NCBI GenBank assembly: GCA_950097015.1
Contig: CATNEN010000012.1
Span: forward strand, 1,054,001 to 1,118,000
Source of the DNA: Macrostomum hystrix
Lineage: Eukaryota > Animalia > Platyhelminthes
Length of the DNA: 64,000 nt
Direction: 5' to 3'
Position 1 is the stretch's first letter; each line of letters opens with the position of its first letter. Below, one piece after another: positions 1 to 64,000 of the stretch. The position numbers and the translations under genes are program-made. The notes beneath the pieces are model-generated. The model was not told where the DNA came from and did no database searches. It saw only the letters and a list, made by a program, of their open reading frames with translations.

Positions 1-22
1 CAAGGGGGACAGTTGAACTCAC

Positions 23-92
23 CTGCGGCATCTGAGCAGTCTGGTTTCTGCGCCAGCAGCAGCAGCAGCGGCAGCAGCAGTGCCGTTATCAT
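23..92 (-). CDS. First coding exon (signal peptide) of a secreted or membrane protein continuing off the left edge
   Basis: Minus strand reads ATG(92) MITALLLPLLLLLAQKPDCSDAA followed by a phase-1 donor cag|GTGAGT at 23/22; hydrophobic Leu run typical of a signal peptide. Confidence 0.65.
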
Positions 93-1187
93 CTCCTTGG
101 TGAAAACTGATTTCTTGGTAAAAAGAAATTTAGGAATTCTTTTTGGATAAAGTTTAGAGCGAAACGCAGACAGAAAAAGAGCAGTTTTGAGTAAGAAACT
201 GTTGCTTAGCCGTTCTGTTTATCTTATTCAATTGCGACACTGCACGAAAGTGTTTACCCGCAGTTGCCAGGTGAGACTAAAGCTTTGGATGGCGAGTGAG
301 AGAAATCTTAGAGACGCTAGCCTTTTCAATTAGCCATTGTGCCGAGCAAAAGACAGCAAAAGAGTCCCTATAGTCAGTTGGCAAATGCCTACTCAATCTC
401 AGCCTGAGTATGTGCAAAAATAGTTGTGCTCACCATGGAGTTGCATACTCATACTTCATCACCCACCCCAGGCCTAACCATCTCAAGTACACCTGATAGA
501 GACAGGAGCAGAAACTCAGGTTGGGCAGAAGCAGCAGAGGACGGCAGCTGAGATTTGGGATTTGCTGCCTCAACTTTATTTCTATTGAAATTTGATGACG
601 CCTCAGAGTATATGACCGCAGGCTGGGATGACTGCCTTCCTGCGCACAATGGGGAGGGAATTTAATTCATTCATTCATTTCTGTCAGGTCTCCATAAACT
701 AGAAGGGAACGACTGATTTTTAGGGATGAAAATTATTTGCAAATATTGTGCCACCTATTTGCAGCTCAGCTCTGTATCTGACAAGAGGTTGGCTGCAGCC
801 CACTCAAATCACATCGACTCCTGAGCCGTATCCAAAGCAAACGATGAGAAAATAAGCATGACAGATAAGACCTGGGGGTTGCTGGGTGAAAGACAATGCA
901 GAGAGCCCAAGTGACTAGTGCTCAGAGTGGCGACCACATTGAAATGCCATAGTACTCAAACTGGCGCAGGCTCATGACCACCAAGATTTGTCATCTTTTT
1001 AGTTAATTGTCTTCTCGCAACTTTTTTTGTTTTGAAGACGTGGGCCAGTTTGCATTGTAAATTCAGATTTTCTCATTTATTCTCCTAATTGCTTTCAGTT
1101 GCGCCAAGCACCGAAACTTTGGCGCTCAATTGAACTTTAAATTTATGTTACGACTTTGGGAGCTCAGGTAAATTTTAAAGATAACAT

Positions 1188-1825
1188 TGTCTCTACCTGA
1201 CTCACTCTCTTATCTCTACCTGCCTCTCTTATCTCTACGAGCAACCCTCCTCTCTCTCTTATCTCTACCCTCCTCTCTTATCTCTACCTGCCTCTCTCTT
1301 ATCTCTACCTACCTCTCTCTCTTATTTTTACCTGCCTCTCTCTCTTATCTCTACCTGCCTCTCTCTCCTATCACTACCTGCCTTTCTCTCTTATCTCTAC
1401 CTGCCTCTCTCTCTTATCTCTACCTGCCTCTCTCTCTTATCTCTACCTACCTCTCTCTCTTATCTTTACCTGCCTCTCTCTCTTATTTTTACCTGCCTCT
1501 CTCTCTTATCACTACCTGCCTCTCTCTCTTATCTCTATCTGCCTCTCTCTCTTATTTTTACCTGCCTCTCTCTCTTATCACTACCTGCCTTTCTCTCTTA
1601 TCTTTACCTGCCTCTCTCTGATCTCTACTGCCTCTCTTATCTCTACCTGCCTCTCTCTCTTATCTCTACCTGCCTCTCTCTCTTATCTCTACCTGCCTTT
1701 CTCTCTTATCTCTACCTGCCTCTCTCTTATCTCTACCTGCCTCTCTCTCTTATCTCTAACTGCCTCTCTCTTATCTCTACCTGCCTCTCTCTCCCGTCTC
1801 TACCTGCCTTTCTCTCTCCGTCTCA
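1188..1825. repeat. CT-rich minisatellite (about 22-24 bp, ctctctcttatctctacctg)
   Basis: Direct inspection. Confidence 0.9.
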
Positions 1826-2009
1826 ACCAGCCTAAGAGACATAATGATACCAGTTTTTAAGACGAATAATTCGGTAAAGTTTTTAGACGAATTCTATTTA
1901 CATAAAAACTCTGACTACTTACTTTTGTCAGCAGTAGTATCTCTCGGTAGGCATGGAAAACTTCCAGCAAAATATCTAACCCTCCGATAGAAACCTTGTA
2001 ACTTGCACC

Positions 2010-2990
2010 TACTGACACTTCATGATCTACAATCTACTGACACTCCATGATCTACAATCTACTGACACTCCATGATGTACAATCTACTCACACTCCATGG
2101 TCTACAATCTACTGACACTCCATGATGTACAATCTACTCACACTCCATGATGTACAATCTGCTGACACTCCATGATGTACAATCTACTGACACTCCATGA
2201 TCTACAATCTACTGACACTCCATGATGTACAATCTACTGACACTCCATGATCTACAATCTACTGACACTCCATGATCTACAATCTACTCACACTCCATGA
2301 TGTACAATCTACTCACACTCCATGGTCTACAATCTACTGACACTCCATGATGTACAATCTACTCACACTGCATGTTGTACAATCTACTCACACTCCATGA
2401 TGTACAATCTACTCACACTCCATGATGTACAATCTACTCACACTCCATGATGTACAATCTACTCACACTCCATGGTCTACAATCTACTGACACTCCATGA
2501 TGTACAATCTACTCACACTGCATGATGTACAATCTACTCACACTCCATGATGTACAATCTACTGACACTCCATGATCTACAATCTACTGACACTCTATGA
2601 TCTACAATCTACTGACACTCCATGATGTACAATCTACTGACACTCTATGATCTACAATCTACTGACACTCCATGAACTACAATCTACTGACACTCTATGA
2701 TCTACAATCTACTGACACTCTATGATCTACAATCTACTGACACTCTATGATCTACAATCTACTGACACTCTATGATCTACAATCTACTGACACTCTATGA
2801 TCTACAATCTACTGACACTCCATGATGTACAATCTACTGACACTCTATGATCTACAATCTACTGACACTCCATGAACTACAATCTACTGACACTCTATGA
2901 TCTACAATCTACTGACACTCTATGATCTACAATCTACTGACACTCTATGATCTACAATCTACTGACACTCTATGATCTACAATCTACTCA
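2010..2990. repeat. 25-bp minisatellite (ctactgacactccatgatgtacaat)
   Basis: Direct inspection. Confidence 0.92.
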
Positions 2991-3163
2991 TACTTCAAGA
3001 TTGGTGAGAAACTGCATAGTATCAAAGCAAGTGGCCTAGGAATACATAAAATTGTTATAATTTGCAGGTTACCAGGTTTGGCTTTTAGAAAAAGGGGTTC
3101 ATCAATTGTTGAATTTAACTCAGACAATGGCACTTAAAAATGAAAAATGGCTTTGTCGCGAGT

Positions 3164-3270
3164 GGGCAGGGGTAGAGGGGCAGGGGTAGAGGGGCAGGGG
3201 TAGAGGGGCAGGGGTAGAGGGGCAGGGGTAGAGGGGCAGGGGTAGAGGGGCAGGGGTAGAGGGGCAGGGG
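3164..3270 (+). repeat. 14-bp G-rich repeat (ggggtagaggggca)n
   Basis: About 7.5 perfect copies with G4 tracts. Confidence 0.92.
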
Positions 3271-3595
3271 TCAATAATTACGGTTTAGGGTGAACTTAGT
3301 ACGCACCCAGCGCACAATGGCTGCATCCACCCAGCCAAAGAGTTGGGGTGGGTCATTGCTTGCTTCTTGTACCCCTAGGCAGTTAGAAAGAATTTCTAAA
3401 GCAATTTTTCTGCAGCACAGAGCAGCAGATGCAGAATAAAAACTGCCTATAGAAGGAAAGAAGCAAGCCATATATGAAATTATATCTGTGGAGATTTATG
3501 CCAACAGAGCAGCTACTAAAATTCTTTAGTGACTCTCCGCTACAGTCCATAAGCCTAAGTGTAGCTGCTTTGACGAATACAAAAATCAATTACCA

Positions 3596-6500
3596 ATGCC
3601 CCCGCACGGGCATAGTCACAAAGACGGCGGAGCTGGAGGAGGCAGCGGTGGCGGCGGCGGCGGCGGAGACGGGGGCGGCGACGGAGGCGGCGACGCGATG
3701 GCCAACTCGGTTCACAGTCAGGATGGTCAGCAACGGGAGCGGCTGCACATCGGCGACTGGGTGGCTTTGTACAACACCGGGACACAGGGCTACTTCTGCT
3801 GGAATGGCTCCAGGTCTGACACTTCTGACATTCCTGCTGACACTTCTGACATTCCTGCTGACACTTCTGACATTCCTGCTGACACTTCTGACATTCCTGC
3901 TGACACTTCTGACATTCCTGCTGACACTTCTGACATTCCTGCTGACACTTCTGACATTCCTGCTGACATTTCTGACCTGTATGATGACACTTCTGACATT
4001 CCTGCTGACACTTCTGACATTCCTGCTGACATTTCTGACATTCCTGCTGATACTTCTGACATTCCTGCTGACACTTCTGACATTCCTGCTGACACTTCTG
4101 ACATTCCTGCTGATACTTCTGACATTCCTGCTGACACTTCTGACATTCCTGCTGACACTTCTGACATTCCTGCTGACACTTCTGACCTGTATGATGACAC
4201 TTCTGACATTCCTGCTGACACTTCTGACATTCCTGCTGACATTTCTGACCTGTATGATGACACTTCTGACATTCCTGCTGACACTTCTGACATTCCTGCT
4301 GACACTTCTGACATTCCTGCTGACACTTCTGATATTCCTGCTGACACTTCTGACATTCCTGCTGACACTTCTGACATTCCTGCTGACAATTCTGACATTC
4401 CTTCTGACATTTCTGACCTGTATGATGACACTTCTGACATTCCTGCTGACACCCTTTCGACCTTCCAGTGAGAAGAGCTACAATGAGCCGATGTTCTACT
4501 TCGACCAGTCGATGGAGAAGCCGGAGGGCGTCCGGAATCATCGCAGTGAGCGCGATAGTTCGATCATTTTGAGAATGTGAATATTAGGCAACAATATCTA
4601 TTTATACAAACTTGCATCACCCCAACTCCGCAGACCTGATCTTCGAGGTGACCACAGTGAACCGTTATAAAACCCGTCGACGCTACGAGAAGCTTCTGGC
4701 GAGCCTGCCGAAGAACGCAGACCAGCTGACGCCGGAGCAGAAGCTGGCCCTGGATCAGGCTAGGTCAGTCAGAGAAAAAATCATGCTCAGATGAGGGACT
4801 GAAGTTTTATTGCGTCCTTACCCAATAGCAGACCCGCAGCCAGCGAGGAGACAATTCTGCCCTTCAAACAGACCCAAACGCGCACACAGATACATTACAC
4901 AGGCACACACTCACAGAGGTGTGTACATCTGATTGACCTCTGGTTCTAAGCGAACCTGCAGGGGGTAGTTGGCCCCGTGCATGCTTACGGGGTGAGTGGC
5001 GGAGCGGTCAAAACCGTTTGCCTCTCGCACCAAGGTCCCTGAGCTTGGGGACTTGTCGTGCAGTTTACCCTGTTTAGGGCCAACCTCCAAGGCACAGTGA
5101 GAGTGTACACTGCCTTACGATGAGAAAGTCAGGGCAGATGTACACACCTGTGAGCGTGTGGGCTCAGGAGCCAGCGAAATGGGCAGAATTGCCTCCTCGC
5201 TGGCTGCGGTTCTAGTGTCACCAAATGATGTGCCATTGCCCGCCCGAGAAACAGCTGAAGGTCACCCGTCTACGTCCGCTCCAGAGCCAATGCTCAGAAC
5301 GAGGATCGCGACAACAGTCTGGAGATGCGCCGCAGCATCGGTCGCGAGGTCCGCTTCGGCGAGATTCTTCAACTGCGTCACGTGCCGACGGGTTTCTACC
5401 TGCACGTTGACAGCACCTCCCTTAGCAACATGCTCGTTAGCAACCTGCGCGCCTGCCTGAAGCCAGGCAACGGCATCACCGCCCAGATGTACATCCGGCC
5501 GCAGTTCAAGGTCAAGTCGAACGGCGACCCCGTGACCTTCAGCGATCCGGTCACTCTGGAGTCGCTGAAGTTCCATCTGCACGCCCTGTGCGCCTACTTT
5601 CCCTACTGCGAGTTGGCCGACGAGCAGGACAGCCCCGACGGAGCGCCGCGGGCCAGTGTGCGCATCAAGAGAAACTCCAGCACAAGGAACAGTGAGTCGA
5701 CTCAATTCGCTGAAATCGTCATTCTTTTATAAACCAATTAGTTAAACTCCAATGAGCTGAAATCTTATCGAAAATTGTTACTTTTTAAATCCGAAATTGC
5801 TAAATTCTGAATTCCGGAAATCCCAAATTTCAGAAATCCCAATTTTCAAGAAAAGAACTCATTTTAAGCATAATTTACTAGCATCCTGATTTTCGGAAAT
5901 TCCATTTGTTTTATTTTCAAAGAAAATGAGGATTCACCCACCCACCCACCATCCCAGAGGGAGTATTCTCCTCAACCTACGGCTCGGAGGCGGCAATGAT
6001 CAACACTAAAAATGTGCTCGAACGGCAGTTCTCGGCGGCGCACAAGAACCACCTGGTCTTCTCGACTGCGAATTCGCTCAAACTGCGGCACCTGGAGCAG
6101 AGCGAGGCCTCCTTCACCGTGGATGTCAGCAATCGCAGCTCCGGCTTCATGCTCGTGTTATCCAGGAGCTACGTTGAGCAGCTGAACGCCGCCAGGAAAG
6201 ATACGGAACACAAAATTCACGTAAGTCGAATCAACCGACAGGATTAGCTCGAAAACTTTTATCCCCTGTCTCGACTGTTATCCCCTGATCCTTCTGTTAT
6301 CCCCTGATCCTTCTGTTATCCCCTGATCCTTCTGTTATCCCCTGATCCTTCTGTTATCCCCTGATCCTTCAGTTATCCCCTGATCCTTCTGTTATCCCCT
6401 GATCCTTCTGTTATCCCCTGATCCTTCTGTTATCCCCTGATCCTTCTGTTATCACCTGATCCTTCTGTTATCCCCTGATCCTTCTGTTATCCCCTGATCC

Positions 6501-9500
6501 TTCTGTTATCCCCTGATCCTTCTGTTATCCCCTGATCCTTCTGTTATCGCCTGATCCTTCTGTTATCGCCTGATCCTTCTGTTATCCCCTGATCCTTCTG
6601 TTATCGCCTGATCCTTCTGTTATCCCCTGATCCTTCAGTGACTCGACTGTTATCCCCTGATCCTTCTGTTATCGCCTGATCCTTCTGTTATCCCCTGATC
6701 CTTCTGTTATCGCCTGATCCTTCTGTTATCGCCTGATCCTTCTGTTATCCCCTGATCCTTCTGTTATCGCCTGATCCTTCTGTTATCGCCTGATCCTTCA
6801 GTGACTCGACTGTTATCCCCTGATCCTTCAGTGACTCGACTGTTATCCCCTGATCCTTCAGTGACTCGACTGTTATCCCCTGATCCTTCAGTGACTCGAC
6901 TGTTATCCCCTGATCCTTCAGTGACTCGACTGTTATCCCCTGATCCTTCAGTGACTCGACTGTTATCCCCTGATCCTTCAGTGACTCCTGCAAATATTAA
7001 ATATAAATTAGTTCAGTAGTTTATCCATTTATCCAGTAATTCAGTCAATCAATGAGCCGAGCATTCGCTATAAATTGCTCAGGGCCTAGACCTGGTGCGC
7101 CTGTGTCACACAGAGCTGCAGGGCAATCTCGCCGCCGAAGGAAGCTTCAATCAGCAGTCAGAAGACGGTGAGCCCTTAGCGACTTCCTTAAGTGGGATTT
7201 TTTAATTGTTTTTAAGTGACTTCTTTTTGAGTTTCATTGTCCATGAAAGTGTAGAAGTAGGCAAAAATCAGACCTAGCCCAGTTGTGCTAGGTGTGCTGC
7301 CTGTGGCACAGACTCAGCTATCGCGCGGTGCGTCCAATGGCTTTGTACAGCTGTTCAGTCAGTGGACTGGATGGGGGGCCGCCACACCCTCCCAAATGTC
7401 CACCATAACTGATGCTGGTACCCAGTTTAATAATAATAATAATTGCAGGAAGGCTGCAGGCAATGGCATATCATTTGGTGACACTAGACCTGCAACCAGC
7501 GAGGAGGCAATTCTGCCCATTTCGCTGACTCCTGAGCCTCGGAATCGAGCTCGGGGACCTTGGTGCTAGGGGCAAACGCGTTAGACCGCTCCGCCACTCA
7601 CCCCCTAGGGAGTTGGGACACATTATATTGCCGATGGGAACTGAAGCAACGGGGAAGAATGTGTCTGCCTCAAGGACAAAGTTTGTTTCCATTCGGCTGA
7701 GATTTGAACTCCCGACCTTCCGCTACAAGCTTTTCCTGAGATGAGACAAAAGACTATGGAAGAGAACGATAAATTTCAGTTCACCTCCGCCTGCGTCCAA
7801 TGGACAACGCCAACCTGAAGACATTCGTGCCAACCACCAACGCAAACGTGTTCTGGCAGGTGGAATTGGAAAAGTCGCCACTGTCCGCAGAGCCATTGCA
7901 GTGCACTGATCTGCTGCGATTTCGCCACGCTACCACAGGAATGTACCTGTCTGTCAGCGTCGATGGCAAGGTCCAGCTCCTCTCGGACACGATGGAGGAG
8001 GTCGAACGGGTCACCACAGTCTTCAGGGTGCAGACGGCGCGCAAAGGTGTCCAGTACCTGCTGGATCCGTCCATTGGCATAATCGAGAATGTCATCACCG
8101 GCCGCCGGCTCAAGGTGCGACCCCATGCAGATTATCAGAAGAGATCTTCGCCCGGAGCCATGGGCGCGACCATGGAGACAATTCAGTTCGACAATGGACG
8201 TCTGAGACAGGTTACCGAGGACAATTTTATTGCTTGTGTTCAGGCGTGTCTGTTTGAGAATGGGTTACTCCAGTTACTCAGACACAAACTAACCACAAAC
8301 TACTCAGGTGGAAGCCGAACAGAAGGTGGACAGTGACAACGCCTTCAAACTGTTGAAGGTGGAGCCTGAGACGGTGGAGGCCTACAGCATGGTGTCCGGC
8401 TTCAGTGACGCCTTGTTTCCCATGCTGGACTGGGTGAGTAGACTGGTTGGATCTTACACATTCGAGTATTTTGACCGAAACAATAACTAGTACTCTAGAG
8501 CCGCTAATTTGCCTTTACAGGTGCGAAACGGCTACGATTTCCCAGCGAAGGAGCTTGCCTACTTTGTGAACTTTCTTGAGAAGATTCGAGACGAACTAGT
8601 TGAAGAAACGGGGCCGAGCAAGCTCAAACAGAAAATGATGCGCTCGCTGAAGGTTTGTCCGTGGCTTTATCGATGAAAGTAACGTATAAGAAATTTCTTT
8701 ATCGACATAATTAGACTGTTATGCTCTTAAAAGACATTATATCTTGAAATGTACGCTGTCTTAGTTAGTTTTTAGCTTAGTATAAAAATTTGATCTCAGT
8801 GGGTGGCCCTTAAAAGGGCCGTTTAAAATTTTTAATGTCACTCTGAAAATCATCTCGCACAGGTGATCGACTGTGCTCTAGACATGTCCGAAGAAATCGT
8901 CAGACAGAAGACCATGCAAGAAGAGGCCGTTGTGCGGCTTTTGTGCGGCATCAACGCCCTGCTGTTCCAGGTGGTTCATCACTACCTGATGGGCCGCAGC
9001 GCCAAGAACAGATTCTACATCGCCCGCCACTTCGGCCACATGCACAGTCTAGTCGGGCTGCGCAAAGAGGAAGGCCGCAGCGTCATGATGGCGCTGAACC
9101 AGTTCGTTGAAGACAATCGCATCATTGTTGATCGCATCACCGAGGCTCACGTCAACACGCTGATCGACCTGCTGAAGGAGTGGAAGAACTATCTGTTCTT
9201 AGTCTTCTTAACTAGCTATTGCGTCTGCGATGGCACGGCGATTCAGAAGAACCAGCAGTACATCATCAAGTCCTGGTTCTTGAAGACCGAGGAGGGTCTG
9301 TGCCTATTTCGCACTGGCCAGTCAATCGGTCGCATCCGAAATCTGCTGTACATCTCTACGGACACTGGCAGGACCTACATTCCCATGCACGTGTTCGTTG
9401 ATGTGAGTTCCATGGGAACAAAGCTGTGCCAAATTTCTATTTTAATTTCCCAACTCGATCCTCTGTCAACTTTCTCCCGCAGTGTAACTCTCCATTCTAT

Positions 9501-12500
9501 AGCGAGTCCAGCTTTCGCTATCTGGTCCAGCAGCTGAATCTGATGGTGGCACTCTGCGCGGTGAGCGATTTCTATTGGCTTCTAATTTTAGAACTATAAA
9601 ATATACCTATTTAGTTTCTAAAAATAGCTCAGGATTCCAGTACTTAAACAAACATAAGATATCGCTATCTGAATGCATCAGCGCTTATGGGAAAACCCTT
9701 GATACTCTACTTGTATAATCAGTACTTAAAACACAAAATACCAAACACAGGAGTGCAACATCGAAGGCATTCATCAGATCACCACCAACCTGGAGCTCAT
9801 CAACTGGGACAGCGCTTTCCTCTGCCTGCGCTCCGACATTATGCCCAGCGACATACGCGCCAAGTTCTGCGAAGTCATCACCGTGATGTTTATCGATGTC
9901 GGCACTCGCTATTCCATTGTAGAGCACACTCTCACGTGCTTCGACTACGTTAAGAACACCGAGGAAGTTGAGAAGGTTTGTGGAACTTGAGAGTGCTAGA
10001 CAATATGAATGCCACAATATGACTGCCACAATATGACTGCCACAATATGACTGTCACAATATGACTGCCACAATATTACTGCCACAATATGACTGCCACA
10101 ATATGACTGCCACAATATGACTGTCACAATATGACTGCCACAATATGACTGTCACAATATGACTGCCACAATATGACTGCCACAATATGACTGTCACAAT
10201 ATGACTGCCACAATATGACTGCCACAATATGACTGCCACAATATGACTGCCACAATATGACTGTCACAATATGACTGTCACAATATGACTGTCACAATAT
10301 GACTGCCACAATATGACTGCCACAATATGACTGCCACAATATGACTGCCACAATATGACTGCCACAATATGACTGCCACAATATGACTGCCACAATATGA
10401 CTGTCACAATATGACTGCCACAATATGACTGCCACAATATGACTGCCACAATATGACTGCCACAATATGACTGCCACGATATGACTGCCACAATATGACT
10501 GCCACAATATGACTGCCACAATATGACTGCCACAATATGACTGCCACAATATGACTGCCACAATAAGACTGCCACAATATGACTGCCACGATATGACTGC
10601 CACAATATGACTGCCACAATATGACTGCCACAATATGACTGCCACAATATGACTGCCACAATATGACTGCCACAATATGACTGCCACAATATGACTGCCA
10701 CAATATGACTGCCACAAGTAGAAAATAACTCAATAATATAACATAATGCACTAATACATAATACAAAACTCGCGTTATGTAATGTACTATATTTGCCACG
10801 CACTCCCTCACACAGGTGTGTACATCTGCCCTGACTTTCTCATCGCTAGGCAGTGTACACTCTCATTGTTTCTTAGAGGTTGGCCCTCAAGGGCGTAAAT
10901 TTCACGACAAGCCTCAAAGCCTTCTCTCAGTGGCTGCGCCCCAAAATGAGTGTGGCCTCGCCGCGGATTCGAGTTTGGGATACTTGGTGCGAGAGGCAAA
11001 CGCGTTAGACCGCTCTGCCACTCGCCCCCTTAAGTCACGGTTGCTTAGAATTATACCTGTAAATCCCATCTTCAAACCAAAGGTCAACGAGACTTGGCCA
11101 GAATTCGACGAGGTGCCGGACACTGGCACGGGGGCCAGCAGCGGCAGCATCGACTTTGAGATGCAGCTTGGCAAGCGCGGCGGCGGCGACAGCGGCGTTG
11201 GTGGCAACGAGGACAAAGTGCACGACCTGATGCTGTGGGTGAAGAAGTTCCTGATGGAGAGCCGGCACATGGTCCAGGACAACTACGCCGAGAACCTCTT
11301 CCTAACCCAGGTGTTCGAGCTGCTGGCCGTCCTAGTGAAGTTCGGCTTCTACTCCGACCAGGAGGGCTGCGCCAGCCTCAGCGACACCATCCTGGAGGTG
11401 CTGGACGGCCGGATCGACTTTCCCAGCCTGAAGCTGCGCGCCGAGCACAAGGCGGACTCTGAGAAGGCGCTGATCCGGCGCTTCCGGGACAGCGACAGGT
11501 TTCGAGTGAAGTTCGAGAATCGCTTCATGCTGCGGGCCAAGGTGCGCGGCATCGATGTGCTCACGCTGATCATGGACCAGGTGAAGAACCAGTGCCTGGG
11601 AGAGTACATCCGGCTGTTCATCGCGGCCAAGCACTACAGACAGGACGAAGCCAACATGCGCATCTGCACCTTCCTGACCATCCTTGATGATGACTTCAAC
11701 CCGGACGCCATCGACGCGAAGACGCAGCGCCTGGTGGGCCAGATGAAGCAGCAGATCATCCAGATGTACAACGCCGTTCAGGTGATCAACATGCAGCGCT
11801 TCCAGAGTGTCATGCTTGACCTGGCCCTCTACAAGACTGACGATCTGGTGCAGAAGGCCACGGCGGCAATGTGCAAATTCTTCTTCGGCAAGAGCGGCAT
11901 GTACGAGTCGGCCAGGCGGGCCTACTTCTGCTCAACTAACGAGTCCCGCAAGCTTCACCTGCGACTGCTTAAGAAGATACCCAAGCTGCGCATTCTGATA
12001 CACTCGCAGTGGGGCAAGTTCAACTGCAAGCGCATGATTCGCATCCTCAGAGAGCTGGCCAGCTGCTGCTGCTATCAGGGCCAGCCGCACCTCATCAACC
12101 AGATGATCATCTTCAGCCACGACGCCATGGATTTGGTGGACGGCATCCTGAGCAGGCCGCATCACACCCTGGAGAAGGTCAGAAGACATTTCGCCATAAC
12201 CATAAAAATGCCATTACTCCAGATCCTAAGATCGATAAGAAATCCCAGATCCTCAGATTGATTAGACATCATCCAGATCCTCAGATTGGGAAGACATCAT
12301 CCAGATCCTCAGGTTGGGAAGACATCATCCAGATCCTCAGGTTGGGAAGACATCATCCAGATCCTCAGGTTGGGAAGACATCATCCAGATCCTCAGGTTG
12401 GGAAGACATCATCCAGATCCTCAGGTTGGGAAGACATCATCCAGATCCTCAGGTTGGGAAGACATCATCCAGATCCTCAGGTTGGGAAGACATCATCCTG

Positions 12501-15500
12501 ATCCTCAGATTGGGAAGACATCATCCAGATCCTCAGGTTGGGAAGACATCATCCAGATCCTCAGGTTGGGAAGACATCATCCAGATCCTCAGGTTGGGAA
12601 GACATCATCCTGATCCTCAGATTGGGAAGACATCATCCAGATCCTCAGGTTGGGAAGACATCATCCAGATCCTCAGGTTGGGAAGACATCATCCAGATCC
12701 TCAGGTTGGGAAGACATCCTCCACCCAGATCATAAACAGAACGTCAGCCTCTTAACTTTCACAGGAGGATCAACACGACGAGCTGTTCCAAGAGATGGTG
12801 AACTTCATTGACCAGTGGAGCCGCGGCAACGATGTCATCTCCCAGCAGGTGTTCCAGCGAATGCCGTTCATCCTGTCGCTTGAGCACAATTACTCTAGCA
12901 CGGTGCCCTTGTTTATTGGGGTGTTTCAGCAGTGCGCAGCCTTCCAGGTGAGAATAAAGAAATGGCAGCCAATCAAGTCTTATCTGTTTCTTCTTCTTCT
13001 TGCTCCTCTTCGGTAGATCGGTGGCAGAGCGGTTAACGCGTTTGCCTCTCGCACCAAGGTCTCTAAGTTCGATTCCACGGCGAGGCCACATTTATTTAGG
13101 GCGCAGCCGCGGGGAGAAGGCTTGGGGGGCTTGTCTTGCAATTTACGCAATTGACGATGAGAAAGTCAGGGCAGATGTACACACCTGTGTGAGCGTATGC
13201 CTGCGTACAGTGTCTGTGTGCGTGTGTGCTCAGGAGTCAGCGAAATTGGCAGAATTGCCTCCTCGCTGGCTGCGGGTCTAGTGTCACCAAATGATGTGCC
13301 ATTGCCGCAGCCCTCCTGCAATTATTATTATTTTTTTTATTTATTCTTGTGAATGAACAAATTTAAATAAATTGCAATTAAAACAAAGGACCAGATGACA
13401 GAGCGAGACTTCAAGCAGATCATTCACATTGCAACAATGTGCCAGCGCAAGCTACCTGAAGTGTTCTACCTGCTAATTAGATCCACATATAGCAACAGCA
13501 CAGCCGATCTCAATCTTCGAAACATCTTCATCATCATCAAGCTGGTGATGGAGAATTACAGCCGAATGGGCGGCGTCTCCGGCGACTGGCGGGTCTGGAA
13601 GGCGGCTCTGGAAGATCCGGAGACAAGCGACTACCACCTGGCCTTCCTAGAGCTGCTCACCTGCTGTTGCCGGGTGAGAAAACTGGGGGCCGCTGCGATT
13701 CTATGCTCACTACTGACAGTAGGATTGGCTGCTCACTACTGACAGTAGGATTGGCTGCTCACTACTGACAGTAGGATTGGCTGCTCACTACTGACAGTAG
13801 GATTGGCTGCTCACTACTGACAGTAGGATTGGCTGCTCACTACTGACAGTAGGATTGGCTGCTCACTACTGACAGTAGGATTGGCTGCTCACTACTGACA
13901 GTAGGATTGGCTGCTCACTACTGACAGTAGGATTGGCTGCTCACTACTGACAGTAGGATTGGCTGCTCACTACTGACAGTAGGATTGGCTGCTCACTACT
14001 GACAGTAGGATTGGCTGCTCACTACTGACAGTAGGATTGGCTGCTCACTACTGACAGTAGGATTGGCTGCTCACTACTGACAGTAGGATTGGCTGCTCAC
14101 TATAAGACACATAATACCGATCTAAAATGAATACTTCAGACCGATCGCAGCTTCATCGAGTCGATGTGCATGAAGATGTTTCCCCTGGAGGATGTAATCA
14201 AATGCACTGTGCAGGCAGGCAATTTCCGCACGAAGGCCATTCTCATTCGATTCTTTGACGAAGTTTTTGTAAGCGCCGCGTCTGACCGACTTGAGACCCG
14301 AATCGACGAGCTGCAGTACAATCCGTGAGGATTCGGGAATATTGTCTCCTGGAATGTCCTGCTGTGTCCTTGGATTCCTTTAAGGTGTCTTTAGATTCCC
14401 TCAGCGTGTCTTTAGATTCCCTCAGCGTGTCTTTAGATTCCCTCAGCCTGTCTTTAGATTCCCTCAGGGTATCTTTAGATTCCCTCAGGGTGTCTTTAGA
14501 TTCCCTCAGGGAGTCTTCAGATTCCCTCAGCGTGTCTTTAGATTCCCTCAGGGTATCTTTAGATTCCCTCAGGGTGTCTTTAAATTCCCTCAGATCGTCT
14601 TTAAATTCCCTCAGGGTGTCTTTAAATTCCCTCAGCGTGTCTTTAAATTCCCTCAGCGTGTCTTTAGATTCCCTCAGATCGTCTTTAGATTCCCTCAGGG
14701 TGTCTTTAAATTCCCTCAGTGTGTCTTTAGATTCCCTCAGCGTGTCTTTAAATTCCCTCAGCGTGTCTTTAGATTCCCTCAGGGTATCTTTAAATTCCCT
14801 CAGGGTATCTTTAGATTCCCTCAGCGTGTCTTTAAATTCCCTCAGCTTGTCTTTAAATTCCCTCAGCGTGTCTTTAAATTCCCTCAGCGTGTCTTTAAAT
14901 TCCCTCAGCGTGTCTTTAGATTCCCTCAGGGTATCTTTAGATTCCCTCAGCGTGTCTTTAAATTCCCTCAGCGTGTCTTTAAATTCCCTCAGCGTGTCTT
15001 TAGATTCCCTCAGGGTGTCTTTAGATTCCCTCAGGGAGTCTTTAGATTCCCTCAGCGTGTCTTTAAATTCCCTCAGCGTGTCTTTAGATTCCCTCAGGGT
15101 GTCTTTAGATTCCCTCAGGTTGTCTTTAAATTCCCTCAGGGTGTCTTTAGATTCCCTCAGCGAGTCTTTAAATTCCCTCAGGGTGTCTTTAGATTCCCTC
15201 AGCGTGTCTTTAGATTCCCTCAGGGTGTCTTTAGATTCCCTCAGTGTGTCTTTAGATTCCCTCAGCGTGTCTTTAGATTCCCTCAGCGTGTCTTTAGATT
15301 CCCTCAGATCGTCTTTAAATTCCCTCAGTGTGTCTTTAGATTCCCTCAGCGTGTCTTTAAATTCCCTCAGGGTGTCTTTAGATTCTCTCAGGGGCTTTGG
15401 TTCGCTCAGGGGCCTTTAGATTTCTTTATTGTGTCTTTAGATTCCCGCAAAGTGTCTCTAGCTGTTTCTCTAAAAGGCAAAGAGTCCCAGTCAAAGTTAT

Positions 15501-18500
15501 CTAAGCTGACGTTGATAACATTAATAAAAGTGTTCTGAGTCATTAATTTGAAAGCTTTGTTTTATTGTAAAAACATTTTCGAGCAGAGTGTCCTACTGAA
15601 AGTAGAGTAGAACAATTGTAACCCGAAATTGATTTCCACAGTGAGCTGTGGCAGCTTATGCTGATGTGCGCAGATGACATTGAAGCGATTGTACGCGGCC
15701 TTGAGGAGCTGCCCCAGGAGGACATCTGCATGATTATGAAGGCTCAGGAGACCAAGCAGTGAGTTTGACAGGTTACTTTCTGAGTCCCGGCGTCAGTCCC
15801 AGTCCAAGTCCTAGTCCCAGTCCAAGTCCGAGTCCAGTCCGAGTCCCAGTCCTAGTCCCAGTCCAAGTCCCAGTCCAGTCCCAGTCCCAGTCCTAGTCCC
15901 AGTCCAAGTCCCAGTCCAGTCCCAGTCCCAGTCCCAGTCTGTCACAATCTAAGTCTCAATCTGAGTCCCAGTCCCAGTCCCAGTCCCAGTCCCAGTCTAA
16001 GTCTCAATCTGAGTCCCAGTCCCAGTCTAAGTCTCAATCTGAGTTCCAGTCCCAATGCGAGTCGCAAAATACAGAGATAATCATGGCGAGCTTAATATGT
16101 AAAAAATACAAGAAATGAGCGAGTGTGCTCAGAGTGAGCACCAGAGGACGGTGAGATTCCGCCAATTCCATTCCAGACCAGTCGGCAACTTCAACGCAAT
16201 GTCAGAGATGGAGCTCAAAGTGAACTACATCATGGACGGCCTGCTGCCCATGACAGTGAGTCTGCTCAGCCGAGTTTTCTACCCAATGTCGCTGATTGAC
16301 GAATCAGCCAAAGCATCATTCGAGAAGTTCCTAATCTCGCTGAACTCTTTCGCCTGTATGGTGAGCCAGTACGCGATGAACCAGTACCAGCTCACCACCC
16401 TGCTGGGCTGGTTTGAGAAGGTTGAGCAGATGAAAGCGGAGACCCTCAACCGGCTGTCCGCCTGGCACTCGGAGCTGGTCAGGATGATCGAGGCCGCCCA
16501 CGACGCCTGCACCGTGATGGGCTACTTCGCCGAGAAGCACGTCATCGGCGAGGAGGAACGACTGGCGCTGATCAGCCAATTCGCCGAGGAGCTGACGACC
16601 TACGACCAGTTCATCAAGTTCAACGATCGCTGCCGGAGAATCTACGAAGGTCGCAACACGGTTGATGCGCAGGTGCACGGAGTCGCTAAGAATGCTGCTT
16701 GTGAGCTTCTGCTTTATGGCCTCTGGTCATAACTCGGACACTTCGGGTCATAACTCGGACACTTCGGGTCATAACTCGGACACTTCGGGTCATAACTCGG
16801 ACACTTCGGGTCATAACTCGGACACTTCGGGTCATAACTCGGACACTTCGGGTCATAACTCGGACACTTCGGGTCATAACTCGGACACTTCGGGTCATAA
16901 CTCGGACACTTCGGGTCATAACTCGGACACTTCGGGTCATAACTCGGACACTTCGGGTCATAACTCGGACACTTCGGGTCATAACTCGGACACTTCGGGT
17001 CATAACTCGGACACTTCGGGTCATAACTCGGACACTTCGGGTCATAACTCGGACACTTCGGGTCATAACTCGGACACTTCGGGTCATAACTCGGACACTT
17101 CGGGTCATAACTCGGACACTTCGGGTCATAACTCGGACACTTCGGGTCATAACTCGGACACTTCGGGTCATAACTCGGACACTTCGGGTCATAACTCGGA
17201 CACTTCGGGTCATAACTCGGACACTTCGGGTCATAACTCGGACACTTCGGGTCATAACTCGGACACTTCGGGTCATAACTCGGACACTTCGGGTCATAAC
17301 TCGGACACTTCGGGTCATAACTCGGACACTTCTGCTCATTAAAGTTTCGCCTACCGATCCGCCAGGCTATTCGGAGATCGGCACAGTGAGGGAGCTACCC
17401 TTAGGCGAAGAATTTCAGCACTTTATCGACACCTTCTTGGACAAGAATTTCTCTGACGCCATACCGGAGCACTGGCCCAGCCGCTACAGGAACCTGGGCG
17501 TCCTGGTGGCCCAGGTGCACTCGGCCGGCTTGCTGTCCGGACTGCGCGGCCGAGAAAAGGAGCTTCAGGAGGAGCTGAACGTCCGCTGTCTGCAGGTGCT
17601 GCGCGGAGCCATTCATAACCAGGTGGTGAAGCTGCCGGACGACTGGGAGAACAGGCTGCGCGAGCCGCGGATCATCTTGTAAGCTGGCTTAGGGTATGGC
17701 TTTGGGGATGGATTAGGGGATGGCTTTGGGGATGGATTAGGGGATGGCTTTGGGGATGGATTAGGGGATGGATTAGGGGATGGCTTTGGGGATGGATTAG
17801 GGGATGGCTTTGGGGATGGATTAGGGGATGGCTTTGGGGATGGCTTAGGGGATGGATTAGGGAATGGCTTAGGGGATGGGTTAGGGGATGGATTAGAGGA
17901 TGGATTAGGTGATAGCTTAGGGGATGGATTAGGGGATGGATTAGGGGATGGATTAGAGTATGGCTTAGGGGATGAATTAGGGAATGCTTAGAGGCTTAGG
18001 GGATGGCTGAATTGGTGGGTTGCTGAGTTGGTTGCTAGGAGATGGGGTTCTTTAAATGATGTTAATGGAAAGGTTTCGGCTGAAATTCAACAAACCCGGA
18101 CAATCGGCCCGCAGCCAACTCCGGCACATCCGGGCCATCCAGGTAGCCATCAGCGAGCACAATCCTAACGAGGCCGTGTCCGCCCACCTCATTGACCCGC
18201 TATCTAAATCGTCGAAGCAGATTTACGCTTTTCTCCAGGTGCTCTTGTTTAATGTTTCCGATATTCAGCAGGTGAGTTAACGTACTGGCTAATCCTAATT
18301 CCGTTACTTTTAATTCGTTACTTTGGAAATTTCCAATAAAACTAATGTATCAATCGATAGAAATTTTACTTAACCCATTTGGGTCAAGTACGGCGCTTCC
18401 AAAAGCTGTGTACGGCTGTTCAGTCCATGGACTGGGGAGGTCGTTACACGGATCCAAACTTCTATTCCAGCTTTAGCTTAGATTCGAACTCCCGGCTTTC

Positions 18501-21500
18501 GAAAGTCCGAATGGCCAAACAAAAACTCGTCTTAGTAACGAGAAGTAACGAAAAAGTAAATAAAAAGTAGCGAATTAAACTCCAATAACAGCAAGCCATG
18601 ATCGACTTCTTCGCCACAACCCGAGTGGAGCACTTCTTCTGCGCCCTCGACTCCCTGCTGAAGGACCTCGGCCTGCAGATTAAGCGTAGGCGGGACGCAA
18701 AACGCAAGCTGGAGTTCATGCAGCAGCGGGGTCGCTTTGCCTTCAACCAGCAGTTCGAGCTGGTGAGACTGGCCAGCGACAGCATCCGGTACACGGAGGC
18801 CAACCTCAAGCAGAAGTCCGACGCTCAGGTGGGAAGACAACTCAGCTGAAAAAGCGTTTGGGAAATTTCTGGATATTTCAAGACATGGGTTTACAATTCG
18901 CAGTGTTAAACACCCTGACCCCATCGCGGCAAACGGTACGCTGAGGCCAAAAGGCCTTTCTTAGGCGCGAAAACCCCGCTTAGCCATTTGTTAGCTGTTT
19001 TTATTTTAATTGGCTGTGCCGGCCTGTTTGGCCCTCGCCTCTCGGGCTGCCCTACCCCTAGCTGCGCCGTGATTGGCCAGAGGGTGGCTAGGCTGGGGTG
19101 GTGGGGCGGATGGTCGGGCTTTGCCTGCCCACCCGGCCCCAGGTGAGCAGTGGCATTATAAGTGCGCGGTTCTGAGCATTTTCGGGGATTCGGACTTGGG
19201 GGAACCCACTGGAGATTCAGGAGCACAAAATTGTAGTTATATCTCAAAATACTACTATCAGAACTACTCTAGCAGTAGTACAGAGCGAGCTCTTTCACTA
19301 TTCATGTTTAGTGTCAGTTTCAGGTTGCAGTTTGAAAGTGACACTAAAGTGCGCTCCACAGTCTGTAGGAAAGTACATTTGCGAAAAAGACAGACTTTCC
19401 TGCACAGATATTGTGCGAAACACGATGATGCTATTTGAATCTAGGCAGTTGGTAAATTGTTTCAGTATTTCAATACCCTGGCTGACAAATGATTTATTTA
19501 TACGTATTATAAGAATGCAGAAAAGCCAGGACAATAATTTATTTTCTTCTCTTCACATTTTCGCAAAGCTGTAAAATTAGGTCAGTCTTTGCGCAGATTC
19601 CAAAGATTGTTGATTTAATAGGAAGTAAAGATTTCAAAAAGAATTTATTCGAATATACTCGTAATTTTCAGCACACTTATTGTAATTATGCTCGAATACC
19701 AAAAGTACAAAAGCTAAAAACTAAGGTAGCTTTTGGCTCGGCCTAGCAACAAGGCAGCTTATGCAACAGAAATTGAGTGAGTTAACTTCGTAACCTCGAG
19801 GGACTTGGTTTAATACACCAAATCAGATGGAGTTTGCTAATCTGCAAAAGTTCTTGGAAAACTATGTCCATTGCGAAGAGAAAAACAATTTATTTCCCCC
19901 ATGCCTAACTTAACGAGCAGCTGGTCCACCCGACAGGACTTTTCACGGGATTTTTCTTCGGATTAAAAAGATCTGAATTTCAACTTTTTTATTGAATGTG
20001 GCTATTTTTATTATCCCTGGCGCATTGCAGCGCTACGCTTTGTACACTCAGCTGGAGGAGCCGCAGAGCAGCCTGCAGGACGGCACAGGGGAGTGCGTGA
20101 TGAAGATCATGTCACAGATGTGCGACGGCCAGTTCAGGCCGCTGCAGAACTACCTGCGCATACAGGAGGACAATTACACCTCGTTTAACGTGCTGAACAA
20201 CCTGGCCAGTGTTGTACACCTGATCTATGCCAATGTTGACTGCGAGAACATCGACCTGTTGACCGCTATGCTAGACACGCTGAACGAAACCGCCGCTGGT
20301 AACCATAGAAACCGAGTCGAACTAGTCAACAACAAGATTGTCGACGTACTGAATGTACTACTCCGCACCAGGGAGCTGCCGGACTGCAGCCCGCAGCAGG
20401 TGCTGGCGCTGCGCGAGTTGATGGCAAATGTGCTTATCACACTGGTGGAAGAGAACGGCCAACAGGAAGCCGATCTGGCGAGAGAGATCATGAACACCAT
20501 CGACGTGGCGGCAATGTACCGGCTCATGGCCCAGCTAGCCAGCATGTCCAAGCCTGCAGCGGAGCCGGACCTGCAGGATCTCGTCCGCCTGCCGCGCAAG
20601 GTGCGCCTGCCGGCCACCTGTATCGGTCGGTTTGGCCGTCGGGTGCGCGAGTCCCGCGTGGCCAAGTTCTACCGGCTTAGGAAACTGGAGGAGATCAAGC
20701 AGGATCTGGTTGAGGTCGGCTTTAAGTACTTTGTGGTGCTGGCCCGTTTCAACGATCTGGATGGCGACTTGTACAAGAGAATCGGTAGGCTAATTGGTGG
20801 CCGGTGTACAATAGTATTTAAAGACGCCTTTGAACTAGGATTTCTGGAGACGCTTTTGAACTAGGACTTCTGGAGACGCTTTTGAATTAGGATTTCTGAA
20901 GATGCTTTTGAACTAGGATTTCTGGAGACGCCTTTGAACTAGGATTTCTGGAGACGCTTTTGAACTAGGATTTCTGGAGACGCTTTTGAATTTGGATTTT
21001 TTGTACTAGCCTAATGTGCCATTCGAATGTGTTCAAAACAACCAAAGTTTTGTTACTTATTCAACAACAGAGGACCCGGATCGCGAGTACCAGAAGGCCT
21101 ACAAGTACATGTCGAAGTTTGGCGACTCGGTGGAGATTGTCAAAGACGGCTGTCTGCACAGGGTCCATTTCCGGGTGCACAGTCGGGTGAGTGTCTGTTC
21201 TGTTTAACAATAAATTGTATCGCTATTTGGTGTTGGGTCACGAGAGGAGAGCTAACAGATCAGAAGACACAGAGAATGAACTAACCAGAGAAAAGATTAG
21301 GACAACTGTGTAGACCTGCAAATATAAACCCGTGTTAATGCTCAATCTTTAGCACGTACTGCGCGAAGAGGTCAAAGAAGACATCAAGTGGAAGACAAAT
21401 TTCTGGGATCCCTCGGAGAAGCAGCGGGATCTGCTTGGCTGGGCCGACTCCGTCATCCTGGATGTGACCTACACAACTCGAATACTCAAGAATCCGATAG

Positions 21501-24500
21501 CCATGTTCCTCAGCCGGCTGTGGCTTGTGTGGAACTGGCTGCCTGTGCTCATCAGCTTGGCCATCACCATTCTGAGCATGATCGCGTTCAGGCCGAAGTG
21601 GGCCTATAGGATGCCGGCGCCGGCCAATGCTACGACAGATCCGCCTCAACAAGTCTATGAGTGAGTGCTTGATGTACTTCTAAATCTAGTGTCTGGACCA
21701 GTTCCTCAAGGTCACGCAGTAGATCAGCTGGTTTCTCTCAAGGTCACCAAGTCAGTAGTTCAGCTGGTTTCTCTCAAGGTCACCAAGTCAGTAGATCAGC
21801 TGGTTTCTCTCAAGGTCACCAAGTCAGTAGATCAGCTGGTTTCTCTCAAGGTCACCAAGTCAGTAGTTCAGCTGGTTTCTCTCAAGGTCACCAAGTAGTT
21901 AGATCAGCTGGTTTCTCTCAAGGTCACCAAGTAGTTAGAGACAAAAAGTAACCAAGTAAGTAAGTAGATCAGCTGGTTTCTCTCAAGGTCACCAAGTCAG
22001 TAGTTCAGCTGGTTTCTCTCAAGGTCACCAAGTCAGTAGTTCAGCTGGTTTCTCTCAAGGTCACCAAGTAGTTAGATCAGCTGGTTTCTCTCAAGGTCAC
22101 CAAGTCAGTAGATCAGCTGGTTTCTCTCAAGGTCACCAAGTAGTTAGAGACAAAAAGTAACCAAGTAAGTAAGTAGATCAGCTGGTTTCTCTCAAGGTCA
22201 CCAAGTCAGTAGATCAGCTGGTTTCTCTCAAGGTCACCAAGTCAGTAGATCAGCTGGTTTCTCTCAAGGTCACCAAGTAGTTAGATCAGCTGGTTTCTCT
22301 CAAGGTCACCAAGTCAGTAGATCAGCTGGTTTCTCTCAAGGTCACCATGTAGTTAGAGACAAAAAGTAACCAAGTAAGTAAGTAGATCAGCTGGTTTCTC
22401 TCAAGGTCACCAAGTAGTTAGAGACAAAAAGTAACCAAGTAAGTAAGTAGATCAGCTGGTTTCTCTCAAGGTCACCAAGTCAGTAGATCAGCTGGTTTCT
22501 CTCAAGGTCACCAAGTCAGTAGATCAGCTGGTTTCTCTCAAGGTCACCCTGAACAAAAACTCAGCATCCGCACCTCATATCTGACCTCGCCAGCGCTGTG
22601 CCGTTACTGGCGCGGAATTTCGGCCCGGAGATATTCGGCTTGGCTGTGCTGCACTCGTTCGTGTGCACCGTACTCTTCGTATCCTACGTGCTGCTGAACC
22701 GGCCGGGTCTCAACAACCTGACTGGCATTCGAAGGCGCCTGACATGGCGCCGGCGAAAAACGCCATTCGAGTGCTGCGCCAGCATCCAAGGCTGTCAAAG
22801 ACGATGATGACGACGGGGTTGGCGGAGGCGCAGCTGGCGACGATGGCAGTAAAAGTGGCGCCAAGGGTTGTGCTAATGACGGAGCAGCTGGCAATGGAGT
22901 TCACGGCAGCGTGGACGAGAAGGATGAAGTGCAGGACGAATACACCGAGGTGAGACGCCTTAACCTCCTGGAGGTGCACGTGCTGGGACCAGAGACCTTC
23001 TACTATGCTCTGCTGCTGCTTCTATCGGTTGTTGGCACGATCTGCGGCTACTATGACAACTGGGGCTACTACCTGTTCGCATTTCATCACGTCAACATTT
23101 TCGCTGGAAATGTGGTACTGCAGAACGTGGTCTACACGCTAAAGTCCGCAGGTGAGTACATTAAAGGCTAATGGACCGTCTTCTGAGTTTCTTCTAGACA
23201 GTTCTTGATCATTAATTCGTGCCTTTTCCAGCGACAACAATGCTATCAATCCTGGTCATGGCCTTCCTAATGCTCTACATTTTGTCCATCTTCAACTTTG
23301 CCTTCTTTCGCTACGACGTGTTCTCATCCGACAACTGGTACTGCGAGACAATGTTCCAGTGCTTTGTCTGCTTTGTCCGGCAGGGACTTATCTTTGACAA
23401 GTGGATCGACGTGAGCAGCTTTGCCGTAGATACTCTGCTAAATATCAACGTTTCAATTGAGGCAACGCCACTTTACCTCAAAATAATTTGCAGATCTTTC
23501 AACCAAAGAATGATCCAATGAAAGAGTTTGAAATCATACTACCGACGTACTTCATCACAATGGCCACCTTTGTCGTCATATTTGTGCTGCTGATGAACAT
23601 CATTGCTGGCGTGATTCTAGACAAGTTCTCAGAAACCAGAAGAGAAACGGTGAGTTTCATTGCATAACGGTAATTTTTGCACCTCGCTAAATCATAGCTA
23701 CAACTGCAAGCTACTCGTAGAATCATAGCTACAACTGCAGTTAAACTAGTCTATTCTGGTACCTGTAGCAGCGAATGAAGCTGCTTTCGTGATCTGAAAC
23801 CTAGTGTATGCAAATTAAACTTTTGCATTGAACTTATGCCAAATGCATCCTAGTTGATGCTATAGACGAAGCATATTGCCGGTCAGTTTAGTTCTTCTTT
23901 TTTAGCAAAATAAATCATATTTGCAAGTTGGTGTAAAATATGAATAATGATTCCAAGCCTGAATGTGCATCATGTACGTGCTTCACTGCAGTCAGGCTGA
24001 TATAGGTCACGTAGCAGAACGGATGGTGCATCACTCAATAGGCACTGGTTTTGAACCCTTTGCAGCCAGGGGTCGGCAAACTCCGGCCCGCAGGCCAGAT
24101 GCGGCCCTCGAAGCTCCCAAATCCGGCCCGCTGCCCCTTCCGACACCTATAGTATCCTGTTTTATCTTTCCCCTGTCTCATCTCTCCTCGGTCTCGTCTC
24201 TCCCGTGTCTTATCTCCCCGTGTCTTATCTCTCCCGTGTCTTATCTCCCCGTGTCTTATCTCTCTCGTGTCTTATCTTTTGACTTACTTACTTGACTTAG
24301 CGGCAGGGGGCCTCCATGACGGACGCAGCGTCGTGTCTTATCTCTCCCGTGTCTTATCTCTCCCGTGTCTTATCTCCCCCCGTGTCTCATCTCTCCCGTG
24401 TCTCATCTCCCCCGTGTCTTATCTCCCCCGTGTCTTATCTCCCCCGTGTCTTATCTCTCCCGTGTCTTATCTCCCCCGTGTCTTATCTCTCCCGTGTCTT

Positions 24501-25449
24501 ATCTCCCCCGTGTCATATCACTCCCGTGTCTTATCTCCCCCGTGTCTCATCTCTCCCGTGTCTTATCTCCCCCGTGTCTTATCTCCCCCCGTGTCTCATC
24601 TCCCCCATGTCTTATCTCTCCCGTGTCTTATCTCCCCCGTGTCTTATCTCCCCCGTGTCTTATCTCTCCCGTGTCTTATCTCCCCCGTGTCTTATCTCTC
24701 CCGTGTCTTATCACCCCCGTGTCATATCACTCCCGTGTCTTATCTCCCCCGTGTCTCATCTCTCCCGTGTCTTATCTCTCCCGTGTCTCATCTCTCCTGT
24801 GTCTTATCTCTCCCGTGTCTCATCTCTCCCCTGCCTCATCTCTCCCCTTCCTCATCTCTCCCGTGTCTCATCTCTCCCCTGTGTTATCTCTCACCTATCT
24901 CATATTTCTAAAGTCAATGCGGCCCACAGTCGTCTTTTAGGTTCTCTCTTTTGCCCGCCTGATAATAAGTTAAGTATATGCCAATGCAGAACTCTAGTGA
25001 AGGTGAATAACCAGAGTTTCGCCTTCAGTTCTTCAATTGTCTCCTTCACAGGAACGAAAGAAGGCGGACATGATGACCGGCTGCCTGCTGTGCAATCGCA
25101 GCAGCTTCGAATTTGAGACAAAAGCTGCCGGGTTTTATCACCACGTGGAGAAAGAGCACAATATATGGGCCTATTTTTACTACCTGATCTACCTGTACCA
25201 GACCAAGGTCAACGACCTCACGGCGCTAGATTTGCACGTTGTCAAGCTGGTAAGTGGGAGTGAGTAGCAAGTTCGAAGGTATTCGCTTTTTAATAATTGA
25301 ACCTTTTTCAGTGGAACGAGAAGAGTCTGGAGTTCCTGCCGATGGGTCGAGCAATGTCCCTGGAGGACCAGAAGGCCGACCAGGATCAGTTGAAGATCCA
25401 CGCTATCGACGTCATGCTGCAGTGGCTTAAGGAGAGGAAGCACGAGCAG
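3596..25449 (+). CDS. ITPR: Inositol 1,4,5-trisphosphate receptor-like Ca2+ release channel (divergent), multi-exon, 3' end unresolved
   Basis: Phase-consistent GT-AG exons: 3596-3813, 4469-4545, 4634-4763, 5285-5691, 5958-6220, 7083-7167, 7780-8210, 8308-8433, 8521-8652, 8863-9402, 9483-9560, 9751-9975, 11083-12177, 12765-12947, 13395-13673, 14140-14324, 15642-15758, 16177-16700, 17366-17678, 18115-18271, 18592-18828, 20031-20784, 21071-21186, 21353-21660, 22594-23151 (one frame break), 23232-23410, 23494-23649, 25052-25249, 25312-25449; about 8.2 kb CDS, about 2,736 aa. IP3R-type motifs in the expected order: LIFEVTTVNRY, FGEILQLRH, LVRLCH, FWQVE, LLRFRHATTGMYL (MIR), KQKMMR, RIH-associated MSQMCDGQFRPLQNYLR, six TM segments, CETMFQC pore helix, NIIAGVILDKF (S6), CLLC...HHVEKEHNIW zinc motif, FLPMGRAMSL. 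Confidence 0.9.
3817..4450. repeat. 21-bp minisatellite filling IP3R intron 1
   Basis: (gacacttctgacattcctgct)n between donor 3814 and acceptor 4468. Confidence 0.92.
4989..5240 (+). mobile_element. tRNA-derived SINE, copy A (IP3R intron 3)
   Basis: Head gagTGGCGGAGCGGtc (A box) ...gtttgcctctcgcaccaagg; body and 3' end (gcagaattgcctcctcgctggctgcgg...gtgtcaccaaatgatgtgccattgcc) shared with other copies. Confidence 0.75.
6262..6988. repeat. 19-bp / 30-bp minisatellite (ctgttatcccctgatcctt)
   Basis: Direct inspection; intron 5. Confidence 0.9.
7428..7604 (-). mobile_element. tRNA-derived SINE, copy B (internally deleted, (ATT)n tail)
   Basis: Reverse complement has the same A box and a gctcgattcc B-box variant joined to the 3' end and (ATT)n tail. 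Confidence 0.7.
7610..7735 (-). mobile_element. Fragment of a second tRNA-type SINE
   Basis: Reverse complement contains ggtcgggaGTTCAAATCtcagcc (B box) followed by tgtccttgaggcagacac. Confidence 0.4.
10007..10716. repeat. 14-bp minisatellite (caatatgactgcca)
   Basis: Near-perfect array; intron 12. Confidence 0.93.
10808..11028 (-). mobile_element. tRNA-derived SINE, copy C (3' truncated)
   Basis: Reverse complement: gagtggcagagcggtctaacgcgtttgcctctcgcaccaag... plus body gatgagaaagtcagggcagatgtacac. Confidence 0.7.
12275..12722. repeat. 28-bp minisatellite (gacatcatccagatcctcaggttgggaa)
   Basis: Intron 13. Confidence 0.92.
13019..13335 (+). mobile_element. tRNA-derived SINE, copy D (near full length)
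   Basis: A box TGGCAGAGCGG, B box GTTCGATTC, shared body, ends ctcctgcaattattattatt. Confidence 0.8.
13713..14101. repeat. 26-bp minisatellite (ctcactactgacagtaggattggctg)
   Basis: Perfect array; intron 15. Confidence 0.93.
14372..15420. repeat. 21-bp minisatellite (tctttagattccctcagcgtg)
   Basis: Intron 16. Confidence 0.92.
15795..16055. repeat. (cccagt)n hexamer repeat
   Basis: Intron 17. Confidence 0.85.
16727..17331. repeat. Perfect 21-bp minisatellite (ggtcataactcggacacttcg)
   Basis: About 29 copies; intron 18. Confidence 0.95.
17690..17965. repeat. 13-bp G-rich minisatellite (ggggatggattag)
   Basis: Intron 19. Confidence 0.88.
20823..20995. repeat. About 26-bp minisatellite (tttctggagacgcttttgaactagga)
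   Basis: Intron 22. Confidence 0.85.
21720..22548. repeat. 36-bp minisatellite (gatcagctggtttctctcaaggtcaccaagtcagta) with recurrent insert unit
   Basis: Intron 24. Confidence 0.9.
24067..24972 (+). mobile_element. hAT-type MITE with minisatellite interior, right TIR degraded
   Basis: Starts CAGGGGTCGGCAAACtccggcccgc...; both ends homologous to the element at 31957-32636; interior is (gtgtc(t/a)tatctctccc)-type 16-mers. Confidence 0.7.
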
Positions 25450-26727
25450 GTAAGTCTGGCTTTGAGCAGAAAGATCTGTGAACTAACTATTTCTGCTAAA
25501 TCCCGCTAGCCCAGGCCCCATCTCACAAGCAACTATTGAGTTACGTAGGCCTGCTCAAAGCCCTGTGCATTGCTCGACTCTAGAATATGAAATGGTAATT
25601 ACTGGCTTATATAGAGTTTACGAAATCCCACGGGATTTAAAGGGGCCGAGTTATTGCCGCAGTGCAATTCTGCACTAGTTCAGAAGCTAATTTAGCACAA
25701 GCTGGAAAGTTTCCTTTTAATCAGCACGCGGCACTTGGCAGAAAGGCTGCAGTTTCCAATTATTTATTTTGCTAGACTCAAAAACCATACTGCAGCCCAT
25801 GAAATACATTACAGATTTATGACATAAATGTCGCATTGATAGCTGGCCAATTTTTCAGGGACAATGTTGTGACGCTGCATCAAAATTTGATGAATGGGAA
25901 GATGCATTTTGTTATATTGGTGAATGGAACTGTTGTAGCCATAGAAATACAATGCTAGAACACACCCGAGCGTGCCGTAACTCATTATAACTATATTTTA
26001 CCATATTATCTCCCTAAAATTTATGATCTTGTCTATACTACGCCGCCCCAGTATCTCAAGCCTGCCTATGATGTGGGATGAGAGACAGAGCGAGGGGAGA
26101 CAGAAAATAGGTTTAACAGGCGCGGACTGCGCTAAGGGACAGAGACAGAGAAGTAGGAGAAGAAACTACATATCGTCCGGGCCATTGCGTTTTATTGTAT
26201 GCGTGCGTGTCCAACCCGCTGTACATCCCCAACCCGAAGCCTTGCCCTCCCGTCCATCTCCACCCTTGAACTACGCGTGTATCTGGGCGAAATGGCCTTC
26301 GCCGAGAAACTATTGGCTGACAACTGACGGCCTAGAAATCCCATTTGTGTGTGCGACGGAGGTGAGGTGGATGGAGCCAAGACTGAGGGAGAGGGGAGGG
26401 GGTAGAGGGGCCATAGTGATGCACGCACACTGGCGGCAGTGATGCTACCTTGACTGCTGGTTGCTAAATGTGTGCAAACTAAAGAGAAACACTCGAGTTG
26501 AACGCAGGATTGGATTAAGTGTGCGCTCTGGTTGACGGGATATTTTGCCTAGCAGCTTGGCAAAAAATCGGATTCTTATCCCTATGTCCGAGCTGACATA
26601 AAAGCAAGACAGAAAGATACATTTTAAATTTTGCGAACGGCTCTCTGTGCCTCGCCGGGCGTAACAAAGCCTACAGGGCCCGTCTGTACAGAACAAGGCC
26701 AGCTTCAGAAGTGCACGACAGTCGGAG

Positions 26728-28152
26728 ATGCTCAGCCTTTTGCCGCCGCTGCTGCTGCTGCTGCTGCTGGCTAATCCGAGTCCGCAGTCGTTTCAAGTCG
26801 AAGCTGTCGCTAAGAAGACCATCTATGATGACCTGTTGAGCAGCGTGTTCGAAGGCTACAACCGGAATGCCATGCCGATCTGCGCGCTGGGTGACCGTCT
26901 CGAGGTCGGGCAGGACATGCTGCTGTACCAGCTGTTCGACCTGGACGAGCCCACTCAGATGCTCAGCGTGGACGTCTGGATTGAATCCACCTGGCGCGAC
27001 TGTCGCCTGTTCTGGGATCCCAAACTGTTTAACAACGTGTCCGAGTTCGCCATCAAGTCTGAGGAGCTTTGGTACCCGGATCTGATCTTCTACGAGTCGC
27101 TGCACGGCAACTTCGAGGAGGGCATGTTCATCTACGGCGAGTCGACCGCAAGGGTCCGCCACGACGGCTGGATCAAGCTGGGCGCGCAGGCCCTACTGAA
27201 GTCCTTCTGCCGCATCGATATCAGCCGGTTTCCTTACGACAGCCAGCGATGCAACATCACCTTCAGCAGCTGGACGAAGGACACTAGAAGCTTCTTACTA
27301 ACCCGCAAAGCTGGCGACACCAACGATCACGCTTTCGAATCGGCCAGCAATGGCGAATGGGAGGTGACCGGCTTCCCGGCGTTCACCCAGCAGACGCCAC
27401 GCCGAATCGGAGTTGATGAGGGCGGTGAGCCGGCCACCTACTCGGAGGTGGTGTTCCAGCTGCGGCTGCGGCGCAAGTACCTGTTCCACCAGGCGTACAT
27501 GCTGTTCCCCTGCATGCTGCTGGCCTGGCTGGCCGCCTTCGCCTTCTTCCTGCCCACCGAGTGCGGCGAGCGGATCGCCTACGCCACCACCATCCTGCTG
27601 TCACTGGTCGTGTTCCTGCTGCTCATCGCCGACAACATACCCCGCTCCGGAGACGCTGTACCAGTTCTGGGCGTGTACTTCTGCGTGACTGTCTGCCTGG
27701 TCAGCCTGGGTACAATCATGGTCATTGTGGCCTACAATGTCAGCCTGAAGTCGAACGATTTCTGCCCACCGGCCTGGCTGACGGCATTCTGCTACCGCCT
27801 CGGCCCGCTGGTCGGCTTCCGCCCCACGCACCACGGCGGCCGAGTTAAGCTGCTTTCCTTCCGCATGAATCCGCGCAATCCGACCCGATCCACCTGCGAG
27901 TCGGCCGAGGACAACGAGAACGATAGAAACGAAGAGGACAATGAAAACTCGACTATTCGCACGGAAGACACGGCGAAGCAGCCGACCAAGACCGGAGGCG
28001 GCGCCTGTCGCAATCCGCCACCAGACGGCGGAGTTGGCTTCGCCAACACGTGGCGCTACATGGGCATTGTGCTGGACCGGCTGTTCTTCGTAGCTTACTG
28101 CCTGCTCAACCTGGTGGCAACCGTCTGGATTCTGGCCTGTCGCGGCGGCTGA
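26728..28152 (+). CDS. Cys-loop ligand-gated ion channel subunit (nAChR/5-HT3-like, non-alpha, cation-type), intronless
   Basis: 474-aa ORF: signal peptide, WYPDL (loop A), Cys loop CRIDISRFPYDSQRC, FSSW (loop B), NGEW, M1-M3 with GER at the start of M2 (cation filter), M4 LDRLFF. No vicinal Cys pair in loop C. Confidence 0.93.
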   Translation: MLSLLPPLLLLLLLANPSPQSFQVEAVAKKTIYDDLLSSVFEGYNRNAMPICALGDRLEVGQDMLLYQLFDLDEPTQMLSVDVWIESTWRDCRLFWDPKLFNNVSEFAIKSEELWYPDLIFYESLHGNFEEGMFIYGESTARVRHDGWIKLGAQALLKSFCRIDISRFPYDSQRCNITFSSWTKDTRSFLLTRKAGDTNDHAFESASNGEWEVTGFPAFTQQTPRRIGVDEGGEPATYSEVVFQLRLRRKYLFHQAYMLFPCMLLAWLAAFAFFLPTECGERIAYATTILLSLVVFLLLIADNIPRSGDAVPVLGVYFCVTVCLVSLGTIMVIVAYNVSLKSNDFCPPAWLTAFCYRLGPLVGFRPTHHGGRVKLLSFRMNPRNPTRSTCESAEDNENDRNEEDNENSTIRTEDTAKQPTKTGGGACRNPPPDGGVGFANTWRYMGIVLDRLFFVAYCLLNLVATVWILACRGG

Positions 28153-29472
28153 CAACAGACGAGATCACAATGGTTTCAAAATATGTAGAGATTCACACGG
28201 GCATCTAACAACTATTTTCACATTTTGAATGCTAGTTTAAGAATGTTAGTTAGTTAAAATTCAATGTGGATTAAGAGAGCTCAATGAAAACTACGTTTTA
28301 GAGTCTATAAACTCAACCCCGGGGTAAAACTGGTCAGCAAGGTTCGAAGGAATAGTGAATTGGTAAATTGGCAATCAATCATGGACAGTGGGTGGTTAAT
28401 TATTGGTCGATCTCCCAGTGAAGCCGTGCTCAGTTCGATATGTAGAAAGAATTTGCTCAATCTTTGCTGAGACTAAAAGTGCGCGCACACACTGGCGGGA
28501 AGCGGTGGCAGGAAGTTTCATTACTCGTCAAATTTATTAGGGCCTGGTAGGGGGGAGTATTTATCGAGCAAGCACCGCTGATTCATCATACTCGTACCTC
28601 TAGTATTAGCAGTTCTGTCAATTAAGGCCCCAACCATATCATATACTACTATACGTTGCACTGTGTATCCTTTCTTTGGTCGCCTTGGCAACAGAGCATT
28701 CGCTATCGCTACTGAATTCAAGATTTCACAAGTTAATTTATAATATAAATATACACTGATGCACACCGCGTTCACGCTTCTATGACAGCCTCAAAAATCC
28801 AAATAAAAAAAATCGAGCCCCTGGTGACATTCACTTAAATTCTGCTGGTTAAACCAGTCAGTGCAATTAATCAGTGAAATAGATTCATAGCTCGTAATAA
28901 ATTAGCTGTGAATTTTCTACAGTAAAGCGATCCTTAAAAATGCCACGAGCGAGTTAGGAACTAACAGAAGTACCAGGGGGTCGACAAACATCCATGGCGT
29001 CAAGATATTCAACGATTCTAACAGGTCAATTGTTTCCCATTCGCACTGATGCATTCAGTACACCCCGTCAGCACTGCATCTCTGTACAGCCCTGCCAAGC
29101 ATTCCAATTTCACCATCTTGTCGACTTCCACATGCGTCTGCATCATCTCAGCCATTGGCGACTACAGGCCTTCGCCAAGTCGGAGCTTCTGCACCATCAA
29201 CGGGTGGCTTGAGCTGATTAAGCGCATTCAAATCTCACTCACCAAGCCCTGAAAAGTATTTTTAGCCAGTTGCAGTGACAAAGTCACTGGTGGCATGACC
29301 GACAATGTCGAGATAATCACGGTTTATAATCTAATTTATAATATAATTCCCCATCTTGCACACTTTCTACGAGTAACTTGTAACGAGTAGTTGAAGCTCG
29401 TGTGTCTGCCTACTTTAGCTAGTAAGTTTTGTTTGAAGGAAAATTAAGAAAAACAAAAAATATTCATTTTCT

Positions 29473-29621
29473 AGACAGTAAGCTCGAAAAGCTGTAATTT
29501 ACCATACTATAAAAGTACTATATAGTATAGTATAGTATAAGATTCGGCACCAAGCATCCAAATGCATGCGCTCAGTACCTAAAAGTGCACTTGAAACCGG
29601 AAACCGCCTGTCCTCTCGGCC
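29473..29621 (+). repeat. 149-bp direct repeat, copy 1
   Basis: Matches 31583-31731 with about 4 mismatches. Confidence 0.9.
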
Positions 29622-31552
29622 ACGGGAGAGACGAGACGAGACACGGGAGAGATAATTAGACGCAGGACAGATGAGACACGGGAGAGATAATTAGACGCAG
29701 GACAGATGAGACACGGGAGAGATAATTAGACGCAGGACAGATGAGACACGGGAGAGATAATTAGACGCAGGACAGATGAGACACGGGAGAGATAATTAGA
29801 CGCAGGACAGATGAGACACGGGAGAGATGAGACACGGGAGAGATGAGACACGGGAGAGATGAGACACGGGAGAGATGAGACACGGGAGAGATGAGACACG
29901 GGAGAGATGAGACACGGGAGAGATGAGACACTGGAGAGAAGAGACACGGGAGAGATGAGACACGGGAGAGATGAGACACGGGAGAGATGAGACACTGGAG
30001 AGAAGAGACACGGGAGAGATGAGACACGGGAGAGATAATTAGACGCAGGACAGATGAGACACGGGAGAGATGAGACACGGGAGATATGAGACACGGGAGA
30101 GATGAGACACGGGAGAGATGAGACACGGGAGAGATAATTAGACGCAGGACAGATGAGACACGGGAGAGATGAGACACGGGAGAGATGAGACACGGGAGAG
30201 ATGAGACACGGGAGAGATGAGACACGGGAGAGATGAGACACGGGAGAGATGAGACACGGGAGAGATGAGACACGGGAGAGATGAGACACGGGAGAGATGA
30301 GACACGGGAGAGATGAGACACTGGAGAGAAGAGACACGGGAGAGATGAGACACGGGAGAGATGAGACACGGGAGAGATGAGACACGGGAGAGATGAGGAA
30401 GGGGAGAGATGAGGCAGGGGAGAGATGAGACACGGGAGAGATAAGACACAGGAGAGATGAGACACGGGAGAGATAAGACACGGGAGAGATGAGACACGGG
30501 GGAGATAAGACACGGGAGTGATATGACACGGGGGTGATAAGACACGGGAGAGATAAGACACGGGGGAGATAAGACACGGGAGAGATAAGACACGGGGGAG
30601 ATAAGACACGGGAGAGATGAGACACGGGAGAGATGAGACACGGGAGAGATGAGACACGGGAGAGATGAGACACGGGAGAGATGAGACACGGGAGAGATGA
30701 GACACGGGAGAGATGAGACACGGGAGAGATGAGACACGGGAGAGATGAGACACGGGAGAGATGAGACACGGGAGAGATGAGACACGGGAGAGATGAGACA
30801 CGGGAGAGATGAGACACGGGAGAGATGAGACACGGGAGAGATGAGACACGGGAGAGATGAGACACGGGAGAGATGAGACACGGGAGAGATGAGACACGGG
30901 AGAGATGAGACACGGGAGAGATGAGACACGGGAGAGATGAGACACGGGAGAGATGAGACACGGGAGAGATGAGACACGGGAGAGATGAGACACGGGAGAG
31001 ATGAGACACGGGAGAGATGAGACACGGGAGAGATGAGACACGGGAGAGATGAGACACGGGAGATATGAGACACGGGAGAGATGAGACACGGGAGAGATGA
31101 GACACGGGAGAGATGAGACACGGGAGAGATGAGACACAGGAGAGATGAGACACGGGAGAGATGAGACACGGGAGAGATGAGACACGGGAGAGATGAGACA
31201 CGGGAGAGATGAGACACGGGAGAGATGAGACACGGGAGAGATGAGACACGGGAGAGATGAGACACGGGAGAGATGAGACACGGGAGAGATGAGACACGGG
31301 AGAGATGAGACACGGGAGATATGAGACACGGGAGAGATGAGACACGGGAGAGATGAGACACGGGAGAGATGAGACACGGGAGAGATGAGACACAGGAGAG
31401 ATGAGACACGGGAGAGATGAGACACGGGAGAGATGAGACACGGGAGAGATGAGACACGGGAGAGATGAGACACGGGAGAGATGAGACACGGGAGAGATGA
31501 GACACGGGAGAGATGAGACACGGGAGAGATGAGACACGGGAGAGTTGAGACA
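29622..31552. repeat. 16-bp minisatellite (gagacacgggagagat), same family as the MITE interiors
   Basis: About 1.9-kb array with no TIRs. Confidence 0.93.
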
Positions 31553-31582
31553 CGTTTTCTTTTCATTTTCCTTTTTTTTTCC

Positions 31583-31731
31583 AGACAGTAAGCTCGAAAA
31601 GCTGTAATTTACCATACTATAAAAGTAATATATAGTATAGTATAGTATAAGATTCGGCACCAAGCATCCAAATGCATGCGCTCAGTACCTAAAAGTCCAT
31701 TTGAACCCGGAAACCGCCTGTCCTCTCGGCC
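31583..31731 (+). repeat. 149-bp direct repeat, copy 2
   Basis: Matches 29473-29621. Confidence 0.9.
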
Positions 31732-31956
31732 TTGAGGGTCTCAACTGCCAATTCAATTGTCCTCGCTGGACAAGCTCGCAAGCTCGCAAGATTTCTCACA
31801 CCGATTTTCCAGATCGAGGAGCACAGGAAAAAGAAGAAGGAAGAGGAGCAGAAACTGTGGCGACTGCGCCAGTTGAAAAAAATTTCCGTGAGTTGAAAAA
31901 TTGCTTTAAAAAAGGCGCATCGTTTGTACTCTCAAAACTGTCCAGAACCTTTAAAA

Positions 31957-32636
31957 CAGGGGTCGGCTAACTTTTTAGCGAGCGGGCCACGGAGAGAACC
32001 TATAGGACGACAGCGGGCCGTATTAACTGTAGGAATTTGAGAAAGGGGAGAGATGACACACAGGATACATAAGAAATGGGAGAGATGAGAAATGGGAGAG
32101 ATGAGAAATGGGAGAGATGATAAATGGGAGAGATGGGACACAGGATAGATGAGAAATGGGAGAGATGAGAAATGGGAGAGATGATAAATGGGAGAGATGA
32201 TAAATGGGAGAATAAATGGGAGAGATGATAAATGGGAGAGATGATAAATGGGAGAGATGAGAAATGGGAGAGATGGGACACAGGATAGATGAGAAATGGG
32301 AGAGATGAGAAATGGGAGAGATGAGAAATGGGAGAGATGATAAATGGGAGAGATGATAAATGGGAGAGATGATAAATGGGAGAGATGATAAATGGGAGAG
32401 ATGATAAATGGGAGAGATGAGAAATGGGAGAGATGGGACACAGGATAGATGAGAAATGGGAGAGATGAGAAATTGGAGAGATGAGACACCGGATAGACGA
32501 GACAGGGGAGGGATGAGCCAGAGATGAGAATAGATAAGACTGGAGAGACGGGAGACACGGCAGAGATGACAACGGGCCAGATTTAGGGGCTTCGAGGGCC
32601 GCATCTGGCCCGCGGGCCGGAGTTTGCCGACCCCTG
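31957..32636 (-). mobile_element. hAT (Charlie-like) MITE with intact TIRs and 8-bp TSD
   Basis: TIRs CAGGGGTCGGCTAAC / GTTTGCCGACCCCTG; identical flanks CTTTAAAA at 31949-31956 and 32637-32644 (central TA). Confidence 0.88.
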
Positions 32637-33780
32637 CTTTAAAAGAAAATTATTCCTCTAAAAATTGCAGAGAGCATCGGGACTAATGGAAGCCGCCCAG
32701 TCCAATGCCTGACGTCACTGGTCGCTTTCAAAGTGGTTCTTATTTTTATGCGAAAAAAACCGAACTCCTTTTTATGATGGATTATCGAGAAGAATTTACT
32801 GTCTCTTTCGTGATATCAGAGCAATTTTAATATTTTTGTAATAATAGCTAGGATGAATATTTGTATACGAGCGTATATATAGAAGCCCTTTAGTAAGGTA
32901 GAAATTAGGGTGTCTTCACCAGTCCATGGACTGAACTGTGTTCACGTGTCAGAGACAGAGACACAAGCGTGTAGTCTTAGAATAGTTTAGTTTTCAAGCT
33001 TTGACTATGACGAATCTTTGAAGACATCTGTGAGCGGTACGGAATAGAAAATGATAAGTAGTCCTTGCTATCACATTGTCATATTGACTAGCCAACAGTG
33101 GGGCTCTGCCATAGACAGGAGCATTATTGCACTCTGACTGTTTAATAGTTTATTAATGTTAGATGATTGATTAATGGAAAAATCGATTATATTGTTTTAA
33201 TTCTAATAATCTCATCAAAATTGACGGACTTGTTAACAAGACTATGATGACAATGATGGCGTTTTATCAACAATACAAAACAAAAATGAATATTCCTTTA
33301 GCAGTGAAAAAGTATTTGTCTTTTAAGAATGCTAGATTATAAACAGATTGAATGTTTAATTCAATTTCATATTATTGCAATAAACACAAACAAAGCAACA
33401 AAAGGAGTTTTTGTTTAAATAAACTATTTCGTACATTCAATATAAATTAATGCAACGAAGGTTAGAGATCCATAAATGAAGACAGGTTTATAGAAAAAAA
33501 GCACATTTAGCTGTTTATTTATTGATTAGTTATAACGCATGGTAGTATAAAAACGGATTTCGATAAACAAAAATGAGCTTATGTATTGTAAACACAAAAT
33601 ATAATTAGTTTTTTAACCAGGTAAAAATGTAAAAACGTACAAATATAAGGTTATCTGCAATAGTTATAGACAGCAAAGTCTATTCTTATTCACAAGTCTA
33701 TTCTCACCTGTTCTCGACCTCATTTTTCATTTTCTTTACGATTTACCACTGAAATTCAGGAGGGTTGTTAACTCATCCCG

Positions 33781-34641
33781 CTACTGCTGCTGCTGCTGCT
33801 GCTGCTGATCCGATAGCAAAGCAGCTGCCGCAGCTGATCGCGGCAGAGGCGGCGGATTTAACAGCCAGGGTACCCAGTGGTATTTCCTATTGAGAATGCC
33901 GAACAGTGTGATTCCGATTGCGATAATCACTACGGCAGTGATGATTCTCACCTCAACCCGATCGAACATGCTCGCAAAGCCGGTCCAGGAGAACACGGAA
34001 TTAGTTGAATACATTTTAGAGCAGGTTGCGTATGAGAGCTCGTCCTCCGCGTTTGGACAATTGGATTTCAGATCGCAGAAACCGGTGCAAGGATAAGCGA
34101 ATTGCCAATTACTGCCGATGCTATACTTGGAACGATCGCTGTACTGGGTCAGGCTGCTGCTGTTGTTGTCGCTGCTGTTGCTGCCAGAAAACTGTCTGCC
34201 GCAACTGCAGTAGCAAAGCAGTGTGCAGTTGGAATTCGGGGAGTCGCAAATGCTCCCCTGGCTGGAGCAGGCGCCGCAGCTGTTGCAGGTGGCGTAGCGG
34301 TAGGCGCGCCGGTTCTTGGTGCCGGTGTAGCCAATCCGGACGCATTTCTGTTCAATCTCGTTGAAGCAGGCGCCGCCGCTGACAAATTCCGTTTCTGGGT
34401 CGACTTGAAGCCAGGCGCAGAACCGGTCCGGCCAGCGCTCCTGGCACAGGCGCAGGACGCCGGCCACTGTGCGCTCGGTCATTGGCAGGACGGCCAGATC
34501 ATCACCTGTAATATTTGAGTAGCCTGGGACACTGGAATTAGAACTTTTCGAGACGTGTTCGCTGCCGACAGTCTCGACGGCGAAAACCGCAGGCGACCTG
34601 ATGACAGACAGCAGCAGTAGCGGAGACAGAATTGGAAGCAT
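33781..34641 (-). CDS. Single-exon type-I membrane protein, Cys-rich ectodomain plus LDLa-like half module (paralog 1)
   Basis: 286 aa: signal peptide; LRLC..P..FCAW, CFNE, CxxCxxC, CYCSC; PCTGFCDLKSNCPNAEDE; TM RIITAVVIIAIGITLFGIL; short poly-Q tail. Motifs shared with ORFs at 36960 and 40294. Confidence 0.8.
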   Translation of the reverse strand: MLPILSPLLLLSVIRSPAVFAVETVGSEHVSKSSNSSVPGYSNITGDDLAVLPMTERTVAGVLRLCQERWPDRFCAWLQVDPETEFVSGGACFNEIEQKCVRIGYTGTKNRRAYRYATCNSCGACSSQGSICDSPNSNCTLLCYCSCGRQFSGSNSSDNNSSSLTQYSDRSKYSIGSNWQFAYPCTGFCDLKSNCPNAEDELSYATCSKMYSTNSVFSWTGFASMFDRVEVRIITAVVIIAIGITLFGILNRKYHWVPWLLNPPPLPRSAAAAALLSDQQQQQQQQ

Positions 34642-34954
34642 ATCGCCTGTTTAGTTATAGTGACGTCGACTGGAACTGGAACAGAGGGAACAGAAACGAG
34701 AATTTGTCATTTTGCAACGTCAATAATCCTATTAAATAACTGACTCGCAAGTAAGAAGTATTATTTAGGTGTTCTCAAATCTATCTAAAAATGTGCTTCT
34801 ATCTTCTTGTTTTGCTAAAAAGGCCAGAAAATAATAGGAAAATTTGAAAGCCATTAGAAAAAGCAACGCTTAATCGTTATTCCGTTAATAAAAAAGGTAA
34901 CGATTAAAGTACCTATTTTTTTGTAACGTTTATGATAATACTCATAATATTTGT

Positions 34955-35313
34955 AGGATGGCTGGAGGCACTGGCGACACTAGTTTGCTGACACTAGACC
35001 CGCAGCCAGCGAGGAGGCAATTCTGCCCATTCCCGCTGACTCCTGAGCACACACGCACACAGATACTGTATGCTGTCACATGCTCACACAGGTATGTACA
35101 GGTATTATCAGTTTCTCCCTGTCACGCAGTGTACACTCTCACTGACCGTGCCTTGGAGGTTGGCCCTCAATGGCGTAAATTTCAAGACAAGCCCCCAAGC
35201 CTTCTCTCCGCCGCTAATGTGGCCACAAATTAATGCGGCCTCGCCGTGGAATCGAGCTCAGGGACCTTGGTGCGAGAGGCAAACGCGTTAATTAACCGCT
35301 CTGCCACTTACCC
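34955..35313 (-). mobile_element. tRNA-derived SINE, copy E
   Basis: Same head (B-box variant gctcgattcc), body and 3' segment as copies A and D. Confidence 0.75.
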
Positions 35314-35919
35314 AGAACTAAGATCGATCACAAAATGAGTGACAGATCAATCCTGCAATGAGTGACAGATCGATCTCAAAACAACTGACGGAGAATCTAA
35401 AATTTTGAGGGGGCGCACTCTAAAGTGAAATCACGAGACAGAAAAGCACAGATGAAGAAGTAGCTAGTAAGTAATAGTTGTCTGAAAGCGTTTTGCAATT
35501 ATCAAATATTAGAGTATATTTCGCATTATAATAAATGTACTAGTGTATGTTTAATAACTGACTAGATAGGCAAAATTGGTGATTGCACTAAGCAACAACT
35601 AGCTCGATATGGGAGTAGATGCAGCACCGAGAATGGCTATAACAAATTAGCTCAGATTGCAATACTGGTGGATAGGGTTGGTAAAAAAAGCAGTGTAGGA
35701 TATGGGTAGAAAATTTAGAAGTTATGTCGCAACATTTTTTAAATATAAATATATGCATTTTATAAATCTGAATGAGCTACCTAATAGACGCTACCAAGGC
35801 CATATGAAAAGGCATTGAAAAGGCTTCAGACATTTGACACTTCAGATTAAATATTGCTTAAATCAGCAATAGCATCTGACACTCCAGTGCTTCACTCCAG
35901 TGAAGGCCGACAAAGTGAC

Positions 35920-36907
35920 AGAATCGGTACACAGGAACTGACAGAATTTGTAAACAGGAACTGACAGCATCTGTAAACAGGAACTGACAGCATCTGTAAA
36001 CAGGAACTGACAGCATCTGTAAACAGGAACTGACAGTATCTGTAAACAGGAACTGACAGCATCTGTAAACAGGAACTGACAGCATCTGCAACACGAACTA
36101 ACTGCATCTGTAAACAGGAACTGACAGAATCTGCAACACGAACTAACTGCATCTGTAAACAGGAACTGACAGCATCTGTAAACAGGAACTGACAGCATCT
36201 GTAAACAGGAACTGACAGCATCTGTAAACAGGAACTGACAGCATCTGTAAACAGGAACTGACAGCATCTGTAAACAGGAACTGACAGCATCTGTAAACAG
36301 GAACTGACAGCATCTGTAAACAGGAACTCACAGCATCTGTAAACAGGAACTGACAGCATCTGTAAACAGGAACTGACAGAATCTGTAAACAGGAACTGAC
36401 AGCATCTGTAAACAGGAACTGACAGCATTTGTAAACAGGAACTAACTGCATCTGTAAACAGGAACTGACAGCATCTGTAAACAGGAACTGACAGCATCTG
36501 TAAACAGGAACTGACAGAATCTGTAAGCAGGAACTGACAGAATCTGCAACACGAACTAACTGCATCTGTAAACAGGAACTGACAGCATCTGTAAACAGGA
36601 ACTGACAGAATCTGCAACACGAACTAACTGCATCTGTAAACAGGAACTGACAGCATCTGTAAACAGGAACTGACAGCATCTGTAAACAGGAACTGACAGA
36701 ATCTGCAACACGAACTAACTGCATCTGTAAACAGGAACTGACAGCATCTGTAAACAGGAACTGACAGCATTTGTAAACAGGAACTGACAGCATCTGTAAA
36801 CAGGAACTGACAGCATTTGTAAACAGGAACTAACTGCATCTGTAAACAGGAACTGACAGCATCTGTAAACAGGAACTGACAGCATCTGTAAACAGGAACT
36901 GACAGCA
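35920..36907. repeat. 23-bp minisatellite (tgtaaacaggaactgacagcatc)
   Basis: Between paralogs 1 and 2. Confidence 0.92.
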
Positions 36908-36959
36908 TATACTTTACTTTTTCCGGTTATACCGAACCTCAGGGCCGGTAAAACAGTTG

Positions 36960-37715
36960 TTAAGCCTTAGAAGGCTGATTATAGGTGGGCAGCATTGCCA
37001 GTCGCTGCTGTGTGGATTGCCCAGTAGCAGCGGCATCCGGGGTCAGCGGCTTAGGTTGCCTAGACTCTTTGTATTTGAGAATGGGACAGGCGACTAGAAC
37101 AAAGACAAGCATGCAGGCCAGCAGAATGAGCAGGGCGTGATACCAGGGCAGGCCGACAAAGGTCTTCAAATAGGGCCGGCAAATCGACTGCACCTCGTCG
37201 CCGTCGCTAGACGGACAATTCGTTTCGCCGTTGCAGAACTGGTGACAGGGGAAGGTGTCCCACAGGCTGGTATCCGTCGAGCCGATAGCCGGAGCTTCGC
37301 CGTCGCCTCGCCTGGCGCAGCTGCACAGGCAGACCTTGTTGCAGTTCCCGCACTCAGGCAGCCGAGACTTGCACGCCTCGCAGTAGCCGCACTTTGTGTG
37401 AAATTGCCCGTAGATGCGTCGATAATTGTGCTCAGTTGAGTAGCGATTGCATTGCTCAGTTGCCTCGTTGAAGCAGGCCATAGACTCCACGGTGCCGCTG
37501 GTTCTGTCAACGTTGAACCAGCCGCAGGAAAGTTCAGGCGACAACTCCTGGCACAGTAGAAGGGCGCGAGCCGGCTTTCGCTTTGGCGGCAATAGTTCAG
37601 CTAGGCGGGCCGTAGCCTGAGCTGACACGTCATCTGCGGTGCCGGTTTCGGCTGTCCCTAAGGTTGCCATGGCAACTATGGCGCCCAAAGCGAGGACCCG
37701 CAGAATCGATGGCAT
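36960..37715 (-). CDS. Single-exon type-I membrane protein, Cys-rich ectodomain plus LDLa-like half module (paralog 2)
   Basis: 251 aa: signal peptide; LLLC..PELSCGW, CFNE, CGYCEAC, CLCSC; PCHQFCNGETNCPSSDGDE; TM ALLILLACMLVFVLVACPIL. Confidence 0.8.
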   Translation of the reverse strand: MPSILRVLALGAIVAMATLGTAETGTADDVSAQATARLAELLPPKRKPARALLLCQELSPELSCGWFNVDRTSGTVESMACFNEATEQCNRYSTEHNYRRIYGQFHTKCGYCEACKSRLPECGNCNKVCLCSCARRGDGEAPAIGSTDTSLWDTFPCHQFCNGETNCPSSDGDEVQSICRPYLKTFVGLPWYHALLILLACMLVFVLVACPILKYKESRQPKPLTPDAAATGQSTQQRLAMLPTYNQPSKA

Positions 37716-37759
37716 ATAGCTTCAAAAAAGGACATGAGAGCGTTAAGCGCCCGAACCTA

Positions 37760-38120
37760 CTCTCACCTGTCCCTACTCTACTCTCACCTGTCCTCTACTC
37801 TACCCTAACTGTCCCCTACTCTACCCTAACTGTCCCCTACTCTATCCTCACTGTCCCCTACTCTATCCTCACTGTCCCCTACTCTACCCTAACTGTCCCC
37901 TACTCTATCCTCACTGTCCCCTACTCTACCCTAACTGTCCCCTACTCTATCCTCACTGTCCCCTACTCTACCCTAACTGTCCCCTACTCTATCCTCACTG
38001 TCCCCTACTCTACCCTAACTGTCCCCTACTCTATCCTCACTGTCCGCTACTCTATCCTCACTGTCCCCTACTCAACCCTACCTGTCCGCTACTCCATCCT
38101 CACCGCCCCTACTCTACCCT
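37760..38120. repeat. 21-bp minisatellite (ctctatcctcactgtccccta)
   Basis: Direct inspection. Confidence 0.9.
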
Positions 38121-38889
38121 ATTCTTAGCTGCAATAGATTAGACTCTCACCTGTCCCCAATTCTAAGAGCTCTAACCTATCGAAGACTTGTTTCTATCAG
38201 CTGTCGCAGACTGTTCAGTATTATTTCGCCGTTAAACTATGTTATGGTGAAACAGATAGCTTGGAAGTTTACTCAAGAAACGAAAATTAAGAAAAATTAC
38301 CCTAAATATTCTAAAGGTTAACAAGAGAAGAACAAGCGAAGTTTTAATCGCATTTTTATATCTCATTGAAATGTTTTTATTGTTAATATGTATAGTAAAT
38401 TAAGTTAAAAATAGGACAGATAGTGATAAAAAGGCGAAAGCATATTTTAAGGACTTGTATAAATTTTACAGAAGTGCACATTGTAACCAGAGATTTGTTT
38501 TCTAAACGACAAAAAATAGAATCAAAACGTCAACTAAAAGACTAGAGCGGCCAAGCTGTGATTTAAAAAAGTTGCCATAAAAAACTTAGCATAAAAACAT
38601 TGGATCATGCACACTACTGACAGTAATAACAGTATTGCTAGGACTAGTCAGGAAATACCAGCAGAATGAATTCTCTATAAACCTCTTAATTCAACTGAAA
38701 GTGCACCCGTGATAAACCACACACGTTACTCACTAACATTTCTAAACATTGCTCGGCATTCCGTGTGCATACTTAAACACTTAAACCTTACTCACAACTG
38801 CTTTTATTATCCTATCCTGCAATCATCCTACTTGCCTCTACCTCCCTATGTTTAACCCCTCTCCCTTCACTCCCTACACATTCAATCTC

Positions 38890-39720
38890 TCTCTCTCTTC
38901 TCACACTCTTCCTTCACTCTCCCTCCATTCCCTCTCTCTTCCTTCACTCTCCCTCCATTCCCTCTCTCTTCCTTCACTCTCCCTCCATTCCCTCTCTCTT
39001 CCTTCACTCTCCCTCCATTCCCTCACTTTTCCTTCACTCTCCCTTCATTCCCTCTCTCTTCCTTCACTCTCCCTCCATTCCCTCTCTCTTCCTCACTCTC
39101 CCTCCATTCCCTCTCTCTTCCTTCACTCTCCCTCCATTCCCTCACTCTTCCTTCACTCTCTCTTCCTTCACTCTCCCTCCATTCCCTCTCTCTTCCTTCA
39201 CTCTCCCTCCATTCCCTCTCTCTTCCTTCACTCTCCCTTCATTCCCTCTCTCTTCCTTTACTCTCCCTCCATTCCCTCTCTCTTCCTTCACTCTCCCTCC
39301 ATTCCCTCTCTCTTCCTTCACTCTCCCTCCATTCCCTCTCTCTTCCTTCACTCTCCCTTCATTCCCTCTCTCTTCCTTCACTCTCCCTTCATTCCCTCTC
39401 TCTTCCTTCACTCTCCCTTCATTCCCTCTCTCTTCCTTCACTCTCCCTCCATTCCCTCTCTCTTCCTTCACTCTCCCTCCATTCCATCTCTCTTCCTTCA
39501 CTCTCCCTCCATTCCATCTCTCTTCCTTCACTCTCCCTCCATTCCATCTCTCTTCCTTCACTCTCCCTTCATTCCCTCTCTCTTCCTTCACTCTCCCTCC
39601 ATTCCCTCTCTCTTCCTTCACTCTCCCTCCATTCCATCTCTCTTCCTTTACTCTCCCTTCATTCCCTCTCTCTTCCTTCACTCTCCCTCCATTCCCTCTC
39701 TCTCGCTGCACTCTCCCTCC
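38890..39720. repeat. 30-bp polypyrimidine minisatellite (ctctccctccattccctctctcttccttca)
   Basis: Direct inspection. Confidence 0.9.
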
Positions 39721-40024
39721 ATTGAAGTGTACAAAGAGGCAAAAAATTATTCAATTAATTTTCATGTCGAGGAAAAAATACTAAGAAATGAATGAACGAA
39801 GCTGTCATGCTTAGAACAGAGAGGCCCTTAAAAAACATGGTCCAGCCTTATGCGGCTCGACTCTAAGCGAAGGCGGCAGCGGGTGACAGCGCACTAACGC
39901 TTCACATTCCTGACATTGAATGCGGTACGATCGGGGAGAACTGTCTGAAAAAGATAGTCAGAAATATGTCACGTTGGGAGACTCTAATTACTGTCACTCA
40001 CAGTGCCCCATAGTTGTACCTTCA

Positions 40025-40280
40025 ATTCCGACTTCCGTCATTCTGCCTCCCTTCACACTACCTTCATTCTGCCTCCCTTCACACTCCCTTCATTCTGCCA
40101 CCCTTCACACTACCTTCATTCTGCCTCCCTTCACACTCCCTTCATTCTGCCTCCCTTCACACTCCCTTCATTCTGCAACCTTCACACTCCCTTCATTCTG
40201 CAACCTTCACACTCCCTTTATTCTGCCACCCTTCACAACCCCTTCATTCTGCCACCCTTCACTCCCCCTTCATTCTCTCC
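40025..40280. repeat. About 26-bp minisatellite (cttcattctgcctcccttcacactcc)
   Basis: Directly after the stop codon of paralog 3. Confidence 0.82.
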
Positions 40281-40293
40281 AGCCCAGTCGCTC

Positions 40294-41463
40294 TTACCAG
40301 GTCGGCCTAGTCTGGCTGCGCCTCTCGTCTCGCTCAGTGTAAGGCGGTGGCGGAGGTTGTGGCTCGACAACAGCAGCGGAAGCCGCCGACTCGGCCAGGA
40401 CAGCTTCGTAGGATGGCGGCGAGGTAGACGGAGGCTGCTGCCTGATCGGACGAAGCGGCAGGAGCTCCTGGCGGCACCTGGGCGAGACGCCGACGTCGGT
40501 GGAAGTGACGACTCTTCTAGCGGCGCCATCGACGTCCCCATTCTGATCATAGTCGGAATAGTCTTCGTCATCATCGGCGTCGCCGTCAACTTCGCCATCC
40601 TGTCGCCGACGCTGCCACCTGCGCCTACTGGTGCAGCGTCGAAGGAGACGTCTCAGACAGCGCCATTTGGGACAGAGCGACACTAGCAGGCCCTTCAACA
40701 AGGCGTTCAGCAGATAGGACAGGGTTACGAGCACCGTGGCGATGCCCAGGGTGAGAGCAGCCACAGTCCACGGGTTGGCCACCGTCTTTGAATAGACGCT
40801 GCAGCTGGCCACAGCCTCATCGTTGCCGTTTGAGCAGACTGGCTGCCTATCGCACAGACTGGCGCACGGATAGAAGCCGGCAAGGTCGCTTGAAGAGGCC
40901 TGAGCAAACTCAATTGGCGGCTGGTACTTTTTCCGCAGCGTGGCCCGGCCGCCGCTACCGCCGCCGTAAGCGCAGGAGCAGTAGCAGCGCTGAGTAACAC
41001 CCGGACCGTCTAGTCGGCGACAGGGCGCACAGCCGGTGCAGGCGGTGGTTCGACGCGCGCCTCCGTGCTGACCAGCCGTGGATGAAGACGCCTGACGATT
41101 GCAAGCGAACAGCAGCTCGTTGAAGCAGGTGACTAGAAGGCCGCCGTTGCCAATGTTAGAAGACGACGAAGCTGAAGAGCTAAATGAGGACGCCGATGAT
41201 GAGGGATAGGCTGGATCAGGGCCGCGCACAGAGAACCAGGCGCAGAACAGGTCAGGCGACTGTCGCATGCACAGGTGCAGAGCCTGGGTAACTGTGCGCC
41301 TACTGCCAGGCAGGTTGGCCAGTTCTGACATCACGGCTGCCGAAGCGGCTACAGCCACCTCCGGGCTAGAGACGGTACGGTTCACATTCGGTAGGTAGGC
41401 GGCCTGGCAGGAGCCAATTAAAAATGGCAATATCAGCAACAGCAGCAGCAGCAGGTGCTGCAT
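40294..41463 (-). CDS. Single-exon type-I membrane protein, Cys-rich ectodomain plus LDLa-like half module, PPxY tail (paralog 3)
   Basis: 389 aa: signal peptide; LHLC..PDLFCAW, CFNE, CTGCAPC, CYCSC; PCASLCDRQPVCSNGNDE; TM; cytoplasmic PPSY and PPPY motifs. Confidence 0.8.
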   Translation of the reverse strand: MQHLLLLLLLILPFLIGSCQAAYLPNVNRTVSSPEVAVAASAAVMSELANLPGSRRTVTQALHLCMRQSPDLFCAWFSVRGPDPAYPSSSASSFSSSASSSSNIGNGGLLVTCFNELLFACNRQASSSTAGQHGGARRTTACTGCAPCRRLDGPGVTQRCYCSCAYGGGSGGRATLRKKYQPPIEFAQASSSDLAGFYPCASLCDRQPVCSNGNDEAVASCSVYSKTVANPWTVAALTLGIATVLVTLSYLLNALLKGLLVSLCPKWRCLRRLLRRCTSRRRWQRRRQDGEVDGDADDDEDYSDYDQNGDVDGAARRVVTSTDVGVSPRCRQELLPLRPIRQQPPSTSPPSYEAVLAESAASAAVVEPQPPPPPYTERDERRSQTRPTW

Positions 41464-41756
41464 GTCAGCAGCTGCTTGACAAATGCAGGCCGGAGCCGCT
41501 GGAAATTCATGTCAATTTTGTACAGCCATTGCGTAGCGAGTCTAAATGCTGCGTACAAGCTGTTCAGTCCATGGACTGGGGAGGCCAGCAAACCCACTCA
41601 AATGTCTATACAGCTAATCGGACGATGTGGTATTTATTTTACAGCTGATTAAACTAAAGCACTTAGAGCGTCTTGCTTAATGACACAAATTGTTTCTCTT
41701 CCAACTCTTCGAAAATTTGACCCCTTGACCTCTTAGTCAAACGTCCGAAAGGTGAC

Positions 41757-42520
41757 CTGGAGGATGCTCAGGTGGCATAATGGATGCTCAGGTGGCATGG
41801 TGGATGCTCAGGTGGCATGGTGGATGCTCAGGTGGCATGGTGGATGCTCAGGTGGCATGGTGGATGCTCAGGTGGCATAATGGATGCTCAGGTGGCATGG
41901 TGGATGCTCAGGTGGCCTGGTGGATGCTCAGGTGACATGGAGAATGCTCAGGTGGCATGGTGGATGCTCAGGTGGCATGGTGGATGCTCAGGTGACATGG
42001 TGGATGCTCAGGTGACATGGTGGATGCTCAGGTGGCATGGTGGATGCTCAGGTGGCATGATGGATGCTCAGGTGACATGGAGGATGCTCAGGTGGCATGG
42101 TGGATGCTCAGGTGGCATGATGGATGCTCAGGTGACATGGAGGATGCTCAGGTGGCATGGTGGATGCTCAGGTGGCATGGTGGATGCTCAGTTGGCATGG
42201 TGGATGCTCAGGTGGCATGGTGGATGCTCAGGTGACATGGAGGATGCTCAGGTGGCATGGTGGATGCTCAGGTGACATGGAGGATGCTCAGGTGGCATGG
42301 TGGATGCTCAGGTGGCCTGGTGGATGCTCAGGTGACATGGAGAATGCTCAGGTGGCATGGTGGATGCTCAGGTGGCCTGGTGGATGCTCAGGTGGCATGG
42401 TGGATGCTCAGGTGGCCTGGTGGATGCTCAGGTGACATGGAGAATGCTCAGGTGGCATGGTGGATGCTCAGGTGGCATGGTGGATGCTCAGGTGGCATGA
42501 TGGATGCTCAGGTGACATAG
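41757..42520. repeat. 20-bp minisatellite (tggatgctcaggtggcatgg)
   Basis: Direct inspection. Confidence 0.92.
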
Positions 42521-44854
42521 AATGATGCGCAGGATGCTTCAAACCTAGTTTACCAACTGATTGGACTCACTATTTTATTAAAACAATAGTTTCAAGTTGG
42601 AAATGGGAAGAAAAGTGCATAACACAAACTGAATGCATTTTACTGCGTAAAGATGTGATTTGCAGTGTCTACTATTCGCTCAATCTAATGGCAGCAGTAC
42701 GAATAATAATAATAATAATAATAAAAATGATAATATAGCGTTCAATTTATGAAATGCGGAAGAAATAATGATATAATGATTTTAAAGAAATACGAATTAT
42801 TATTTAAGTAATGACGACAAGCGACTGCAAATTTAAATACAAATCATGAGTATATGCGTACTCGCCTACTAATGATGACCAGTAGTAGAAAGTATACCAA
42901 TTATAATATCACAAAATGGATCTGCACTAGATTTGAACGACTTGGCTGGCGCCGCTAGAATTACAGATTACAAGATTAGCAAAAAAATAAGACATTGCGT
43001 AACACTGGCTGAGGGATGAAAGTTCGCTATTAACTTATACAACTGGTAAGATCAAAATAATCTTGTTCAAGGTAGCCGTTTCAAGAAAGCGAAATTTGAA
43101 GCGAAGAAAACGTTAATTTTGACCAACTAGCGAGAAAATGTTATCAGACAGAGAGGAAGAGTAAGACGAGAGATAAGAGAGGGTGAATAGGCGAGCGAAA
43201 AGAATGGCGAGAGATAATGTAGAGAGTAGTAAAATATGCGATTTGTTTAACGCGTACTTAAAGTAATATTACAAGGAAACCTAAGCTTTAATTGTTAATC
43301 TATATTTAGGATTGAGTCATGATGACTCATATGCTATTTTTAGAAACTAAGTCATGTGACTTAAAACCGGAGAACCGGTTCTCGACAGCTGTATTGCTCA
43401 TACTCCCATATATGGTAATGCTCACTTGGAAAACCCCCAAATGCAGCTAATCAAACAAGCTAATCTCGCTGTGCAAATATGTATGCCCTAAGTTAACACC
43501 CGGTCCTAAATTGGTTTCCCCAAAAAATTTGCTATTTAAATACAAGTTAAAATCCGAGCTGAAAATTCAGACTCGTAGCGGTCCAACGGACTTCAAAACA
43601 GCTTTAAGAAGAAGAGGATTTATCTCTGAGGGAAAGACAAGTGGTAAGCGCTTTACTGGACAGAGTTGCTAGTTGCTAGCAATCTTTGTTGAATTGAACT
43701 AAGTTTACAAGAGCCACATATTGTCGATACATTTGAGAAAGGTCTCCTTGTTTCCTAGGATACACTCCTAGAGGATTATTGATTGATTGATTGGAGTTAT
43801 CCGTTATCTTTCGGAGGAAACGAAGAAGACGCCCTTGAGGACCTATTACAGAGACACTAGAGAGATTTCAATTGTTCATTAGGCCGCACGTTTCTAATTG
43901 TGAATTCCGAGCTCAAGGAAACCGAAAAGTAATCTGATTCGCTCTCGTCCTTTGTTGGCCAACAGATAAAGTCAAGCGCAACAGACCGGATCGACTAGCT
44001 GCTGCCCAGAAGACAAAGAAGACAAGAAGACTACAAAGACTCAAGAAGCAACAGACCCGAAACTTCGACTGTCGACCAGCAACAAGGAGAAGAAGAACCG
44101 CCGGCTTACAAAGACCCAGAAGACTACGAACTACTCACTACCAAGGAAGAAGAAGCAACTGCAGTAGTTGTCACGTGAGTGTTATAAATTCCTAGGCAAT
44201 TGTTCCCCATTGTCTATAAGTGGGAGTTTTGTGTGCCTGATCAACACACAATACTCTTCAATAAGAGAGGGTGAATAGGCGAGAGGAGAGAGGATAGAAA
44301 ATAGTGCGAAAAGATAAACAGCAAAAACATGGCAGCCTAAGCCGCAAAAGTAATGAAGCATTTTTAAAACCAACAATGAAATCGAAGGGCGGAGACGCGC
44401 GTTCTCAGACAAAATTTACAGTTTGGGCTCGCATTATTATGAACGAGAATGCAGCTAATAATGAACTTACACTGATGCAAAAAGTAGACAAAAAATCAAC
44501 AGATGGTGCTAAACAGCTCACAAGGCTGCTGACTAAATAACTGTATAAACATAGGAGTTTATATACATTTATAATACACTGCAAGCGCAGACATGAGACT
44601 TATATTTAGACGGGATTTAGTCTGCGTCGAATCCCTGGTTAATTAATCGGTTCAATCACCGAGTATCACACTCGCATGCGAATCGGATATCACAAATCGG
44701 AGTTCACAAAAAATCTGGATTTGTAATTCAGGCCAGTTGTAATTCGCCACAGTTGAAAATTTGTTCATCTGACAATCTGTGAATTAAACTAAAGCCGAAA
44801 GACTTAATAATTCCTTGATCCACCAGCACTAAACGCGACAGATGATAACAACCA

Positions 44855-45135
44855 AACAAACATATGAACAAACAAACAAAATCGATTAACTAACAAACAA
44901 ACAAATCACAAACCAACAAGCAGAGCAGATGACCAAACAAACGGACACAATCGATTAAGAAATAACAAACAAATCTATTAATAAACAAACAAACAGCACA
45001 GATGACCAAACAAACGAACACAATAACACAATCGATTAACAAATAACAAACAAACAAAATCAAACAGGTGAACACGCAAACAAACAAACAACAAACGTGT
45101 AAACAAACAAAAGAAACAAACAAACAGATAAACAA
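44855..45135. repeat. Degenerate (aaac)n microsatellite
   Basis: Direct inspection. Confidence 0.75.
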
Positions 45136-45141
45136 ATATAA

Positions 45142-45570
45142 TCAGAAATTATTGGGCGCATTGGCGTTCAAATCGCGAAACATTTCCGAGTCGCGGCGGC
45201 GCCTGGCGCCAAATAGAGCGGCCGCTGATTTCAAAGAATTGTCGCCGCTGTTTAAGCTAATCAGTGGCGACCTGGCCGCTGACGTCACAGTCGCCGGGTT
45301 CGCTAGCCGGCTCATCTGGCCAATCAGCACCGGGGAGGCTGTTGAACTATTAATCGAAGTAGCCGGGTCGTCCAATGAGGCGGTGGTGCCGCTGGCTGAT
45401 TCGCCCGCGTAACTCGAATAGTAATTCACTGAGCGCGGGTAGTTGGCCGGACTGAGGTTAAACATGTTAAACCAACGGAATATGCCACCATTGCCGCTGC
45501 TAACGAGTGACGGCTGCTGCTGCTGCTGAGGCTGCGGCTGCACTTGTTGCTGACTGGCACTCGAGTTCAT
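45142..45570 (-). CDS. Hypothetical small protein (about 142 aa), Q/S-rich, C-terminal RRRRDSEMFRDLNANAPNNF
   Basis: GC-rich ORF in an AT-rich context; ATG at 45570 directly follows an acceptor-like cacag; no family recognised. Confidence 0.5.
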   Translation of the reverse strand: MNSSASQQQVQPQPQQQQQPSLVSSGNGGIFRWFNMFNLSPANYPRSVNYYSSYAGESASGTTASLDDPATSINSSTASPVLIGQMSRLANPATVTSAARSPLISLNSGDNSLKSAAALFGARRRRDSEMFRDLNANAPNNF

Positions 45571-45799
45571 CTGTGGTTTAATCTCGATGCGATTAAAATA
45601 GTATAGTTTTGTCACACACAAGTAACAAGCCTGTGATTCTGCAAATAAGCATTATGGTGAGATAAAGTAAGACTTTTATGCACAGGTTTTACAGGTTTTT
45701 CTCTTTTCCAATCAATCAAGAAATGCCAAACAGTATCTTCTTAACCAGTCATGAAAATTCACACTAAAAACTCTTAAAAAAGTAACAGGAATTAAGGCT

Positions 45800-46600
45800 A
45801 ATATCTTCCTAACCAATTAGAGAAACCCAGGCCATTATCTTCCTAACCAATTAGAGAAACCCAGGCCATTATCTCCCTAACCAATTAGAGAAACCCAGGC
45901 CATTATCTTCCTAACCAATTTGAGAAACCCAGGCCATTATCTCCCTAACCAATTAGAGAAACCCAGGCCATTATCTTCCTAACCAATTTGAGAAACCCAG
46001 GCCATTATCTTCCTAACCAATTAGAGAAACCCAGGCCATTATCTACCTAACCAATTAGAGAAACCCAGGCCAATATCTCCCTAACCAATTAGAGAAACGC
46101 AGGCCGACCAATATCTCCCTAACCAATTAGAGAAACCCAGGCCATTATCTTCCTAACCAATTAGAGAAACCCAGGCCATTATCTCCCTAACCAATTAGAG
46201 AAACCCAGGCCAATATCTCCATAACCAATTAGAGAAACGCAGGCCGACCGATATCTTCCTAACCAATTAGAGAAACGCAGGCCGACCGATATCTTCCTAA
46301 CCAATTAGAGAAACGCAGGCCAATATCTTGCGAACCAATTAGATAAACGCAGGCCGATATCTTCCTAACCAATTAGAGAAACGCAGGCCAATATCTCCCT
46401 AACCAATTAGAGAAACGCAGGCCGACCGATATCTTCCTAACCAATTAGAGAAACGCAGGCCGACCGATATCTTCCTAACCAATTAGAGAAACGCAGGCCA
46501 ATATCTTCCTAACCAATTAGAGAAACGCAGGCCAATATCTTCCTAACCAATTAGAGAAACGCAGGCCAATATCTTCCTAACCAATTAGAGAAACGCAAGC
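45800..46600. repeat. About 34-bp minisatellite containing CCAAT (ctaaccaattagagaaacccaggccattatcttc)
   Basis: Direct inspection. Confidence 0.9.
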
Positions 46601-47229
46601 CAATCGCTGCTGACAAATTAACTATAAACTTCGTTAAAAGTCTAAACTAGTTACTTTTCTCAAGCAAATAAAGTTAAATACGGCTCGTACGAAACACAGA
46701 CCCAGTTTAGGCAATTTGATTAAACTGGAAAAGCAACATAAAAATACCATTGTTCTTTTTTTGAAAAACAAACTTGCGCTGACAACACAGCGATTCAGTG
46801 TAAGGAAAAGCTAAAGATTGTTTTAAAATGTCCGGTTATCGATAATATTTATTTTGCACGGGGAAAAAAGCAACTCAAATAGAAGAGTGTGACAGATTCA
46901 GATGAACAGATTCAAAGCAAGTCCCTGTGCAAAACGACACAGTCGCGAGCAAACAAAATAATCAAGGTAAAATAACATGTCCTCTCATAATCTTTCTAAT
47001 TAGTCTATCTAGCCAAGAAGCTTAAGGTAATAAAACAGTAAAAACTCGAACTAAAGCAGGAAATAGCTTAGAAAATTGTTACGAAACAGGATATAATAGT
47101 GTCGCTGACTAACTGTCACATTCGTGACTGCAACGTCTTAATTCATTGTTACAAGCAAGAAATGATCAGCTATTAAAAATTATTGAGGATACCCTGTCTA
47201 ATAACACGAAATATTTGCCTCTAATTGTC

Positions 47230-47765
47230 TGGGAGTGCTGCCCGCCTGCAATCATGGCAGCCTCAACTCTGTGTGGGGGGTGCTGCCCGCCTGCAATCAT
47301 GGCAGCTTTAACTCTGTGTGTGGAGTGCTGCCCGCCTGCAATCATGGCAGCCTTAACTCTGTGTGGGGGGTGCTGCCCGCCTGCAATCATGGCAGCCTCA
47401 ACTCTGTCTGGGAGGTGCTGCCCGCCTGCAATCATGGCAGCCTCAACTCTGTCTGGGAGGTGCTGCCCGCCTGCAATCATGGCAGCCTCAACTCTGTCTG
47501 GGAGGTGCTGCCCGCCTGCAATCATGGCAGCCTCAACTCTGTCTGGGAGGTGCTGCCCGCCTGCAATCATGGCAGCCTCAACTCTGTCTGGGAGGTGCTG
47601 CCCGCCTGCAATCATGGCAGCCTCAACTCTGTCTGGGAGGTGCTGCCCGCCTGCAATCATGGCAGCCTCAACTCTGTCTGGGAGGTGCTGCCCGCCTGCA
47701 ATCATGGCAGCCTCAACTCTGTCTGGGAGGTGCTGCCCGCCTGCAATCATGGCAGCCTCAACTCA
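47230..47765. repeat. 45-bp minisatellite with internal inverted repeat gctgcc...ggcagc
   Basis: About 12 copies, no spacers. Confidence 0.92.
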
Positions 47766-48420
47766 GCCTCTACCACGTTCGGACTGAGGCAGTAAAAAGG
47801 ACGAGCGAAAATAAAGCGAAGCAGTAATTACAATTAATTAAGTAGCAGAAGCAATAGGTGGATGCACGAGTAAGTAACTGGTACAACAGCTATTTTAAAT
47901 AATGACAATAGGTTGTGAGACTGTGCTAAAATGGATTTTTAAGTTGTTAGAGAAAAGACAAGCAAGTAATAAGAAAGCTTTTAAGTATTTAAGTGCATAA
48001 ACATCAAGTTAAATAAAAATGTGTAGGATACCATAGCAACATTGCCACTATTTCATACAAAATCTAAAATATTTAAGCGATTCTCCACACTAAAAGGAAG
48101 CACAAGCAAGAATAATAGGCGTGTAAGAGTAAACCTGGATTGCGCAACAGCAGATTAATAAAAAGTGCGGAATGGCGCAATCACTATAGCTATAAACCAT
48201 AAATATGTATATAGAATCGGATTGCACTGTGAGATATTGGTAAAAGATGTCAAATTGTCTAAAAAGAACAGTACAAAACAATCTAGAAGGTCAGATGACT
48301 AATTAAAAAGCCTAAAAATATAATCAGATGGACTTTATCATAAACCAAGTGGCAGGTTGGTGCTGGCATTTTAAAGCATGCTGCAAAGCGTCAAATATCT
48401 AAAAATTGTCACGAAAGTTT

Positions 48421-50008
48421 TAGATGCAAGTTTTAGATGTACATTCAGGCCCCAAACTCTCTCCTCTCCTATACGCCTGCCTTCCCTATGTCAGTTTTAG
48501 ATGTACATTCAGGCCCCAAACTCTCTCTTCTCCTATACGCCTGCCTTCCCTATGTCAGTTTTAGATGTACATTCAGGCCCCAAACTCTCTCCTCTCCTAT
48601 ACGCCTGCCTTCCCTATGTCAGTTTTAGATGTACATTCAGGCCCCAAACTCTCTCCTCTCCTATACGCCTGCCTTCCCTATGTCAGTTTTAGATGTACAT
48701 TCAGGCCCCAAACTCTCTCCTCTCCTATACGCCTGCCTTCCCTATGTCAGTTTTAGATGTACATTCAGGCCCCAAACTCTCTCCTCTCCTATACGCCTGC
48801 CTTCCCTATGTCAGTTTTAGATGTACATTCAGGCCCCAAACTCTCTCCTCTCCTATACGCCTGCCTTCCCTATGTCAGTTTTAGATGTACATTCAGACTC
48901 CAAACTCTCTCCTCTCCAATACGCCTGCCTTCTCTATGTCAGTTTTAGATGTACATTCAGACTCCAAACTCTCTCCTCTCCTATACGCCTGCCTTCCCTA
49001 TGTCAGTTTTAGATGTACATTCAGATCCCAAACTCTCTCCTCTCCTATACGCCTGCCTTCTCTATGTCAGTTTTAGATGTACATTCAGACTCCAAACTTT
49101 CTCCTCTCCAATACGCCTGTCTTCCCTATGTCAGTTTTAGATGTACATTCAGGCCCCAAACTCTCTCCTCTCCTATACGCCTGCCTTCCCTATGTCAGTT
49201 TTAGATGTACATTCAGGCCCCAAACTCTCTCCTCTCCTATACGCCTGCCTTCCCTATGTCAGTTTTAGATGTACATTCAGGCCCCAAACTCTCTCCTCTC
49301 CTATACGCCTGCCTTCCCTATGTCAGTTTTAGATGTACATTCAGGCCCCAAACTCTCTCCTCTCCTATACGCCTGCCTTCCCTATGTCAGTTTTAGATGT
49401 ACATTCAGACTCCAAACTCTCTCCTCTCCAATACGCCTGCCTTCTCTATGTCAGTTTTAGATGTACATTCAGACTCCAAACTCTCTCCTCTCCTATACGC
49501 CTGCCTTCCCTATGTCAGTTTTAGATGTACATTCAGATCCCAAACTCTCTCCTCTCCTATACGCCTGCCTTCTCTATGTCAGTTTTAGATGTACATTCAG
49601 ACTCCAAACTTTCTCCTCTCCAATACGCCTGTCTTCCCTATGTCAGTTTTAGATGTACATTCAGATCCCAAACTCTCTCCTCTCCTATACGCCTGCCTTC
49701 TCTATGTCAGTTTTAGATGTACATTCAGACTCCAAACTCTCTCCTCTCCAATACGCCTGTCTTCCCTATGTCAGTTTTAGATGTACATTCAGACCCCAAA
49801 CTCTCTCCTCTCCTATACGCCTGCCTTCCCTATGTCAGTTTTAGATGTACATTCAGACCCCAAACTCTCTCCTCTCCAATACGCCTGCCTTCCCTATGTC
49901 AGTTTTAGATGTACATTCAGATCCCAAACTCTCTCTTCTCCAATACGCCTGCCTTCCCTATGTCAGTTTTAGATGTACATTCAGATCCCAAACTCTCTCC
50001 TCTCCTAT
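48421..50008. repeat. 64-bp satellite with 8-mer (512-bp) higher-order repeat
   Basis: About 24-25 units; variant pattern at 48821-49012 recurs 512 bp later. Confidence 0.93.
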
Positions 50009-50500
50009 ATATACATTTGTACGTAAATTTTATTTTCTGCTTCGAGTAATAAGTAGTTTAAAACGTTTTTTACTACAGCAAAGCAGCTTGAATCATTAGT
50101 ACGTGTATACATAGTAGCTTAAAGTATGGCTAAATATGGTTAATCTAGCACCCCAAAAACGAAATAAATACGATAAAAAGCTACTAAAAAATAAGAATGC
50201 TAGAACAGCAGCTCAGAATTTCTCAGTATTTTACTTTATTGAAAAGCGAGACGAAATACAAAACATTAGAAAGGAAACAATACAAAGGTTAGACAAGAAT
50301 TAGTCGATAAATAACTGAAAACTCATCGCTGAATACAGATTAGCCTGATAGACACAAGACTCAATAAATATCATAATTGATGGATGACAGGGCTTAATTA
50401 TTAAAGCCCAACAATTTAATGTCGTTTAAGAGAATTTAGGTTAAAAATATATTATAAATTTTGGTGGCACTAAAACACACAAGAAGTGCCAAATTGCTGG

Positions 50501-53500
50501 TCAGTCCATGTGGTGAGCGTGATAGGCTGCGTGCCAGATTTCGCCAGAGTGGCGCAGTGAGCCAATCACATCGCAGAAGGCGCGCCAGAGCGGCTTGATC
50601 TCGTGCCGGATGCCGTACTTCCGGCAAAGGTGCTGCACCTCCGGCTGCACTTTGTAATAGTTGTGCCGCGGCATGGTTGGAAACAGGTGGTGCTCGATTT
50701 GGAAGTTCAGGTGGCCGGTGAACCAATCGTTGAATGGCGATTTTTCAATGTCGCAGGTGGCGTGAAGCTGCAGGGCTAGCCAGGGCTCGGCACGGTCGTG
50801 CTCAATCTCCATTGGAATATGGTTGCTCTGCGACACCCAGGTGAACCTGATGGGATGATGGGATTCAGAAACTCGAGGCCTTGTGTGATCTCTTGGGGAT
50901 CTGAGATAGTGGGATCTTGTGTGATAGCGAGATCTGGGATAGTGGGATCTGAGATAGTGGTATCTTATGTGATAGTGAGATCTGAGATAGTGGGATCTTG
51001 TGTGATAGCGATTTCTGGGATAGTGGGATCTTGTGTGATAGCGATTTCTGGGATAGTGGGATCTTGTGTGATAGTGAGATCTGGGATAGTGGGATCTTGT
51101 GTGATAGCGAGATCTGAGATAGTGGGATCTTGTGTGATAGTGAGATCTGAGATAGTGGTATCTTGTGTGATAGTGAGTTCTGGGATAGTGGGATCTTTTG
51201 TGATAGCGAGATCTGAGATAGTGGTATCATGTGTGATAGCGAGATCTGAGATAGTGGTATCTTGTGTGATAGTGAGATCTGGGATAGTGGGATCTTTTGT
51301 GATAGCGAGATCTGAGATAGTGGGATCTTGTGTGATAGCGAGATCTGGGATAGTGGGATCTTGTGTGATAGCGAGATCTGGGATAGTGGGATCTGAGATA
51401 GTGGTATCTTATGTGATAGTGAGATCTGGGATAGTGGGATCTTGTGTGATAGCGATTTCTGGGATAGTGGGATCTTGTGTGATAGCGATTTCTGGGATAG
51501 TGGGATCTTGTGTGATAGTGAGATCTGGGATAGTGGGATCTTGTGTGATAGCGAGATCTGAGATAGTGGGATCTTGTGTGATAGTGAGATCTGAGATAGT
51601 GGTATCTTGTGTGATAGTGAGTTCTGGGATAGTGGGATCTTTTGTGATAGCGAGATCTGAGATAGTGGTATCATGTGTGATAGCGAGATCTGAGATAGTG
51701 GTATCTTGTGTGATAGTGAGATCTGGGATAGTGGGATCTTTTGTGATAGCGAGATCTGAGATAGTGGGATCTTGTGTGATAGCGAGATCTGGGATAGTGG
51801 GATCTTGTGTGATAGCGAGATCTGGGATAGTGGGATCTGAGATAGTGGTATCTTATGTGATAGTGAGATCTGGGATAGTGGGATCTTGTGTGATAGCGAG
51901 ATCTGGGATAGTGGGATCTTGTGTGATAGCGAGATCTGGGATAGTGGGATCTGAGATAGTGGTATCTTATGTGATAGTGAGATCTGGGATAGTGGGATCT
52001 TTTGTGATAGCGAGATCTGAGATAGTGGGATCTTGTGTGATAGCGAGATCTGGGATAGTGGGATCTTGTGTGATAGCGAGATCTGGGATAGTGGGATCTG
52101 AGATAGTGGTATCTTATGGGATATTGAGATCTGAGATAGTGGTATCATGTGTGATAGCGAGATCTGAGATAGTGGGATCTTGTGTGATAGTGAGATCTGA
52201 GATAGTGGGATCTTGAAGGGATGTTTGAGAAAGTGGAATCAGGAACTAGGTACTTGGTACTTGGAAAGCGTGGGATCTGGGATTTGGGGATCTGGGATAA
52301 TAATGATAATATTATTAGTATTATTGGGATCTAAGATTGAGAATGGTTAGTGATAAGTTAGACTGTCTAAAATAGAGGGTACATTGGGTACTATAAGAAT
52401 AGTAGGATTTTACGGGACAGTGTCATATTTTGGGATACAATGGGATCATCAGGAATAAACTGTTTTTGGGATCAAGATTTTAAAGGACACATTCGCGACA
52501 AAGATCACCAGTAAGGCGTACTTACCAGTGGCTCTCGATCATGCGCACCAGAAAGTAATAGAGAAAGGCGCCACCCATGCCTAGCAGAGGCCTATAGAAT
52601 ATAACGATCTTGGCGAAGAACAGAGCCATGCAGGCCAGGTCAACGTAGCAGCGACGCAAGATGGCGTGCCGAAAGGTGGCAAGCTGAAAGTACACCGGAA
52701 ACAGCAGCGGCGGGCCCACGGCGAAGAAGTAGCGATGCTGAAAGTGATACGGCACGTACGGACTGCGCTTGGCGGCGGCCTCCTTCGGCATGGTCTTGCC
52801 GACAACAAAGAGCGGCTGAATGCGCACGTCCGGGTCTTTGTCCATAACATTGGGCTTGGAGTGGTGCTGATAGTGTAGGTGCTTCCACCAGTGCGCAGAG
52901 GCGCCTTTGAAATAGCTCATTGTGAGCTGATGAAGCCAGCCGTCCCAGCGACGATTGCGAAACACGGACAAATGACCGAAGTCATGCTGCAGCCAGCTAG
53001 CCTGCGGTGCGACAGAATGCGGGTTGGACAAGAATAACATGACTGCGGCAAAGCGAATGACCAGAATAACATGACTGCGGCAAAGCGAATGACCAGAATA
53101 ACATGACTGCGGCAAAGCGAATGACCAGAATAAGATGACTGCGGCAAAGCGAATGACCAGAATAACATGACTGCGGAAAACGAATGACCAGAATAACATG
53201 ACTGCGGCAAAGCGAATGACCAGAATAACATGACTGCGGCAAAGCGAATGACCAGAATAAGATGACTGCGGCAAAGCGAATGACCAGAATAAGATGACTG
53301 CGGCAAAGCGAATGACCAGAATAAGATGACTGCGGCAAAGCGAATGACCAGAATAAGATGACTGCGGCAAAGCGAATGACCAGAATAAGATGACTGCGGC
53401 AAAGCGAATGACCAGAATTAAATGACAGCAACATGTCATACTTAGATGACTTGAATATGAACTAAAATGGTAAATTATATTACCGGATAGGTAGCAGGAA

Positions 53501-54045
53501 GCAGCACTATGAATGACCAGAATGACAAGGTGGCAGTGCATTGACCCACTTACCTGGCTCTGGGCGGTGGCGTAGAGACAGAGGGCCACAATGTAGGGCA
53601 GCCAGCTGGTGCCCCAGAAACGCAGTGAGGCATAGGCCAGGGCCTCCAGAGCAAAGATGTGCGCCAACATCAAAGCAAAAAAAGTCAGGCTAGGCTTAAA
53701 ATAGCCCTTCGAGTGAGCAGTCTCGCGCAGGCGCTCAAAATCGGTTCGCATAGCAACTAGGCGATCGGGATCGTCAGATCTTACTCGACCAATTCGCAGC
53801 GGTGCCAGCCACTTGGCTACAGCTGCCTGATCCAGGTGGAAGGCGCGAAACGCTTCAGTGGCGTCCTGCCCGGCGTAGTGGGAGAGCAGCCGGCTGCCGC
53901 CCGGATGCTTGTGCGCCCAGCGGGTCACATCGTAGACCGAGTTGTCAATCACTAACCAGCGACTGTCTGGCGATGTGTGCCTGCGAATCTCGTCCCAGCT
54001 GAGCTCGCTGTTTTTGTTCATTGAGTTGGCCGATGCAGTGGACAT
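50501..54045 (-). CDS. FADS2: Front-end (delta-5/delta-6 type) fatty acyl desaturase with N-terminal cytochrome b5 domain
   Basis: Exons 54045-53554, 53001-52526, 50846-50501 join in frame (437 aa). HPGG heme motif; His boxes [24 protein letters not shown]1 versus FADS2 specificity cannot be decided from sequence. Confidence 0.93.
50897..52214. repeat. 33-bp minisatellite with 444-bp higher-order duplication (FADS intron 2)
   Basis: Variant gatagcgatttct at 51004 and 51448. Confidence 0.9.
53030..53420. repeat. 32-bp minisatellite (FADS intron 1)
   Basis: (atgactgcggcaaagcgaatgaccagaataac/g)n. Confidence 0.9.
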
Positions 54046-54234
54046 TGCTGCGGCAACGATGTTGCTGTTGCTGCAAAAAAATAATTATTATTTGAACGCT
54101 TTTTAAAACACTTGGTATTAGGTCTTCCAGGGAGGCTTTGCTTTGAAGTAAACTAAAGTCAATATGCATTTATTGCGCCAAAAAGGAATACGTGAGATTC
54201 TGATTCTCTCCACTCTGTCTGTTTCTCATTCCAC

Positions 54235-56020
54235 TCTGTCTGACACTCACTGCACTCTATCTGACACTCACTCCACTCTGTCTGACTCTCACTCCACTCT
54301 GTCGACACTCACTCCACTCTGTCTGACACTCACTCCACTCTGTCTGGCACTCACTCCACTCTGTCTGACTCTCACTACATCCTGTCTGACACTCACTGCA
54401 CCCTTTCTGACTCTCAAATCTGTCTGACCCTCACTACACTGTCTGACACTCACTGCACTCTGTCTGACACTCACTGCACTCTGTCTGACCCTCACTACAC
54501 TGTCTGACACTCACTGCACTCTGTCTGACACTCACTGCACTCTGTCTGACACTCACTGCACTCTGTCTGACACTCACTGCACTCTGTCTGACACTCACTA
54601 CACTCTGTCTGACACTCACTGCACTCTGTCTGACACTCACTACACTCTGTCTGACACTCACTACACTCTGTCTGACACTCACTGCACTCTGTCTGACACT
54701 CACTACACTCTGTCTGACACTCACTGCACTCTGTCTGACACTCACTGCACTCTGTCTGACACTCACTACACTCTGTCTGACACTCACTACACTCTGTCTG
54801 ACACTCACTGCACTCTGTCTGACACTCACTACACTCTGTCTGACACTCACTGCACTCTGTCTGACACTCACTGCACTCTGTCTGACCCTCACTACACTGT
54901 CTGACACTCACTGCACTCTGTCTGACACTCACTGCACTCTGTCTGACACTCACTGCACTCTGTCTGACACTCACTGCACTCTGTCTGACACTCACTGCAC
55001 TCTGTCTGACACTCACTACACTCTGTCTGACACTCACTGCACTCTGTCTGACACTCACTACACTCTGTCTGACACTCACTACATCCTGTCTGACACTCAC
55101 TGCACCCTTTCTGACTCTCAAATCTGTCTGACCCTCACTACACTGTCTGACACTCACTGCACTCTGTCTGACACTCACTGCACTCTGTCTGACCCTCACT
55201 ACACTGTCTGACACTCACTGCACTCTGTCTGACACTCACTGCACTCTGTCTGACACTCACTGCACTCTGTCTGACACTCACTGCACTCTGTCTGACACTC
55301 ACTACACTCTGTCTGACACTCACTGATCTCTGTCTGACACTCACTACACTCTGTCTGACACTCACTGCACTCTGTCTGACACTCACTGCACTCTGTCTGA
55401 CACTCACTACACTCTGTCTGACACTCACTGCACTCTGTCTGACACTCACTGCACTCTGTCTGACACTCACTACACTCTGTCTGACACTCACTGCACTCTG
55501 TCTGACACTCACTACACTCTGTCTGACACTCACTACATCCTGTCTGACACTCACTGCACCCTTTCTGACTCTCAAATCTGTCTGACCCTCACTACACTGT
55601 CTGACACTCACTGCACTCTGTCTGACACTCACTGCACTCTGTCTGACCCTCACTACACTGTCTGACACTCACTGCACTCTGTCTGACACTCACTGCACTC
55701 TGTCTGACACTCACTGCACTCTGTCTGACACTCACTGCACTCTGTCTGACACTCACTACACTCTGTCTGACACTCACTGATCTCTGTCTGACACTCACTA
55801 CACTCTGTCTGACACTCACTGCACTCTGTCTGACACTCACTGCACTCTGTCTGACACTCACTACACTCTGTCTGACAATCACTGCACTCTGTCTGACACG
55901 CACTGCACTCTGTCTGACACTCACTGCACTCTGTCTGACCCTCACTACACTCTGTCTGACCCTCACTACACTCTGTCTGACCCTCACTACACTCTGTCTG
56001 ACCCTCACTCCACTCCGTCT
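54235..56020. repeat. 21-bp minisatellite (tctgtctgacactcactgcac) with block duplications
   Basis: Marker variant ccctttctgactctcaaatc at 54401, 55105 and 55559. Confidence 0.92.
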
Positions 56021-56784
56021 GACTCTGTTTTGTACTCTCTCCACTATGTCCGGCTTTGAATCAGTCGTGACAGGAAAGAGCATACCGAATGCTGGTTGCT
56101 GACGAAAATCTAATGGAAGCCGGTAACAGGGCTTGGTGGCAGAGCTTGAGAAGACCTGCTATAAACCAACAAATCAATAGTATCTGACCAGAAAAAGCTG
56201 ACAGTGGCACTTTCTTGATATGGCGACTGAGACTAGGAATAAGGGCGGCAAATATAACACAGGAGCGCTCGCACACACAAGAGACTATAGGGAGGGACAG
56301 GTAAGAAAAAAAGCCTTTAAATTCTGAAGAAGATATCACCTAGGCGTCACAGCGAGATAGAAGGGCATTGAGACTTTGACTGCGCCACCAGGGAGGGCTC
56401 TAGTGCAATGTGCTTATCACCAAGCCTTCCATGCGCAGTCAGCAGTCCACTTCACTTACTAAACTAAACAGGTTAGAAATAGGAGTCAAAGTTCATGATT
56501 GAAGGAAACACGCAGTCTTTAGGCGGCGTGAAAAAATAACTAAACTGATTGTCAATATTTACGTGACCAATAAAGTACTTCCCTTTGAAAACAATTCTAT
56601 AAAAAAGCAAAATGTCACTAACTCAATCCAAAGTTGCTGGAGAGTCAAAGAAAAATGCTAATTATTTTCAAGTTTATATATTTAACAAACCCACGCGCAC
56701 ACATCATGATTGGCTGCTGTAGCATGAAACTTCAGAGACTATATGAAATGCAACAACAGGTCAACAATTTATCATATAATTAGG

Positions 56785-57785
56785 CTAGGGCGATTCTTTG
56801 GACTTCTTTGTCGAATCCTCGACGTCGCCGCTGCAATTGGGCGAAGCCGAATGCTCGCCAATCTCTTCTTCAATGTCGCCGGCGTCCTTCAGGGCGGAGC
56901 TGTCGCATTCGGCGGCCTTCCTCTTAGCTCGAGGCTTCGGACCCCAATTTGGTGGCGGCTTGTGGAATCTGTCGGGATAATTGTTAGCAAATCCACCATT
57001 AACAGTTGTGGAATTAACAATTCCACCACTACCAAGCCACTTTGCCGCCCGTTTTATACCAAGGGGGGAATTCTCCCTGAAGAGTTTTTCGGCAGCGCCC
57101 GAACGCTAACTGCGTTTGGGTGGTGACTGATTGGTTGACAGACTATGTGAGGGTGTCCATCTAGTGGTTGAAGTTCCAGCAGTCCGTCTAGATAAAGGGT
57201 GACATGCTGATAAAGTTTGAAGGCCTGGCAAGGCCGCACGCACTGAGGCGCAGTGCGAGTTCGTGTATTAGGGGTACAAAATACACAAGCCCTTATGGGA
57301 AAAATCTGAACTTTGGCCAGAACCGTTGAATATCTCGACGGTCTGAAAAGCTGGCTCGTGTGCTCGTGTTGCTTCGTTTGGGTGCAGCAAAAAAAAATTT
57401 CTGGTGGGGAAATCCCCCCTTGGTAAGTTCTACTGTTAAAGAATGCTGCTGTCCCATTCAGCCACAATGTCTGATTATGTACCTCATCAGTTTGTCAACC
57501 TTAGACGGAGGCTCAGCCATCGGGTGCAGCGTGAAGTCCACCGTCGAGTCTCTATTAGGCCGGTCGATTAGCAAAGCCCTGGGCAGGGAGCCTTCGGTCA
57601 TGTGTCTCTCGGAAAGTACCTGGCCAGTTTGCTGATGATGCGCCCGAACCACATCCCACAGGTAGCTAGCCGGGGCGTCGGTTTTTATAGCGGCACCGTC
57701 GCAATGAGATATTGAAGCACGGTAGCCAGCGTTGAGCAGGGCGGAGCGGACAACTCGCATAGGCATGGGACTGCCTTTCACGGCG
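56785..57785 (-). CDS. TRMT1: tRNA (guanine-26 N2,N2)-dimethyltransferase, last two exons; upstream exons lie beyond the transposon or window
   Basis: Exons 57785-57483 and 56968-56785 join in phase: RSALLNAGYRASISHCDGAAIKTDAPASYLWDVV...DFTLHPMAEPPSK...LMRFHKPPPNWGPKPRAKRK, matching the Trm1 C-terminal signature (SALL.AG...SH....AIKTDAP, F..HP.A.P.S, NWGP). Confidence 0.78.
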
Positions 57786-57882
57786 CTGAGCGGGTAGGAT
57801 AAGATTGGGAACATGTCTTATTAGAGCATAAACTCGTAGAGACTGAATTAAAAATGGACGCTACACATTTTACCATTTACTG

Positions 57883-57995
57883 TTGCTAGGGTATACGAAC
57901 TGTGGCACGATGGTTGCTAGGGTATACGAACTGTGGCACGATGGTTGCTAGGGTATATGAGCTGAGGCACGATGGTTGCTAGGGTATATGAGATG
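57883..57995. repeat. 31-bp tandem repeat, 3-4 copies, abutting the transposon end
   Basis: (gatggttgctagggtatacgaactgtggcac)n. Confidence 0.8.
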
Positions 57996-58764
57996 TGGCC
58001 CGCTTGGCTTTTTAGTCCGGATTTTGTCCGCCATTCGTCCGCTTTTGGGGTCCTTTCCGGACCAAATCGGGATTTTATCCGCATTTCATCCGGATTTCAC
58101 GTCCGGACCAAAATGTGGGAGAAATTCCGGGCCAAATCCGGACAAAGGGGTTTCGCAAACCACTTTTGATCCGGATCTCATCCGCAATTTGATCCGAACT
58201 TTTGAGCGGACGAAAAGTCGGACTGCAGTCCGGATGAAAGTAGGGCGAAAATGTATTTTGTCCGGAAATTTCATCCGCTTTGTCTCCCGCCTGTTCAACC
58301 GCAATTGAGCCGGACAAAGTTCCGGACGAAGATCGGACAAATATTAAGATTGCTGTCTTACTTAATGTAGTCATCAGCTGTACCCACTGTACTGTCTGTA
58401 CTGACAGACTGCTTATTCGTATAGTATTCGTATGCAAATCCCGGATACGCTAATAAATGATGTCATTCTTGTGCAGCGCGCACCGATTCAATTTGGCACT
58501 TTGACAGCTCGCCAGCCTTCTTTATTTGCATGATAATGAAGAGTTCTAGGTTGGCATTTCATAGGCATATTGTCAAGGGACTTAAACTGTACAGTGATGT
58601 ACACGAAGCTCTTTTCCATTTTGCCGTACGTTTTGTAGGGTAATAGCTTCGCCTCCAAAAAGAGTAATAATTACGGTGCCACTGTTAACATGAGACACAA
58701 AGGTAAAGCTTTCTTTAAAGAATTCGGTCATTCCAGCGCACCACGTTTCTGCTGTCAGCTACAT

Positions 58765-61676
58765 ATGGAGGAGCAGGACGCACAGCATCGCAGGCGCCTC
58801 TGGATGAGGGCGTACATGCAGAAGCGAAGGGCGGCTCGCACACGCTCTCGGTCACCTATGTCTGCCTCTGGCTCATTGCCCGCCCATCCGGACCACACCC
58901 CACCCAGCGCAGATGACGGCTCAGACGGCAGTGCAGATGACGGCAGCGCCCATGACGGCTCAGACGGCAGCGCCGATGATGGCTCAGACGGCAGCGCCGA
59001 GGATGGCTCAGACGGCAGTGCAGATGACGGCAGCGCCGATGACGGCTCAGACGGCAGTGCAGATGACGGCAGCGCCCATGACGGCTCAGACGGCAGCGCC
59101 GATGATGGCTCAGACGGCAGCGCCGATGAGGGCTCAGACGGCAGTGCAGATGACGACAGCGCAGATGACGGCAGCGCCGATGCTGGCTCAGACGGCAGCG
59201 CCGATGACGGCTCAGACGGCGGCACCGATGACGGCAGCGCCGATGACAGCAGCGCCGAGGACGCCGGTGAAATTAACATCCCCGTGCCCCATGACATGCT
59301 GGAAAATGCCTGGCACGATGCCCTGCCTTTGACAATCGGCGAAGCGCTGTGCGAGGTGAATTCCTGTGCATTAGACCTAAATGTGTCACGGGACGGATTT
59401 ACCAGACTGTTGGCAATGCTGCATCGCCTAGTGCCCGGCAATAGGCTGCCTAGATCAGGACGAGCCGCTCGCGATGCAACTAAGTCGATTCAGACCATGC
59501 CGGGCACGACAAAGTGCTTCATAGTGTGCAATGAATGCAACAGGAGTTCGCCTGGGGTGTGCCGAGCAGGTCTCACAACTTGCGTGCACTGCGGTGCGAC
59601 CAACGTGGCGAACTTCTGGTGTTTTGATGTGCCCAGACAGCTGAAGACGCTCATAGAGTGCCGTAGCATGTTGGACCACGTCGTTTTCCCGGCCGACAGA
59701 GTAGTGCCACCCGACGTAGTTCACTTTGCCACTAGTGAGCTGTAAATTCAGTTCACGGATGGCGTCGATGTTCCGAGCCGCTGCGACCTGTCCTACACTT
59801 TCTGCTCAGACGGCTTTCCACTGTTTAGGACAAGTTCGGTTGAAGTTTGTCCCGTCTACCTTAGTGTCAATGTGGTACATGACCGTTTTAAGCTGCGCTA
59901 CGTAGTAATTTGCGGCGTTTGGGCCGGAAAGAAGAAGATCCATGCGAGTGCATTCCTCCCATTGGTCGTGGCCACCCTTAATGACCTACCGGGCTAGAGT
60001 TTGTTGACCAACAAGGCGTTCAGCGCCGTCTACGGTTTCATCCGCTAATCGCGATGTTTGACGCTCCAGCCAGAGCTGACGCGCTGTGCATGAAGCGCTT
60101 CTCCGCAAAATATGGATGCGATAAATGTTATCTGCTGACGTCCCTACACCCCTCGAAGCACGGTCGAGTGTTCGGCGTACAACTAACTCCTGCCATGCAG
60201 GGAACCGCCCGTCGCCTTGGCTGCACCCAAACGCTGGTTCGGTCTATGAATGACACATTTACTCTAGCTGAGCGCCACTCGCAGCACAACCTGAACTCAC
60301 GCACCGACGTGCTAGGCGTCCGTGGACACTCGCCGCTCGGGCGACTGTGCGGGTTCGACTTTATCAGGGGGACACCACCGTGCTTTCTACACCAATTGTG
60401 CTCGGGATTGGTTCGCTACATCCTGTTTCAAATGTTTCTCATGCGACATGAGAACCCTGACCGGGGTGATACCAACTGCCCTGATCTGCACGGTCGGATT
60501 GCCGTAGTACAGAGTCGCCTGGAGAACATTCGCCTGCCCAGTTGCGTGCAGCGCCACACGGTGCGTGAGCTAAGAGACCTCCGTCACCTTCGTGGCCACG
60601 AGCTAGAAGTCTGGATCCTAGCTTTCGACCCGATGGTGCTGGGGGGATTTCTGCCACCGGAACACTACTGGCACCTGTTGCTCCTATCCTCCGCTGTATT
60701 CTGGATGACCTTGGAGGGTGCCCCAAGAAGCGAGTTGCGGCATGTCGAAATAACTCTCCGGCATTTCCATGCCGCCCTGCCGCGCCTATACTCTCTGAGG
60801 GCCCTCACGTACAACAGCCACCAGGTGTGCTGTCACATGCTGCCATCCGTTCTGCTAGTCGGGCCACTGCACAGACAGTCAGCAGGACTCTTTGAAACCA
60901 TGCACTCCCGTTTGCGTCGTCGGATTCACGGTTCCAGGCGCACTGATATCGAATTGGTTGGCGCAGTGGAGAGGGAAGTCGCAGTAATCCAGGCTGAAGA
61001 TTTTGTCAACGACGGTGTCCGCCACCCTGAGCCACGCGGTAAACGCAGGACAGAGTCACTCGTGATTGAAGGAGTGCTGTTGCGACGTCCGCAGGGTGCA
61101 ACGGACGGCTGGCGCACTGTGTCACTGCCCACCGGGGTGACCATCGTGGTATTCGAGTCCGCGCCCACGGAGGGCGGCGCCGGTAGAGGAAGGTCCACCT
61201 CCAGCTTTGTGGCACTTCGAGGACCAGAAACCACGTCCTTCAATTTCGCACGTGTTGAGGCACTCAGCGTCAACCAAGAAAACCGCGTCATGGTCTCTCT
61301 CGTAGCGCTACCCATTGAACCTCAGCTTGACCCACTGGAGGCACTTTGCGCGGTCTCTGCAGCGTCACCTGACCGTGGGTGCCGCTTCGCTCATTTGCGG
61401 CGCCTTATGGTTGACCCGTTCGTTGACAGGCTGATTCTCGGTGCCGCTGTACGCGTGCCTCTGGCCGACGTTGTCGGTGTATGCGTCGTTTCAGACACCA
61501 AATGGGTTTTTCTTAGCAGTTTAGTCAAGCCGGTTCTGTCCAACGACAAAAATGTAAACTTAAGGAAAAAGTATACTATAAAAGAAAATACTATAGGTTA
61601 TAGTATTATCTATACAATATATGCTATACCATTATCAAACGAATATCGTATACGTTTACATTCATATGATACGTAA
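58765..61676 (+). pseudogene. EnSpm/CACTA-type transposase with an in-frame stop (59743-59745) and a frameshift (about 59990)
   Basis: CNEC/CVHC zinc knuckle, FDVPRQLK; reading continues in frame past the TAA into CSDGFPLF (D1) and ICGVWAGKKK; frame change into FDAPAR (D2), GCDKC, FLHQLCSG, LRGHEL, LTYNSH, GPL...SAGLFE (E). Confidence 0.8.
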
Positions 61677-61886
61677 TGTAAATAGAGACTTGAACGAACA
61701 ATGTAACGTAATCTACTGGACACTAAATAAATCCGTCATGCTTTTGACTTACGTAGAAGTCCGCGCTGCTGGCCTGACTTCTCATTTCTGGTCACGGTTC
61801 CTCACTACCCACTACATAATTACAAATATGGCATAGGGAAACATGGAGACCTAAGCGCTGCATAAATCTTGCCATATTTCAGCCGA

Positions 61887-62495
61887 ATGGATGCCTCCGG
61901 ACCTATTCAGTGGTCGCGGATTTTGGACGACGTCCTCCTGGACAGCAACTTCTTGGACTTCTTGGACGACGATGATGCCGAGACGACCCTCGGGGAGAGC
62001 GACCGCCGATCACCGGGAGAAGGAGCCTGGCCCGTCGAGGGCCAGAACTTCTTGGACCCGGACGACTCGCTCGCGCTATGTCCGCCTGCTGCCAGCAGTA
62101 CACAGGCACCTGCTTTACCAAGTAGCCCTCGTGTACCCGTTAATTACACGTGGGCGGACTATAACCGGTTGCCCGACGAGCCGCCGCCCAATTTCGACTC
62201 TCGCCGACCCGAGGAGCGCCGCCGAATCCCCGCTCAGACGTGCGCGGATTGCGAGAGTTGGTTCGCGGCGTTGCCACCGGCAGAGCGTGAGCGACGACTG
62301 CAGTGCCACGGGCGCAATCGACATAGCCCAGTTATCCAGTCGGCCGACTTCTTCGCTATTGCCATGCCGCCGAGCCCACCACCCGCACCGATAGAGTACA
62401 TGAAGGTGATGAAGCGCCGTCGGCGCCCCCTAAGAGACCTGCAGTCTGCAGGGCAGTCGGTAAAGAACCAGTCGGTTGATGAGAAAGACGACTGA
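61887..62495 (+). CDS. Transposon-embedded ORF with CtIP/Sae2-like C-terminal domain
   Basis: 202 aa from ATG 61887. EERRRIPAQTCADCESWFAALPPAERERRLQCHGRNR aligns without gaps to the remembered CtIP C-terminal core [37 protein letters not shown]. Confidence 0.7.
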   Translation: MDASGPIQWSRILDDVLLDSNFLDFLDDDDAETTLGESDRRSPGEGAWPVEGQNFLDPDDSLALCPPAASSTQAPALPSSPRVPVNYTWADYNRLPDEPPPNFDSRRPEERRRIPAQTCADCESWFAALPPAERERRLQCHGRNRHSPVIQSADFFAIAMPPSPPPAPIEYMKVMKRRRRPLRDLQSAGQSVKNQSVDEKDD

Positions 62496-62770
62496 AAGCC
62501 GATGTAGCCATTATGATGCGTGTACGTGACATGTGTTTGCATATGATCTTGGGAAGTAAAAATTGAAGTTCGGCTCACAACTGGCAAGACTGGAACACAG
62601 AGACTTCATTTCTGTTATTTTCGCATTCACTCATGTTACTCCATAGACTCTATTAGACTTCTTGGTTACATTAGGTTAACCTTCGGTGGTTAGTTAACAA
62701 GGTTACCTCCGGTTACCATGAAAATTATTATATACATCAACCGTCATCATCATCAGTTGCAGCTGCTACA

Positions 62771-64000
62771 ATGACCAAGCCTACGACGTCCAATCGAGCA
62801 GCATCGAAGCAAAAGGGCGGGCTTCAGCGAGGAAAAGTAGGGAAGGCCAAGAAGCAAAAGGAGAACACTCCGCCCGAACCAACGGGCGTGCCTGCTTCGA
62901 GCGACACGCCTCCTCCCACCGCGCCACGTGACGCAGCTGACGCGCTGGAAGAATCGGTCACAGACCAGAATGGCCAGACCAGCAGCACAGAGGACATGGT
63001 GCCTTATAAGTCGGAGAGCGTGGCGCGTTACTTTCTGTTCAAATACAGCTGTTACCATGACCGCACGGAAGTAGTGTCTACCGACGGTGAGAGCAGTGCT
63101 CCCTTCATTGTCGCGCGCAGTCGGGACTCACCGATCCCTGTTGCCGTAGGGAGCCGTGTGCTAATAGTCACAGCTAAAAAAAACCGCACCTCGGCGAAAA
63201 GCTGGTCCGGAGACCTGCTTCGCGGCCCGTTTTCTACGAAAAGTGAGGCCACGGGTGCCGCCCTGTTAACCAACGTGCACGCCCCGCCGCTAGAGCTGCC
63301 TCGTGCCTGCGCCTCCTGTCGGGGGTTACTTGTGGAACTGCAGAGAGAGAAAAGTCTGACCGACACACTGCGTGAGTAGATGCTAGTAGATGCTAGCTTT
63401 TCCTGCTGAAAAATGGTGCATCATATTACAATAGTGTAATGATGAGACTTATTGCGTGTACCCTTTTGCAACAGATTGTGAGTTTTATGTCTCTTTGTGA
63501 CATCCAACAGGTTCTGAAGTTCGACTGCTTCGTACAAGCGAAAACCCGTTGCGCGAGCAGGTTCGACATCTGACGCACGGGAGCTCTGTTCAGTCTAAGG
63601 TTGAGAGTCGACTTCTCCTGCAGCTAGAGCAGGAGCAGGGCAGGAGCCTAAATATGCAGCGCAATGCGGAGAAGGCGAACGAGTGCCTCGTCCGCGCCTC
63701 GCATTACCTGCTGGCTTTTAATTCGGCATCGACATCTGCCAGCGCTCTGGCCGGACTCGTGCATCCGGCGGCGCCACCGGGGGCGGCGGCGGCTGCTGTG
63801 GCTGCAACGGCGTCTAGCGGCGATCCGGACGCGGAATCCGATCCGGGGGATGAGTCGGAGAGTTACCGCATTACGGACTTCTTAGCGGACAGTCACCTGT
63901 CTGTGTCGCAGACACGCGCTTTGAGCGACGCATGCGACAGGGCGGCATCTCAAGCAGGACCTTCTACGGAAGCTGTCGCTCGGGTATCGCTTTCCGACCA
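62771..64000 (+). CDS. Transposon accessory (TnpA-position) protein, spliced, runs off the window
   Basis: Exon 62771-63371 (c|GTGAGT), acceptor caacAG at 63510, and exon from 63511 open in phase to the window end; basic N-terminus, CASC motif, probable coiled coil. Confidence 0.6.

What the first reader, a model, noticed from the sequence alone, without database searches (positions are those of the whole stretch)
61887..62495. A CACTA/EnSpm-like transposon appears to carry its own CtIP/Sae2-like DNA end-processing factor
Seen: a 202-aa ORF sits between the transposase and the accessory ORF, in the same orientation. Its segment at about 62202-62370 reads RRPEERRRIPAQTCADCESWFAALPPAERERRLQCHGRNRHSPVIQSADFFAIAMP. 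Known (recalled, not searched): the human CtIP C-terminal core [40 protein letters not shown] aligns without gaps at about 17/40 identities. Both CxxC and the RxR motif are kept; the motif is RNR as in yeast Sae2 and is followed by an S-P site reminiscent of the Sae2 CDK site. This domain activates Mre11-Rad50 to clip blocked and hairpin-capped DNA ends. The N-terminal tetramerising coiled coil of host CtIP is absent. Inference: CACTA excision is thought to leave hairpin-capped donor ends, so the element may have captured an MRN activator to steer repair of its excision site toward resection/HR (restoring the copy), or a dominant-negative mimic. I know of no described transposon-borne CtIP domain.
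Basis: partly seen in the sequence, partly recalled or inferred. Interest (0 to 1): 0.92.

Follow-up and report, generated by a model that had tools for sequence, protein, structure and literature searches.

The report
Transposon copy carrying a CtIP-tail gene
A multi-copy cut-and-paste transposon in this animal genome carries, between its transposase and a third gene, a small gene that is a true relative of the tail of the DNA-break-processing factor CtIP/Sae2. This particular copy is decayed, and whether the gene helps the element is still untested.

Summary
The 202-aa ORF at 61887-62495 is real. Its last ~110 residues are a genuine homologue of the CtIP/Sae2 C-terminal region.
- The ORF itself fails the Pfam SAE2 model.
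- Exhaustive phmmer links it to P0002 (E 4.9e-10), which passes SAE2.
- A profile-profile comparison gives 99.4% probability.
- The six best Foldseek hits in Swiss-Prot are all RBBP8 C-termini.

The ORF lies inside a mobile element.
- Contigs from two runs leave the window sequence exactly at 57999, into two different unrelated flanks.
- A TCCGGA-type subterminal repeat cluster follows the end.
- Assembler depth in the element is about 3 times that of the flanking TRMT1 exon.
- The transposase resembles EnSpm/CACTA-Plavaka enzymes.
- The terminus is CCCGC, not CACTA, and the right end lies beyond the window.

This copy is decayed. The transposase has a private stop and a 7-nt deletion.

The nearest relative is a Macrostomum lignano gene, P0001, at 46-51% identity with synonymous sites saturated. 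That argues for long-term constraint on the element-borne gene. A role with Mre11-Rad50 at the element's breaks is inference only. The scan had already noted this family on other DNA of the same genome (s1-258387, s1-253525, s1-286098).

The parts
57999..58008 (+). Left terminus of the element (CCCGCTTGGC)
   Evidence: Contigs in runs X1 and X2 match the window from 57998/57999 rightwards. To the left they carry two different unrelated sequences, and the window has a third flank (table 7). This is the only exact copy of the decamer in the window.
58010..58341 (.). Subterminal repeat region: about 20 TCCGGA/TCCGC-type motifs in both orientations
   Evidence: the repeat finder gives families D1-D10 and inverted pairs I1-I15. 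Motif density is 15 per 500 nt here against a window median of 0, and it is the only such cluster in the window.
58690..59745 (+). Transposase, N-terminal part (acidic DGS repeats, Cys-rich zinc-ribbon-like stretch); ends at a private TAA stop at 59743-59745
   Evidence: ORF. All four runs read C at 59745, which makes the codon TAC, Tyr. There is a weak zinc_ribbon_6 match.
59746..59986 (+). Transposase, middle piece, still open in the same frame; holds the CSDGFPLF motif
   Evidence: The translation is open from 59746 to 59986. All four runs carry 7 extra nt behind 59986, which would put the downstream ORF into this frame.
59985..61676 (+). Transposase, C-terminal part (MFDAPARA...YGCDKCY), frame-shifted in this copy by the 7-nt deletion
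   Evidence: ORF. The nearest ESM-atlas clusters score 0.97-0.92 and include Transposase_21, Plavaka and DUF4218. The structural neighbours of the top hit include plant CACTA En/Spm transposases at TM 0.81-0.88. No Pfam hit.
61881..61882 (+). AG of a splice-acceptor-like site (tttcAG) 4 nt upstream of the ORF's ATG
   Evidence: Read from the sequence. Whether it is used is not shown.
61887..62495 (+). CtIP-tail ORF, 202 aa, intact
   Evidence: Homology evidence.
62142..62444 (+). CtIP/SAE2 C-terminal homology region (residues 86-186)
   Evidence: phmmer stretch 86-186 against P0001 residues 281-387; alignments A1 and A2; hhalign.
62241..62252 (+). CxxC motif (C119-A-D-C122)
   Evidence: Invariant columns in A1, A2 and the four-sequence alignment.
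62313..62327 (+). R-N-R-H-S in this copy; R-H-R-H-R in other copies
   Evidence: 62316 A>C and 62325 A>C in contigs of X1, X2 and X7. Codon effects are N144H and S147R.
62771..63371 (+). Third gene, putative exon 1 (basic N-terminus); GTGAGT donor at 63372
   Evidence: ORF, sequence. Assembler depth equals that of the rest of the element. Splicing is not shown: contigs of X2 and X11 run on into the putative intron.
63511..64000 (+). Third gene, putative exon 2 (coiled-coil-like); open to the window end
Evidence: The frame is open from 63513 to 63998. No Pfam hit in the part inside the window.
57483..57785 (-). Flanking host exon of TRMT1 (tRNA m2,2G methyltransferase); the element lies antisense in the upstream intron
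   Evidence: Pfam TRM at 36.9 bits against a cut-off of 27. An X2 RNA contig joins 56968 to 57483 and leaves the window near 57786 for sequence not present in the window.

Best explanation
Shown:
- The region from 57999 to beyond 64000 is one decayed copy of a young, transcribed, multi-copy DNA transposon. It is inserted antisense in a TRMT1 intron of an animal that is probably a Macrostomum-like flatworm.
- The family carries three same-strand genes: an EnSpm/CACTA-Plavaka-like DDE transposase, a 202-aa protein, and a third gene that looks spliced.
- The first 85 residues of the 202-aa protein are acidic and have no detectable relative. Its last ~110 residues are a true homologue of the whole CtIP/Sae2 C-terminal region (CxxC, RHR, FF/FW-x3-hPP, basic KRRRRPL tail).
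- The N-terminal tetramerising coiled coil is absent.

Inferred:
- The CtIP tail was taken from, or shares an origin with, a flatworm-lineage gene like M. lignano P0001.
- It has been kept under constraint inside the element. Protein motifs and the reading frame survive although synonymous sites are saturated.
- Most likely mechanism: it is an element-encoded accessory that engages the host Mre11-Rad50(-Nbs1) complex at the breaks the transposase makes, whether hairpin-capped or transposase-bound ends. It would act as a CtIP-like cofactor uncoupled from the usual CDK switch, so that ends are clipped and resected and the donor site is repaired from the sister copy.

My odds: true CtIP-tail homologue 0.95; cargo of the transposon 0.85; kept by selection 0.6; MRN-activating cofactor, the stated mechanism, about 0.3.

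In this window's copy the protein has RHR changed to RNR and the transposase is broken, so this copy probably does nothing.
For: Homology:
- phmmer and BLASTP link the ORF to P0002, which passes Pfam SAE2.
- hhalign 99.4%.
- the top six Foldseek hits are RBBP8 C-termini.
- the atlas neighbours are SAE2 clusters at 0.91.

Mobile element:
- two foreign flanks start at 57998/57999.
- the flank contig has depth 81.7 in X1, against 198-335 for element contigs across all three genes. Differences between copies are 1-2%.
- subterminal repeats.
- transposase neighbours.

Transcription:
- X2 is an RNA run, because it holds a spliced TRMT1 contig.
- In X2 the element has depth 5-20 while the intron flank at 57800-57999 has 0.6.
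- Four metatranscriptome runs also hold the ORF.

Constraint:
- Against the P0001 exon, pN is 0.37 and pS is 0.79, which is saturated.
- In the quartet tree the ORF groups with P0001 with support 94, and the ORF's branch is 0.73 substitutions per site. The ORF is nevertheless intact, with 28 columns invariant across three proteins.

Biological plausibility:
- In yeast, repair of the hairpins left by Ac/Ds excision gave no revertants when Mre11 or Sae2 was deleted (PMC3299998).
Against: - There is no functional test of any kind.
- The ORF fails the Pfam SAE2 model.
- It lacks the oligomerisation domain. It also lacks the S/T-P site that P0002 and P0003 keep four residues before F-W. From memory, that site corresponds to human T847 and yeast S267, whose phosphorylation is needed for MRN/MRX stimulation.
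- Between copies the changes look neutral: 7 non-synonymous to 3 synonymous in this ORF and 14 to 4 in the transposase. The family is too young for copy intactness to mean much.
- CACTA elements are known gene-fragment collectors, so a passenger is a real alternative.
- The right end, TIR pair and target-site duplication were not seen because they lie beyond the window.
- The host's own CtIP in this genome was not located, so a recent capture from an unsampled closer gene cannot be excluded.
- Hairpin formation by EnSpm/CACTA transposases is inferred from footprints, not shown biochemically (my knowledge).
Confidence: 0.35

Rival explanations
1. Passenger. The CtIP tail is a transduplicated piece of a host gene picked up by a CACTA-type element, as plant CACTA and Pack-type elements often do. 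It is amplified with the element and has no function for element or host.
For: Differences between copies are neutral-looking, 7 non-synonymous to 3 synonymous. The family is young, with 1-2% divergence, so intact ORFs are expected by default. Only the tail of the protein is present, the canonical S/T-P site is missing, and this copy even has RHR changed to RNR.
Against: Synonymous sites against the nearest known gene are saturated (pS 0.79) while pN is 0.37. The ORF is open and keeps every invariant motif. The ORF's branch of 0.73 substitutions per site would have destroyed a neutral ORF. The ORF has its own ATG and an added acidic N-terminus, sits in an operon-like position, and is present in RNA at transposase-like depth.
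Confidence: 0.3
2. Decoy. The tail-only protein cannot tetramerise and lacks the CDK switch. It therefore competes with host CtIP for Mre11-Rad50 or DNA ends, blocks resection, and pushes the element's breaks toward end joining, or shields transposition intermediates from MRN clipping.
For: The N-terminal coiled coil is absent and so is the S/T-P site kept in P0002 and P0003. CxxC, RHR (in other copies) and the basic tail are retained. The evidence for constraint is the same as for the best explanation.
Against: P0001, which sits in an ordinary host gene neighbourhood, also lacks the coiled coil and the S/T-P site. These losses may therefore be a lineage trait rather than a decoy design. Blocking resection would lose the copy-number gain that comes from sister-templated repair (inference). 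Nothing was tested.
Confidence: 0.2
3. Host gene, not cargo. The ORF is a host CtIP-like gene or exon that merely lies between transposon fragments.
For: The right end of the element was not seen. There is an acceptor-like AG 4 nt before the ATG. The nearest relative, P0001, is a normal multi-exon gene between host genes.
Against: The ORF has the same roughly 3-fold excess assembler depth as the transposase and the third gene in X1, and the same 1-2% variant pattern. It lies antisense inside a TRMT1 intron that is spliced out as a whole. The scan noted the same module in other places of the genome (unchecked leads).
Confidence: 0.05
4. Reverse direction. The element-borne gene is the older one, and P0001 in M. 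lignano is a domesticated copy derived from such an element.
For: P0001 and the ORF share derived features against P0002 and P0003: FF instead of FW, loss of the S/T-P site, and no N-terminal coiled coil. They group together in the quartet tree.
Against: P0001 has three exons, host neighbours, and no transposase or subterminal repeats within 10 kb. A four-sequence tree cannot give direction.
Confidence: 0.1

Closest known systems
CtIP/RBBP8, Sae2, Ctp1, COM1 (Pfam SAE2, PF08573): cofactor of Mre11-Rad50 for clipping blocked or hairpin DNA ends
   Same: The whole C-terminal region is homologous: CxxC, RHR (in other copies), the aromatic pair followed by hPP, and the basic tail.
   Different: Only 202 aa, with no coiled-coil oligomerisation domain. 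No S/T-P site at the position kept in P0002 and P0003. Scores below the Pfam threshold. Encoded inside a transposon. This copy reads RNR.
Macrostomum lignano protein P0001 (GCA_002269645.1, contig NIVC01002929)
   Same: It is the nearest relative, at 46-51% identity over the tail. It shares FF for FW, loss of the S/T-P site, and absence of an N-terminal coiled coil.
   Different: It is a 395-aa, three-exon gene between an acetyl-CoA synthetase gene and an EMP24 gene, with no transposase or subterminal repeats nearby.
EnSpm/CACTA (TNP2, Transposase_21) and Plavaka DNA transposons
   Same: Transposase neighbours in feature and structure space. The DGF...DAPA...GC..C motif pattern matches by my reading. 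There are dense subterminal short repeats in both orientations and additional same-strand genes downstream of the transposase.
   Different: The terminus is CCCGC, not CACTA. There is no Pfam Transposase_21 hit on the broken pieces. The TSD and right TIR were not seen. The accessory genes are a CtIP tail and a gene reported (unchecked) to be a BEN gene, instead of TnpA.
Host-gene capture by DNA transposons (Pack-MULEs, plant CACTA transduplicates; Helitrons with RPA-like genes; fungal KDZ/EnSpm-type elements with TET/JBP genes, PMC12730594)
   Same: A host-type gene or gene part travels inside a DNA transposon.
   Different: Here the cargo is a DNA-end-processing cofactor domain kept as a free-standing ORF. 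I found no paper describing that.
Phage-encoded modulators of the bacterial Mre11-Rad50 homologue and other end-processing enzymes (for example lambda Gam; recalled)
   Same: In concept, a mobile element encodes a protein aimed at the host's DNA-end machinery.
   Different: They are unrelated in sequence, they are inhibitors, and they are prokaryotic.

Membership tests
SAE2/CtIP C-terminal domain (PF08573) | Scores above the Pfam gathering threshold | tested here: not met
   No hit even at E<=10 for the whole ORF or for the 67-aa core. The relative P0002 passes at 37.6 against 19.8. P0001 (14.3) and P0003 (16.2) fall just below.
SAE2/CtIP C-terminal domain (PF08573) | Significant sequence or profile similarity to accepted members | tested here: met
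   phmmer E 4.9e-10 to P0002 in 1.84 billion proteins. BLASTP 6e-19. hhalign 99.4%, E 1.3e-21.
SAE2/CtIP C-terminal domain (PF08573) | CxxC motif | tested here: met
   C119-A-D-C122, invariant in all aligned sequences.
SAE2/CtIP C-terminal domain (PF08573) | RHR motif | tested here: not met
   This copy reads RNR. Contigs of other copies in X1, X2 and X7 read RHR (62316 A>C), so the family meets the feature and this copy does not.
SAE2/CtIP C-terminal domain (PF08573) | S/T-P (CDK) site four residues before the F-W motif (human T847 and yeast S267 by recall) | tested here: not met
   P0002 has T-P-P-H-F-W and P0003 has S-P-Q-E-M-W. The ORF has Q-S-A-D-F-F and P0001 has Q-A-P-N-F-F. A PP(S/T)P site seven residues further on is kept in the ORF, P0001 and P0002.
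SAE2/CtIP C-terminal domain (PF08573) | Predicted structure resembles the CtIP C-terminus | tested here: inconclusive
   The model is weak (pLDDT 67.7, pTM 0.29). Foldseek E-values are 0.04-0.4 and TM about 0.3, yet the six best of 550,129 entries are all RBBP8 C-termini.
Full-length CtIP/Sae2/Ctp1 orthologue | N-terminal coiled-coil oligomerisation domain | tested here: not met
   Residues 1-85 are acidic and have no Pfam hit. P0002 has a coiled-coil N-terminus, by several coiled-coil Pfam matches.
Full-length CtIP/Sae2/Ctp1 orthologue | Stimulates Mre11-Rad50 endonuclease; needed for hairpin and blocked-end processing | not testable with these tools
   Needs biochemistry or genetics.
EnSpm/CACTA transposon | Transposase_21/TNP2-type DDE transposase | tested here: inconclusive
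   No Pfam hit on any of the three pieces. ESM-atlas neighbours at 0.92-0.97 include Transposase_21, Plavaka and DUF4218 clusters. The top hit's structure matches plant CACTA transposases at TM 0.81-0.88.
EnSpm/CACTA transposon | Termini beginning CACTA/CACTG | tested here: not met
   The left end reads CCCGCTTGGC.
EnSpm/CACTA transposon | Arrays of short subterminal repeats in direct and inverted orientation | tested here: met
   58010-58341.
EnSpm/CACTA transposon | Terminal inverted repeat pair and 3-bp target-site duplication | not testable with these tools
   There is no reverse-complement terminus between 58009 and 64000. The right end lies beyond the window.
EnSpm/CACTA transposon | Mobile: same end at different insertion sites, several copies | tested here: met
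   Three different left flanks (the window, X1 and X2), with element depth about 3 times flank depth in X1. Assembler depth is only a rough guide.
Transduplicated gene fragment (Pack-type passenger) | Host-derived fragment evolving without constraint | tested here: inconclusive
   Between copies there are 7 non-synonymous and 3 synonymous changes, which is neutral-like but covers only 10 changes. Against P0001, pN is 0.37 and well below the saturated pS of 0.79, with the ORF intact.

The most novel reading that the evidence does not exclude
A family of animal EnSpm-like transposons encodes and maintains its own CtIP-derived cofactor (or antagonist) of the host Mre11-Rad50 complex. This would give the element control over how its own excision and insertion breaks are processed. 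It would be the first eukaryotic transposon known to carry a DNA-end-resection factor.
Probability: 0.4. Interest if true: 0.85.

Novelty: new variant of a known kind. Interest (0 to 1): 0.62.

Why it matters
How cut-and-paste transposons get the host to repair the breaks they make is known only in pieces, and always through host factors. An element that carries its own version of the CtIP/Sae2 tail would make the link directly testable. The ends left by an EnSpm-type transposase could be probed with the element's own factor. A natural tail-only CtIP would also show which parts of CtIP are enough to engage Mre11-Rad50. If it is only a passenger, it is one more captured gene piece. Even then, a capture that survived saturation of silent sites would need explaining.

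Tried and rejected
- Pfam on the ORF, its 67-aa core, the transposase pieces and both exons of the third gene: no relevant hit.
- PDB sequence search with the ORF and with profile A1: nothing relevant.
- Word-indexed homologue searches with the ORF, with A1 and with the P0002 tail: only P0003 was new.
- Scans of metagenome contigs with the CtIP-tail profile and with the transposase, and of viral contigs with the CtIP-tail profile: no relatives.
- Exact-protein look-ups for the ORF and both transposase ORFs: not on record.
- Search for a right terminus (reverse complement of CCCGCTTGGC, up to 1 mismatch) or a second subterminal cluster in the window: none downstream of the left end.
- The structure model is too weak for fold-based claims beyond the ranking of hits.
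- Chance resemblance is rejected.
- The reading that whole-genome duplication alone explains the extra copies is rejected, because other copies have unrelated flanks exactly at the element end.
- Splice joints for the ORF or the third gene could not be seen: the runs are kept as contigs.
- Organism identity (Macrostomum-like) rests only on the nearest protein relative and on the pattern of runs. It was not verified.

Full report
**The observation**

It sits 210 nt downstream of a long transposase-like frame (58690-61676). A third same-strand ORF starts 275 nt downstream of it, at 62771.

**Is it a CtIP/Sae2 tail?**

Direct Pfam scans fail: there is no SAE2 hit for the ORF or its core even at E<=10. 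There is no PDB sequence match either. Three independent lines nevertheless show homology.

- *Sequence search.* An exhaustive phmmer search of 1.84 billion representative proteins returns only two hits.
  - P0001 is 395 aa, E 3.4e-18, 51% identity over ORF residues 86-186.
  - P0002 is 315 aa, E 4.9e-10. It has an N-terminal coiled coil and passes Pfam SAE2 at 37.6 bits against a cut-off of 19.8.
  - The pairwise BLASTP to P0002 is 6e-19 over 148 residues.
- *Profile comparison.* A profile of the ORF plus P0001 matches a profile of P0002 plus P0003 with hhalign probability 99.4%, E 1.3e-21, over 109 columns. P0003 is an NCBI-sourced 418-aa CtIP-like protein that scores 16.2 bits on SAE2.
- *Structure.* The AlphaFold model of the tail is weak (pLDDT 67.7, pTM 0.29), as expected for a region that is not a compact fold. 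Even so, Foldseek against 550,129 Swiss-Prot models ranks six RBBP8/CtIP proteins first: mouse, zebrafish, two Xenopus species, rat and human. Each is aligned at its C-terminus, for example human residues 800-883.

The ESM atlas neighbours of both the ORF and P0001 are SAE2 clusters at 0.90-0.91.

The homology covers the whole C-terminal region: Y-x-x-x-[YF]-N-x-[LI]-P, CxxC, RHR, the aromatic pair followed by hPP-x-P, and the basic KRR(R/H)RPL tail.

**Is it inside a mobile element?**

- Laying contigs of four public runs on 57400-63399 shows that contigs of X1 and X2 match the window from 57998/57999 rightwards. To the left they carry two different unrelated sequences. The window has a third flank, a 31-bp tandem repeat.
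- The left end is therefore 57999, CCCGCTTGGC, which is unique in the window.
- A 330-nt array of TCCGGA/TCCGC-type motifs in both orientations follows. It is the only such cluster in the window.
- In X1 the flanking TRMT1-exon contig has word depth 81.7. Element contigs have 198-335 across the transposase, the CtIP ORF and the third gene alike, and differ from the window by 1-2%.
- Assembler depth is a rough measure. Together with the different flanks, it shows several copies at different sites that carry all three genes.
- No right terminus or second subterminal array lies in the window, so the element runs beyond 64000.

**The transposase, and the state of this copy**

The ESM atlas places the 540-aa ORF next to unnamed arthropod clusters (0.97) and to Transposase_21, Plavaka and DUF4218 clusters (0.89-0.95). 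The top hit's structure matches plant CACTA En/Spm transposases at TM 0.81-0.88. Pfam finds nothing on the pieces, and the terminus is not CACTA. I therefore call it EnSpm/CACTA-Plavaka-like, not a proven member.

This copy is broken in three places.
- The TAA at 59743-59745 is TAC in all four runs.
- All four runs have 7 extra nt behind 59986.
- X1 and X2 have 25 extra nt behind 61497.

The frame stays open between these points. In other copies the transposase is therefore probably one frame of roughly 1000 codons.

**What the other copies say about the CtIP ORF**

- Ten differences are listed inside the ORF: 7 non-synonymous and 3 synonymous.
N144 is H in X1, X2 and X7, so the family motif is RHR. 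S147 is R, so the S-P site after the motif is private to this copy.
- Some copies carry an in-frame 147-nt tandem duplication, 61994-62137 plus GTT.
- The transposase shows 14 non-synonymous and 4 synonymous changes.
- Such neutral-looking decay after insertion is what any transposon copy shows. It says little about family-level function.

**Relation to host genes**

- P0001 comes from assembly GCA_002269645.1, which Macrostomum lignano papers cite as that species' genome.
- It is a three-exon gene between an acetyl-CoA synthetase gene and an EMP24 gene. No transposase, third-gene homologue or subterminal repeats lie within 10 kb.
- In a four-sequence tree the ORF groups with P0001, with support 94. 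The branches are long, 0.73 and 0.54 substitutions per site.
- Codon comparison with the P0001 exon gives pS 0.79, which is saturated, and pN 0.37.
- The ORF and P0001 share FF for FW, loss of the S/T-P site that P0002 and P0003 keep four residues before F-W, and lack of an N-terminal coiled coil.
- Either an old capture from this lineage has since been kept under constraint, or P0001 itself descends from such an element. A recent capture from an unsampled closer gene cannot be excluded, because I could not search the window's own genome.

**Expression**

- X2 is an RNA run. One of its contigs joins 56968 directly to 57483, then leaves the window near 57786 for sequence not found in the window.
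- This also shows that the element lies antisense inside a TRMT1 intron that is spliced out. The exon is confirmed by Pfam TRM.
- In X2 the element has depth 5-20 while the intron flank at 57800-57999 has 0.6. In the DNA run X1 the same comparison is roughly 2:1 (about 290 against 148). Some copies are therefore transcribed.
- Four wastewater metatranscriptome runs also hold 25-38% of the ORF's words.
- The contigs also cover non-coding element DNA and the putative intron of the third gene. No mature mRNA structure is shown.
- AG acceptor-like sites lie 4 nt and 9 nt before the ATGs of the second and third genes. Spliced-leader trans-splicing and operons are documented in M. lignano (PMC8629364). 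An operon-like expression is therefore an idea to test, not a result.

**Mechanism**

What is shown is anatomy and homology. The rest is inference.

CtIP/Sae2 tails activate Mre11-Rad50 to clip hairpin or blocked ends (established knowledge). In yeast, no revertants were recovered from Ac/Ds excision hairpins when Mre11 or Sae2 was deleted (PMC3299998).

I think the most likely reading is an element-encoded accessory acting on host MRN at the element's own breaks. My odds are:
- maintained gene of some kind, about 0.6;
- MRN activator, about 0.3;
- decoy, about 0.2;
- plain passenger, about 0.3.

**Novelty and earlier notes**

Searches of the paper library found no report of a transposon-borne CtIP/SAE2 domain.

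The scan itself had already noted this family on other DNA of the same genome (s1-258387, s1-253525, s1-286098). It had also noted the same cassette at this window's edge (s1-300458). I used those notes as leads only.

This window adds four things:
- the exact left end;
- evidence that the copy is decayed;
- correction of the RNR and S-P readings;
- the link to M. lignano P0001.

Noticed in passing
window 57882-57999: A 31-bp tandem repeat (3.8 copies) abuts the left end of the element directly. Its last unit runs into the terminus (..TGTGGC|CCG against the unit's TGTGGCACG). Other copies do not have it.
   Followed up: partly
window 52522-54045 (-): A front-end fatty-acid desaturase (Cyt-b5 plus FA_desaturase). 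Its 507-aa mechanical ORF reads straight through a 32-bp x 12.5 minisatellite at 53027-53426. The minisatellite is probably intronic, or else a repeat expansion inside the gene.
   Followed up: no
window 48429-50009, 50920-52215, 54211-56023: Three large minisatellites: 64 bp x 24.7, 33 bp x 39.5 and 21 bp x 87.6. They give long artefactual ORFs on both strands.
   Followed up: no
runs X7, X8, X9, X21 on window 58050-63037: Wastewater metatranscriptome runs hold contigs 98-99% identical to the element, but none of the TRMT1 flank. Either the animal or a close relative lives there, or there is carry-over between libraries.
   Followed up: no
window 61994-62137: Other copies (X1, X2) carry this stretch twice in tandem with GTT between, an in-frame 49-codon duplication in the acidic N-terminal part of the CtIP-tail ORF.
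   Followed up: partly
L001 10001-13072 (M. lignano P0001): The nearest relative is annotated as an ordinary gene, yet it lacks a CtIP N-terminal coiled coil and the canonical S/T-P site. It may not be the canonical flatworm CtIP and could itself be element-derived.
   Followed up: partly
window 58905-59263: A length-variable acidic DGS/ADDGS repeat lies inside the transposase N-terminus. Depth spikes to about 1000 in X1, and there are indels between copies.
   Followed up: no
window 61875-61886 and 62750-62770: AG acceptor-like sites lie 4 nt and 9 nt upstream of the start codons of the second and third genes, with short spacers of 210 and 275 nt. This suggests an operon-like transcript resolved by trans-splicing (PMC8629364).
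   Followed up: no
window 61497 and 61617: Other copies have 25 nt (X1, X2) and about 100 nt (X2) more than the window, in the AT-rich tail of the transposase frame. The true C-terminus of the transposase is therefore uncertain.
   Followed up: no
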